A stretch of 40,967 nt of DNA from the IMG/VR virus record IMGVR_UViG_3300048578_000437, positions 1 to 40,967 of that record; one strand, written 5' to 3'. Origin of the DNA: a virus (taxonomy: Duplodnaviria > Caudoviricetes). The translations under genes and the position numbers were made by a program. The notes below the pieces were generated by a model. That model had not been told where the DNA came from. It was given only the letters and a program-made list of their open reading frames with translations, and ran no database searches. Positions 1-40,967 of the stretch are shown in pieces; positions within the stretch are counted from its first letter, which is position 1, and each line of letters begins with the position of its first letter.

Positions 1-1236
1 TCAGCCCGCTTCACCTCCTTGGTGCTCGTTTGGTGTTCGAGCGGTGAGCGCCTGTGGTGACGACTGGGACTCCAGAGCGGCCCGGAGGTCGTCGGCGACC
101 AGGTGCCCGTAGGTGTCGACGGTGAGCTTGATGCTGGCGTGGCGGATGATCTTCGAGACGTGCGCCATGGGCACGCCGGCGCGGAGCAGGTTCGTCGCGC
201 ACGTGTGGCGCAGCCCGTGGAAGTTCACCGGCCAGTGCTTCGCGACCTTCACGCGGCGCAGGTGGCCATCGACAGGGCAGCGCGTGGGCTCTGGGCGCTT
301 CTCCGTGAGCTCCTCGTTCGGTCGCCCGGCGCGCTTGCAGGTGAGGCAGTAGGACTTCCAGAGCAGCGCGAGCCCGATGCGACCGCACGCGCGCTTCACG
401 ATGAGGTGAGGGTCGGCTTCCTTCGTCCGCTGCGTGCCGTCCGGCGCCGGGAAGAGGAAGAAGCCAGGCGTGCGGCGCGCTCGCTCGAGGTACGGGCGCA
501 CGATGCTGGGAACAGGCAGGGTGTCGCGTCGGCCCGTCTTCGTCGTGTCGCGCTGGTGGGAAGCGAAGACCTGCAGCTCCTGTCGCTCGCGGCTGTAGTC
601 GCTCTTCTTCAGCGCGTAGATCTCACCGCGGCGCAGGCCGAGGTACGCGGCGACCGCGCAGGTGCCGCGCCATGCTTCGGGGACCTGCTCGAGCAGGCGC
701 GCGACCTGCTCAGGGGTGAGGGTCGTCTTCTCCTTCTTCGGCACCGTGCGCGACCGGGTCTCCGTCACCGGGTTCTGCCCCGCCCACTTCTTCGGCGGGC
801 GACGAGCCGCGGCGAAGGCGGCGTGCAAGTACCCGCGGACCTTGTTCACGGTGGCCGGGGCGCTCCCGGCCTTCTCCATCGCCTCGAGGACCTTCGTCTC
901 GATGTTGTCGGCGGTGATGAGGGGCAGCGGGTACAGCGCGAGCTCGGTCTTCAGGACGTGCTTCCCGAGCTGGCGACCTGCCATCTCGCGCGAGGCCTCC
1001 GGACAGCGCTCGGCGAGCCACCACTCAAGGAGCTGCTGCAACGTGAGCTTGCTCTCGGCAGGGGCGGCCTCGAGCCCGAGCTTGACGCGCTGGGCCTGCC
1101 CCGCGAGTTCGGCGAGGAGGCCCTGTGCCTCACGACGGGTCTTGGCCGTCGTTGCCCGCCGCTGCAGCCGGCCGAGGCCGTCGCGCCAACGGACGTACCA
1201 GATGCCGCGGTCCTCTCGGAAGTAGACGCTCGCCAT
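1..1236 (-). CDS. int: Tyrosine recombinase / phage integrase
   Basis: N-terminal arm-binding beta strands (GIWYVRWRD), GLRRGEI (catalytic R), FHGLRHT (HxxR), IIRH...TVDTYGH (catalytic Y). Confidence 0.96.
   Translation of the reverse strand: MASVYFREDRGIWYVRWRDGLGRLQRRATTAKTRREAQGLLAELAGQAQRVKLGLEAAPAESKLTLQQLLEWWLAERCPEASREMAGRQLGKHVLKTELALYPLPLITADNIETKVLEAMEKAGSAPATVNKVRGYLHAAFAAARRPPKKWAGQNPVTETRSRTVPKKEKTTLTPEQVARLLEQVPEAWRGTCAVAAYLGLRRGEIYALKKSDYSRERQELQVFASHQRDTTKTGRRDTLPVPSIVRPYLERARRTPGFFLFPAPDGTQRTKEADPHLIVKRACGRIGLALLWKSYCLTCKRAGRPNEELTEKRPEPTRCPVDGHLRRVKVAKHWPVNFHGLRHTCATNLLRAGVPMAHVSKIIRHASIKLTVDTYGHLVADDLRAALESQSSPQALTARTPNEHQGGEAG
19..39. repeat. Putative integrase arm-type sites, tandem TTGGTG(C/T)TCG
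   Basis: ttggtgctcgt-ttggtgttcg here and ttggtgttcgt-ttggtgcgcg at 38778-38798, i.e. near both prophage ends. Confidence 0.65.
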
Positions 1237-1239
1237 CGC

Positions 1240-1452
1240 TCAGGGCTCCTGGCTCTTGAGCATCGTGGGCGCCGGCAGTTGCTTCTTCGACGCCACCCAG
1301 CGCTCGAGGTCGCCGCGTTCGAAGCGCAGGTCCCGGCCCACGCGGCACACCGGAAGCTCGCCGCGCTCCACCGCGGCGTAGACCCAGCTCTTCGACTTCT
1401 GGAGGTACTTCGCCACCTCCAAGGGCGTCATCAGGGCTTCGCTCGAACTCAT
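1240..1452 (-). CDS. xis: Excisionase (MerR/HTH_17-like DNA-binding protein)
   Basis: LMTPLEVAKYLQKSKSWVY...ELPVCRVGRDLRF, directly upstream of int. Confidence 0.9.
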   Translation of the reverse strand: MSSSEALMTPLEVAKYLQKSKSWVYAAVERGELPVCRVGRDLRFERGDLERWVASKKQLPAPTMLKSQEP

Positions 1453-1685
1453 TTCGGCGTCCCTCCGCCAGCGCGCGCCTCGTCACCCTGAGAACCTCCG
1501 CGGGCGACGCCCGCGACGGAAAGAACCAGGTCAGCCTCACCTTCGCCTCGTGCAGATCGGCGTCCCTCATGGACCACCGCCAGCGGCCTGCCGGCCGCGT
1601 TCGACGGTGTACCAATCGGGACCGACACTGAACAATAGTTCAGGATAAGCGGGCGGAACTTCAGCGTCACGGCGGGCGCGTGCAT
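1449..1685 (-). CDS. Hypothetical protein (doubtful; overlaps an SOS-type operator)
   Basis: AAGGA SD and ATGA overlap with xis, but no recognisable domain. Confidence 0.35.
   Translation of the reverse strand: MHAPAVTLKFRPLILNYCSVSVPIGTPSNAAGRPLAVVHEGRRSARGEGEADLVLSVAGVARGGSQGDEARAGGGTPK
1628..1643. promoter_or_regulatory. LexA/SOS-type operator CTGAAC-AATA-GTTCAG upstream of xis-int
   Basis: Perfect 6-bp inverted arms; close to the published Myxococcus xanthus LexA consensus CTRHAMRYBYGTTCAGS. Confidence 0.7.
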
Positions 1686-1718
1686 TCGTTGGGGTCCTTT
1701 CGTGGGTGAGCGGAAGGC

Positions 1719-2015
1719 CTACTGCTGCCGCAGCAGGTCTTCGCGCAGCTTCGCGAGATTCCGCGCGGCGAGTTGCTTCACGTACTCGCGGCGCTCAGCG
1801 GCACTCTGAGGGATCGCGCCGTTCTCCTTGAGCCAGGCGGCGGCGTACTGCTCGAGCGCCTCGCTCACGATGTCCGAGAAGCTCTTCTTCGACTCGCCCT
1901 CCATCACGAGGAACGCGTCGTTCTCCAGCTCCTGGATCTCCTCGAGGACGTCGACGACATGCACAGGAACCTGCACGCCGTTCAGCCGCTTCCGGGGAGC
2001 GCTCGCCTTCGCCAT
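1719..2015 (-). CDS. Ribbon-helix-helix-like regulator (candidate immunity repressor)
   Basis: ATG at 2015; beta strand (GVQVP), helix, then SFSDIVSEALEQY; divergent from the early operon. Confidence 0.55.
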   Translation of the reverse strand: MAKASAPRKRLNGVQVPVHVVDVLEEIQELENDAFLVMEGESKKSFSDIVSEALEQYAAAWLKENGAIPQSAAERREYVKQLAARNLAKLREDLLRQQ

Positions 2016-2049
2016 GGAAGGCCCCCGAGTAGTCGAGGACCCCTCTGTG

Positions 2050-2135
2050 TTCAATGACATGTCCATAGTGTGCACCACGAGTGATACCATAAACAACCCT
2101 TGAAATGGAACAAATATGTTGCTAGTTCTGGTTTC
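2050..2135. promoter_or_regulatory. AT-rich divergent control region; possible sigma70-like rightward promoter TTGAAA(2100)-17-TAGTTC with extended TG
   Basis: Marked local AT richness between divergent genes; short palindrome GACATGTC. Confidence 0.45.
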
Positions 2136-2302
2136 GCTTGTGGTTCGGCGCGGGCGGGTGAGCGGGGCAGGGCGAGTCAGCGACAGCTGAAGTTCCGGGA
2201 GCAGGCGAGAGCAGACGAGGCAAGCAGCGGGGAGTGATTCGACGGAGCGAAGTGAAGAGACGACGGGCGCATCGAGCGATGCGGCCGTGACGGGAGAACT
2301 GC

Positions 2303-2503
2303 ATGCGAAACAGGAGACCGGAGCCCCGAAAGGGGCCCATCACGCTCGCCGAACTCGTGCTCGACCTCGAGGAGCGCACGAAGAGCGGCGACGCTGACGG
2401 TGCCTTCGAGGTGCCTGCGGAGGAATGGGCCAACCTCATCCAGCGCGCTCGGTACGAGCTCGCCGCAGGCGATGGTCGTCTGGCGAAGCCGAGGGCGGCG
2501 TGA
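2303..2503 (+). CDS. Hypothetical phage protein
   Basis: GGGAG SD; TGATG coupling to the next ORF. Confidence 0.6.
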   Translation: MRNRRPEPRKGPITLAELVLDLEERTKSGDADGAFEVPAEEWANLIQRARYELAAGDGRLAKPRAA

Positions 2504-2643
2504 TGCGCCTCGTCGCGCTCGTGTGCGCGCTCCTCGGCCATGCGCTCCCGCGTGGCCTGAGGCGCGAGCTCTCGATCTTCTACAACTGCGCCCGCTGCGG
2601 GGAACTGGTGCGTGGCGGCTTCAGGGCGGGGCGACGAGCATGA
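2503..2643 (+). CDS. Small Cys/His prophage protein (DUF1660-like CxxxGH...CxRCG)
   Basis: MRLVALVCALLGH...YNCARCG; coupled to the upstream stop. Confidence 0.6.
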   Translation: MRLVALVCALLGHALPRGLRRELSIFYNCARCGELVRGGFRAGRRA

Positions 2644-2660
2644 ACCGGCTCCTCTCGACC

Positions 2661-3350
2661 TCAGAGGTCTTGGGCTTGCGCGTCCTGCAGCTTCTGAAGG
2701 GCGTCGGCCGCTTCCAGGGCGAAGACCTTCGATGTGTAGAGGATCTGTCCGACGTGGAGCGGCGTCACCTTCGCCCTCACGGTCGTCTCGGATGTGGACC
2801 AACGCAGCCAGCCCGTCTCGGTCTCCTCAGGTGCGTCGCCGTACTTCGAGCGCAGCATCTTCGAGAGCAGGTCAGCGTCGCCGACGTCGTCGATCACGAT
2901 CGACAGGAACACGAGACGGTCGTTCGCGAAGAAGCACCCGACGCGCGCCGGTCGGTCTGCCACCGTCGTGAGCCAGGCGAGTCCCTCCATGACCGCCTTG
3001 TTCGGAGCGACGGTCTTTCCTTTCGATGCCTTCAGCACTTCAGCGCGGGACATGCCCCAGCGCAGCGACTGCCATCCCTCGCGACCGCGGTAGCTCGGGC
3101 GCACCGCGCGGATGCTGGAGGAGATCTTCCCCTTCGGGTCAGAGATGAACGTCAGCTCCTTGGTCTCGTAGGGCTCGCTGAACGAGCGGCCGGCCTCGTG
3201 CCATCCGTCCTCGTGTCGCTCCACGAGGAACACGTCGCCGTCCTTCTCGGCCGTGACCCAGTACCGAACCGGTTCACCGTCGACCACCTCCGCCGGCTCT
3301 CCGCTTGCGACGAGAGCCCCCAGTCCCACAGCCAACACCAGCACGCGCAT
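2661..3350 (-). CDS. Exported protein (moron) with signal peptide
   Basis: MRVLVLAVGLGALVASG hydrophobic N-terminus; LRWGMSRAEV...KYG motif; antisense to the surrounding operon. Confidence 0.7.
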   Translation of the reverse strand: MRVLVLAVGLGALVASGEPAEVVDGEPVRYWVTAEKDGDVFLVERHEDGWHEAGRSFSEPYETKELTFISDPKGKISSSIRAVRPSYRGREGWQSLRWGMSRAEVLKASKGKTVAPNKAVMEGLAWLTTVADRPARVGCFFANDRLVFLSIVIDDVGDADLLSKMLRSKYGDAPEETETGWLRWSTSETTVRAKVTPLHVGQILYTSKVFALEAADALQKLQDAQAQDL

Positions 3351-3402
3351 GCGCCGAAGTTCCCGCGCGCGCTCTCGACCGTCAATCACCAGGAGCAGCC
3401 TC

Positions 3403-3687
3403 ATGACCCAGCGACCGCACAGCAGCACCTTCACCCGGCCGGCGAAGCGCCGCGGAGTGCTGACCCGCATCAGCGCGCAGGCCTCGAAGCACAAGCTCTC
3501 GGTCGGCCCGTTCCGCGGGCACGCGGTTGGCGCGCTCGAGTCGGCCGTACTCGAGGACAGCGTCGACGTGATCAAGGGGCTGCTCGAGACGGTGCTCACG
3601 TCGAGCGCGGACCGCAAGGCGCTCGAGGCGGATCTGCGGGCCGTCAACGAAGAGCGCGAGCGTCGGTGGCTCGCCTTCAGCAGCTGA
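3403..3687 (+). CDS. Hypothetical phage protein
   Basis: AGGAG SD before ATG 3403; helical C-terminus. Confidence 0.65.
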   Translation: MTQRPHSSTFTRPAKRRGVLTRISAQASKHKLSVGPFRGHAVGALESAVLEDSVDVIKGLLETVLTSSADRKALEADLRAVNEERERRWLAFSS

Positions 3688-3812
3688 ACGACTTCACGAG
3701 CACGCGCTCCCCCCGAAGCACCACGGGCGCAGCTCCCCGGACGCCATCAGGTTCCCCCGCCAGATGGCAGCGCCGGGTCTTTCACGCAGCACCAGGGGCG
3801 AAGGAGGAGTGG

Positions 3813-4013
3813 ATGAAGCGAGGTCACTTCAGCGCATCGGAGAAGGCGAACCTGCTCGAGCGGTTGCGAAAGGTGAGGGCGTCGGACCCCGAACTCTCGC
3901 CCCGCGTGCTCGCGCAACGCTTCGGTCTGTCGCACGTCACCGTCCGCAAGCTCCTGCGAGAGATCGGCCTCTACGAGCCGCGAAGTACCGCGGCTGAGAG
4001 GCGCACCACGTGA
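3813..4013 (+). CDS. Small HTH DNA-binding protein
   Basis: AAGGAGGAG SD; SPRVLAQRFGLSHVTVRKLL helix-turn-helix. Confidence 0.8.
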   Translation: MKRGHFSASEKANLLERLRKVRASDPELSPRVLAQRFGLSHVTVRKLLREIGLYEPRSTAAERRTT

Positions 4014-4381
4014 CCCCCTTCGAGAAGCGACTCGCGAAGTTCCCGGTGCAAGGCTTCACCGAGGACCCCATCGACCCGGCGAATCCGCCGGCGGCCATCC
4101 ATGCGGGCGGACCTGGTGCCGTGCCGCACGTCGTCCGCATGGGCGACCTGCCGGTCGGCATCACGCACAAGTCGGTGGCCCGCATGCTCATCGCAGGCGA
4201 CGAGGCGCACCGCCTCCTCTGCTGCGTTCTCGACGCGCTCGAGGACGCTGTGCGCGCTCAGGGCGACTCCGAGGTGACGGCTCGGCTCGTCGAGCTGCTC
4301 AGCGCCATCCCCACCCTGCAGCACCACGTCGCGCGGACCATGCGCGCGCTCGAAATCCCCGAGAAGGAGACCACGCATTGA
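4010..4381 (+). CDS. Hypothetical phage protein
   Basis: GTGA overlap with the previous gene; phage-like codon pattern. Confidence 0.7.
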   Translation: MTPFEKRLAKFPVQGFTEDPIDPANPPAAIHAGGPGAVPHVVRMGDLPVGITHKSVARMLIAGDEAHRLLCCVLDALEDAVRAQGDSEVTARLVELLSAIPTLQHHVARTMRALEIPEKETTH

Positions 4382-4812
4382 ACGCCCCGAACCGCTTCAA
4401 CCTGCCCCAGCCGGCGCCCACCGCGGGTGACGGCGCCGAGGTCTGGCCGGCCATCACCGAGGCGCCGGGCCTCGTGCTCCCCGACTGGCTGCGCGAGGAC
4501 ATGCGCGAACGCGACCGCGTCGGCCGCGAGCGCTACGGCACGCCGCTCCGCGTGTGGAACGGGCGCGACGCGGTCGTCGACGCGTACCAGGAGGCGCTCG
4601 ACCTCGTCGTCTACACGAAGCAGGCGCGCATGCGGCTGGGCCCGCCGGGCTTTCTCATCTCGCCGCTCTATCGCTCCGCGGCCTTCAGCCTCGACGCCGC
4701 TGTGCACCACGCGCTGCAGGTCGCCATCACGCTCGGTGAACTCGCGCGAGGCGCGCGCGGGGCTCCCGTGCCCACGACTCATGGTGAACTCGAGCACCGG
4801 AGGTCGTCATGA
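4378..4812 (+). CDS. Conserved phage protein, possible all-alpha NTP pyrophosphohydrolase (MazG-like)
   Basis: RDRVGRERYGTPL...DAYQEALDLVVY motif; AAGGAG SD. Confidence 0.65.
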   Translation: MNAPNRFNLPQPAPTAGDGAEVWPAITEAPGLVLPDWLREDMRERDRVGRERYGTPLRVWNGRDAVVDAYQEALDLVVYTKQARMRLGPPGFLISPLYRSAAFSLDAAVHHALQVAITLGELARGARGAPVPTTHGELEHRRSS

Positions 4813-5375
4813 AGTACGCCGCCGACACCTCCGTCTCCGTGTCCAAGTCGCGCGCGGAAATCGAAGACCTCGTCACGCGCGCCGGCGCCGTGCGCTTCTT
4901 CGCCGGCAACGAGGAGAACCGCGCCTTCGTCGGCTTCACGATGAAGTGCAACTTCAAGCCGTGCCCCGACTGCACGGGGCCGAAGCCGCTCCGCTTCACC
5001 CGCGAGTGCGGCGTCTGCGAGCGGAGCGGGAAGGTGCACGACAAGCGGAACGTGATGTTCGAGCTTCCGCTTCCGAAGCTCGAGGCCTTCCGTCTCGACG
5101 GGCGCCACAGGATGCGCCCCGCGGAGAAGCAGCACGAGGCGTGGGAGCAGGGCTGCCGAGCGTCCTGGCGCGCGCTCTTCCTCGCCATCAAGGCGAAGCT
5201 CGTCTCCGTCGAGTCCGGCGTGGAGAGCTTCGAAGAGGCGTTCCTCGCGCAGCTCGTCGTACCCACGGGTGACGGGCGCACCGAGCGCTTCAGCAAGCAG
5301 GCGGTGAAGGCAATCGCCGAGGCGTACCACGTGAACGGGCCCCCGGTGCTCATGCTCGGGAGCGGCCATGGGTGA
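4809..5375 (+). CDS. Conserved phage protein with inserted CxxC...CxxC zinc finger
   Basis: YAADTSVSVSKSRAEIE...WRALFLAIKAKL...FEEAFLA family motif; CPDC and CGVC insert. Confidence 0.8.
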   Translation: MKYAADTSVSVSKSRAEIEDLVTRAGAVRFFAGNEENRAFVGFTMKCNFKPCPDCTGPKPLRFTRECGVCERSGKVHDKRNVMFELPLPKLEAFRLDGRHRMRPAEKQHEAWEQGCRASWRALFLAIKAKLVSVESGVESFEEAFLAQLVVPTGDGRTERFSKQAVKAIAEAYHVNGPPVLMLGSGHG

Positions 5376-6315
5376 GAACAGCGGCATTCAGTGGACGACA
5401 CACACCTTCAACCCGTGGGTCGGCTGCCAGCGCGTGAGCCCGGGCTGCACGAACTGCTACGCCGAGAGCTACGACAAGCGCGTCGGCGGCGGCGTCGACC
5501 CGAAGGACGGCAAGAAGAAGCTGCGGTGGGGGCCGACTGCGCCGCGCGTGCGGACGGCGGTCTCGAATTGGCGGAAGCCGCTCGCGTGGGACAAGGCCGC
5601 GCGGGAGGCCGGGCGGCGCGATCGCGTCTTCTGCAGCAGCCTCGCCGACGTCTTCGAGGACCGGCCGGAGCTCGTCGACTGGCGCGAAGACCTCTTCGGC
5701 CTCATCGCGAGCACGCCGAGCCTCGACTGGCTGCTGCTCACGAAGCGGCCCGAGAACATCGCGCGGCTCTGGCCGAAGGCGATGGCCGAGCCGGGCGGCA
5801 AGGGGTGGCTCGCGTGCCCCGCGCCAGGCGCCTACTCGTGGCCGAACGTCTGGCTGGGCACCACCGTCGAGGACCAGCAGCGCGCTAACGAGCGCATTCC
5901 CGAGCTCGTGAAGGTGCCGGCGGTGGTGCACTTCCTCTCGTGCGAGCCGCTCCTCGATGCGGTGAGCCTCGCTCCCTTTCTCTCGTGGGAGACGTTCATG
6001 CAGCACGTCCACAAGCATGGGCCCAGCGGCCAGTGGTCGATCGACAGCGCCCGAAAGCCCATCGACTGGATCATCATCGGTGGCGAGTCGGGACCGGGGG
6101 CGCGCGCGTTCTCCATCGACTGGGCGCGCTTGCTCGTGAAGCAGGCGGGTGACGCCGGCGCAGCGCCGTTCGTGAAGCAGCTTGGCCGTGTGCCGTTCTC
6201 AACCTTCGCGTCTGGCTGCGACGAGTTCTTCGACCTGCGCGATCCGGCCGGCGGTGACATGGCGGAGTGGCCGCTCGACCTGCGAGTGCGCGAGTTCCCC
6301 CAGGTGAAGCCGTGA
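5368..6315 (+). CDS. Phage Gp37/Gp68 (DUF5131) family radical-SAM-like protein
   Basis: SGIQWTTHTFNPWVGCQRVSPGCTNCYAE, LLTKRP, FLSCEPLL, WIIIGGESG, FVKQLG. Confidence 0.93.
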   Translation: MGENSGIQWTTHTFNPWVGCQRVSPGCTNCYAESYDKRVGGGVDPKDGKKKLRWGPTAPRVRTAVSNWRKPLAWDKAAREAGRRDRVFCSSLADVFEDRPELVDWREDLFGLIASTPSLDWLLLTKRPENIARLWPKAMAEPGGKGWLACPAPGAYSWPNVWLGTTVEDQQRANERIPELVKVPAVVHFLSCEPLLDAVSLAPFLSWETFMQHVHKHGPSGQWSIDSARKPIDWIIIGGESGPGARAFSIDWARLLVKQAGDAGAAPFVKQLGRVPFSTFASGCDEFFDLRDPAGGDMAEWPLDLRVREFPQVKP

Positions 6316-6998
6316 GAAGCCTCCGTCGGCTCGTGAAAGAGCGTCCCATCCTCTTCTCGGCGCCGATGGTCCGCGCGCTCCTCGAGGGGCGTAAGACGCA
6401 GACTAGGCGCGTGGTGAAGCCGGGAACTCAGCTCGACAGCGACGGCCACTGCTTCTTCTGCGGACTGATGCCTGAGGTCGACGAACAGCACATCTGTCCG
6501 CCCGGGTTCCTGCCAAGTCGCTGCCCCTACGGCGCGACCGGCGACCGGCTCTGGGTGCGCGAGACGTGGGGTCTCCACGGCTACGGCGACTTCACCTGCT
6601 GGATGCGCGACTCGGTGAAGGGACGCAGCGAGGCCGAGCTGCGGTCTTCGTGGGAACTCGCGTACGCGGCCGACGCCGAGTCGGTCTACGACCACTGGCG
6701 CCCTTCCATCCACATGCCGCGTTGGGCCTCGCGCATCACGCTCGAGGTGACGGGCGTTCGCGTCGAGCGCCTGCAGGAGATCACCGAGGCCGCCGCGCGG
6801 GCGGAAGGCATCGAGCCCACCGCGCGGCACGACCTCTACGGCTGGCGCAACTACGGCGACACCGAGACCGCCGGCGACTCGTGCGAGTACTTCACGGACC
6901 CGCGCGAGTCGTTCCGCTCGCTGTGGGAGAGCATCAACGGCGCCGAGTCGTGGAAGGCGAACCCCTTCTGCTGGGTCGTGGAGTTCCGCCGTGTGTGA
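6312..6998 (+). CDS. ASCH/PUA-like phage protein
   Basis: KERPILFSAPMVRALLEGRKTQTRR...GDRLWVRETW...WRPSIHMPRWASRITLEV; GTGA overlap. Confidence 0.88.
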   Translation: MRSLRRLVKERPILFSAPMVRALLEGRKTQTRRVVKPGTQLDSDGHCFFCGLMPEVDEQHICPPGFLPSRCPYGATGDRLWVRETWGLHGYGDFTCWMRDSVKGRSEAELRSSWELAYAADAESVYDHWRPSIHMPRWASRITLEVTGVRVERLQEITEAAARAEGIEPTARHDLYGWRNYGDTETAGDSCEYFTDPRESFRSLWESINGAESWKANPFCWVVEFRRV

Positions 6999-7335
6999 CC
7001 TCTCCTACGAAGAGACGTCGACGGTCTACGAGGTGACGCGCATCAAGAAGGCGCGGAAGCCACACCAGTGCGCGACCTGCCGCCGCACCATCCAGCCTGG
7101 CGAGAGCTACGAGCGGCACGCCTCGCTCTACGACGGGCACTGGAGCGACGCGAACGCCTGCTCCGAGTGCGCGGCCGACATCGCCGAGTTCGGCAAGGCG
7201 CACCGCTTCACGCCATTCCCCGATGGCGCCGAGCACTTCATCGAGGGCTGCATCGACGGCGACGACGAGGCCGACAAGCGCTGGAAGGCGATGCTCGAGC
7301 GCATCAGGGCCCGTCGGCTTTCGGGGGCTCGCTGA
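6991..7335 (+). CDS. Zn-finger phage protein
   Basis: KARKPHQCATC...IQPGESY...CSEC. Confidence 0.8.
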   Translation: MCDLSYEETSTVYEVTRIKKARKPHQCATCRRTIQPGESYERHASLYDGHWSDANACSECAADIAEFGKAHRFTPFPDGAEHFIEGCIDGDDEADKRWKAMLERIRARRLSGAR

Positions 7336-8035
7336 TTGCTTCGGTCGAGGGGGGGGAAAGGAACGTCAGCATGAGCTGGGCGTCCTCTTCCGAGAGCATC
7401 TCCTTCGCCTTCAGCTCCTCGATGCACGCCGCCAAGCCAGCGGCGTGGTCATCGTTTCCGTGGAGGTGCCTCTTCCAGACCGAGAGCTCGGCTTCGCTGG
7501 TGAACGGGTATTTCGTTTCGCTCAGTTCGCGCGCTCTGCCGATGATGAACTCAGCGAGGTCAGCGCTCATGCGCGATTCCGGTACCGTCCAGTCTCCGGC
7601 ACCCGTGCAATCGACGTAGAAGCCTCCTTGCTTAAGGTCGTCCAGTCTCGGCGGGACCGGGTTGTCGAAGTTGAAGATCCTCTCGAAGTCCGGGAGTTGA
7701 AGACGCCCTTGCGCGATGGCGGTCCTTGCTACGTCGGTCATCTCTGCGAAGACGACCTTCGCCGTGTGGCTTCGGAAGCGTTGCCAGTGCGCCTTCAGCG
7801 TCTCCGGCGTGGATGCAACCAGGATGTCCATGATGACCGCCGCCTTCCCTGCTTCCTCGAGGGCAAGGATGCCCAGAGACCCAGCGCGGGCGTGGTGCCC
7901 GGCCTTGAGCAACAGGTCACCCTCAGCGACCAACTGCCGCGCGTTCTTCATCGACGCGGCGATTCCCGACGCCGCTTGAGCCGGGGTGAGCTCACCGCAG
8001 TACCGCTCCGTTCTCGCCTTCTTCTTCTCTCTCAC
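7304..8035 (-). CDS. AbiV-family (HEPN-like) abortive infection protein
   Basis: NARQL..E..LL, ILALEEAGK, SHTAK and LKQGGFYVD motifs; antisense moron. Confidence 0.82.
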   Translation of the reverse strand: MREKKKARTERYCGELTPAQAASGIAASMKNARQLVAEGDLLLKAGHHARAGSLGILALEEAGKAAVIMDILVASTPETLKAHWQRFRSHTAKVVFAEMTDVARTAIAQGRLQLPDFERIFNFDNPVPPRLDDLKQGGFYVDCTGAGDWTVPESRMSADLAEFIIGRARELSETKYPFTSEAELSVWKRHLHGNDDHAAGLAACIEELKAKEMLSEEDAQLMLTFLSPPSTEAISEPPKADGP

Positions 8036-8193
8036 GCGATGATCACGCTACCGCTCCCGATTGCTGACGGCGTGCGCCTCTTGTTGGTCGAGAAGGAATG
8101 TGGAGCGTCCGCGCCGCATCCGCTTGCGAGGACCCGCGCAAGTGCTGGCACCTGCGCCGCTGACGGGCACGCATCCTGCTGAGCCGCCCGCTC

Positions 8194-8388
8194 ATGAACC
8201 TGACGGCGGTGGCGAAGCGGTTGAGGAAGGCTGAGCGGGAGTACTCGGCGGCGCTTGCTGAACACGACGGCTCGACGGCGGGCGTGGTGCGGTATCAGGC
8301 GGCGCGTGACGAGCTGTCCATCGCGTGGCGGCTCGGGGAGGCCGTGCTCAAGGAGATGGCGAAGGCTGGTGCTTCAGATGGGACGTGA
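8194..8388 (+). CDS. Small hypothetical protein
   Basis: Helical 64-aa ORF in the early-operon orientation. Confidence 0.5.
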   Translation: MNLTAVAKRLRKAEREYSAALAEHDGSTAGVVRYQAARDELSIAWRLGEAVLKEMAKAGASDGT

Positions 8389-8513
8389 ACTCGTCGCTCT
8401 CGAGCAACGAGCCGAACTCGGTAGCGGGGAAGAAGCACCTCGTCGGTAACGCGCGTTGCCGGAGGGGCGCGCATGCCCGCGCTGTCCGCCGCCACTCGCC
8501 AAGTTGTTGCCGA

Positions 8514-9035
8514 CTAGCCGGGTGGAGCGACCTCAGGTGGTGCAGCACCGGGACCGGCGACCACGAGGTAGACGATGTACGCAACCAGAGCGAGCAAGCC
8601 GAAGCCGCCAACGCCGCCGACCCAAATCTTCACCGGAATGCCAAGGAACCTACCGGGCTCGCCGACGCTTATCGCCTTCAGGTTCGACTTCTTTGCCTTC
8701 AACTCGCCGTCGGTCACCTCGACGCCTTCGGCTGTCGTTCCTTCGAAACTCACTTTGGGCGGCTTCTTGCGAGCATCTTCACTCAAGGGCAATTCTCCAG
8801 AGGAATCCGGGGCAGGCTGGGCGAGAACGAGAAACAGATTCTGCGTGATCTGAGTATTCGTGAGCGTTGAGTCTTGGATGCTGACGAGTTCAGCGAGTGC
8901 GGTGCGGAATCGCCCCAGTTCGAAGCCGAGCGGCTGAAGGTTCGTCGGCTCGGCTGCTTGACGCTGAGCGCTTCCCTCAGGCTGCGCTAGTGCATCGACT
9001 GCGGCTTTTTTTTTTCGAAAACGACCTCGACCCAC
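8514..9035 (-). CDS. C-terminally membrane-anchored ORF, probably reached by -1 slippage from the upstream gene
   Basis: No in-frame ATG, no SD before its GTG; hydrophobic IWVGGVGGFGLLALVAYIVYLVVAG; overlaps the upstream ORF at an A10G run. Confidence 0.65.
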   Translation of the reverse strand: MGRGRFRKKKAAVDALAQPEGSAQRQAAEPTNLQPLGFELGRFRTALAELVSIQDSTLTNTQITQNLFLVLAQPAPDSSGELPLSEDARKKPPKVSFEGTTAEGVEVTDGELKAKKSNLKAISVGEPGRFLGIPVKIWVGGVGGFGLLALVAYIVYLVVAGPGAAPPEVAPPG

Positions 9036-9307
9036 GAGTCGTCGTCATAGGTCTCATCGCAGACTGGACACCGAGCCGGCAGCTCAGCAGGACTGCCGGC
9101 CCACTCATGATCCTGCGAACAGCGGATCTTCGTCTTCGAGCCGACGAAGCCCTGCTCTTCCAGAATGGCGAGCGCGGCCAACACGTCCTGGAGTGGCGTC
9201 TGGAACTCGTCAGCGAAGTAGTCAGGCCAAAGAACTCCCCAGCCGAGAGCTTCGGCACGGTCACGAATCCGCCCTGAAAGGGCGACGATTTCGCGTTGAG
9301 TCCGCAT
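8987..9307 (-). CDS. Winged-helix-like plus Zn-ribbon protein
   Basis: LAALAILEEQGFV, then CSQDH...CPVC; ends FEKKKPQSMH. Confidence 0.75.
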   Translation of the reverse strand: MRTQREIVALSGRIRDRAEALGWGVLWPDYFADEFQTPLQDVLAALAILEEQGFVGSKTKIRCSQDHEWAGSPAELPARCPVCDETYDDDSWVEVVFEKKKPQSMH

Positions 9308-9320
9308 ACCCGACCGGAGA

Positions 9321-10289
9321 CTAACGCTTGAGGGTGTCAAGAAGATGCCCCACGAGCCACGACATCGCCGACCGGCTCGTCTTGACCGGGAATTCTAGGT
9401 GGGTCGGCTTGTACTTGATCTTGAAGTTCACGCGACCGTGCTCCTCGAACCCGTCCGCATGCGTGTACGTGTAGTTGAAGGCTCTGGCGATACCGGGGGA
9501 CTGAGCGTGCTTCTTTACATCCTCGTCGGAAAAGTCGACCGGCTTGAGCCCTCCGCCATGAGAGATGCCCTCCATGATCACCTTCCCGTTCTTTCCCGAC
9601 GAATGATCAGTCGCGAACGCCGCGAGCGGCATCTTCAGCGCCTTCGTCATCTGATGGACGTGGGACTCCTTGAACTCGACCGCGGTGTAGGTTTCGGACT
9701 GGCCTCGTCCTGACTCCACAGGCGTCTCCCAGAGCCATTCGGAAAGCTGCCGAAGTGCCGCGCGGGAGTTCCCAGGAGACGAGTAGACACGCACAAGGCT
9801 GGTTCTTTTCGCCGGAACCTCGACCTCAACAGGAACGGTTTCCCAGCTGGTCTTCCGCTTCTCCTCCTGGCGAAAGGTTCGCTTGCGAAGAATGTGGATC
9901 GTGAATGCGACTCCGTCCTGAGTTGCGTGGACTCTCGCCACGCGTGCGGACAGAGAGTCAGGAACAGGGGTGGCCGCAATCGACTCGCCAATGCTCTTCG
10001 GCATCTTCGCGCCGTTTCTCTTCAGCGCGGCCGCGACTTGCGACTCGATGGCGCTCCACTGCCTTCCCTCGTGCAGGGCGTATTCCCAAATCCCGAGCGC
10101 GCGGCCGAACTCGAAGCTCCACTCGTGTTCGAGCCGGTACAGCTCATCGCCCAAGTGCTCGATAAGCTGCTCACGAGTCTCATTGGCCGCCGCATCGTCC
10201 TCGACGTGCCAGCCCTGAATGAGCTGCCCACGTTCCTTCGCCTCAACCCCTGCCTTCTTGAGCAGATGGTCCAAATGTAGATCGTTCAC
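9321..10289 (-). CDS. Hypothetical 322-aa protein, first gene of the accessory module
   Basis: GGAGGG SD before GTG; long ORF, visibly less GC-biased than the phage core. Confidence 0.8.
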   Translation of the reverse strand: MNDLHLDHLLKKAGVEAKERGQLIQGWHVEDDAAANETREQLIEHLGDELYRLEHEWSFEFGRALGIWEYALHEGRQWSAIESQVAAALKRNGAKMPKSIGESIAATPVPDSLSARVARVHATQDGVAFTIHILRKRTFRQEEKRKTSWETVPVEVEVPAKRTSLVRVYSSPGNSRAALRQLSEWLWETPVESGRGQSETYTAVEFKESHVHQMTKALKMPLAAFATDHSSGKNGKVIMEGISHGGGLKPVDFSDEDVKKHAQSPGIARAFNYTYTHADGFEEHGRVNFKIKYKPTHLEFPVKTSRSAMSWLVGHLLDTLKR

Positions 10290-10391
10290 GCCGCCCTCCA
10301 GAGGAGGCGGCAGAATGGATCACCGAAGGTGGGTAGTCCAGCTGGAGCGCAGGTTCGACATGTGACTGAATAGGTCAGCCATCCAACTGAA

Positions 10392-10423
10392 AGAGGCGCC
10401 GGCAATACGGCGCCGGCGCCTCT
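10392..10423 (-). terminator. Probable intrinsic terminator
   Basis: 12-bp stem AGAGGCGCCGGC/GCCGGCGCCTCT running into TTTCAGTT on the minus strand, just after the 10440 gene. Confidence 0.6.
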
Positions 10424-10439
10424 GGAATGCGAGTAGTGG

Positions 10440-10598
10440 TTACGCGGTCTTCTTCTTCCGATGCACCTTGCAAGGGAAGCACCACGCTTTGTGGCCGTAG
10501 GCTGCTGCGACCATCACCTTGCCGGTCCGCTTGTTGCGGTAAACCGGCGTGAAGCGACAGTACGGGCAGCCGATCAACTCTTCGTGCGAGGGGCCCAT
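10440..10598 (-). CDS. Small basic Zn-finger protein (52 aa)
   Basis: GAAGGAG SD before ATG 10598; CPYC...CFPC; the longer computed ORF is likely over-extended. Confidence 0.65.
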   Translation of the reverse strand: MGPSHEELIGCPYCRFTPVYRNKRTGKVMVAAAYGHKAWCFPCKVHRKKKTA

Positions 10599-10911
10599 GG
10601 GCGCTCCTTCGAACGAGGGGATCGACATTGGCGAGAGCGCGCGAAGGCGGAACGCCGGTGAGCCGAGCCCGCAGGCTGCGAGCTCGGCGACCAAGCCTAC
10701 GGAAGTCTGACGAAATGAACGAACTGAAGCCGCTGCATCGCTACCTCCCTGTCGGGCGCAGTTCCGTGCGCTTGCGGGGAGTTCGGGGTCGATATAGCTT
10801 CGACATCCCTGCCACGGGACGCGAGAACAGGATCTATTTCCGAACTCGAGTTGGCCGCCGCTGACCTCGAAGGTGCCTGGAAGCACCCCGCGGTTCAGCG
10901 GCGGCGTTTTT

Positions 10912-11388
10912 CTATCCTGCGACATCCTTCTTGAAGAGTTCGAACTGCCCGTCTCCCAGCCAACGGAACCGCGGACGCTTCACGTTACGGTCGCTTCCCG
11001 GAGAGCTGCGAAACACGGCCGTGTAGATCTTCGAGCCGCCGCGGGGTTCATCGGGGAGAAGCGCGGCTGCCGCTTCGGGAACCGAGTAGACGCCGTTGAC
11101 CGTCGGGTACCGCAAGCACCACGCGAGCACTCGTTCGGCCAGACTCGCATCCTCGGCATCTTCCAGAACGGTCTGAACCGGGCGATGCGCGGTGCGCTGA
11201 GCGACTGCTTTGGGCTTGGGCGCGACAGCCGTGTGGTTGGGGGCCTCTTCACGCCCTTCGCTCGCGTACAGCTCGTCGAGCAGGTCTTCCAACACGACCT
11301 TCCGGTCTCCTGGGCGGAGTAGGGCCAACTGCTCCGCGACCTGCTGACGGACCCGCCGGCGAGCTGCTGCATCAGGAAGAAGGCTCAT
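10912..11388 (-). CDS. Hypothetical protein with C-terminal winged-helix-like domain
   Basis: ATG 11388 just downstream of a promoter-like element; ends RFRWLGDGQFEL. Confidence 0.6.
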   Translation of the reverse strand: MSLLPDAAARRRVRQQVAEQLALLRPGDRKVVLEDLLDELYASEGREEAPNHTAVAPKPKAVAQRTAHRPVQTVLEDAEDASLAERVLAWCLRYPTVNGVYSVPEAAAALLPDEPRGGSKIYTAVFRSSPGSDRNVKRPRFRWLGDGQFELFKKDVAG

Positions 11389-11397
11389 TGGACGCGC

Positions 11398-11426
11398 AAC
11401 ATGACAACGCGGAATGCGCGGGTCAA
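11398..11426 (-). promoter_or_regulatory. sigma70-like promoter TTGACC-17-CATGTT
   Basis: Exact 17-bp spacing and extended TG, 9 nt upstream of ATG 11388. Confidence 0.5.
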
Positions 11427-11563
11427 GCATCAGGATGGCTTTTGTCGTCTTTGCCATGCAGGCACGGAACGCCCGTTCACTTGTCGGGGCTCAGAAGGCT
11501 TGACTCGCGCGCAGCGATGGGGATGGCGCATGGCCGCCCATCGTGAGGTCCCTGCGACAGTTC

Positions 11564-12112
11564 TCAGAACTCCCCCGAGACGCTCACGCCGGCCGCGCCG
11601 AGGGTGTTGCCCCAGACGCCCGCGGAGACCCCGCCGAGGATGCGGCGCTCGACGCTGACGCCGAGGACGAGCGGACCGGCGATGGGAAGTAGCGGGTCAC
11701 GCAGCGAGGCGCCGATCTGCACGCCGAGTCGCCAGTCCGGGAGCTGCGTGACCTTCCGTTCACCGACCTGCTGAGCCAGAGATCTCGTGCTCGATCTCGT
11801 GTCCGAGCTGCCGGCGGCGGTCTCGCGCTCGCGCGTCTCGGTGACCGTGGCAGCGGCCAGCACCACGCCGCCATCGGGGGCCGGCAGCAGGACGGGGGTG
11901 CTCGTGGTGCGCGTGTCGACGGCGCGCGCGGTCTTCCAGCGCACGACCTCGACCGTCTTCGTGCGCCACTCCGTCCGGTACTCGACGCGCTCCTCGACCT
12001 CGGCAGGGGCGCTGAAGCGGCCGGCCGAGTAGCCCGCGGCAGCGACGAGCACGAGCGCCAGGGCGAAGAGCCCGAGCTCGCGCGCGCGTTGCTTCTGTTC
12101 GTCGGTGAGCAT
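11564..12112 (-). CDS. Spanin-position lysis protein: N-terminal TM, periplasmic linker, C-terminal beta-strands
   Basis: Follows the endolysin; LGLFALALVLVAAAGY; C-terminus AAGVSVSGEF. Confidence 0.75.
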   Translation of the reverse strand: MLTDEQKQRARELGLFALALVLVAAAGYSAGRFSAPAEVEERVEYRTEWRTKTVEVVRWKTARAVDTRTTSTPVLLPAPDGGVVLAAATVTETRERETAAGSSDTRSSTRSLAQQVGERKVTQLPDWRLGVQIGASLRDPLLPIAGPLVLGVSVERRILGGVSAGVWGNTLGAAGVSVSGEF

Positions 12113-12127
12113 TCCAGTGGCGCTCCC

Positions 12128-12628
12128 TCAGGTCGCGATGTGCCGCTCGAGGTCGGCAGGGAACGCGTACGCGGGCGCGGGGAAGGGCAGGCGCGTCCAC
12201 CCCTTGAGCTGGTGGTGCGGCTGGTCCCCGTTGGGGAAGGACTTACCGAGCCAGCGACCGCCCCACTCGAAGCCGAGCGCTTCGCTGAACTCCCCGATCT
12301 CCTTGAACTTCGCGCGGAGCTCGGCAGGCAGCTCGTCCCACCCGAACCAGCGCCGCGCCTTGCCGCCGAAGGACACCGGCACGTAGAGCAGGAACTCGAT
12401 GGGCACCAGGTCGAGGGCGGCTGCGCGGCCGTGCGGCGTCTTGATGAGCGAGCCAGCGGCCGACATGCCCCCGCCGCTCAGCTTCGCCTGCAGCGCCTCG
12501 TCGGCACGCAGGCCTCCGTGCAGCGCGACGGCGATCTCGAAGGGGCCCCGGGCGATCCACTGCCGCGGCAGGTCGAGCATGCGCGGGTGCACGCCGCGGG
12601 CGCGCTCGAGGTGATGGACCTTGCTCAT
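12128..12628 (-). CDS. Endolysin, peptidase M15 family (L-Ala-D-Glu type)
   Basis: GLR...Q, TPHGRAAALD, EWGGRW...DQPHHQL zinc-ligand motifs. Confidence 0.85.
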   Translation of the reverse strand: MSKVHHLERARGVHPRMLDLPRQWIARGPFEIAVALHGGLRADEALQAKLSGGGMSAAGSLIKTPHGRAAALDLVPIEFLLYVPVSFGGKARRWFGWDELPAELRAKFKEIGEFSEALGFEWGGRWLGKSFPNGDQPHHQLKGWTRLPFPAPAYAFPADLERHIAT

Positions 12629-12804
12629 CTGACGGCCTTCAGCTCGGGGTGCGTGATGCGGTTCCGGTCGATGCCGACCCGACGCTTGAGCTCGTCGATT
12701 CGGCTCGTGATGACCTCGCGCGTTTCCTTCAGCGTCTCGGCGGCCTGGTCGGTGGCGCTCTGAGACTGCTCCACCAGCCTGCGGTAGGTGTCCTTCACGC
12801 TCAT
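12625..12804 (-). CDS. Small coiled-coil protein in the lysis cassette (59 aa; not in the ORF track)
   Basis: MSVKDTYRRLVEQSQSATDQAAETLKETREVITSRIDELKRR...; ATGA overlap with the endolysin. Confidence 0.7.
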   Translation of the reverse strand: MSVKDTYRRLVEQSQSATDQAAETLKETREVITSRIDELKRRVGIDRNRITHPELKAVR

Positions 12805-12807
12805 GCG

Positions 12808-13173
12808 TCAGCCTCGCTGTGACGGGTACGCGCGTTCGACGACCTTCTCGACCACGTCCATCGAATCGAGCGCCTTGATGGAGAGCTTCACGCTCTCGCC
12901 TTGAATTCGCATCGCGTTCTCGCTCGAGCGCACCGAGTCCTCGAGGCGGCCGCGGGACTCCTTCCGCAGCTCGAGGAACAGGTAGACGACGACGCCAGCC
13001 TCCACGCACGCGATGACTGCGAGCACGTAGGTGACGGTGCCGGTTGCCAGCTTCTCGGCGGCATCGAGGTTCAGCACCGGCTGTGCGTAGGCAGCCGCGG
13101 CGAGCAGCAACAGCCCGAGCACCAGCCAGCGGCCGGGCCTCACCCCCTCGAATGAAGCCCGGCCGCTGACCAT
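12808..13173 (-). CDS. Putative holin
   Basis: Two hydrophobic segments plus a charged tail, upstream of the endolysin; GAGGAG SD. Confidence 0.65.
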   Translation of the reverse strand: MVSGRASFEGVRPGRWLVLGLLLLAAAAYAQPVLNLDAAEKLATGTVTYVLAVIACVEAGVVVYLFLELRKESRGRLEDSVRSSENAMRIQGESVKLSIKALDSMDVVEKVVERAYPSQRG

Positions 13174-13178
13174 CGCGC

Positions 13179-13658
13179 TCACTCCTCGGCGGGCGAGAAG
13201 TCGACGAAGAACGTCCGGCCGTTGATCAGCTCGGGGAAGATCTCCGGGTTCGTGATGGAGAGGCGCAGCTCCCCGCTCGGGGTCCACCTCGACCAGTCCT
13301 TGTTCGAGTCCGAGTCGCTGCCGGCGAAGACCGGCTGAAGGGTGACGTCGACCTGCGTGATCGGCGTCTTCCCTTCCGAGTTCGGGTGGGCGGAGTTGTG
13401 CTGAAAGACGCCGGTGATCCTGCACTTCGCTCGGAACGACATGTAGCTGCTCTCTTTCGAGTGCGCGGGCTGCGACCGCTCCCACGTGTTGACCGCATCG
13501 TTGAAGGTCGGCGCTTCGAGCGCCGGGTGCACTTCGCCGCCCGCGAGCTCGCAGAGCTGCAGCTCGTCGGGCGGGCTCGTCTCGGCCGCGTGCGCGGGCA
13601 GGGAGAGCATGGAGGCGAAGCTGATGACGGCGAGCAGGGCGACCGATCGAAGGTTCAT
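13179..13658 (-). CDS. Conserved phage beta protein (RAK...V.L.PV...TPSG.L.L.I.NP...VDF); start 13658 or 13442
   Basis: Recognisable C-terminal motif; signal-peptide-like extension if started at 13658. Confidence 0.7.
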   Translation of the reverse strand: MNLRSVALLAVISFASMLSLPAHAAETSPPDELQLCELAGGEVHPALEAPTFNDAVNTWERSQPAHSKESSYMSFRAKCRITGVFQHNSAHPNSEGKTPITQVDVTLQPVFAGSDSDSNKDWSRWTPSGELRLSITNPEIFPELINGRTFFVDFSPAEE

Positions 13659-13668
13659 GAGACGAACC

Positions 13669-13694
13669 CTGCCGCGAGGCACGCACACGATTCT
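13669..13694 (-). promoter_or_regulatory. Late-promoter-like motif, copy 1
   Basis: 26-bp exact match to 21556-21581. Confidence 0.6.
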
Positions 13695-13731
13695 TCCCGC
13701 CGACCGGTTACCGCGCCCGGGCGGTAAGCGA

Positions 13732-16467
13732 TCAGCCCGCCTTGAACGTGATGCCCGAGAGGGAGATGTAGGACGTCGTGCCGACACCCAGCGCCACGCG
13801 ACCAGGGGTTCCCGAGGGTGTGCCGTCAATCTGCACATCGCCGTAGGCCGAGGTCGCCTGGACCGGGAAGAACTCGAACTGGACCTCGGGCCGGTAGCCG
13901 GCGGGCAGGGTGAAGATCGGCAGGCCGGCCCCGCTGACGCGCTTCACGACGCCGCGGAGGTGAACGAAGCCCATCGAGTCCTTCATGTACGCCGCGGGCG
14001 GGAACGAGCCGCCGAAGTCGGCCCAGCCCGTGGCGAAGCCGACGGTGCTGGCGACCGTGATGAAGGACTGCTGGTCGATCTGCGCGCGGTAGAAGTCCGA
14101 CTCCTGGACGTACACATCGCCGACGCGCCAGCTGAAGCTGTTGTCGCCGGTTGTGCTGCGCCGGAGGGCGATCACCATGAAGTTCGCGTTCGTGGGCAGC
14201 GCGCCGTAGCCGCCGCCGTAGTCGATCACCGCGTCGTACCAGGTGGAGAGCGACGGGTAGGGGCCCGAGGCGGAGCCGCTCAGGAAGATGCTGTCGGTCC
14301 GCACGAGCGTCGTCAGCGCCGCGTCTGAGTAGAGCGAGACGTCGACGATGAGATCCTTCAGGCTCACTGCGCTCGAGCCGAGCCGCATGATCGAAAGGTA
14401 GATGTTCAGCGAGCGGCAGCCGCGGCGCACCTCGAAGGGGCTCGAGACGAGGTTCCCGCGCTGGGTCGCGCTTGCGCGGAGCTCGATGTAGCGCCCCTTG
14501 CTCGAGTCGGTGCCGTGGAACACGGACCCGCCGGAGCCCCACACCTCGGCCGTCTCGCTGGGCCGGGTCACTACCTGCCATTGATCGGGCGGCGCCGACG
14601 CGAGGTTGTCGCTCGCGTGCTCGAAGTTCCCATTCAGCGGGAGGTGCGACTGCGTCGAGCTGCTGTCGTAGTGCCCGGCCCGCGCGCGGCCGGCGATGAA
14701 CGAGATCTCCGTGGACGGCTCGCCCCTCACGATGCGGTCGGCGTTCTTCGAGAACGGGATCGTCTTCGCGTAGTACGGCTTGCCAGGCACGAGGTCGGGC
14801 ACGTCGAACGCGCTCGCCTCACCCGATGCCGCGAGGGTCGCCGCGCTCGGGGTGAAGTTCGGGGACGTACTGATGTGCAGCTCGTTCGCGTTGTTCAGCG
14901 CGTCCTTCGAGCGGTTGCCGGTGATCGAGAAGCGCTGCCCGCCGACGGTCGACGTGGTCGCCAGCGCCTGCGTCACGTTGTTCGCGAGGCTGAGTTGGTG
15001 CACGTCGCTCGGGTTCGCGCGTCCGTCCTTGATGAGCCAGCCCTCACGCCGCGCCGCCGGCGCGCCGCTCAGGCGGACGCTCGTTCGCGCGCTCGTGCCG
15101 TCGAACTTGTGGCGAAGGGACTCAACTGCCAGCGTCTGCGACGAGGTGAAGCGAAGCCCGTCGCCCGGCACCGTGATGCGGTCGCCGAGCTCGAGGTACG
15201 GGTCGACGGAGAACGCGAGCGCGAGCCCGGCCAGCGGTTCCTTGAGGTCCGCCAGAATCGCGTTCGCCAAGCGGGTTGCCTCGGCCAGCGTGTCGATGTT
15301 CGAAGCGTCGTCCTCGCCTACCTCCATGAATCGAGGGAAGCCGCCGTACTTCGTGATCGAGGTGGCGTCCTCCACCTCGACGGCCACGCGCTGCGGGCTT
15401 CCCGAAGGAGAGCGGCTCGAGCTGTCGCCGTAGACGACGCGAACGCGGTTGCGGATGGACCACACGTCGACCCCGAGTTCGGTGCATTCCAACTCGTCCG
15501 CCTCGTCGATGGTCTTGTGGACGGTGCCTGAGGAGCGGTCGGGCTCCTCGAGTGTGAGCACGTACGCCGCGTAGCCGGCATCCCATTCGAACCTGATCCA
15601 CCAGCCGAGCTGATCGACCATCGTCTGAATGGCAGTCATGACGGACTCGCGCTGCTGGATGTATGGCTTCACCAACCACGCGGGCGAGATCGCGCACTCG
15701 AAGATGATGCTGCTCAGGCCGTTGTCGTTGAGTATCTGCTGGATGATCGTCTCGAGGTCGATGCCCACCTCGCTCGTCGGCCCGGCCTCCTGAAGGGTGA
15801 CGCCTCCGCTGACCACGGTTGCCAGGGTGCCAGTCGGCCACGTCGGCTCCGCGGCGCTCTGCGGCGAGGCGGCCGCGATCACCGCGTAGAAGTGACCGTT
15901 GCGCCTCGCGTCCGATGGAATGACGAGGTCACCGACCTGGAGCGTGTGCAGGTCGTAGCGCCAGACGTAGCAGCCCTTCGTCGCGTTGACGCCGTTGGCC
16001 AGCCCGTAGACCCGCTCTCGCTGAATCCACGTGTCGCGCAGCCGCGCCGACTGGTCGGTGCAGATCAGCTCAAGCTCGTCGCCCGGCCACTGCATCTCGT
16101 CGATGTACCCGTCGAAGACGACCTCCCGCAGCCCCGCGGGCGTAACGGTGATGTCGGGCAAAAGGAGCTCGCACTCGAGCACGATGCGCCAGCCGACCTG
16201 AATCAAGGTGCCGAGCGGGCTCGTGACCAGGGGCGCGAAGGAATACTTCCCCTGCTGGCGGAGCAGGCGCACGCGCGCGGTCCGGAACGTGTCGATGCTC
16301 TGCTCGACCTCCGCACCCATGATCGGGTCGCGAACGCCGTACGCGGCGAGCCCGACCTCCGAGAGTTCCGTCGCGACGTTCGACGCGTTGTAGACGGTCG
16401 CGATGATGCGGGCGCTGTGGGACGGGTTCCCCAGCACGGCCACGGCCTGAGCGCTTTTCGTGCGCAT
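13732..16467 (-). CDS. Tail tip / baseplate hub and receptor-binding protein
   Basis: VFDGYIDE...CTD hub motif, CBM-like insert (EPTWPT), SITKYG, YLELGDRITV, FN3-like and NGNFE lectin-like regions, C-terminal VHLRG...IFTLPAGYRP. Confidence 0.85.
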   Translation of the reverse strand: MRTKSAQAVAVLGNPSHSARIIATVYNASNVATELSEVGLAAYGVRDPIMGAEVEQSIDTFRTARVRLLRQQGKYSFAPLVTSPLGTLIQVGWRIVLECELLLPDITVTPAGLREVVFDGYIDEMQWPGDELELICTDQSARLRDTWIQRERVYGLANGVNATKGCYVWRYDLHTLQVGDLVIPSDARRNGHFYAVIAAASPQSAAEPTWPTGTLATVVSGGVTLQEAGPTSEVGIDLETIIQQILNDNGLSSIIFECAISPAWLVKPYIQQRESVMTAIQTMVDQLGWWIRFEWDAGYAAYVLTLEEPDRSSGTVHKTIDEADELECTELGVDVWSIRNRVRVVYGDSSSRSPSGSPQRVAVEVEDATSITKYGGFPRFMEVGEDDASNIDTLAEATRLANAILADLKEPLAGLALAFSVDPYLELGDRITVPGDGLRFTSSQTLAVESLRHKFDGTSARTSVRLSGAPAARREGWLIKDGRANPSDVHQLSLANNVTQALATTSTVGGQRFSITGNRSKDALNNANELHISTSPNFTPSAATLAASGEASAFDVPDLVPGKPYYAKTIPFSKNADRIVRGEPSTEISFIAGRARAGHYDSSSTQSHLPLNGNFEHASDNLASAPPDQWQVVTRPSETAEVWGSGGSVFHGTDSSKGRYIELRASATQRGNLVSSPFEVRRGCRSLNIYLSIMRLGSSAVSLKDLIVDVSLYSDAALTTLVRTDSIFLSGSASGPYPSLSTWYDAVIDYGGGYGALPTNANFMVIALRRSTTGDNSFSWRVGDVYVQESDFYRAQIDQQSFITVASTVGFATGWADFGGSFPPAAYMKDSMGFVHLRGVVKRVSGAGLPIFTLPAGYRPEVQFEFFPVQATSAYGDVQIDGTPSGTPGRVALGVGTTSYISLSGITFKAG

Positions 16468-16471
16468 GGAG

Positions 16472-17392
16472 TTACACCTCGATGAGGGAGCCGGAGAGCA
16501 CGCACTCCGTGGTGCTGAAGGCGCCGTTGCGCATGAGCGGCGTCACCCGCAGGCTCTCGACTTCGCCGTGGCAGATGATGCTCGACTGCACCGACCCGAC
16601 GGGCGCCGTCTTGAGCTGGTCGACGGGCAACAGGTCGGTCTGCACGTAGACCCGGGGCAGCTTCGGGAGCTGGTACCGGACAAGCGCCAGCCCCTCGAGG
16701 AGCTGGTCGACCTGCGCCAGCGGCAGGAACCACGGGATGAGGAGGAGGTTCGAGTAGCGCCAGGGCCCGCCCGAGCCAGGCGCGGTCACCGTCAGGTTGC
16801 CGCCCGAGACCGCGAGGGTCTCCGTGCCGGTGAAGTTCTGCACCGCGCCGCTCGCGCCGATGGCCCCCAGCTTCTCGCGCTTGTGGGTGACGACGGAGTC
16901 CAGCGCGCGCCAGCTCCACGCGAAGATCCGGTAGGCCGCCAGCGTGTCGTCGTACCGCCAGGCCGCGAGCGTCGCGCCCGACAGCCCGGCGGCCGCGGCA
17001 GTCACCGCGCTCTGGTCGTAGAGCTTCCCGGGGACGACCATCGTCTGCCCGGTGGTGAGCCGGAACACGCCGTTGCCGCTGCCCGTGAGCGGGTTTCCGC
17101 CACCCGAGCCGATCCACGCGCCGGTGCCTGTGAGTCCCAGCCCCTTCGCGCCCCACTGGTTCGTCTCCGTCGACCAGAACTCCCCGTCGCCGAGGATGAG
17201 CGAGCGGTAGAGGAGCACCTCCTCGAGCGGCGCCGGGCTGAGGTCGAACTCGAACACCCACTTGTCGCGCCGGCGCTCTTTCAGGTGGTGCCCGCGCGTG
17301 TTGCGGCCGGTGGTGCCGACCGGCTCGAAGCCGGCGGTCAGCGAGTCGATCGCCACGGGGAGGTCGACGCCGTTGATGGTCAAGGCGCTCAT
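16472..17392 (-). CDS. Distal-tail-like protein
   Basis: Between tape measure and hub; LTINGVDL...RNTRG...KWVFEF, C-terminal LSGSLIEV. Confidence 0.7.
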   Translation of the reverse strand: MSALTINGVDLPVAIDSLTAGFEPVGTTGRNTRGHHLKERRRDKWVFEFDLSPAPLEEVLLYRSLILGDGEFWSTETNQWGAKGLGLTGTGAWIGSGGGNPLTGSGNGVFRLTTGQTMVVPGKLYDQSAVTAAAAGLSGATLAAWRYDDTLAAYRIFAWSWRALDSVVTHKREKLGAIGASGAVQNFTGTETLAVSGGNLTVTAPGSGGPWRYSNLLLIPWFLPLAQVDQLLEGLALVRYQLPKLPRVYVQTDLLPVDQLKTAPVGSVQSSIICHGEVESLRVTPLMRNGAFSTTECVLSGSLIEV

Positions 17393-19689
17393 GGGTCTTC
17401 ACCCGTCGGGTTGCCCGAGCGCTGACCGCGGCGGCGCTTCGCCTCACGCCGCGCGTCCTCCGACAGGGCGGCGAGGGTGTCGGAGTCTGTGGTGATGTCG
17501 CCGTTGAAGATGATGGTCGTGTTCGAACCCGCCGGCGCCGGCGCCATGAAGCCGAGGTTCTGCGCGCCGAGCCCCATGTCCGCCTGGTAGCGGGCGTGCG
17601 CGATGCGGTACCCGTTAGGGACGTTGCTCAGGCTGGTCGCGACCTTCTGTGCCGACTCCGCCGCCTCGTTCTGTGCGGCAGCGAGCTTGAGCGTGCTCCC
17701 GGCGAGGTCCATGTTCGCCTCGTCCTGAGCGGCGGTGCGCGACCACATCGCCTCGACGAGCGCCTTCATCTTCGCGGACTCGGCCTTCGCCGCCTCGTCC
17801 CCGAAGGACGCCGCGAGCTCGTTCAGCGCGATGATGATGCCGAGGAGCACGGTCGCGACGACCTTCAGGATGCCGGCGATCAGCTCGATGATCGGCCTCA
17901 GCGCCTGGAAGATGACGCCGACGACCTTGCCGATCACCTCGAGCACGGGGGCGATGGCCATGAGCACGTCGCCCACCGCGTAGAGGATCGGCGCGAGGTA
18001 GTTCACCAGCTTGCCGATGTTCTCGAAGAGCGGCTTCAGCGCCTCGAATACGGGCGCGACGATCTGCGTGACGACGCCGAGCACGTTGGTGAGCGCGTCG
18101 AAGATGGGCTTCACCAGCGGCTCGATCATCGCGGCGATCTGCTCGATGAACTCCATCGCGACGCCGAGGAACTGGAGAGCGCTCGCGGTCTTCTTCGCGA
18201 TCTCCATGAAGGCCGCGATGATTGCTCCCCAGATGCCGCCCGACTGCGCGCCCTCGACGATGGAGCCGACGAGTTCGCCGACCGCGCCGAGCAGCTGCTT
18301 GCCCATCGAGGCGACCATCGGCCCCATGCGCCGGCCCCACACCTCGAGCTGCGCCCCAACGGAGTAGGCGCCCTTGAGCCCGTCGCGAAGCTGGCGCTGC
18401 GCTTCACCCCAGCTCGAGGCCTCGACGGCCCCCTGCTTGATGGTCGTGTTCTCTGCGTTGAAGTCCCGGCGCTCCGCCTTCGAGAGCGTGCTGGTGTCGC
18501 CGCTAACCCGCGCCATCGCCATCCGCTGAGCGCTGGCGGCCGCTTCCTTCTCAGCCGCGAGCCGACGCTTCATCTCCTGCCGGAGGACCTCACTCGCGAC
18601 TGCCTGCTGCGACATCTCGCGCGCCGCCTTGTTCGCCTCGTCGACGAAGGGCTGCACGTTGACCGTGCTCCGCATCGCCTGCGTGAGCGCGTCATTCGCG
18701 GCACCGCTCTTCGCCGGCCCCTGAGGCATGCCGCGGCCGAGGCCGATGGGCTTCGCCGTGCTGGGGCTGAAGAGCTTGTCGAGCCCGAGCTCCTTCTTGA
18801 TGAGGCTGAGCTCCTCGCTCAGTCCGTCGACGATCTGCTGGCCCACGGTCTTCCCGAAGCTGAAGGCCTCCGAGAAGAACGAGCCGCTCTGCAGGTCCTT
18901 CCACAGCCCGGCGAAGCCTTCACGCAGCGCGCCCGTGTCGACCATCTTCTTGCCGGTGATGTTCTGGACGGCGTCGACCACGTTCAGGAGCGCGTCGACG
19001 AAGACGCTCGCGCCCTTCACGGCGTAGCCCCAGACCTTCTGGATGAAGTTCGCGAACTGGGAGAACCCGTCGTGGAGCCAGTTCAGCACCTCGGCCGTCG
19101 CGTCCTGAATGCCGCCCCAGTTCTTCCGCCAGGCGCGATGGAGCAGCACGACGACGGCCACGACCGTGCCAAGGGCGAGGGCGATGCCGATGATGGGCCC
19201 GAGCCCGATGGCAGAGATCATCCCGAGCGCGCCCTTGAGCACGCCGAACGCGCTGCCCGCGACGCCCGCGAAGAGAGAGAAGGCCTTCGCGGCAAAGGCG
19301 ACCTGCACCGCGAGGATCGCGAAGTTGCTGACGTGTTTCTTCATCTCGGGGTCGAGCCCCGCGACGACTCCGGCCGCCTGCCTGAACATCGCCGTCAGCT
19401 CCCGCACCGCGGGCAAGAGCATGTCGGCGACCTGCACTGCGAGGAGCTTGGTGCTCTGCTCGAGCCCGTTCATCGCGCGCTTCGTGGGCCCGTCGACGCC
19501 CGAGGCCAGCTTCACCGCGGCGATGCCCACGCCGGCGAGAACGCCGGAGAACTGCGCGACGTCGGCCGAGACCTTCTTGGCCTCCCGCGAGAACCGCTCG
19601 AGGTCACCGAGCGCGCGTTGGAGACCCTTCGACCAAGCGCCGGTGCGCGCGGCCAGCGAGGCGTACATGCTGCCGATGTTCAGCGCCAT
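17389..19689 (-). CDS. Tape measure protein
   Basis: MALNIGSMYASL start, Ala/Gly-rich helices, hydrophobic segments, periodic P..AL repeats, follows the chaperone. Confidence 0.92.
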   Translation of the reverse strand: MALNIGSMYASLAARTGAWSKGLQRALGDLERFSREAKKVSADVAQFSGVLAGVGIAAVKLASGVDGPTKRAMNGLEQSTKLLAVQVADMLLPAVRELTAMFRQAAGVVAGLDPEMKKHVSNFAILAVQVAFAAKAFSLFAGVAGSAFGVLKGALGMISAIGLGPIIGIALALGTVVAVVVLLHRAWRKNWGGIQDATAEVLNWLHDGFSQFANFIQKVWGYAVKGASVFVDALLNVVDAVQNITGKKMVDTGALREGFAGLWKDLQSGSFFSEAFSFGKTVGQQIVDGLSEELSLIKKELGLDKLFSPSTAKPIGLGRGMPQGPAKSGAANDALTQAMRSTVNVQPFVDEANKAAREMSQQAVASEVLRQEMKRRLAAEKEAAASAQRMAMARVSGDTSTLSKAERRDFNAENTTIKQGAVEASSWGEAQRQLRDGLKGAYSVGAQLEVWGRRMGPMVASMGKQLLGAVGELVGSIVEGAQSGGIWGAIIAAFMEIAKKTASALQFLGVAMEFIEQIAAMIEPLVKPIFDALTNVLGVVTQIVAPVFEALKPLFENIGKLVNYLAPILYAVGDVLMAIAPVLEVIGKVVGVIFQALRPIIELIAGILKVVATVLLGIIIALNELAASFGDEAAKAESAKMKALVEAMWSRTAAQDEANMDLAGSTLKLAAAQNEAAESAQKVATSLSNVPNGYRIAHARYQADMGLGAQNLGFMAPAPAGSNTTIIFNGDITTDSDTLAALSEDARREAKRRRGQRSGNPTGEDP

Positions 19690-19692
19690 CGC

Positions 19693-19899
19693 TCACCACC
19701 CCTTGCCGCGCTTCGACTTCGCCTCGCGCTTCGCCTTCTCGAGCGCCTTCTTTTCGTGGTCGGCCTTGATGCTGAGGTACGCGCGCCACTCGACGAGTTC
19801 CCCAGGGGGCAACGTCTCCTCGAGCTCGAAGACCGGGAGACCAAGGAGCTCCGCGATCTGGAAGAGCGAGACCCGAACGGGGTCCGCCTCTAGTTTTTT
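19693..19899 (-). CDS. Tail assembly chaperone frameshift extension (gpT part of gpGT)
   Basis: -1 frame after A AAA AAC reads LEADPVRVSLFQIAELLGLPVFELEETLPPGELVEWRAYL...GKGW* and stops 3 nt before the TMP start. Confidence 0.85.
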   Translation of the reverse strand, partial: KKLEADPVRVSLFQIAELLGLPVFELEETLPPGELVEWRAYLSIKADHEKKALEKAKREAKSKRGKGW

Positions 19900-20432
19900 T
19901 TCGCCTCCTCCTCCGCGCTCACGTTCATGAGCGGGTAGGCGAACTCGAAGATGTCGTCTGCGAAGCCGCCGACGAGCTGCTGACGGAGCGCCTGTTTGTC
20001 GGCGTCCGTGTAGACCTTGATGTTCGTGTCGGGCACGTAGGTGAGGGCGACGACGGTCTCGACCTGCAGCTCCGCCATGTCGATCTTCTCGCCATCGGCG
20101 CCGGTCACGCCGGCCGCCTTGAAGATGGAGGCGCGGAGCTTGATGCTCGGCTCGCGGACCTCGACCATCACCGGAGTGCCATCTGCCTTCAGCATCGGCG
20201 GGTGCCGGTACTTCTTCACTTCCTGCGTGAGCGGCTGTCCGTCGTCGCCGAGCACCGGGTTCTTCTCCGTGTCGAGCACGGGCTCACGCTTGGGCTGACC
20301 TTCCTCGTCGAGCACCACCTCGAGCGCGCGGGGCTTCGACGCGTCGCGGATGGGCACGAGCTTCTTCCGCATCTGGCGCGCGGGCGCACCGAGGGTCATC
20401 TGGCGCAGCAGGTCACGTTCGAGCGTCGACAT
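19890..20432 (-). CDS. Tail assembly chaperone (gpG-like)
   Basis: Position before TMP; ends EEEAKKN* over the slippery site. Confidence 0.85.
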   Translation of the reverse strand: MSTLERDLLRQMTLGAPARQMRKKLVPIRDASKPRALEVVLDEEGQPKREPVLDTEKNPVLGDDGQPLTQEVKKYRHPPMLKADGTPVMVEVREPSIKLRASIFKAAGVTGADGEKIDMAELQVETVVALTYVPDTNIKVYTDADKQALRQQLVGGFADDIFEFAYPLMNVSAEEEAKKN

Positions 20433-21109
20433 CAGGGCTCCCAGGAGTAGCCGGCGAGGCCGGTGGCGCGAGCCGCGCCGGTGAAGTTCACGGTGTTGCT
20501 GACGAGCTCGTCGACGGAGCCGCCGGCCTCGGTGCTCTCGATGAGCCCCCAGGCGCGGAAGCGCTTGCCGCCCGTGGCGACCTCGAGGAGCAACGGCGTG
20601 CCGTTGTCGAGGTAGCTCTTCAAGACGAGGGCGCCCGCGCCGGGGTCGTGGTCAACGGTGAGCAGCTCGTTCAACGTGAGGCTGCCGGTGACGTCTTTCA
20701 GCCCGAGCTTCTTCGTGCGGACGCCCGCGGCGTTGTTGATGGTCGTGTCGTCGAGGACCGTGCGCGAGCACGTGATGGACCAGTCGGTGACGCCGAGCAG
20801 GTCGACCACCGGGATGTAGCTCGCGCTCACGCGCACGAGGGCCGCGGCGCCCTGGTCGGCGAGGAACGTGATGATGCCGAAGAGGTAGTCGACGACGTAG
20901 GAGGAGGCGGGCGCGACGGCGTAGCCGCCGCCGCCGGCGCCGTCCGCATCGACCTCGACGACGACGGGCACGGCCGGGTCGAGCAGGCGGCGCGCGTCGG
21001 TGTTGAGCTGGTAGACGGTGTTCGCGGTGAGCTTCGTCGTCGGCTCGTTCGTGAAGGCCGTCGACGTGCCCGGACCACGAATGACGCTCGTGTGGTTGGC
21101 GGTCGACAT
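20432..21109 (-). CDS. Second tail-tube-like protein with an N-terminal extra beta domain
   Basis: C-terminal half VLDDTT...RTKKLGLKDVTGSL parallels the upstream tube protein. Confidence 0.75.
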   Translation of the reverse strand: MSTANHTSVIRGPGTSTAFTNEPTTKLTANTVYQLNTDARRLLDPAVPVVVEVDADGAGGGGYAVAPASSYVVDYLFGIITFLADQGAAALVRVSASYIPVVDLLGVTDWSITCSRTVLDDTTINNAAGVRTKKLGLKDVTGSLTLNELLTVDHDPGAGALVLKSYLDNGTPLLLEVATGGKRFRAWGLIESTEAGGSVDELVSNTVNFTGAARATGLAGYSWEP

Positions 21110-21118
21110 GGAGGCGCC

Positions 21119-21526
21119 TTACGGACGAGCGATGGCCGCGCCAGCCTGGGTGATGTTGAACGTCGAGCTGACCAGGTCGCCGACCGCGCCGCCGTTCTCG
21201 ATGCTCTCGACGAGCACCGGGTAGGTGGCGCCCGTGGTGCCGTCCTGGAGGTCGGTCACGTAGACGAGCGTGCCGTTCAAGTGCGCGTTGCGGAGGATGG
21301 TCTGAATCGCGTCCGCCGGCTCCCAGTCGCCGCTGATGGAGCCGGAGCCGTCCTTCAGGCCCAGCATCTTCGTGCGCTGGTCACCGTCCTTGAAGTCGGT
21401 GGTGTCGAGGACGTCGCGCGTCGTGGTGAAGCTGAACTCCTTCGCGCCGTCGAGCTCGTCACTGCCGCTCGGCGCCGCGTTCGTCGCCTTGACGTAGACC
21501 TTCCGGAGGTGAGCTGCGGTGGACAT
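21119..21526 (-). CDS. Major tail tube protein
   Basis: AAGGAG SD; EFSFTTTRDVLDTTDF...RTKMLGLKDGSGSISGDW. Confidence 0.85.
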   Translation of the reverse strand: MSTAAHLRKVYVKATNAAPSGSDELDGAKEFSFTTTRDVLDTTDFKDGDQRTKMLGLKDGSGSISGDWEPADAIQTILRNAHLNGTLVYVTDLQDGTTGATYPVLVESIENGGAVGDLVSSTFNITQAGAAIARP

Positions 21527-21555
21527 GGGCGGGCTCCTTGCGAGAGAGCGCGACA

Positions 21556-21581
21556 CTGCCGCGAGGCACGCACACGATTCT
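21556..21581 (-). promoter_or_regulatory. Late-promoter-like motif, copy 2
   Basis: AGAATCGTGTGCGTGCCTCGCGGCAG upstream of the tail tube gene. Confidence 0.6.
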
Positions 21582-21590
21582 CGGTGCCGT

Positions 21591-22541
21591 TCAGCCCAGG
21601 CTGGCGCGGTACCGACACACGAGGTTGACGACCCACTGCCCGTGCTGCTGCGGGTCCTGTCCGAGGTACACGGGCCCGGAGTCGCGCGCGTCCCAGCTCA
21701 CGTACCCGCTCACCACGCGCATGTGCAGCCAGGCGTAGATGGCCTTCGCGAACGCCTCCCCGCGGGTGTCGTCACCGGCCGGGCCGCGGATCATCACCTG
21801 CACCGTCGGCTGGAAGAGCGAGGTGCGGCGGCCGCCGAGGTAGAAGTCGGGCGCGGGACCGCCGGTCTCGAGCGCGAACACGGCCGGCGCAGTCGTGCGG
21901 TCGATGGCACGCATCTGCCCCTCGAAGAGGTTCGTGCCCTTCACGAGCACGACGTCTCCCGCCGTCTTCGTGTCGAGGAACGCGGTGACGTCGGCCGCGG
22001 CGCTCTTCAGGGGCCCGGGCGAGGGCGCCGACCAGGGCTGACGCTCGACGCTCCCCGCGTACCCGGGCGGCTCGGCGCCGGCGGGCACGTCGATGCGGTA
22101 GGCGACATCGACCGCGAGGTCCTCCGTGCTCGGCACCAGGGCGAAGAGGTACGCGGTCGCGCCGGGAGTGAGCACCGAAGGCGGCGTGCGCGCGTTGCCG
22201 GCGAAGTCGCGCCAGACGCCGACCGTCGGGTTCCCCCCAGCCCACAGCGCGCCGGCGCCGTCCTCGAGGTGGAAGCCGAGGAAGGGCAGGGCGGGTGTGT
22301 GGATCGCGCCCGAGAGGTAGCGCGGGTCCGAGCTTGGCCCCGCGTCGATGAGGAACACCACGCGGGCGAGCTCGTCGGCGTCCGTGGGCGAGAAGCCGTA
22401 CTGCCCGCCGCCGATCTCCACGATGGCGGGCGGCGTGCGCGCGTTGCCGATCAGGTCCCGGTACTGCACGAACGCCGGCACCGCGCCCGTTAGCGGCGCG
22501 TCGTTAGCGTCCTTCAGGCCGAATGAGATCCGGTCGGCCAT
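21591..22541 (-). CDS. Tail terminator (minor capsid-like) with two N-terminal repeated domains
   Basis: C-terminal NLFEG...ETGG...PTVQVMIRG...YLGQD...WVVN; GNARTPP repeated twice. Confidence 0.75.
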   Translation of the reverse strand: MADRISFGLKDANDAPLTGAVPAFVQYRDLIGNARTPPAIVEIGGGQYGFSPTDADELARVVFLIDAGPSSDPRYLSGAIHTPALPFLGFHLEDGAGALWAGGNPTVGVWRDFAGNARTPPSVLTPGATAYLFALVPSTEDLAVDVAYRIDVPAGAEPPGYAGSVERQPWSAPSPGPLKSAAADVTAFLDTKTAGDVVLVKGTNLFEGQMRAIDRTTAPAVFALETGGPAPDFYLGGRRTSLFQPTVQVMIRGPAGDDTRGEAFAKAIYAWLHMRVVSGYVSWDARDSGPVYLGQDPQQHGQWVVNLVCRYRASLG

Positions 22542-22544
22542 GCC

Positions 22545-22805
22545 TCAGCTCTGTGGGTCGACGGGGTCGATGGAGGGTTCCGGAAGCGCATCGGTGAAGG
22601 CCTTGAACAGCGCCTGGCGACTCGCCGCGAAGTCCGCGAAAGCGGCGCTGTCCTGTGCGTCGCGCTTCGAGAGCCACTCTCCCGAAGCATCGTGAAGCGA
22701 GGCGACGTACCGACGCACCTGCGCTCGCGTCGCGCCCGGGTTGGCTGCCTTGAATGCGGCGAGATCCGCGAGGAAGTCGCTCCGCGCTGTAGCGTTGATT
22801 CCCAT
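22545..22805 (-). CDS. Hypothetical virion-region protein
   Basis: Fills the gap in the operon; helical. Confidence 0.65.
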   Translation of the reverse strand: MGINATARSDFLADLAAFKAANPGATRAQVRRYVASLHDASGEWLSKRDAQDSAAFADFAASRQALFKAFTDALPEPSIDPVDPQS

Positions 22806-22808
22806 TTG

Positions 22809-23417
22809 TTACCCCGTTGCGATCGTCACCCACGAGTAGGTGTCTGCTGCGCTCTTCAGGCAGATCTGAACCGTGTCCGCTGAGCCGTTCGCACTCTTCG
22901 AGTACCAGAGCGTTCCCCGGTTGCTCGCGTCCGCGGTCGGTCGCGCTGCGCCTCCCGGGTTCAGCTGCAGGTAGCTCGAATAGATGCGGCGCCAGTAGTT
23001 CGTGCTCGCGCCGAAGTCGTTCACGCCTGGCGAGATGGGCGCGATGTAGCCGCCGCTCGCGACAGACAAGAACATGTTGCCGCGAGATTGGATCAGCGGA
23101 GCGAGCGCGCCAGTGAAGAACCCGATCGCGAACTCCCACGTGCTCGCCGTGAGCCCGCTGCCGATCTGAATAATGTTCGTCTGGTTTGAACCCGTCGTTT
23201 CAAACCACATCGTCGGGTTGGAGAACGCGGTGCCTCCAGCGGCTGGCGGCGTCACCTTCACCTGCTGCTGCACGGTACCGTTGATGGTAACCCCTGCCGA
23301 GAGGACCACCGCGGCGAGGAAGGTCTTTGCCCCGCCGATCATCTGCGCGACGGCCGACAGGAACCCGCGCTTCGTGGCGGTCGCGTTCCCGGGGGGACTG
23401 GTGACGATCGAGCTCAT
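22809..23417 (-). CDS. Fibre-like virion protein
   Basis: AQMIGGAKTF and NDFGASTNYWRRIY fibre motifs; GTLWY...VQICLK...YSW knob. Confidence 0.7.
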   Translation of the reverse strand: MSSIVTSPPGNATATKRGFLSAVAQMIGGAKTFLAAVVLSAGVTINGTVQQQVKVTPPAAGGTAFSNPTMWFETTGSNQTNIIQIGSGLTASTWEFAIGFFTGALAPLIQSRGNMFLSVASGGYIAPISPGVNDFGASTNYWRRIYSSYLQLNPGGAARPTADASNRGTLWYSKSANGSADTVQICLKSAADTYSWVTIATG

Positions 23418-23812
23418 GCGCCACCTCGAGCAACGAGCGACTTCAGGCGCCCGACGATGCGCTGCGCGGCCGCCGGATGGAACGCGTTGAACGTCCGCTC
23501 GAACCACTTGAAGCCGGCGGTGCCTTCCACCTTGTGGCCCCAGTGGATGCCCTCGTGCACTGCCGCCGCCTTCTCGTCGGTGTACGCGACGACGTGCTGG
23601 ACGCTGCCCTTGGTCGGCGACACCGCCGAGCTCCGCTGCAGGGACATGAGCAGCTCGCCGCTCGCTGCAGGCGTCTGCGTCTCGGCCGCGCCGTGCAGGC
23701 GAGCCGCCTCCTCCGCGAGCGCGGTCTTCATCTCCTCGAACATCTGGCGCTTCATCTTCTTCAGCTGGCGCTTCAGCTGGTCGAGGCCTTCGATCTTGAA
23801 GAGGTCGGCCAT
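23414..23812 (-). CDS. HK97 gp10-like neck/tail-completion protein
   Basis: KIEGLDQLKRQL...TPAASGEL..S...AAAVHEG. Confidence 0.8.
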   Translation of the reverse strand: MADLFKIEGLDQLKRQLKKMKRQMFEEMKTALAEEAARLHGAAETQTPAASGELLMSLQRSSAVSPTKGSVQHVVAYTDEKAAAVHEGIHWGHKVEGTAGFKWFERTFNAFHPAAAQRIVGRLKSLVARGGA

Positions 23813-24132
23813 CAGAGATCCACCCTGTAGAGGGTCGTCGACCCGTCGAACTTGGACGCTGAGCTGACGGCGATGGGGATGAGGCTCTGCTCCGCGATGT
23901 TCTGGTTCTTCCCAGGCAACCACACCCGGTCGGTGATGTTCACCGGCTGGAGGCACCACAGGCGATGCGCACTCGCGACCTGCTCGCCGCGGGCGTTGAG
24001 CACCATGTGCTGCTCGCGCTCCACGCGGACCTTCCGCGCAACGGGCGCACCGTAAACAGGGTCGCCTCGAGGGCCGGTGCTTGTCACCGACGCCACGTAG
24101 GCCGTCTCGCGGAGGATCGCTTGGAGGCTCAC
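23812..24132 (-). CDS. Head closure (stopper) protein
   Basis: GDPVYG...RVE...VLNARGEQV...ITDRVWLPG; position. Confidence 0.75.
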   Translation of the reverse strand: MSLQAILRETAYVASVTSTGPRGDPVYGAPVARKVRVEREQHMVLNARGEQVASAHRLWCLQPVNITDRVWLPGKNQNIAEQSLIPIAVSSASKFDGSTTLYRVDL

Positions 24133-24794
24133 GTGATCAACCGCCGGTAGGGGTTGAGCTGCGCCAGCACGCTGTCAGGGATGATGCCCGCGGAGCCGAC
24201 GCCGATGAGCGAGTTCGGCGCGCGGTAGCTCACGGAGTAGTCGCCCAGGGCCTCGCTCGCTACGGCGGAGTCTCTGCCCTTGCCACGGTAGAGCGAGGTC
24301 ACGGTGGCGATGCACGCTTCTTCGATCTCGTACGGCAGCGTGCGGGTGGGCGAGCCGCCCCCCGCAGCCTGGACCGGCGTCACCCAACCACCGGAGTACG
24401 TGACCACGATGCTCTTCTTCTCGGTGCCGACGGCGGGCGCGTCGTAGAGCAGCCCTGCGTGCACGAGCCCGGTGTACGGCCAGCCGACGGACCGGTAGAG
24501 CGCGCCGAGCTCGGTGTCCTCGAGGGTGTAGTCGGAGGCGCCCAGCGACGAGCCGTCAGGCAGCACGACCGACGCGACCGCCACCACCGGCGTCAGCCCC
24601 AGCAGCAGGCGCACCTGCTTGATGAGCCCCGGGAGGCGCTCGACGTAGGCGGCCGAGAAGTGCAGCTGCGGGCGATTGAGGTACGTGCGGATCGCGCCGG
24701 ATGCGGCGCCGATCAAACGCGGGAGCTTCGGATCGGACGCATCGACGCCGAGGTCTTCCGCGACGGTGGCCGGGAGCGTCAGGTCGGAGTCCAT
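24129..24794 (-). CDS. Head-tail adaptor (gp6/gp15-like)
   Basis: LIGAASGAIRTYLNR...VTYSGGW...LPYEIEEA...SEALGDYSVSY...LNPYRR. Confidence 0.85.
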   Translation of the reverse strand: MDSDLTLPATVAEDLGVDASDPKLPRLIGAASGAIRTYLNRPQLHFSAAYVERLPGLIKQVRLLLGLTPVVAVASVVLPDGSSLGASDYTLEDTELGALYRSVGWPYTGLVHAGLLYDAPAVGTEKKSIVVTYSGGWVTPVQAAGGGSPTRTLPYEIEEACIATVTSLYRGKGRDSAVASEALGDYSVSYRAPNSLIGVGSAGIIPDSVLAQLNPYRRLIT

Positions 24795-24807
24795 GTTGCG
24801 CCTCGAG

Positions 24808-24883
24808 TTGCGGGGGCCGGATTTGAACCAGCGTGCTCTGCGTTATGAGCGCAGCGAGGGAACCGGGCTCCTCTACCGCCGCA
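24808..24883 (-). tRNA. tRNA-Met(CAT), initiator-like, phage-encoded, no encoded CCA
   Basis: D stem GAGG/CCTC, anticodon arm CTGCG-CTCATAA-CGCAG, T arm GCTGG-TTCAAAT-CCGGC, 3' CCCCGCAA as in bacterial fMet. Confidence 0.88.
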
Positions 24884-24891
24884 TACGGATT

Positions 24892-25034
24892 CGAGCGTTG
24901 CAGGGAGGCCGGTGACCCGCCTTCCCTGCGCTGCTCCCGAGGGTCGTCACCCTCGGTGCTGTACGGCTCTCGGTCGGCCCGCTCCCATCACCAGTTCACC
25001 GGGGAGCACCTCAGGCCTCTGGGTGGTAGCTCGG
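24892..25034 (-). ncRNA. Candidate multi-hairpin structured RNA 5' of the tRNA
   Basis: Several hairpins within a CGAGC/GCTCG closing stem; no credible ORF. Confidence 0.4.
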
Positions 25035-25322
25035 TTACTGCTTGGGCTTGTTGTCGCCCTCGGGCTTCTTCGCCGCGGGCGCGCTCTTCTTCTCGACCAT
25101 GTTGCCGTTGGCGTCGCGCTCCGCGTCGACGATGAGGATCTTCTCCTCGCCGTCGACCTCGCGCTTCACCACCACCTGGCGGGTCGGGTCGAAGTCGCCC
25201 AGCACCTCGCCGCCCTGGTGCTTGAGGATGTGCGCGGCGGTGTCGGGGGTGAACGAGGCGATCTCCCCGGCGTTGTTCGCGCCGAAGGACTTCGTCAGAC
25301 GGATGAGCTTCAGGGCAGGCAT
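25035..25322 (-). CDS. Small head-associated protein
   Basis: IRLTKSFGANNAGEIASF motif typical after capsid genes; lysine-rich tail. Confidence 0.75.
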   Translation of the reverse strand: MPALKLIRLTKSFGANNAGEIASFTPDTAAHILKHQGGEVLGDFDPTRQVVVKREVDGEEKILIVDAERDANGNMVEKKSAPAAKKPEGDNKPKQ

Positions 25323-25394
25323 CGGGATCTCACGGTGAAGGGGAACTGCGCGAGCGCCGCCTCACCGGCCGGCGCTCAGGTCTTCGACTCGGGC

Positions 25395-25844
25395 TTACGA
25401 GTCGTCGGCGATGGGGAGGACGTCCGCGCCGCCGAGCACGATGAGCGCCGAGCTCAGGAGCGTCGGAGCCGTGCCGCCGGTGAAACCGGTGGTGCCGACC
25501 GCACGAATGAACGGCTTCGCGGTCTTCAGGTCGATGGAGCGCTTCTTCACCGCCGACGCCGCGGTGATCTGCGCGACGGCGCCCGACGCCCCCGGGTTCG
25601 GCACGGAGGGCGTGAAGTCGGTGTACGTGCCGCCCAGCGTGTCGCTGTGCTGCAGCTTCACGTCGAACGTCTGCGCCGAGGGCGCGCCGGACACCGCGCC
25701 GGTCTGGGCGACGAGGACGCACGAGTTGAAGCCACGGCGGTCGATGCCGGTGCCGTTGACGGCGCCGGCGGAGCGCGCGGCAGCGTCGAGGCCGATCTTC
25801 GTGGAGACCTCGGGGCCGACGCCGGTGATGGTCTGAGCGGTCAT
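25395..25844 (-). CDS. Head decoration/cement protein
   Basis: AGGAG SD; GTGIDRRGF...VKLQHSDT...KPFIR jelly-roll motifs. Confidence 0.8.
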   Translation of the reverse strand: MTAQTITGVGPEVSTKIGLDAAARSAGAVNGTGIDRRGFNSCVLVAQTGAVSGAPSAQTFDVKLQHSDTLGGTYTDFTPSVPNPGASGAVAQITAASAVKKRSIDLKTAKPFIRAVGTTGFTGGTAPTLLSSALIVLGGADVLPIADDS

Positions 25845-25931
25845 GCTGGTGTTTCTCCTGCAGCGGGTGAGCGGGTGATGCCGCCGCGCCCCTCATCGAA
25901 GCGCGGACGGCGAAGGCGAGGGTGTCCGCGG

Positions 25932-27236
25932 TTACTGGAGCGTGACCTGCTCGAGGACGGCGAACGTGTTGTCGTGCCGGGCCGCGACGTCGTGCGACTC
26001 GATGATGCGGATCGGCGTCGTGTCGTTCGAGAAGCCGGCCACGACGGCGGAGCCGTTGTGGTACGCGCCGTTCGGCTGCATCTCGACCTCGAGCGGACGG
26101 CCCTCGTCGCGGCCGAGGATCACGTCGCTGTGCACGCCGAAGTACACCTCGGAGTTCGAGCCGCTGAGGTTCGTCGGGATCTGCGTGGTCTTCCCGAACT
26201 TGAAGCCGAAGAGCGAGCCGGCCATCAGCATCGGGAGGAACACCCAGTTGCCGTTGCCGTCGAGGAGCTTGGCGAGGCCCCAGAAGGTGCGCGGCGCCAT
26301 CGCCCAGCCGGCCGACTCCATCGGCACGTTCGACTCTTCCACCAGGCGGCAGAGGCCGAGGTAGTCGGAGACGACCGCGGCGAGCGTGGTGCCCGACTGG
26401 TTCACGTGGTTGGCCGCCTTCGTCCAGAGGTAGACGCCCTTCGGCTGCGTCTCCGCGCCCGTGCCGCGGTAGAACGAGAGGTCGCGGCGGAGCGCCATCG
26501 CCATGAGGAGGTCGTCGCGGATGATCGCGTCGGCGCCCGGAGAGGCGAGGTTGAGCAGCTCGTTCGTGACCGCGACGAGGCCCGCGGCCTTCTTGCCGGT
26601 GAGCTTCACCGCGCCCAGGCCGGGCTGGCTCGGGACGATGTTCGCCTCCTCGCCCACGTAGCTGACGGTGGCGCCGCTGTTCATGCGGCCCATCGAGAGG
26701 GTGCCCCGGAAGCCGAGGTCACGCGCGCCGAGCTGCGTCGCGATGGCCTTCGCGTACAGGAGCTCGATGAACTCGGACGAGAGCTGCTCGGCGATGAGCA
26801 CGCCGGCGCCGGCGAGCGAGCCCGCGGAGAGCGAGCGGGTCTTCTCGCTGGCGTCCATCAGGTCCGCGAGCTGCGTGTAGCCGGGGTTCCCCTGGCGGGC
26901 GAGCTCGCGGGCCACGTCCTTCGCCTGAACGCCGCGCACCTTGGCGATCGTCTCGCAGCGCACGGCGCGTGCGAACATGAGGCCCTTGCCCTTGAGGGGG
27001 TCGGTCTCAACGCGGTAGTTGCGCGCGGCCTCGAGCTTGTCGTCGCTGCCCGGCTGCGCCTGGCCCGGCGCGGTGAGCATCGAGCGGAGCTGCGCCATGA
27101 ACGCAGGGTCGGCCTTCTTCATGGCCGCCTCGAAGTGCCCGCGGGCTTCCTTCTCGATCTCGATGACCCTGTCCGCCATCTCCTTCGAGACGGTGTCCTT
27201 GATGATGCCCCTCAGGTCCTTGACGGTGATTCCCAC
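25932..27236 (-). CDS. Major capsid protein, HK97 fold
   Basis: AGVLIAEQLSSEFIELL, YVGEEANI, KKAAGLVAVTNELL, FYRGTG...PKG. Confidence 0.95.
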   Translation of the reverse strand: MGITVKDLRGIIKDTVSKEMADRVIEIEKEARGHFEAAMKKADPAFMAQLRSMLTAPGQAQPGSDDKLEAARNYRVETDPLKGKGLMFARAVRCETIAKVRGVQAKDVARELARQGNPGYTQLADLMDASEKTRSLSAGSLAGAGVLIAEQLSSEFIELLYAKAIATQLGARDLGFRGTLSMGRMNSGATVSYVGEEANIVPSQPGLGAVKLTGKKAAGLVAVTNELLNLASPGADAIIRDDLLMAMALRRDLSFYRGTGAETQPKGVYLWTKAANHVNQSGTTLAAVVSDYLGLCRLVEESNVPMESAGWAMAPRTFWGLAKLLDGNGNWVFLPMLMAGSLFGFKFGKTTQIPTNLSGSNSEVYFGVHSDVILGRDEGRPLEVEMQPNGAYHNGSAVVAGFSNDTTPIRIIESHDVAARHDNTFAVLEQVTLQ

Positions 27237-27248
27237 GTGCGTGCTCCT

Positions 27249-28058
27249 TCAGCTGGCGACTTCGAGTTCCCCACGGCGGCGCAGATCGGCGGCTCGACTC
27301 CGCTGCGCCATCACTTCCTTGACGGTCTCTTCGACCAACGACTGAACGCCCTCGGCGTCGAGGCCATCGACCTCGAGCTCCTGCTCTTCGAGCGGCTGCT
27401 CTTCGGTCTTCGCCGGCGCGGGATCAGCTGCGGGCGTCGGGGCAGGGGCCGGCGTCGAGCGCTTCGCGAGCGCCTCTTCCCGGAGCTTGAGCACGTCGAG
27501 GCGCGGCGCCGGCACATCCGCCGCGCGGACCATCGCGGCCTCGGCGATGAGCCGGAGATCGTCCACGTCCTTCAGGTCGCGCATCGGGAGCGCGTTCGCG
27601 TTCCCGGGCACGGTGACGATCGAGACCTCAAGCAGCTCCTGACGGAGGTAGTCGATCGGCGGGTAGTAGGACCACTCGCCCGACTTCCCCTCGCGGTCGA
27701 GGTTGTACTTGTACTCGAGCGGCTCGAAGCGGTGCGACACCGCGAGCACGCCCGCGTCGATCATCCGCATGATGCGGTCGGCGTCGGGGTTCAAGTCGGC
27801 GGTGAAGAACTCGGCCTCGGCGACCAGCGTGCGCGAGGGCGACGTGGAGATCGACCGCACCTTGCCCACGGGAAGCGCGCTGGCGTTGTGGCACCAGAGG
27901 AGCACGGGGTTCTTCTCGAAGTTCCGGGTCTCCCAGCCGTCCGCCGCGAACGTCGTGTTGTAGCGGTCGATGCTCTCGTCCGACACGGCGAGACGTCGCG
28001 TGCGATCACCGGTCTTCTCGATGGTGCCCACAGGTGCGTCGCGGCGGTGCGTCGTCAT
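27249..28058 (-). CDS. Prohead protease (HK97 family)
   Basis: SDESIDRY, NPVLLWCHN..LPVGK, ELLEVSIVTVPGNANA. Confidence 0.92.
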   Translation of the reverse strand: MTTHRRDAPVGTIEKTGDRTRRLAVSDESIDRYNTTFAADGWETRNFEKNPVLLWCHNASALPVGKVRSISTSPSRTLVAEAEFFTADLNPDADRIMRMIDAGVLAVSHRFEPLEYKYNLDREGKSGEWSYYPPIDYLRQELLEVSIVTVPGNANALPMRDLKDVDDLRLIAEAAMVRAADVPAPRLDVLKLREEALAKRSTPAPAPTPAADPAPAKTEEQPLEEQELEVDGLDAEGVQSLVEETVKEVMAQRSRAADLRRRGELEVAS

Positions 28059-28070
28059 GCCCGCACACTC

Positions 28071-28101
28071 GCCGCGCTGATTCACACGATGCGGCCCGCC
28101 G
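28071..28101 (-). promoter_or_regulatory. Late-promoter-like motif, copy 3 (degenerate)
   Basis: CGGC-N7-ATCGTGTG-N6-CGCGGC upstream of protease-capsid. Confidence 0.5.
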
Positions 28102-29577
28102 TCAGCTGAGCGACTTCGCCCACGGTGGGTCGGCTCGCTCGGGCTCGACGTCGATCACGAGGTCCGCGTCCTCTTCGTCGTCGAGCTTGCTCGGCTTGTC
28201 GCCAGGCTCGAGCTGCGCTGGCGCCTGGCCCGGGAGCGCGTCCGGGTACTTCCCAGAGAGTTCAGGCTTGGGCTCGAAGCCGGCCTCCGCGCGCCACTCG
28301 TTCAGCTCGAAGGCGCGCGGCTGCGCCTTCATCACCTCGAGGCGATGCGACTTGTCCTCGGGCTCGTTCATCTCGGCCTCGAGCACAGCAGCGTCGCCGC
28401 CGGGGTACTTCGTCAGCAGCTGCGAGGCGATCTCCGCGCGAAGGAACTGCACACGCGGGTGCTCGACACCGACGACGAACATGTAGAACGCGGAGTCGAT
28501 CGTCGCTCGGTTGCTGTCCTCGATGATGCCGATCACCTCGGGCGGCACGCCGAAGACCTGCACGCAGGTGTCGCGCTCCATGCGGCGGAGCTCGACGAGC
28601 TGCTGCTCGCGGAACGCCGTGTCGAGCTTGACCGCGTTGATCTTCCCCGAGGCGAAGTGAGCGCGATGGGCGTTGTGGACTCCGCGGTGCGCCGCCTCCC
28701 ACTTCGCGCGCGCCTCCTCGACTCCCTTGCCCCCGGCTTCCTCGAGGCCGACCATGATCGACGGTGTTGCGGAGTTGAAGAACCAAGTCTTGATGTACTT
28801 CGCTGCGAACTCGTCGGTCTCGAGCTCGTCGCCCAGGCTCTCGGCGATGCCGCTGCCTCGACCGTACGGGGACGCGGGATCGACGTCGCGGAACCACAGC
28901 ACGGCCTTCGGATCGACCTTCATCTGCAGGCCGCCGTAGGTCACGAGGAAGTAGGGCGAGGTGTTGTTCGGGACCTGCGTCACCCAATGAGGAGGCACCG
29001 GGTAGACGCTGCTGGGCTGGCCCTCTGCGTCGAAGGCGACCAGCCAGAAGGCCTCGCCTTTGATGTCGAGCCAGATCTGCGTGACCTTCAGCGCGACCTC
29101 GCCCGACATGAACTCGTTCGGCTTCGCCAGGAGCTTGAGGAGCGGGTGGTCGACGACCTCGCGAAGAACGCCCGCGCGCTGCAGGCTGCGCCGGTGCGCC
29201 GCGCGCACCTTCCAGCTTCCGCTCTGGAGACGGTGGTCGCGCACCATCCGGTCCTGGCCCCAGCGCCACACGGGCGGCAGTCCGTCTCGCGACTCGCGGT
29301 GGAGGTCGATGGTCCTCGAGCGCGCGGGCAGTTCGGCGCGCGCGTAGATGCGCCACTGCGTCCCGGCGACCGCGCGCGCGATGCGGCTCGTGACCGCTCG
29401 CAACCAGGGCGAGAGGTTGTACATCTGGATCAGCTCGAGCGTGCCGCGCTTCGGTGGCCCACGCCCGCCGGTGCCCGAGGCGAGGAGCCCGCCTTCGAAG
29501 TTCTTCGCCGTGAGCGGGCCGGGGGCCGGCGCCGCTGCTCGGCTGAAGTAGCCCTTCACCTTGTCGAGCAAGCCCAT
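28102..29577 (-). CDS. Portal protein (HK97 family)
   Basis: DHPLLKLLAKPNEFMS, GEAFW, WFFNSATPS, FGVPPEVIG, NEWRAEAGFEP; start MGLLDK. Confidence 0.93.
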   Translation of the reverse strand: MGLLDKVKGYFSRAAAPAPGPLTAKNFEGGLLASGTGGRGPPKRGTLELIQMYNLSPWLRAVTSRIARAVAGTQWRIYARAELPARSRTIDLHRESRDGLPPVWRWGQDRMVRDHRLQSGSWKVRAAHRRSLQRAGVLREVVDHPLLKLLAKPNEFMSGEVALKVTQIWLDIKGEAFWLVAFDAEGQPSSVYPVPPHWVTQVPNNTSPYFLVTYGGLQMKVDPKAVLWFRDVDPASPYGRGSGIAESLGDELETDEFAAKYIKTWFFNSATPSIMVGLEEAGGKGVEEARAKWEAAHRGVHNAHRAHFASGKINAVKLDTAFREQQLVELRRMERDTCVQVFGVPPEVIGIIEDSNRATIDSAFYMFVVGVEHPRVQFLRAEIASQLLTKYPGGDAAVLEAEMNEPEDKSHRLEVMKAQPRAFELNEWRAEAGFEPKPELSGKYPDALPGQAPAQLEPGDKPSKLDDEEDADLVIDVEPERADPPWAKSLS

Positions 29578-29600
29578 GGCCGAGGAGTAGCCCGGTGCCG

Positions 29601-30995
29601 TCACACGAAGGCGAAGGCCGGGGTGACCATGAGCTCGTGCAGGCCCCAGCACATGGCGTCGGTCCGGTCGTCGCGCCGACCGTTCACCCCGGTGAAGGTC
29701 TTCATCTGAGCCTCGAGCTTCGGGTGCTCTCCCACGAGGTGCACCTTTCCCTGCTCGTAGAGCGCGGCGATCGGCTCCGCGCGCTTCGTCTTCCCGCGCA
29801 TCGCGCGCACGGTCTTCACGGGGAGCGAGTCGTCGACGGTGCGGAGCGTGAACTCGACCATCTCGCCGCCGACGTTCACCTCGGCCACGACGGCGTCGGC
29901 CTGGAACTCGTGGAAGGTCGCGGCCACGCGCCGCGCCCACTGGTCGGGCGTGCCCTTCATCGAGCGGTCGGCAAGCACGTAGCCGTGATCGTTCGCATCG
30001 AGGCCGACCACGATGATCCCCGTCTCGTCGTCGCCGCCTGAGGTCTGGGTCGGGTCGACCGCAACCACCACGCGCACCAGCTCGGGAGCGCGCGCGACGC
30101 GGGCGGCAAACACCTTGACCATGTCGAAGATGCCGGCTGACGCCTCGAGGATCTCGCCGCCGAGCTCCTGTTTGCCCAGTCGGCTGTTGCCGTAGAGCCG
30201 GGTGACGGTATCGATGAAGTTGGCCGCGAGGTTCGCCTGGTTCTCGTAGGTGTTGCCGCGGGTGACGAATGTCCCGGGGTCCTTCATCAGCTTGATGAGG
30301 AACTCGTGCGGCTTCGGCGTGCCAGTCACGACGGAGCGCGGCTTCTTTCCGAGTCGGAGCCCGAGCTGGAACTGTGCCCAGACCTCGTCGGGATTGACCC
30401 AGCTCATCGGCTCGTCGCCCCAGCCGAAGTCGTGCTGCGGTCCGCGGAGGCGCTCGGGCTCTTCGGCCGAGAAGAGCGTCGCGCGCGCGACCTCGTGCCC
30501 CCCGCGCTTCCAGGTGACGCGCCGCTTGCTCGGCTCGTAGTGCGCCTTGAACCAGGGCGGGCAGACGGCCAGCAGTCCGCTGTCGCCCTCGACCATCGTC
30601 TCTCGGGCGTCCGCCGCGGTGGGCGCGATCAACGCGATGCGGTGCGCGTTCCCGGACTCGACCTGGTCCCGCACGGTCTCGGCCCCGGTGCGCGTCTTTC
30701 CGAAGCCACGGCCGGCGAGGATCAGCCACGTGTTCCAGTCGCCAGGAGGCAGGAGCTGCGAGTCGCGCGCCCAGAGCCCAGCCCAGTCGTAGAGGAAGGC
30801 GAGGACCGCGGAGTCAGGAAGGGTCGCTATCAGCTGCTGCAGCTCGCTCGGCGTGAGCAGCTTCAGCAGGTGGTGCGGACGCAGGTGCTGGCTCAGCGCC
30901 AGCCCCTGTTCCAACGCTCGATCCTCCAGCGCCGCCCGGACGTCCGATGCCAGCCAAGAGCTTGCCGAGCTTGTCGTTGAGGAGCTTTCGAGCAT
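29601..30995 (-). CDS. terL: Terminase large subunit (start uncertain)
   Basis: AGRGFGKTRTGAE Walker A, GWGDE Walker B, VVAVDP and DDRTDA nuclease motifs. Confidence 0.95.
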   Translation of the reverse strand: MLESSSTTSSASSWLASDVRAALEDRALEQGLALSQHLRPHHLLKLLTPSELQQLIATLPDSAVLAFLYDWAGLWARDSQLLPPGDWNTWLILAGRGFGKTRTGAETVRDQVESGNAHRIALIAPTAADARETMVEGDSGLLAVCPPWFKAHYEPSKRRVTWKRGGHEVARATLFSAEEPERLRGPQHDFGWGDEPMSWVNPDEVWAQFQLGLRLGKKPRSVVTGTPKPHEFLIKLMKDPGTFVTRGNTYENQANLAANFIDTVTRLYGNSRLGKQELGGEILEASAGIFDMVKVFAARVARAPELVRVVVAVDPTQTSGGDDETGIIVVGLDANDHGYVLADRSMKGTPDQWARRVAATFHEFQADAVVAEVNVGGEMVEFTLRTVDDSLPVKTVRAMRGKTKRAEPIAALYEQGKVHLVGEHPKLEAQMKTFTGVNGRRDDRTDAMCWGLHELMVTPAFAFV

Positions 30996-31659
30996 CGGCG
31001 ATCTCCATCGCGGGCGAGTCGGCGTTCTCGACGCTGAGGTGTTCGGTGCGCGCCCACTTCTCGTCGCCCTTCGAGAAGCGGCGCTCGAGGAAGCGCTGCG
31101 CGACCTGCGGGTCCGCCTGCGCGCCGTCCCAGTAGGCCTTGGTGAGCTGACGCTCGGCGTGCCCCTCGGCCATCTCGATTGCGAAGAGGAGACGCCGACG
31201 CGGATCGTTGTCGTCCTTCAGGTCGCCGCCCTCGCGGAGCCAGCTCTTGAAGGTGTTCTCCGAGACGCCGACGAACCGCGCGGCGGCGCGACGGGTCGCC
31301 GCGGTCGTGGCGATCAAGCGGGCCGCCTCGTCGATCATCTCGTCCGTGATCGCCAGGGCAGGGGCGCGAGCCCTCGGTTCGTAATTCTGGTCATCACCCA
31401 GATCACCGCCCCGTGGGTGTTCGTCGGGGTCCTGAGCCCTCTGCCGCTGCGGAGGCTGGGGGCCTCGGAGGCGCTCCCGATCCGCCTCGCGCTTGCACTG
31501 CCGGCAGTACGCCGCGAGGCCATCGGCCATCGCCGCGTTGCGCGGGAACTCTCGCAGCGGCCGCTCGGGGTTGCGCCCGTACTGCGGGCAGCGCGCGCAC
31601 CGCTTCGTCGGCTCGACTCGAGCTCGGCGCGGCGCGGGCTTCTTCTTCTTCGCTGCCAT
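30814..31659 (-). CDS. terS: Terminase small subunit with N-terminal Zn finger
   Basis: AARFVGVSENTFKSWL HTH, AQRFLERR motif; CARC...YCRQC; position. Confidence 0.75.
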   Translation of the reverse strand: MAAKKKKPAPRRARVEPTKRCARCPQYGRNPERPLREFPRNAAMADGLAAYCRQCKREADRERLRGPQPPQRQRAQDPDEHPRGGDLGDDQNYEPRARAPALAITDEMIDEAARLIATTAATRRAAARFVGVSENTFKSWLREGGDLKDDNDPRRRLLFAIEMAEGHAERQLTKAYWDGAQADPQVAQRFLERRFSKGDEKWARTEHLSVENADSPAMEIADARKLLNDKLGKLLAGIGRPGGAGGSSVGTGAGAEPAPASAPPAEAAHAERAAAADSDPS

Positions 31660-31803
31660 CGGGGATCACGCTCGCGCGAACCGCTCACTCGACGCCGCGC
31701 CCCCTCGGAATTCCGACCATTTCTGATTGAGCCCGCGAGAGTTCAGGCGCGCGGGACAAGGGAAGGGGGGCGGGGTCCCGAGGGAAAATCGACCCCGGGG
31801 GGC

Positions 31804-32388
31804 CTACTGCGCGTCAAGCGGCGTGCCAGCGCTCCGGGGCTGGGGCTGGGGCTGGGGCTGGCGGAGCACTCGACGGCGCCCGGCACGCACCAGGTACTTC
31901 ACGACCGTATTGAGGTGCAGGTCGAGCCTCGCTGCGATGGTGCTTCGCGTGAGGCCCTCTCGGTCGAGGTCGTAGATCTTCCTCTCAAGCCCGGGGCTGA
32001 TCGCGTTCGCCCGTCGCTTCTTCCTCGTTCTCCGAGGTGGAGCCGCGACCCGATGCACGTAGCGGTACCAGGAGCGCCGATCGACGCCGAGTTTGGCGAC
32101 GAGTTCGGCGATGGTTGAGCCCTCCCGCAGCATCTGCTCGCCCAGCGCCCCGAGCTCGGGAGTGACCGCCGGCGGACGACCAGCGGCGCGGGCGGGCGCA
32201 CCGAGCGCCGCACGGAAGCGCGCGGTGCCGACCCGCTGAAAGCGACCAGACGAGCGGGCGCGCGAAAGTGGCTTAATGGTGGCTGAATTGCGTGTGAACA
32301 CTGCCTCGCTAACGGGCTTCGCGCGGCTCGATGTGACCTGCGGCGGTCGGTATTCCTTCTTCACGCGCGCCTCCAGACCAGCAGGCAC
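31804..32388 (-). CDS. Double-HTH protein, candidate late regulator (start uncertain)
   Basis: TIAELVAKLGVDRRSWYRY and TRSTIAARLDLHLNTVVKYL; directly upstream of terS. Confidence 0.65.
   Translation of the reverse strand: MPAGLEARVKKEYRPPQVTSSRAKPVSEAVFTRNSATIKPLSRARSSGRFQRVGTARFRAALGAPARAAGRPPAVTPELGALGEQMLREGSTIAELVAKLGVDRRSWYRYVHRVAAPPRRTRKKRRANAISPGLERKIYDLDREGLTRSTIAARLDLHLNTVVKYLVRAGRRRVLRQPQPQPQPRSAGTPLDAQ
31836..31859. repeat. (GGGGCT)x4 microsatellite encoding QPQPQPQP
   Basis: Direct reading. Confidence 0.85.
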
Positions 32389-32960
32389 GAGGGGAAGTCA
32401 GCGCTGCCCACGGGCACGCCGTTGCTGCCCGGCTTCGCGTACGCCTGACGCCCAGGCGGGAAGTGGCAGTCGAGCCGGTAGCCGAAGAACACGCTGCCGC
32501 GATCACGGAAGGGCTCCACGTGCGCTTGCCAGAACGGCTGCTCGTGGCGGTTTCCGGGCAAGACGAAGGCGATGCGCACCTCGATGCCGAGGGACTTCGC
32601 CTCCTTCACCGTCGCCCAGGCCTTCGCGACCCATGCTTCGAGGTCGTCGAAGGGAGGGTTCACGAAGATGCACCAGACCGAGTCCGGCCAGTCGCACGCC
32701 GCATCGGTGCAGTAGTCGCCCCTGCACGGGCACCTCGGCAGCCACGACTGCGCGAGCCCGTCGACGCCCGCGCTGCCCGGGTACGGGAGCAGCGAGAACC
32801 ACCGCGGCGCGTGGTGGCTCTCAAGGTCGGCCGCTGCGTCGAGGTCCCACGCGGTGACGCCCGCGCGTTCCATGATCCACGCCATGAACTCGCGCGTGGT
32901 GTAGCGGCGGTTCGGGTCCTCGAGTCGGACCTCCGGGAACATGTCGATGACGGCGCTCAT
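32361..32960 (-). CDS. Phage DNA N6-adenine methyltransferase (Dam-like)
   Basis: WDLDAAA, DGLAQSW, FVNPPF, AWVAKA. Confidence 0.85.
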   Translation of the reverse strand: MSAVIDMFPEVRLEDPNRRYTTREFMAWIMERAGVTAWDLDAAADLESHHAPRWFSLLPYPGSAGVDGLAQSWLPRCPCRGDYCTDAACDWPDSVWCIFVNPPFDDLEAWVAKAWATVKEAKSLGIEVRIAFVLPGNRHEQPFWQAHVEPFRDRGSVFFGYRLDCHFPPGRQAYAKPGSNGVPVGSADFPSCLLVWRRA

Positions 32961-33277
32961 CGGCGACCTCGGCGAGGGAACGGGGAGTGCTGCAGAAACT
33001 CGGGCACGCGTGACCGAGAGGCGTTCCGCGTGGGCACATCGACGATGCTCGGGCCGCGCGGAACGAACTCGGGCGACACGTGAACAAAGGGTTCGAGCAG
33101 CGCGATCGCGGTCACCCGCTTTCCGGGCCGTCGGAGCGCGGCGACCACGTCGGCGGCGTCTCCGACCAGCAGAACCTCAGGGCCGACACGGACCTGCAGG
33201 ACGGTTCGATCGGGCACCGTGCTCAAATCGAACGAGACCAACTCATCGAACACGACGATCGTCTGCTTGCTCGTCAT
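32957..33277 (-). CDS. Hypothetical protein
   Basis: ATGA overlaps on both sides. Confidence 0.6.
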   Translation of the reverse strand: MTSKQTIVVFDELVSFDLSTVPDRTVLQVRVGPEVLLVGDAADVVAALRRPGKRVTAIALLEPFVHVSPEFVPRGPSIVDVPTRNASRSRVPEFLQHSPFPRRGRR

Positions 33278-33552
33278 GGCTGATGCGCCCCCTTGTTGAG
33301 GATGCGGACTGCGGTGAATGCACGGAACGTGAGGATGCTGCGAGCCTCGATGTGGTGATGGGTTGCGCCGTTCGTCTCGCGCGCCGGCTGATGCCGAGCC
33401 CGGAACACGCCAAGCCCCGGGATCGCAACGCGCTCCCCGTCGGCGACGGCATCGACGACGACATGGGCGAACTCGCGCACGACGCGCTCTGCCACCTTCG
33501 GCTTCACTCTCGCGCACGCCGCAACGGCGCGGATGAGCTCGGGGAGCGTCAT
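33274..33552 (-). CDS. HU/IHF-family DNA-binding protein
   Basis: MTLPELIRAVA...GERVAIPGLGVFR....AR..N.AT. Confidence 0.88.
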   Translation of the reverse strand: MTLPELIRAVAACARVKPKVAERVVREFAHVVVDAVADGERVAIPGLGVFRARHQPARETNGATHHHIEARSILTFRAFTAVRILNKGAHQP

Positions 33553-33980
33553 CGGGTGCCCTCATAGACCTCGATGCGCACGCCCCACGGGCCGGCCTCG
33601 CTGTCGGGTACGAGGTGAAGGCGCTCGTCGCGGTCGTTCACGCCGAAGACGTCGGCGACGCCGTCCGAGACAGCCTTCAGCGACATGCCGAGGTTGTCGT
33701 GCCCGTCGAGTTCCGTCGGCGCGCATCGCACGACGCGGACGACGGCGCCGCGCGAGGCAAGCAGCCGGCGAAGGGCTGTCCTGTGACGCGCGAGCACCAT
33801 GAACGCGCCGGTGCGGTGCTTCTTGGTCCGCTCGGCGCGAGGGCCCCAGTGGTTGCTGCGGTGATCGTTCGCGCGGGAGTCGATGCGAAGGGGCAGGGTG
33901 GCGACCACGACGGGCCTGTCGTCGGTCGCGAGCACCTCGAGCGCCTCAAGGCGGCGGTGGCCGATGTCTGAGAGCGTCAC
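33549..33980 (-). CDS. RusA-like Holliday junction resolvase
   Basis: S.AN...HW..R, LDGHDNL..SLKAVSDGVADVFGVNDRD. Confidence 0.75.
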   Translation of the reverse strand: MTLSDIGHRRLEALEVLATDDRPVVVATLPLRIDSRANDHRSNHWGPRAERTKKHRTGAFMVLARHRTALRRLLASRGAVVRVVRCAPTELDGHDNLGMSLKAVSDGVADVFGVNDRDERLHLVPDSEAGPWGVRIEVYEGTR

Positions 33981-34258
33981 GCGGCCCTCGCCTTCGCGCG
34001 GCGCTCGGAGACCCACGCCTTCGTTCGTCGCTCGGCCTCGACGCAGTAGCGCTTGTGCCCGTCCGCGGTGTGAATCTCGGGGCTGCTCGAAAGCCCGAGC
34101 GCGTCGTTGATGGAGCCCGCGCTGAATCGCTCGTCGGCGGTCCACACCGCGTGGCAGTTCGGGCACATGGGCACGCCCCACACGACCCAGATGCCGCCGG
34201 TCACGTCGCACGCGGCGCACCGCACGGCGGCCGGACCCTTCGACAGGAACGTCGTCAC
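33977..34258 (-). CDS. Zn-finger hypothetical protein
   Basis: CAAC...CPNC; GTGA overlaps. Confidence 0.65.
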   Translation of the reverse strand: MTTFLSKGPAAVRCAACDVTGGIWVVWGVPMCPNCHAVWTADERFSAGSINDALGLSSSPEIHTADGHKRYCVEAERRTKAWVSERRAKARAA

Positions 34259-35034
34259 GATGCAGCCCTCCTCGGCAGGAACTTCGACCACTGCTTGGCG
34301 AACCCCGCCCAGGGGCACGCCGGCTTCGCCTTCTTCATCCAGTGCTCGTCGCGCAGGTACGCCTCAGCCGCGACGCCGAGCACCTCGACGTCGGCCACGG
34401 CGCGCGCCTCGCCCCAGAAGTCGCTCAGGCTGCGCGGCCGGGGCCACTTCTCGGGCGGGTAGCCCGCTTCGCGGCGCGAGAGCTCGAAGGCGCGCCAGAA
34501 GTCCTCGACGCTCCACGACTCGATGCGCTCACGGTCGGGCGCGTCGATCTCGAACGCGACCAGCGCCAGCGACCTCGACCCTTCAGCAGCTGGTAGTTCC
34601 TTCTGTGTCTGCGTCTGAGTCTGCGTCTGGCGCGCCGGTTCCGGCGCGACCGGTGCCGGGTTCGTGCCGGGTTCCGGCACCTCGTCACCAAGTTCTCGGT
34701 GGATAGCCTTCTTGCCGCTGTTCTTCTCCCAGGCGCGCACGTAGCGGTTGAGCCCGCGCACGCGGATGCTCGGCGTCGTGGCCACCATCCCAACCCGTTG
34801 AAGTTGCGTGATGAGGTTGGCGGCGTCCTTCTCCGGCCAGCCGACTTCGACGGCCAGGATGCCGGGGTCCGGCACGAACCCGCGGAAGTCCCCTTCAGGG
34901 GCCACCTCGAGCGCGTACTGCCAGACCAGCACGCCGATCCCGATGCCCTGCGCCGCCGGCACACCGAGCAGGCCCGCGAGGCGCTTGCACTGGGCGATGC
35001 CGTCCTGCTCGACCTGAAGCCACGGGAGCCTCAT
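34255..35034 (-). CDS. Putative phage replication initiator
   Basis: WLQV...LAGLLG...LVWQYA N-terminal wHTH pattern, P/Q/T linker, helical C-terminal domain. Confidence 0.65.
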   Translation of the reverse strand: MRLPWLQVEQDGIAQCKRLAGLLGVPAAQGIGIGVLVWQYALEVAPEGDFRGFVPDPGILAVEVGWPEKDAANLITQLQRVGMVATTPSIRVRGLNRYVRAWEKNSGKKAIHRELGDEVPEPGTNPAPVAPEPARQTQTQTQTQKELPAAEGSRSLALVAFEIDAPDRERIESWSVEDFWRAFELSRREAGYPPEKWPRPRSLSDFWGEARAVADVEVLGVAAEAYLRDEHWMKKAKPACPWAGFAKQWSKFLPRRAAS

Positions 35035-35303
35035 GACGGGACCTCGAGCAGGCGCATGATGTTGGCCTCGATGGTCTTCGCGAGCGCTCGATTCGCCGCC
35101 GCGTGGCGGTCGTCGTCGGCGAAGAGCTTCACGATCACCGCCGCGTCGACGAGCGCCGCGCGGAACTCGCCGAGGTCGGTGCGGAGCTGCTGCAGCTTGA
35201 GCTCGTCCGCGGTGAGACCCTGTTCGCCCCCCGCCGCTGCGGCGCGGTCGTACGAGCACTGCATGCAGCCCCAACCCTCGCAGTTGATGCAGATGACGCT
35301 CAT
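35031..35303 (-). CDS. Hypothetical protein (CxxC..GCxxC)
   Basis: AAGGA SD; ATGA overlaps. Confidence 0.65.
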   Translation of the reverse strand: MSVICINCEGWGCMQCSYDRAAAAGGEQGLTADELKLQQLRTDLGEFRAALVDAAVIVKLFADDDRHAAANRALAKTIEANIMRLLEVPS

Positions 35304-35668
35304 CGTCGTTTCCTTTCGAGCCACGCTGCGAAGCCCGTGAGGCGGTCGCTGCCGGCCGTCTTCAACTGGCCGTCGATCTCGTCGGCCCACGCGAGGCACG
35401 TGCCAGCGGTCTGCAGGAGCGCGTCACGGAAGGCCTCGTGGCGGCCCGACAGCCCCTCGCGCAGCGCGCGGAGCAGAAGGTGAACCACGAGGTGCGCGCG
35501 GGTCAGCCGCTGCAGCTCGTGAAGAGCGCCGAGCTCCTCACCGGTTCCGCGCACGTTCGCCTTCAGGAGCGCGATGGTCGCGTCGGCGGTGGTGTGCGCG
35601 GGAAAGGCCTCCATATTGCGAAGGCCTGCGGCGACGGCGAAGCGCTGGATGCGGTCGAGGCTGTTCAC
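35300..35668 (-). CDS. Degenerate MazG-like protein
   Basis: GEELG...FRDALLQTAGTCLAWADEID. Confidence 0.5.
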   Translation of the reverse strand: MNSLDRIQRFAVAAGLRNMEAFPAHTTADATIALLKANVRGTGEELGALHELQRLTRAHLVVHLLLRALREGLSGRHEAFRDALLQTAGTCLAWADEIDGQLKTAGSDRLTGFAAWLERKRR

Positions 35669-37296
35669 GCTGCCCTCCGTGAGCGCGCGCGCTCCGTCGG
35701 CACGTTCGCTCTCACGACCGCCTCAGCGACTTCGGGACACACGCTGTTCCCGATGAGCCTCACCTGGGCGCTCTTCGTCTTCGCGGCGCTGAGGTCGTAG
35801 CCTTCGGCGAACCGGCCGAACTGCGCGCGCAGGAGCTCGTGCGGCTCGAGCATGCGCATGCCGATGTCGGTGATGACGTGATCGACGCCATCGATGGTGA
35901 CGAGCCCGAAGCGGTCCTTGGTGACGACAGTCCGCAGCGGCTCGCGCACGTCCTGCCCGACGTCCCCGCTGCCGTAGTACGCCGCGAGGAACGCGCGCAC
36001 CTCGGCCACGTGGATGCCGCCCGCGGTGATGACGGGCAGGGGCTCTCGGACGTCGGCCGCCATCGGCTGCCCAGGCGCGGTGCCGCGGAACGTCGCGAGC
36101 GTCACCGCGGCGAGGCTGTGGTGATCCTTCGTGGTGATCGTCGAGACGCGGTCGCCCATCGGCGTGCCCACGACGCCGCCGAAGTGCTTGGCGAGGAAGG
36201 CGCTCACGAGCGCGTGCTTCGCCCCGCCAGCGACAACCGTGCCCAGAGGCTCGTGGAGGTCGAGGTGACGTGGGCGCTGCCCCGCGCGCTCGCCGTAACC
36301 GGTCTGCACGAGCGTCGGCGCGACGAGCACGCGGTCGTTCTTCGTGGTGATCGTGCCGACCGGGGCGTCTCCTGCGGTCGGCGCGGCTTCACCGGCGCGA
36401 CCACCGCAGCCCGCAACGAAGGGCGTGACGAGGGCGTGACCGCGGCGCGCTGCCGTCACGGTGGTGAGCGGCTCGTGCAGCGACTCGCAGCGTGCCTCAC
36501 CGCCGCCGTGGTTCACCGGGATGATGAATGGGCTCGGGCTCTCGATGACGAATCGACGGATGCCGGCGGCGATGCGCGCGAGCGTCTTCTTCGCGAGCGG
36601 GCGCTTGCGCTCGAAGATGCTGGGGCAGGGGATGCTCCAGTCGATGCACTCGGCCGCCGTGCGGAACGGGTGAGCGCGTCCGGGGCCGTGCGTGGGCTCG
36701 GGCCAGGTGATGGGCTTCCCGTCGCACCTCGCGACGATGAAGAGGCGCCTGCGGCGGGTCGGGGCGCCGTACTCGCTGGCGTCGAGCACCTTCCACGCGA
36801 CCGTGTAGCCGAGCAGCTCGAGGCGCACCTTCCATCGCTTGAAGAGCTCGCCCGCGCGCTCCTTCACCGGGTAGCCCTTCGCGTCGAGCGGGCCCCACGT
36901 GAGGAACTCGCGCACGTTCTCGACGAAGATGACCGAGGGGCGCACCGCGGCCGCCCACTGCACGACGACCTCGGCGAGCGAGCGAATGCCCTGGCTGCGC
37001 GGCTTGCCGCCCTTGGCGACCGAGAAGTGCGTGCAGTCGGGCGACGCCCAGAGCACGTCGACCGGCTTTCCCTTCGTCGCATCGACCGGGTCGACCTCGA
37101 AGACGTCGGTGACGAGGTGCTTCGTGGCCGGGTGGTTGGCCTCGTGCACGGCGAGCGCGGTGGCGCTGTGGTTGATGGCCACCGCGACGCGTCGACCGAG
37201 CGCAGCCTCGAGGCCGGTTGACGCACCACCGCCGCCGGCGAAGAGGTCGATCACGAGCCCGTTCTTGCTGTCGAGGAACCGAGGGACGCGGCTCAA
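35665..37296 (-). CDS. DNA cytosine-5 methyltransferase
   Basis: DLFAGGGG (I), SPDC (IV), ENV (VI), RRRLF (VIII), IGNSV (X); repeated PLxTVT units; TTG start overlapping the upstream TGA. Confidence 0.93.
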   Translation of the reverse strand: MSRVPRFLDSKNGLVIDLFAGGGGASTGLEAALGRRVAVAINHSATALAVHEANHPATKHLVTDVFEVDPVDATKGKPVDVLWASPDCTHFSVAKGGKPRSQGIRSLAEVVVQWAAAVRPSVIFVENVREFLTWGPLDAKGYPVKERAGELFKRWKVRLELLGYTVAWKVLDASEYGAPTRRRRLFIVARCDGKPITWPEPTHGPGRAHPFRTAAECIDWSIPCPSIFERKRPLAKKTLARIAAGIRRFVIESPSPFIIPVNHGGGEARCESLHEPLTTVTAARRGHALVTPFVAGCGGRAGEAAPTAGDAPVGTITTKNDRVLVAPTLVQTGYGERAGQRPRHLDLHEPLGTVVAGGAKHALVSAFLAKHFGGVVGTPMGDRVSTITTKDHHSLAAVTLATFRGTAPGQPMAADVREPLPVITAGGIHVAEVRAFLAAYYGSGDVGQDVREPLRTVVTKDRFGLVTIDGVDHVITDIGMRMLEPHELLRAQFGRFAEGYDLSAAKTKSAQVRLIGNSVCPEVAEAVVRANVPTERARSRRAA

Positions 37297-37619
37297 GCGG
37301 CACCTCGACGCATGGCGCGAAGACGGCGCTCGGCCTTCTTCTCGCGCTCGAGCTCGGCCGCGTGCTGTTCGGGCGTCTTGCCCAGCCACTGCTGCCCGGC
37401 GGGGGTGACGTCGAGCGTGCGGCCCTTCGCGGGCTGCCACGTCACCAGGCCCTTCTCGCGGAGCGTGTCGAGGTGGCACCACACGCCGTGCGAGCTGGCG
37501 ATCTTCAGCTTCGTCATGAGCTCGCGGATGGTGGGCGGGAAGCCGTCGCGCTCCCGGCCGCCGGCGATGAGGTGCATCACGCGGAGCTGCCGCACCGTGG
37601 GGGTGACGTGCTCAGACAT
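37293..37619 (-). CDS. LexA-like DNA-binding domain protein lacking the peptidase domain
   Basis: TVRQLRVM..I...GFPPTIREL...IASSHGVWCHLDTLREKG.V....KGRTL. Confidence 0.85.
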   Translation of the reverse strand: MSEHVTPTVRQLRVMHLIAGGRERDGFPPTIRELMTKLKIASSHGVWCHLDTLREKGLVTWQPAKGRTLDVTPAGQQWLGKTPEQHAAELEREKKAERRLRAMRRGAA

Positions 37620-37962
37620 GGGAGGCCTCCGCAGGTGACGTCTTCTCAGCGAGCTGGCGGCGCAGGTCGGCGACCTGCTGCTCGAGCTCGGCGATGCGCT
37701 TCTTCGCGCTCTTCTTCTGCGCCGGACCGAGAGGGAGGACGGGCTGCGCGCTACGGACGAGGCGGTACTCGAACTCGTTGTCGCCGTACTGCCGCTTCAG
37801 GACCTCGACGCGGTCCTCGTCGCGGATTTCCTTCAGCCGCGCGCCGTAGCGCCAGCCGCCGGCCTTCCGGAGCTCGCTCATGTGGTGCCAGGCGCCGTCG
37901 GAGAGCAGCTGGCGCAGGGCCGCGCGCTTCGTGGGCGCAGCAGCGGGAATCGCGCTCGTCAT
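37612..37962 (-). CDS. Winged-helix phage protein
   Basis: LLSDGAWH..SEL...RYGARLKEIR...EYRL. Confidence 0.78.
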   Translation of the reverse strand: MTSAIPAAAPTKRAALRQLLSDGAWHHMSELRKAGGWRYGARLKEIRDEDRVEVLKRQYGDNEFEYRLVRSAQPVLPLGPAQKKSAKKRIAELEQQVADLRRQLAEKTSPAEASHV

Positions 37963-38366
37963 GAACGGCCCTCCGCCTTCGCGACGGCAGCTTTCATCGC
38001 GGTGCGCGCTTCCTCGTACGTCTTGAGCGCCTGCAAGGACCGGCGGTGCAGCTGCTCGGCGGTCATGTCCGGCACGCCCCGGAACGGCTCGGTGAAGTCG
38101 CGCACGAGCCGGAGGAACTCGCCCATGCCGACGATCTCGTTGTCCTTCAGCGCCGCCAACAGGTCCGGGGCGGCGGCGATGAGGTGAGCGTTCGCGCGGT
38201 CTTCAGTCGTGAACTCGTCGGCGACGGAGGAGGCGATCTCGGCAACGGCCTGCTCTCGACCGTTGGCCGTTGGCGTCCGGTCTCCGCTGATTACGGCGTA
38301 GCTCCCGAACGAGCCGCTCTCGAAGACGGCCTGCCATGGCCCCGGTGTGTGTCTGGGCGCGGTCAT
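37959..38366 (-). CDS. Conserved phage protein (HTPGPW...ANAHLIAAAPDLL family)
   Basis: Characteristic motifs; GAGG SD. Confidence 0.85.
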   Translation of the reverse strand: MTAPRHTPGPWQAVFESGSFGSYAVISGDRTPTANGREQAVAEIASSVADEFTTEDRANAHLIAAAPDLLAALKDNEIVGMGEFLRLVRDFTEPFRGVPDMTAEQLHRRSLQALKTYEEARTAMKAAVAKAEGRS

Positions 38367-38602
38367 CGGCTCACCTCGATCACGGCCCTCTGCACGCTGA
38401 GACCGCCGCTGCGACGACGCGCGGTGACGCTCGCGAAGATGGAGAGGAGGTGAGGCTCGCGCGGCTCGGTGCCGCAGTTCGCCTCGAGGTACTTCTTCCA
38501 CGCGCCGTTCCGCGTCGCAGATGCGGTGAAGGGGAGGATGCTGGCCGAGCGTGGGTGCTGCGAGACGACGACCCAGACGTGAGCGGGAGAGGGCTTTCTC
38601 AT
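38363..38602 (-). CDS. Hypothetical protein, near the start of the leftward operon
   Basis: ATGA overlap with the downstream gene. Confidence 0.6.
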   Translation of the reverse strand: MRKPSPAHVWVVVSQHPRSASILPFTASATRNGAWKKYLEANCGTEPREPHLLSIFASVTARRRSGGLSVQRAVIEVSR

Positions 38603-38746
38603 CGGCCACCGCCGGCGCGGGGACCCGGCGGGGCCGGGTGGGTGGTGAGGAGGAGAGTGGCGGCCCCGAGCAGGGGACGAACGCGCGGGGGCTTCGGAAC
38701 GAGGTGAGGCATCGGGCAGATCTCCATCGAGAGCGCCCAAGGTGCA

Positions 38747-38762
38747 CTGAACCGAAGTTCAG
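38747..38762. promoter_or_regulatory. LexA/SOS-type operator CTGAAC-CGAA-GTTCAG
   Basis: Same palindrome as 1628-1643; upstream of the leftward replication-late operon. Confidence 0.7.
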
Positions 38763-38777
38763 CACCATTAGGGCACT

Positions 38778-38798
38778 TTGGTGTTCGTTTGGTGCGCG
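38778..38798. repeat. Putative integrase arm-type sites
   Basis: Matches the 19-39 repeat. Confidence 0.65.
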
Positions 38799-38815
38799 AC
38801 GAGCGCGCACGAGCG

Positions 38816-38831
38816 CTGAACAGTTGGACAG
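38816..38831. promoter_or_regulatory. Degenerate SOS-type operator CTGAAC-AGTT-GGACAG
   Basis: Two mismatches to the palindrome, 69 bp from the perfect copy. Confidence 0.5.
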
Positions 38832-38913
38832 CTGCGAGGGCACCAGTAGGGCGCAGCCCCGCGAACTCACTTCACCAGCGACGACTAGGAATCAGTGGGA
38901 CCGAGAATCGCGA

Positions 38914-38958
38914 ACCTTGACACGGTGGGGGTCGCTGGTTCGAGACCAGCAGGACGCA
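38914..38958 (+). other. attR: 3' fragment of tRNA-Val(GAC)
   Basis: ACC-TTGACAC-GGTGG-GGGTC-GCTGG-TTCGAGA-CCAGC-AGGACGC-A; the 5' half (acceptor and D arm) is absent. Confidence 0.9.
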
Positions 38959-38964
38959 CTTCAA

Positions 38965-39000
38965 GAAACCCGCCGAGAGATCGGCGGGTTTTTTCGTTTT
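38965..39000 (+). terminator. Intrinsic terminator of the original tRNA-Val gene
   Basis: AAACCCGCCGA-GAGA-TCGGCGGGTTTTTT. Confidence 0.9.
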
Positions 39001-39023
39001 CAGTTCGGTTATGCAGCGCGCCC

Positions 39024-40967
39024 ATGGGCGCACTCGTCACCATCACGTTGCCGGACGGTTCGAAGAAGGAAGCGGACGCCGGCATCTCCATCGTTGATTT
39101 CGTCAAGAACCACATCGGCCCGGGCCTCGCGAAGGCCGCGGTGTTCGCGAAGCTGAACGGCCAGGAAGCCGACCTCACGCGCACCATCGACGCCGACGCG
39201 TCGCTGCAGATCTTCACCACCAAGTCGCCGGAGGCCCTCGAGGTCGCCCGCCACGACGCCGCGCACATCGTCGCCGACGCCGTGCAGCAGCTCTTCCCCG
39301 GCACGCAGGTCACCATCGGCCCGGTGATCGAAGAGGGCTTCTATTACGACTTCTACCGCGAGAAGGACGGCAAGCCCGCCGCGTTCTCCCCCGACGAGCT
39401 CGAGCAGATCGAGAAGCGCGCGAACGAGATCATCGCGAAGGACGTGAGCTTCGTCCGCACCGAGGTCGCGATCGACGAGGCCGTGAAGCTCTTCGAGTCG
39501 AAGGGCGAGAAGTTTAAGGTCGAGATCGTGCACGACATCGTGGCGAAGGGCGCGAAGACGCTCACGCTCTACCAGCACGGCGACTGGGTCGACTTCTGCC
39601 TCGGGCCCCACGGTCCGTCGACGGGCAAGGTCGGCGTGATCAAGCTCCTCTCGGCGTCGGGCGCGTACTGGCGCGCGGACCAGACCCGCGAGCAGCTGCA
39701 GCGCATCTACGGCATCAGCTTCTTCGACAAGAAGGCGCTCGAGGCGTGGACCAAGCAGCGTGAAGAGGCCGCCAAGCGCGACCACCGCCGCCTCGGCAAG
39801 GAGCTCGACCTCTTCCACTTCCACCCGTTCGCGCCGGGCTCCGCGTTCTGGACGCCGAAGGGCACCTCGCTCTACCAGACGCTCTCGGACTGGATGCGCC
39901 GCCTCACGCGCGAAGACGGCTACGTCGAGATCAAGACGCCGCTGCTCTTCAACAAGGGCCTGTGGCTCAAGAGCGGCCACTGGGACAAGTACAAGGAGAA
40001 CATGTTCCTCGTGCAGGACCAGGACTCGGGCGAGCTCGACTTCTCGCTCAAGCCGATGAACTGCCCGTCGCATCACCTGTACTTCGGCTTCGGCAAGCAC
40101 AGCTACCGCGAGCTCCCGTTGCGCCTGCACACGCAGGACGTGCTCCACCGCAACGAGGCCGCGGGCGCGCTCGGCGGCCTGACGCGCGTGCGCCAGTTCG
40201 CGCAGGACGACGCACACATCTACTGCCGCGAAGACCAGGTGCAGGACGAGGTGCTTCGCTTCGTGAAGTTGCTCGACAAGGTCTACGCCGCGGTGGGCCT
40301 CAAGTACGAAGCGAAGCTGTCCACGCGGCCCGAGAAGCGCCTCGGCACCGACGAGCTGTGGGACCGCGCCGAGACCTCGCTCAAGAACTCGCTCGAGGCG
40401 ATGAAGGTCCAGTACGAGCTCAAGCCGGGCGACGGCGCGTTCTACGGGCCGAAGATCGACTTCGTGGTGTCCGACTCCATCGGCCGCCGCTGGCAGCTCG
40501 GCACGATGCAGCTCGACTACGTGGCCGCCGAGCGCTTCGACCTGACCTACGTCGGCGACGACAACAAGGAACACCGCCCGGTCGTGCTCCACCGCGCGAT
40601 CTACGGCAGCTTCGAGCGCTTCATCGCGATCCTCATCGAGCACTTCGCGGGCGTCTTCCCCACGTGGCTCTCGCCGGTGCAGGCGGTGATCGTCACCGTC
40701 GCCGACCGCCAGGAGGCCTACGCGAAGAAGCTCGTGAACGACCTCAACGCCAAGGGCTTCCGCGTGGAGTTCGACGAGCGCGGCATGTCGATGCAGAAGA
40801 AGATCCGCGAGGCCGAGATCGGCAAGGTCCCCTACATCCTCGTCATCGGAGACAAGGAGGTCGAGGCCAACGCCGTCGCCCCCCGTCGCCACGGTGGTCA
40901 GGACCTCAAGACGATGCCGGTCGCGGACTTCGTGGAGTTGCTCGCGAAGGACGCCGCCATTCCTTGA
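39024..40967 (+). CDS. thrS: Threonine--tRNA ligase
   Basis: TGS domain (ITLPDGS), [45 protein letters not shown]. Confidence 0.99.

Follow-up and report, generated by a model that had tools for sequence, protein, structure and literature searches.

The window, which is the whole 40,967-nucleotide stretch analyzed here (IMGVR_UViG_3300048578_000437, positions 1-40,967; Duplodnaviria; Caudoviricetes), carries on its minus strand a cassette in which a run of adenines separates the second gene from an out-of-frame tail. The position of this run is under selection across diverged homologues, the site being fixed at 18-41% ORF1 identity and against the codon bias of the cassettes. The run very probably yields a fusion of the ORF2 protein to the tail. 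From structural models and sequence comparison, we propose, as an evenly balanced proposition, that the cassette is a mobile anti-phage system resembling Rex and GAPS4, with an RdgC-like ring as sensor, a winged-helix/zinc protein as adaptor, and an interchangeable tail, attached by slippage, as effector; taken separately, a transcriptional route to the fusion is probable and a role in defense reasonably likely. An earlier note, made from the sequence letters, had read the region as three unassigned genes forming a candidate anti-phage complex whose stoichiometry is set by recoding; its observations were real in part, and its interpretation is partly supported. The features are as follows.

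10392..10423, minus strand: intrinsic-terminator-like hairpin upstream of the cassette (z -4.85).
10291..10312, minus strand: hairpin over the ORF1 Shine-Dalgarno (SD) sequence (z -2.1).
9321..10289, minus strand: ORF1, 322 aa; four-helix domain at the N terminus (about residues 1-57) together with an RdgC-like fold; predicted to dimerize as a DNA-binding ring (sensor).
8987..9307, minus strand: ORF2, 106 aa; winged helix whose wing carries a C-x3-H...C-x2-C insert, a likely zinc ribbon; predicted adaptor.
9006..9015, minus strand: A10 run, putative slippage site; the sole A/T run of at least 9 in the window.
8514..9005, minus strand: ORF3 tail of 163 codons, read in the frame entered with one added A; the ORF2-tail fusion would have 264 aa.
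8514..8786, minus strand: likely stand-alone 90-aa tail protein, with an internal SD and a TTG at 8786.
8556..8612, minus strand: predicted single transmembrane helix near the tail C terminus (Kyte-Doolittle 19-residue mean 2.37).
7304..8035, minus strand: AbiV-family HEPN gene, a neighbor outside the conserved module.

The three packed minus-strand frames described earlier are present in the sequence (ORF1, 10289-9321; ORF2; ORF3, 9035-8514), and the best ORF2 start is the ATG at 9307, 13 nt past the ORF1 stop. ORF3 exists as a frame but is better read as the continuation of ORF2 in a shifted frame, with its separate SD and TTG at 8786, than as a third gene; its GTG at 9035 falls within ORF2, immediately before the A10 run (9015-9006). 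As had been claimed, the cassette is less GC biased than the phage core (GC 0.60, against 0.68 for the window), with GC3 values of 0.76, 0.69, and 0.63 for ORF1, ORF2, and ORF3 and of 0.87-0.97 in five of six core genes (0.75 in the sixth). Under a codon model built on core genes, the best of the six frames was the gene's own for ORF1, ORF2, and ORF3 alike. The gene said to lie next door is indeed AbiV (PF18728, E 2e-34; TIGR04498, E 2e-29), but it lies 479 bp past ORF3, with a 64-aa plus-strand ORF between. The upstream terminator is real (stem 10414-10395; 0 of 200 shuffles equally stable). The hairpin said to cover the first SD is supported in the window (6 of 200 shuffles) but was not seen in six relatives at the picked starts, themselves uncertain (z -0.9 to +0.9). 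The letters of the suggested promoter, TGGACT-17-CATTCT, are present, but the site fell short of the scan threshold and was no better than chance; the window holds 50 sites equal to it, and a conserved promoter was sought among the relatives and not found.

The AF2 model of ORF1 is confident (pLDDT 95.4). Foldseek, which the earlier note had recommended for the 322-aa protein, gave RdgC as the best fold match of this model (E 1e-5), and the VIA comparison with RdgC aligned 212 residues (Z 11.6, rmsd 3.7). On the model we confidently assign residues 58-322 to the RdgC fold, with an extra N-terminal helical domain, and this predicted fold fits the DNA-sensing role suggested earlier. A shared RdgC fold alone shows no function, which counts against our main reading. 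ORF1 has 54 remote relatives in addition to its own record; the RdgC Pfam matched 0 of 51 family members at E values up to 1, and the family profile (A1) found no RdgC chain among PDB sequences at E values up to 10. The same 51 members gave just scattered single weak matches in Pfam and PADLOC, and ORF1-3 had no match in Pfam, PADLOC, NCBIfam, or PHROGs, bearing out the statement that no named family is recognizable; PF26110 is missing from the Pfam set used, and these Pfam blanks therefore say nothing on homology between ORF1 and GAPS4b. By its ESM Atlas features, ORF1 is similar to clusters with GAPS4b_N in 23% of members (score 0.94; recognition 1640, which is below the bar and makes this a lead only). 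Word-index protein searches with ORF1 returned itself alone, or itself and P0047, and tblastn against plasmids and phages gave no match. Pattern scans of viral, metagenome, and genome contigs confirmed no relative; such scans need near-exact peptides and do not prove absence.

The ORF2 model (AF2, pLDDT 81) matches winged helix-turn-helix structures at Z 8-10, and residues C63, H67, C80, and W92 are invariant in all six aligned sequences; ORF2 is likely, from its model, a winged helix carrying a Cys/His insert that would form a zinc ribbon. A search with the ORF2 profile matched the N-terminal part of a DUF5939-cyclase protein (E 4.7e-5; Atlas TM 0.70), and Atlas structures place ORF2-like domains in TIR and SIR2 proteins (TM 0.56-0.62, a lead only). 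Because such domains stand in frame within signaling and defense proteins elsewhere, we counted them in favor of an adaptor-effector fusion. The likeness is to the N-terminal region of DUF5939 (PF19363), but the DUF5939-cyclase gene has no poly-A run, and neither ORF2 nor its relatives match PF19363.

Genome searches for ORF1 relatives covered 1,830 genome slots in total, the large ones scoring 5-46 first-look candidates per genome, and found strong relatives, mostly 18-41% identical, in seven genomes. The gene co-occurrence asked about in the earlier note was borne out: an ORF2 relative directly follows ORF1 in six of the seven, and a tail follows ORF2 in all eight copies. In G275, ORF1 and ORF2 are on separate contigs, and no ORF2 start lies within 127 nt past ORF1. 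Two weakly matching loci, neither with an ORF2 match, were dropped from the counts: L070 (E 4e-4), which has a transporter-like gene next to it, and L071 (E 2e-5), which matches through the N-terminal helices only in a 1,233-aa frame. Among scored candidates, no ORF1 relative was found in 89 genomes of the order of G002 or in 121 of the phylum of G005, and no strong match in 201 of the phylum of G003. Two related phage contigs, found via the capsid protein, had no ORF2 match. Mobile settings include a prophage in the window and in L065 and a position beside a tRNA-Asp gene in L072; the L064 cassette is flanked on both sides by copies of a 443-bp gene end (95% identical), and L073 and L074 hold near-identical cassette copies with differing neighbors.

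The recoding site invoked in the earlier note proved to be conserved. Seven of the eight ORF2 copies, the window included, carry a run of 9 or 10 A's (A10 in the window, A9-10 in six of seven relatives); its position matches that of the window in L062, L063, L067, L068, L069, and L077, 6-10 codons past the conserved Trp and 6-8 codons ahead of the ORF2 stop. L077 had no part in the ORF2 profile and still carries A9 at the predicted place. In the eighth copy, L066, the run is absent and ORF2 and the tail are fused in frame; the sequence past this junction weakly resembles the shifted L067 tail (12 of 1,000 shuffles; wrong-frame controls, 0 of 72). A/T runs of at least 9 occur once in the 41-kb window, once in every run-bearing locus covered (L064, L065, L067, L073, L074, and L077; 2-19 kb), and not at all in 393 kb of background loci (L001-L060). 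Since the cassettes favor AAG over AAA for lysine (104 codons versus 27) and AAA-AAA encodes none of the 10 Lys-Lys pairs of the ORF1 genes, the run is not a mere by-product of lysine coding. Independent run-bearing lineages number six, a small sample, with L068 and L069 (97% identical) counted once. Reaching the tail takes one added A in six runs and a change of -1/+2 A in one (L077).

The tails themselves, 147-236 aa after the run, differ between loci. The window tail frame is open for 163 codons and the other two frames for 5 and 8. Likeness in the first 70 aa was detected in 3 of 21 tail pairs, none involving the window tail; a resemblance between the window and L077 tails seen by eye was not significant (571 of 1,000 shuffles). 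The claim of a membrane anchor holds for the window tail, with its one predicted transmembrane helix, and for four of the seven distinct tails, but three have none; the tails of relatives have 0-2 transmembrane segments at a Kyte-Doolittle value of at least 1.6. No recognized toxic domain was found in the tails, and no defense family matched ORF1, ORF2, or any tail. Several tails have N/G/S/I/V-rich stretches, and the L063 tail, which matched nothing among families and the PDB, reads as a small domain of helices that ends in a short C-terminal segment prone to beta structure. On a crude amyloid composition score, four of five tails reached 19-24 and 14 control pieces 11-18; the window tail, at 17, was not above controls.

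Slippage could in principle occur in DNA rather than in mRNA, the run being an on/off switch thrown by slipped-strand mispairing, with the fusion made only in a subpopulation of changed run length and the sequenced copies all off. We consider such phase variation unlikely. It would suit run lengths of 9-10 with two out-of-frame states (six +1 and one -1/+2), an off state would be favored if the fusion is toxic, and an in-frame form does exist (L066). The tail is, however, in frame in none of the six independent run-bearing lineages (a chance of about 0.09 if states are random), one state is common to five of the six, and zero-frame ORF2 always ends 6-8 codons past the run, resembling a short product that is kept.

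If recoding is real, its product could still serve something other than defense, as a DNA-binding regulator tethered to the membrane and controlling either recombination or a prophage lysis-lysogeny switch, like RdgC or RexA alone. The enrichment near defense genes asked about in the earlier note did not appear: 45 neighbors of the relatives included no AbiV, no other defense family, and no NLR, PADLOC found nothing in eight neighbors without a Pfam match (none better than E 0.014), and the PADLOC check that the note had advised gave no match for the cassette proteins. The missing defense neighbors and known toxic domains are in keeping with a regulator, as are the best fold match, RdgC, and the finding in PMC11077077 that RexA can tip the lambda switch without RexB. 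A scan for lysis genes found none. We nevertheless judge such a role quite unlikely, in that at least three relatives' loci have no phage genes nearby and the cassette is patchy (7 genomes in 1,830 slots), low in GC, mobile, and diverged, with swapped tails, which we infer to be the pattern of a conflict system.

A programmed -1 ribosomal frameshift on an A-rich heptamer, like that of E. coli dnaX, would make the same fusion as polymerase slippage. The window looks suited to it, having in frame A_AAA_AAG, which is the most shift-prone heptamer in E. coli according to PMC5009743, and a modest SD-like pairing upstream (-6.6 kcal/mol), and six of seven runs require the -1 frame. But a terminal in-frame AAG is found in the window run alone, upstream pairing is weak in five other copies (-2.5 to -4.6 kcal/mol), and no stimulatory 3' structure stands out past the run in the six copies tested (z +0.7 to -1.7), so that the cassettes differ from the E. 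coli dnaX type in having the heptamer in the window only and a 3' stem-loop in none of six. A heptamer requires 6-7 A's, yet every run has at least 9, and in L077 the shift would have to go the other way, barring a one-base error in that assembly. Ribosomal frameshifting thus appears distinctly unlikely; polymerase slippage is favored because one run needs -1/+2 A.

Very improbably, no fusion is made at all, the tail being a separate gene read from its internal start, while the run couples translation, pauses ribosomes, or is the decaying remnant of an ancestral fusion. An SD and a start do lie within all six tails tested (the window, with an SD duplex of -6.4 kcal/mol, L062, L063, L067, L068, and L069), and the stretch from run to start is poorly conserved; in all six, however, that stretch is open in the tail frame for 30-84 codons, with its coding signal kept in the window, L066 is fused, and a remnant run would not outlast divergence to about 20% protein identity. 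That sequencing error has split one gene has a negligible chance: homopolymers are error-prone, but the frame is lost at one and the same point in seven separate assemblies, one a 13.2-Mb single contig, and the presence of the run itself would remain unexplained.

Under the slippage-attached effector model that we prefer, a pair of ORF1 chains would encircle DNA as a closed ring and react to DNA that is aberrant or entering the cell, in the way suggested for GAPS4b and, as regards DNA binding, shown for RexA, and ORF2 would dock on the N-terminal helical domain of ORF1, like the predicted docking of GAPS4a on GAPS4b. Slippage would add or remove A's in the mRNA, giving a short adaptor and an adaptor-tail fusion in a set ratio, and the internal start would supply free tail protein. 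Upon sensing, the fused tails would gather and draw in free tail protein, in this cassette within the membrane, leading to growth stop or death of the infected cell. A bolder version, possible but doubtful, gives each locus three products: free adaptor, free effector read from the internal start, and a rare fusion, made by slippage, as seed. Adaptors clustered by rings on foreign DNA would let their fused tails nucleate the free effector, with amyloid-like motifs in several loci; slippage would replace the two-gene receptor/effector arrangement of NLR amyloid signaling, determine the level at which the system fires, and offer a universal attachment point where unrelated effectors can be exchanged whatever their frame.

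If the preferred model is true, the RdgC-ring DNA sensors would gain a new branch alongside RexA and GAPS4b, and a bacterial immune system would be using conserved transcriptional slippage to control the amount of an exchangeable effector, a case that we did not encounter in the literature searched. The run would offer a test of how cells hold a self-harming sensor-effector link under threshold, and breaking, shortening, or frame-locking it should shift protection and toxicity oppositely. Annotation of such cassettes would miss the functional fusion, leaving the effectors invisible to defense-system finders. No description of the cassette was found in mostly non-subscription papers on RdgC, anti-phage defense, slippage or frameshifting, and Myxococcota, where supplementary tables of frameshift surveys could list the family; the available part of GAPS4 Dataset S1 (PMC13748975) contains "Myxococcales" zero times.

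Comparison with known systems places each part of the cassette near a precedent. According to PMC5009743, slippage in bacteria is efficient on runs of 9 A or T, and PMC3711429 interprets dnaX genes that consist of two ORFs and carry A9-10 as cases of transcriptional slippage. The cassettes resemble the slippage genes treated in the two papers (Thermus-type dnaX; Shigella mxiE, spa33, and mxiA) in having a run of 9-10 A or T at a two-frame junction and putative short and extended products, but differ in their candidate defense setting and in a second frame that encodes an exchangeable tail and contains a start of its own. The N/G/S/I/V-rich stretches of several tails are reminiscent of Bell/BASS amyloid-signaling gene pairs, as is the L063 tail, which on reading its sequence is laid out like the Bell proteins of bioRxiv 10.1101/2020.01.06.895854; differences are the missing NLR neighbor, the missing family match, and a window tail that scores no higher than controls, and that preprint reports Bell as absent from Myxococcota.

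RdgC, described in PMC11077077 as a regulator of recombination, shares its overall fold with modeled residues 58-322 of ORF1. ORF1 differs from RdgC in its 9-11% identity without an RdgC sequence-profile match, its extra N-terminal helical domain, and its dedicated partner genes. The Kiwa protein KwaB may also have a fold related to RdgC; the literature searched contained nothing relevant on that link. In GAPS4 (PMC13748975), GAPS4b is predicted to form a dimeric ring around DNA, GAPS4a is predicted to dock on its helical globular domain, and the system is borne by mobile elements. The cassette is similar in having a protein of about 300 aa (the size of GAPS4b being inferred from Atlas clusters) with a helical domain, in the ORF1 monomer model a helical N-terminal domain plus the RdgC fold, and in its putative sensor-effector logic and mobile carriage. 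It differs in that no adjacent or fused PD-(D/E)xK nuclease GAPS4a was encountered, the HGxD-SxK motif being absent from ORF2 and tail sequences, and in that the ring gene comes first and its partner is a 106-aa winged-helix/zinc protein plus a tail behind a poly-A run.

The effector RexB is a multi-pass membrane channel with four helices. Its partner RexA, of phage lambda, is an RdgC-related dimer for which DNA binding is shown in PMC11077077. The cassette likewise pairs a prophage-borne RdgC-related protein, predicted to bind DNA, with a putative membrane partner. ORF1 is, however, much nearer to RdgC (Z 11.6) than to RexA (VIA Z 4.0, rmsd 15.6) and has no PHROG or Pfam match; no multi-pass channel gene is adjacent, the window tail having one transmembrane segment and no family match. 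Unlike RexA-RexB, the cassette has an adaptor gene and a putative slippage site between its sensor and its membrane part, and its tails are interchangeable.

A homopolymer near the end of the second cassette gene is well supported as a conserved recoding site with swappable tails, a surprising arrangement. The three frames and lower GC content that the earlier note ascribed to this module were both found in the window:

10289-9321, minus strand: ORF1 (322 aa)
9307-8987, minus strand: ORF2 (106 aa), most likely starting at the ATG at 9307
9015-9006, minus strand: ten A's near the end of ORF2, the sole A/T run of at least 9 in the window
to 8514, minus strand: ORF3, the out-of-frame tail and candidate effector

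One A added to this run would carry ORF2 into the ORF3 frame, which stays open for another 163 codons; the other two frames close after 5 and 8. A candidate site for the recoding postulated earlier is conserved in related loci: A9 or A10 is kept in seven of eight ORF2 copies (window included), 6-10 codons past an invariant Trp and 6-8 codons ahead of the stop, and behind each run lies an open out-of-frame tail of 147-236 aa. The eighth copy, at locus L066, is a natural 253-aa in-frame fusion without the run. Locus L077 served as an out-of-sample test, and the run was present. No run of at least 9 occurs in 393 kb of background loci (L001-L060), and the ORF1 genes favor AAG (104) over AAA (27) for Lys, with AAA-AAA in none of 10 Lys-Lys pairs.

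The frame would be restored by one additional A in six copies and, in L077, by one A fewer or two more. In bacteria, runs of 9 A/T are efficient slippage sites whose mRNAs gain several bases (PMC5009743); slippage is also how dnaX genes with two ORFs and A9-10 are read (PMC3711429). Run length, the two shift directions, and the absence of any 3' stimulator that stands out near the ORF2 runs lead us to favor polymerase slippage from the sequence pattern. Phase variation of the DNA itself is a possible reading of the same run. A -1 ribosomal shift is also possible, but the run length, the opposite direction needed in L077, and the lack of a conspicuous stimulator count against it.

An ORF1 profile search across 1830 genome slots, which overlap between searches, gave strong matches (E 1e-55 or better) in seven genomes, all in groups around genomes G001 and G002; the weak matches L070 and L071 were dropped. 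An ORF2 relative directly follows ORF1 in six of the seven, so the lack of co-occurrence that the earlier note named as refuting was not seen. In the seventh (G275), no ORF2 start occurs in the 127 nt between ORF1 and the contig end; a separate contig (L077) carries an ORF2 relative. ORF1 identity between loci is 18-41%, except for L068/L069 (97%).

The tails are mostly unrelated between loci, and none has a family match. Likeness over the first 70 residues was found in just 3 of 21 pairs, one joining the in-frame L066 tail to the shifted L067 tail, and in 0 of 72 wrong-frame controls. The proposed membrane anchor fits the window tail, which has a TM-like segment, but such segments occur in just four of seven distinct tails (window, L062, L066, and L077). 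By sequence reading, the L067/L068 tails share an N/G-rich stretch and a helical domain, and the L063 tail closes with a small helical domain whose own end is beta-prone. Behind the membrane tail of L077 (976-1850, plus strand) are two further short genes, one lipoprotein-like; a Pfam scan of one of them gave no match. An SD and start lie 31-85 codons into all six tails tested, and the L077 tail has an ATG at about the same distance, so the tail is probably also produced as a free protein. The idea of amyloid-like tails, prompted by the Bell/BASS paper (10.1101/2020.01.06.895854), is weak, because on a crude composition score four of five tails exceeded 14 control pieces and the window tail did not.

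ORF2 is predicted to be a winged helix (pLDDT 81; Z 8-10 against many wHTH domains) with a Cys/His insert, in agreement with its earlier description as a wHTH/Zn-ribbon protein; C63, H67, and C80 of the insert are invariant in all six aligned copies. The wHTH/Zn protein PF0610 was the third, nonsignificant, Foldseek match. A DUF5939-cyclase protein (L078, 451-1866, minus strand) opens with a related domain, a hint as to the nature of the DUF5939 N terminus, and TIR and SIR2 proteins are among the Atlas structure neighbors. In view of these relations, ORF2 may serve as an adaptor that is commonly attached to an output domain.

ORF1 was named by no family library scanned (the Pfam set being one without the GAPS4b_N family), in line with the earlier note, in which no named family was recognized. 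Besides its own record, a full HMMER scan returned 54 proteins at 22-40% identity (55 in all); 50 of the 54 were aligned with ORF1, and four short ones were omitted. In the confidently predicted structure (pLDDT 95.4), residues 58-322 resemble RdgC (Foldseek E 1e-5; Z 11.6, rmsd 3.7, 212 aligned), well above CENP-L/Iml3 (Z 7.0 and 6.4) and then, weakly, RexA (Z 4.0); residues 1-57 model as a four-helix domain barely probed by the fold search. RdgC is a DNA-binding ring dimer whose fold RexA shares (PMC11077077). A resemblance to GAPS4b_N clusters in the ESM Atlas offers no more than a lead.

Family searches found integrase, portal, capsid, tail, endolysin, and methyltransferase genes in the 40,967-base record. 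That the phage is a prophage is probable, given that ORF1's own protein record lies on a contig of 328,550 bases. The DUF5131 gene, best matched in an Archangium MAG, and the named ORF1 relatives (from a Myxococcaceae MAG and Archangium violaceum) suggest a myxobacterial host. The cassette's surroundings, apparently a typical accessory-gene slot, and other features are as follows:

4809-7335, plus strand: flanking genes
7304-8035, minus strand: AbiV-family HEPN gene, about 70 C-terminal residues longer than the profile match
10440-10601, minus strand: 53-aa ORF with two CxxC pairs, ending just before the terminator and SD-covering hairpin; weak Pfam match only (InsA zinc ribbon, E 0.055); reminiscent of Mu Com, a zinc-finger translational activator
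10912-11457, minus strand: 181-aa ORF of lower GC3 (0.69) between lysis genes and cassette, matchless in family searches; possibly another accessory gene
11564-13009, minus strand: flanking lysis genes
19894-19901, minus strand: A8 run in the last codons of ORF 20432-19890, with a tape-measure gene downstream at 19689; we take it to be possibly a tail-assembly-chaperone frameshift
28102-30729, minus strand: 875-aa frame with no portal match before about residue 384-520; its N terminus is extended, or the ORF was called too long

The upstream terminator (z -4.85) and the hairpin over the SD (z -2.1) were recovered; the promoter-like match is equaled at 50 other window sites. AbiV was correctly identified, but it lies 479 bp off, past an opposite-strand ORF, and is peculiar to the window.

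The cassette is mobile. It occurs in prophages (the window, and L065 ahead of terminase genes), next to a tRNA-Asp gene (L072), and, in L064, between 95%-identical 443-bp copies (~7370-7810 and 10050-10490) of the 3' end of an enoyl-CoA hydratase-family gene, where it may be moved or lost by recombination; no integrase was among the L064 neighbors scanned. Near-identical cassette copies have different neighbors. Enrichment near defense genes, a check named in the earlier note, was not seen: none of 45 neighbors of relatives matched a Pfam defense family, and a PADLOC scan of eight gave nothing better than E 0.014, which counts against a defense reading.

No description of the family, or of slippage in a defense cassette, was found in the mostly open-access papers searched. 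Defense is a candidate role for the cassette. In the proposed mechanism, ORF1 would form a ring dimer that senses DNA and docks ORF2, slippage at the run would attach the tail, a free tail protein would also be present, and the outcome would be killing or arrest. A DNA-encircling ring has likewise been predicted for GAPS4b, whose helical globular domain is the docking site of GAPS4a in that prediction (PMC13748975). On this proposal the cassette would resemble RexAB and GAPS4 in pairing an RdgC-type ring sensor with an effector, but it lacks their defining partners, and we therefore file it under neither.

Follow-up and report, generated by a model that had tools for sequence, protein, structure and literature searches.

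A coding run of nine or ten adenines is conserved at the end of a small gene, ORF-B, in a mobile accessory cassette found in a provirus and in three bacterial genomes, and a shifted reading frame lies open behind it. The run and the open shifted frames make it probable that one locus yields two products, a short protein and a programmed fusion, whether the shift occurs on the ribosome or on RNA polymerase. Of these two routes we tentatively prefer the latter, in which slippage of RNA polymerase at the A9-A10 run makes the fusion. The sequence-only reading had proposed a 106-aa and a roughly 264-aa form from one locus, a proposal that the conservation of the run supports and that possible separate starts of the downstream ORF qualify.

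The A-run and the frame behind it in the window

The window, by which we mean the whole stretch of 40,967 bases analysed, is a metagenome-derived IMG/VR provirus record with a CheckV completeness of 56% and a G+C content of 68%. Family searches placed portal, protease, HK97-type capsid, tail, tape measure and endolysin genes on its minus strand. The G+C content drops beyond the lysis region, to 0.60-0.61 over 8501-10500, and this part carries three unnamed ORFs, ORF-A, ORF-B and ORF-C, followed by an AbiV-family HEPN gene (Table 1). The three ORFs gave no meaningful match in Pfam, PHROGs, NCBIfam or PADLOC. The AbiV-family gene shares the strand of the cassette, runs opposite to the flanking early genes and was not seen beside the other cassettes described below.

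Table 1. Features of the cassette and its surroundings in the window.
Feature	Position	Strand	Description
ORF-A	9321..10289	-	322 aa, unnamed conserved partner; stop 13 nt before the ORF-B ATG
ORF-B	8987..9307	-	Predicted winged helix bearing a four-Cys Zn ribbon in its wing; 106 aa, the short product of the zero frame
SD-like GAGGT	9024..9028	-	Ends 8 nt before the run; possible -1 stimulator
A10 run (G-AA AAA AAA AA-G)	9006..9015	-	Predicted slippage site; T10 on the plus strand
ORF-C	8514..9008	-	-1 frame past the run: linker, beta-rich stretch, C-terminal TM helix; 163 codons
Predicted hairpin	8960..8996	-	8 nt past the heptamer; stability not above chance
Possible internal start of the last 90 codons of ORF-C	8784..8798	-	GGAG, 8 nt, TTG
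Predicted TM helix of ORF-C	8556..8612	-	Kyte-Doolittle 19-residue mean 2.37
AbiV-family HEPN gene	7304..8035	-	PF18728 E 2e-34, TIGR04498 E 2e-29; context only

The last codons of ORF-B, on the minus strand, are TTC GAA AAA AAA AAG CCG CAG TCG ATG CAC TAG, with the stop five codons past the run. The A10 is the longest homopolymer of the window, followed by a T8 at 19894 and a G8 at 7349, and base composition predicts only about 3e-4 runs of at least ten As in the 3.1-kb island. Translation in the -1 frame would continue beyond the lysines to a stop at 8514 and give a fusion of 264 aa irrespective of which codon shifts. The run and the base after it, the stop, the 163-codon frame, the C-terminal hydrophobic helix and the length of the fusion are all as the sequence-only reading had described them, judged from the sequence, the frame translation and the Kyte-Doolittle profile. 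Codon statistics weakly back the -1 ORF as coding: GC1/2/3 is 0.69/0.48/0.66, and the codon score is +0.02 in its own frame versus -0.57 and -0.84 in the other two.

Other elements around the run bear on how ORF-C might be reached. ORF-C indeed lacks an ATG, as had been claimed, but the accompanying statement that it lacks a Shine-Dalgarno sequence goes too far, since a GGAG that pairs with the anti-SD at -6.4 kcal/mol precedes a TTG in frame at 8786. The GAGGT upstream of the run pairs at -7.1 kcal/mol, a value reached by 7% of background windows. The AGCGC/GCGCT stem suggested earlier is present in the predicted fold, but it is no more stable than shuffles (z +0.49, -1.26 and -0.95 over three spans, the last being the 41-nt span).

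Several other regions of the window drew attention. Two unnamed ORFs of 161 and 181 aa at 10440-11457, slightly low in G+C content and without a match in the same family libraries, lie between the lysis genes and ORF-A, from which a terminator-like hairpin at 10414-10395 divides them. An 875-aa ORF at 28102-30729 has a portal domain over residues ~384-850 only; its N-terminal part matched none of the families shown, no large terminase is named elsewhere in the window, and the ORF may be a terminase-portal fusion. Consecutive ORFs at 20432-21109 and 21119-21556 both match major tail protein families and would be a split or duplicated tail tube gene. At 19894-19901 on the minus strand, the end of the ORF at 20432..19890 reads GCG AAA AAA AAC TAG and has a 69-codon -1 frame; lying between the tail tube and tape measure genes, it is likely the tail assembly chaperone frameshift.

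Conservation of the run among loci and proteins

Four loci were compared at the DNA level: the window; L002, a 2.2-kb Myxococcaceae MAG contig (genome G001) from a GTDB scan; L004 (genome G170); and L005 (genome G297). A search of a 401-genome sample of the phylum of L002 gave five matches, of which three were kept. The other two, L006 and L007 (E 7e-5 and 4e-4), were dropped; one was a short match at the end of an unrelated 489-aa ORF, the other a frame interrupted by stops. The same loci were returned by a whole-order search (3 of 363 genomes) and by further searches of 291 genomes and of 401 genomes with an ORF-A profile, and all three come from one order. Viral-contig scans and two metagenome scans yielded no homologue, and no near-identical record was found. 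Plasmid tblastn returned nothing for five queries or for the L004 tail, one chance match in a further search, and two weak 50-aa matches to the L002 tail.

In L002, L004 and L005, ORF-B ends in CAA AAA AAA A.. (A9), in the phase seen in the window and a few codons before the stop. The run and its next base read A10G, A9G, A9C and A9C across the four loci, so that A_AAA_AAA stands in phase in all of them and A_AAA_AAG in the window alone. No other A or T run of at least eight occurs in the 20-kb regions around L004 and L005 or in the L002 contig. For the encoded residues and the codon use around each locus, xAA AAA AAA would arise by chance with a product of 6e-9 over the four loci, or about 7e-6 without the window, which was picked for its run. 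Because the four ORF-B proteins are only 26-37% identical, the shared A-codons are unlikely to reflect simple inheritance. The sequence-only reading had named homologues uniformly in frame or lacking the run as the outcome that would speak against it; A9 at all three other loci is the opposite outcome, and the conserved run that it had suggested looking for is present in 4/4 loci and compatible with 11 of 12 short homologous proteins.

Behind the run, the -1 frame is open for 167 codons in the window, 239 in L004 and 153 in L005, whereas in L002 it meets a stop after 8 codons and it is the +1 frame that stays open, for 151 codons and with two TM peaks. ORF-C of L005 has a C-terminal TM peak and that of L004 has none. 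The four tails do not align as one family, an unrelated ORF standing at each locus. A downstream -1 ORF, possibly with swapped effector domains, had been suggested as a thing to look for; the open shifted frame and the exchange of domains were borne out, but L002 departs in its frame. Over the first 30 residues, the L005 (-1) and L002 (+1) peptides resemble each other (shuffle p 0.005, the sole pair of six, with three lengths tried), which fits L002 being an A10 layout minus one A. Since the shifted-frame peptides are otherwise non-homologous, nothing points to selection acting on the linker sequence. Past the TM ORF of L002, two further unnamed ORFs lie on the same strand (L002:970-1845), the first with a lipoprotein-like signal. 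The distal part of the L004 ORF-C (L004:1869-2588) consists of an amphipathic helical domain and then a short beta-rich C-terminus; it had no library match and is reminiscent of bacterial Bell-domain/amyloid-motif proteins.

The run also lies at a structural boundary. An AlphaFold2 model of ORF-B from an 8-sequence alignment (pLDDT 85) ends its last strand, residues 92-99, at the run. The model superposes on winged-helix domains at Z 7-9 (rmsd ~2-3 A over 60-75 residues), the best match having Z 9.2, rmsd 2.9 A and 67 aligned residues, with many ties at Z 7-8; in these alignments the Zn ribbon is skipped as a wing insertion. In this model-based comparison the matches give the fold of ORF-B, not its function. 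Foldseek gave no match at E<=0.001, and PDB sequence searches returned nothing significant.

At the protein level, phmmer against 1.84 billion representatives gave 68 hits, namely the query, eight single-stretch relatives (34-46% identity) and 59 multi-stretch proteins. The last were dropped as zinc-finger repeat proteins, two having been inspected, and were reused as controls. With two members from a profile search and two from genome searches, the family comprises 13 proteins, whose tree carries no starred branch and has the members seen at the DNA level on both sides of its midpoint. A word search for longer homologues, a weak search, found none among 298 candidates. All but one of the 13 are 106-140 aa long with KK or KKK near the end, and in 11 of these 12 the stop follows the lysines by 5-8 residues. 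Tails able to encode A9 or more were found in 11 of the 12 short proteins (7 of the 8 whose DNA was not seen), the exception, P0024, allowing A7 at most; among controls, which are mostly unrelated repeat proteins and give a rough background only, the figures were 3/61 tails, 21/1266 windows and 1/36 myxobacterial gene tails. A CAA- or GAA-codable residue, Q or E, precedes the lysines in 10 of 12 family proteins (6 of the 8 with DNA unseen) versus 6% of 177 control K-runs, and where the lysines are a bare KK, the next codon can begin with A in 5 of 6 versus 34% of controls. The remaining member, P0056 (236 aa), reads on in frame into a C-terminal hydrophobic (TM) helix and has no such A-run.

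These distributions bear on two ways in which the run might be something other than a programmed site. One is that an assembly error, or a one-off mutation, produced the A10 of what is truly a single fused ORF. Homopolymers are error-prone, the record is metagenome-derived and P0056 is fused in frame, all in keeping with such an error; against it, an out-of-frame run recurs in three independent genomes and assemblies from JGI, Logan, ENA and NCBI contribute the short proteins with K-tails, which makes the explanation very improbable. The other, raised by the sequence-only reading, is phase variation, in which the length of the run would shift during DNA replication and toggle a fusion gene in subpopulations. 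The occurrence of both A10 and A9, together with the likeness of the L002 +1 peptide to the L005 -1 peptide as if L002 had lost one A, would suit this model. None of the 12 run-bearing members is in the in-frame state, however (p 0.008 if the three frames were equally likely), the sole fused member lacks the run, and the closely placed stop in 11 of 12 is what a maintained short product would have; we therefore rank phase variation low.

Routes from the run to a long product

According to our preferred reading, RNA polymerase would slip on A9-A10 and add one A, such that part of the transcripts encode a long form with a locus-specific tail, in the window a predicted membrane anchor, while the remaining transcripts encode the short soluble form. 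The run would also act as an evolutionary joint: any ORF that came to lie downstream in the matching frame would be appended in a set dose, with the short form retained. This route is ranked above -1 ribosomal frameshifting because it is the length of the run that is conserved, and not A_AAA_AAG or a hairpin. A heptamer is complete with a single A ahead of the lysine codons, yet the family keeps two there and one more behind; the Q/E bias and the A that begins the fourth codon therefore suggest selection for a total length of at least 9. That length approximately matches the RNA:DNA hybrid of 8-10 bp, and slippage by the E. coli enzyme is undetectable below eight As (both from the available part of PMC6260861). 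Slippage in Thermus thermophilus dnaX uses a run of 9 As, and in E. coli the shift reached 40% on an A9 cassette and 63% on an A11 cassette (PMC3711429, in the part available). The placement of the run exactly at the end of the predicted ORF-B domain, and its absence from the fixed in-frame TM fusion P0056, lend further support to slippage.

Programmed -1 ribosomal frameshifting on A_AAA_AAA or A_AAA_AAG, from an unaltered mRNA and helped by an SD-like element and a hairpin, would yield the identical product; it may contribute, and both routes may act together. Its heptamer is in phase at 4/4 loci, with the long ORF in the -1 frame at three, and both heptamers are proven -1 motifs (PMC3711429 and PMC4066793, each in part). 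Folding predicts hairpins close to the run for the window and L005, and further off for L004 (z -2.5). Yet the folds 3' of the run have z of +0.31, +0.09, -2.51 and -0.82 at the four loci and share no sequence. Stimulatory SD-like elements of -1 frameshifting stand some 9-14 nt upstream. Such elements end 8 nt before the run in the window (GAGGT) and L004 (AGGTGA), each at a level of 7% in the background, and are missing from L002 and L005. The heptamer does not call for the Q/E bias before the lysines, and L002 is not readable by a -1 shift. The emphasis that the sequence-only reading had placed on A_AAA_AAG and a downstream structure is therefore not sustained by the comparison, the motif occurring at one of four loci and no 3' structure being shared, and frameshifting on the ribosome seems to us unlikely as the principal route, though the foremost of the rivals to polymerase slippage.

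For polymerase slippage, L002 is the locus that asks for more. Because its TM ORF is in the +1 frame, and because the poly(A) runs studied in the available part of PMC6260861 gave no deletion slippage with the E. coli enzyme, this locus would need the addition of two As or else represent a decayed allele.

A further explanation requires no fusion, ORF-C being a separate small gene with its own start and the run serving to encode a tail rich in lysine, to pause the ribosome or the polymerase, or to act as a polar brake on ORF-C. Possible starts exist in all four ORF-Cs: TTG at codon 77 in the window, GTG at 87 in L004, ATG at 37 in L002, and ATG at 41, 48 and 62 in L005, the last set being the strongest (-10 kcal/mol). 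The linker peptides are mostly unrelated and the frame of L002 differs, as separate genes would allow. A basic tail, on the other hand, has no need of AAA codons, which account for one of the 25 lysine codons outside the run in ORF-A and ORF-B of the window, and no terminator-like site using the A-run, antisense included, was found in the window. Separate genes would also leave unexplained the open gaps of 110-260 nt in otherwise tight cassettes. The chance of an open linker up to the first plausible start is 0.42 for L002, 0.017 for L004 and 0.33 for L005, a product of ~2e-3 that is carried mainly by L004, the L005 linker being open in +1 too. With P0056, moreover, the ORF-B domain is carried fused to a TM tail, and we consider independent expression of ORF-C improbable as a full account, if less so than phase variation.

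The mobile cassette, its possible role and known systems

Homologues (20-27% identity) of ORF-A, a conserved partner that the sequence-only reading had not named, lie directly upstream of ORF-B in L004 and L005, giving adjacency in three of the four loci with the window included; in G001 the homologue is on a separate 1.9-kb contig without overlap with L002, and the assembly does not place it next to ORF-B. The three ORFs of G170 make up an insert of 0.53-0.59 G+C within DNA of 0.70 G+C, just before phage genes that, as read from their translations, appear to encode terminase, portal and capsid. In G297, they fill a 2.2-kb low-G+C insert between two diverged ~350-bp copies of the 3' end of a host gene (L015:8374-8730 and 11052-11407), which we take to be an enoyl-CoA hydratase relative; the insert has no integrase-sized ORF, and no phage gene was seen in 20 kb around it. 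The cassettes thus sit in low-GC inserts, two of them in prophages (window and G170), and the content of the inserts in regions L014 and L015, namely ORF-A, ORF-B and ORF-C only, together with their flanks, indicates that the mobile unit is A-B-run-C.

From this accessory mobile setting, the AbiV neighbour and look-alikes in the ESM Atlas, we consider it somewhat probable that the cassette serves anti-phage defence or a similar conflict. Look-alikes of ORF-B fall into some 28 unnamed clusters (0.93 for the best, lengths of 104-111 aa), and structural look-alikes over ~95 residues occur within Cap12-TIR, SIR2 and TIR cluster proteins (TM 0.56, 0.62 and 0.57). ORF-A and the short ORF-B might form a nucleic-acid-sensing core, which the minority long form would tether to the membrane or equip with an effector. 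Single-sequence modelling of ORF-A was unusable (pLDDT 43), an ORF-A/ORF-B complex prediction gave no answer (score 0.02), and a word search for ORF-A returned only the window's own protein among 4376 candidates. More speculatively, and with doubt outweighing confidence, we propose an undescribed family of anti-phage cassettes in which the slippage site is a built-in socket for effector exchange: most copies of the sensor pair would be tail-less, a minority set by slippage would bear an interchangeable tail, and the fusion would have become fixed elsewhere, with a TM tail in P0056 and possibly with TIR or SIR2.

The recoding mechanism is of a known kind. Our literature search, which had subscription papers and most supplements outside its range, turned up no paper, by title or start of abstract, on a conserved slip site with exchanged tails. 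To our knowledge, the part behind the shift in known bacterial recoding is a fixed partner. In the present cassettes, the conserved feature is the shift site, and the tail changes between loci. Gene callers and defence predictors see only a lysine-ended protein of ~105-140 aa, and protein databases consequently lack the long forms. A defensive cassette would be an instance in which recoding serves to dose and exchange immune effectors; should the socket proposal be true, recoding would set the dose of a toxic effector and speed effector turnover in bacterial immunity.

Among defence systems, GAPS4 invites comparison, being likewise a small cassette on mobile DNA with a gene for 320-380 aa. ORF-A has Atlas feature neighbours at 0.94-0.95, and in one neighbouring cluster 23% of members are assigned to GAPS4b_N (PF26110), a weak recognition. 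In contrast, hhalign of a 4-sequence ORF-A profile with one E. coli GapS4b gave a probability of 0.1%, GapS4b not ranking in the top 8 of 94 E. coli control ORFs, and the ORF-B profile with E. coli GapS4a likewise gave 0.1%. GAPS4 requires a PD-(D/E)xK nuclease gene, GAPS4a, in tandem with or fused to GAPS4b, and acts as a 2:2 complex in DNA-damage-triggered genome degradation (PMC13748975, available part). Identity of the cassette with GAPS4 is ruled out by the absence of a GAPS4a nuclease gene from the inserts. The words frameshift, slippage, zinc, winged and transmembrane do not occur in the main text of PMC13748975, nor 'myxococc' in the available portion of its supplement.

In the lambda G/GT type of tail assembly chaperone, a frameshift yields a short and a long form. 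The A10 resembles such a site in being a predicted A-rich -1 site in a siphovirus genome that would give a short and a long form. It differs in location: it lies ~8 kb beyond the end of the tape measure gene, not between the major tail and tape measure genes, where the likely chaperone site is found, and it stands in a low-GC accessory insert, the run also occurring at L015, where no phage gene was seen in 20 kb. Bacterial recoding is known chiefly from IS elements, tail chaperones, dnaX and a small number of enzyme clusters (PMC3711429 and PMC4066793, in the parts available), and a tail assembly chaperone frameshift cluster is among those named in PMC3711429. With the -1 frameshifting of E. 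coli dnaX and the IS3 family, which uses A_AAA_AAG, a 5' SD and a 3' stem-loop (PMC4066793, in part), the cassette shares the in-phase heptamer and, in two of four loci, an SD-like element; unlike those systems, it has the AAG ending in the window only, no conserved 3' structure, and a run conserved beyond the heptamer. A further likeness is to T. thermophilus dnaX slippage and the A-run recoding clusters for magnesium chelatase, DUF111 and DUF772 (PMC3711429, available part), which likewise have a conserved coding A9-A10, a short and a long product per locus, and homologues with a fixed fusion. In those clusters, as described there, the second part is a conserved partner, whereas the cassette has an unrelated tail at each locus and travels as a small mobile insert.
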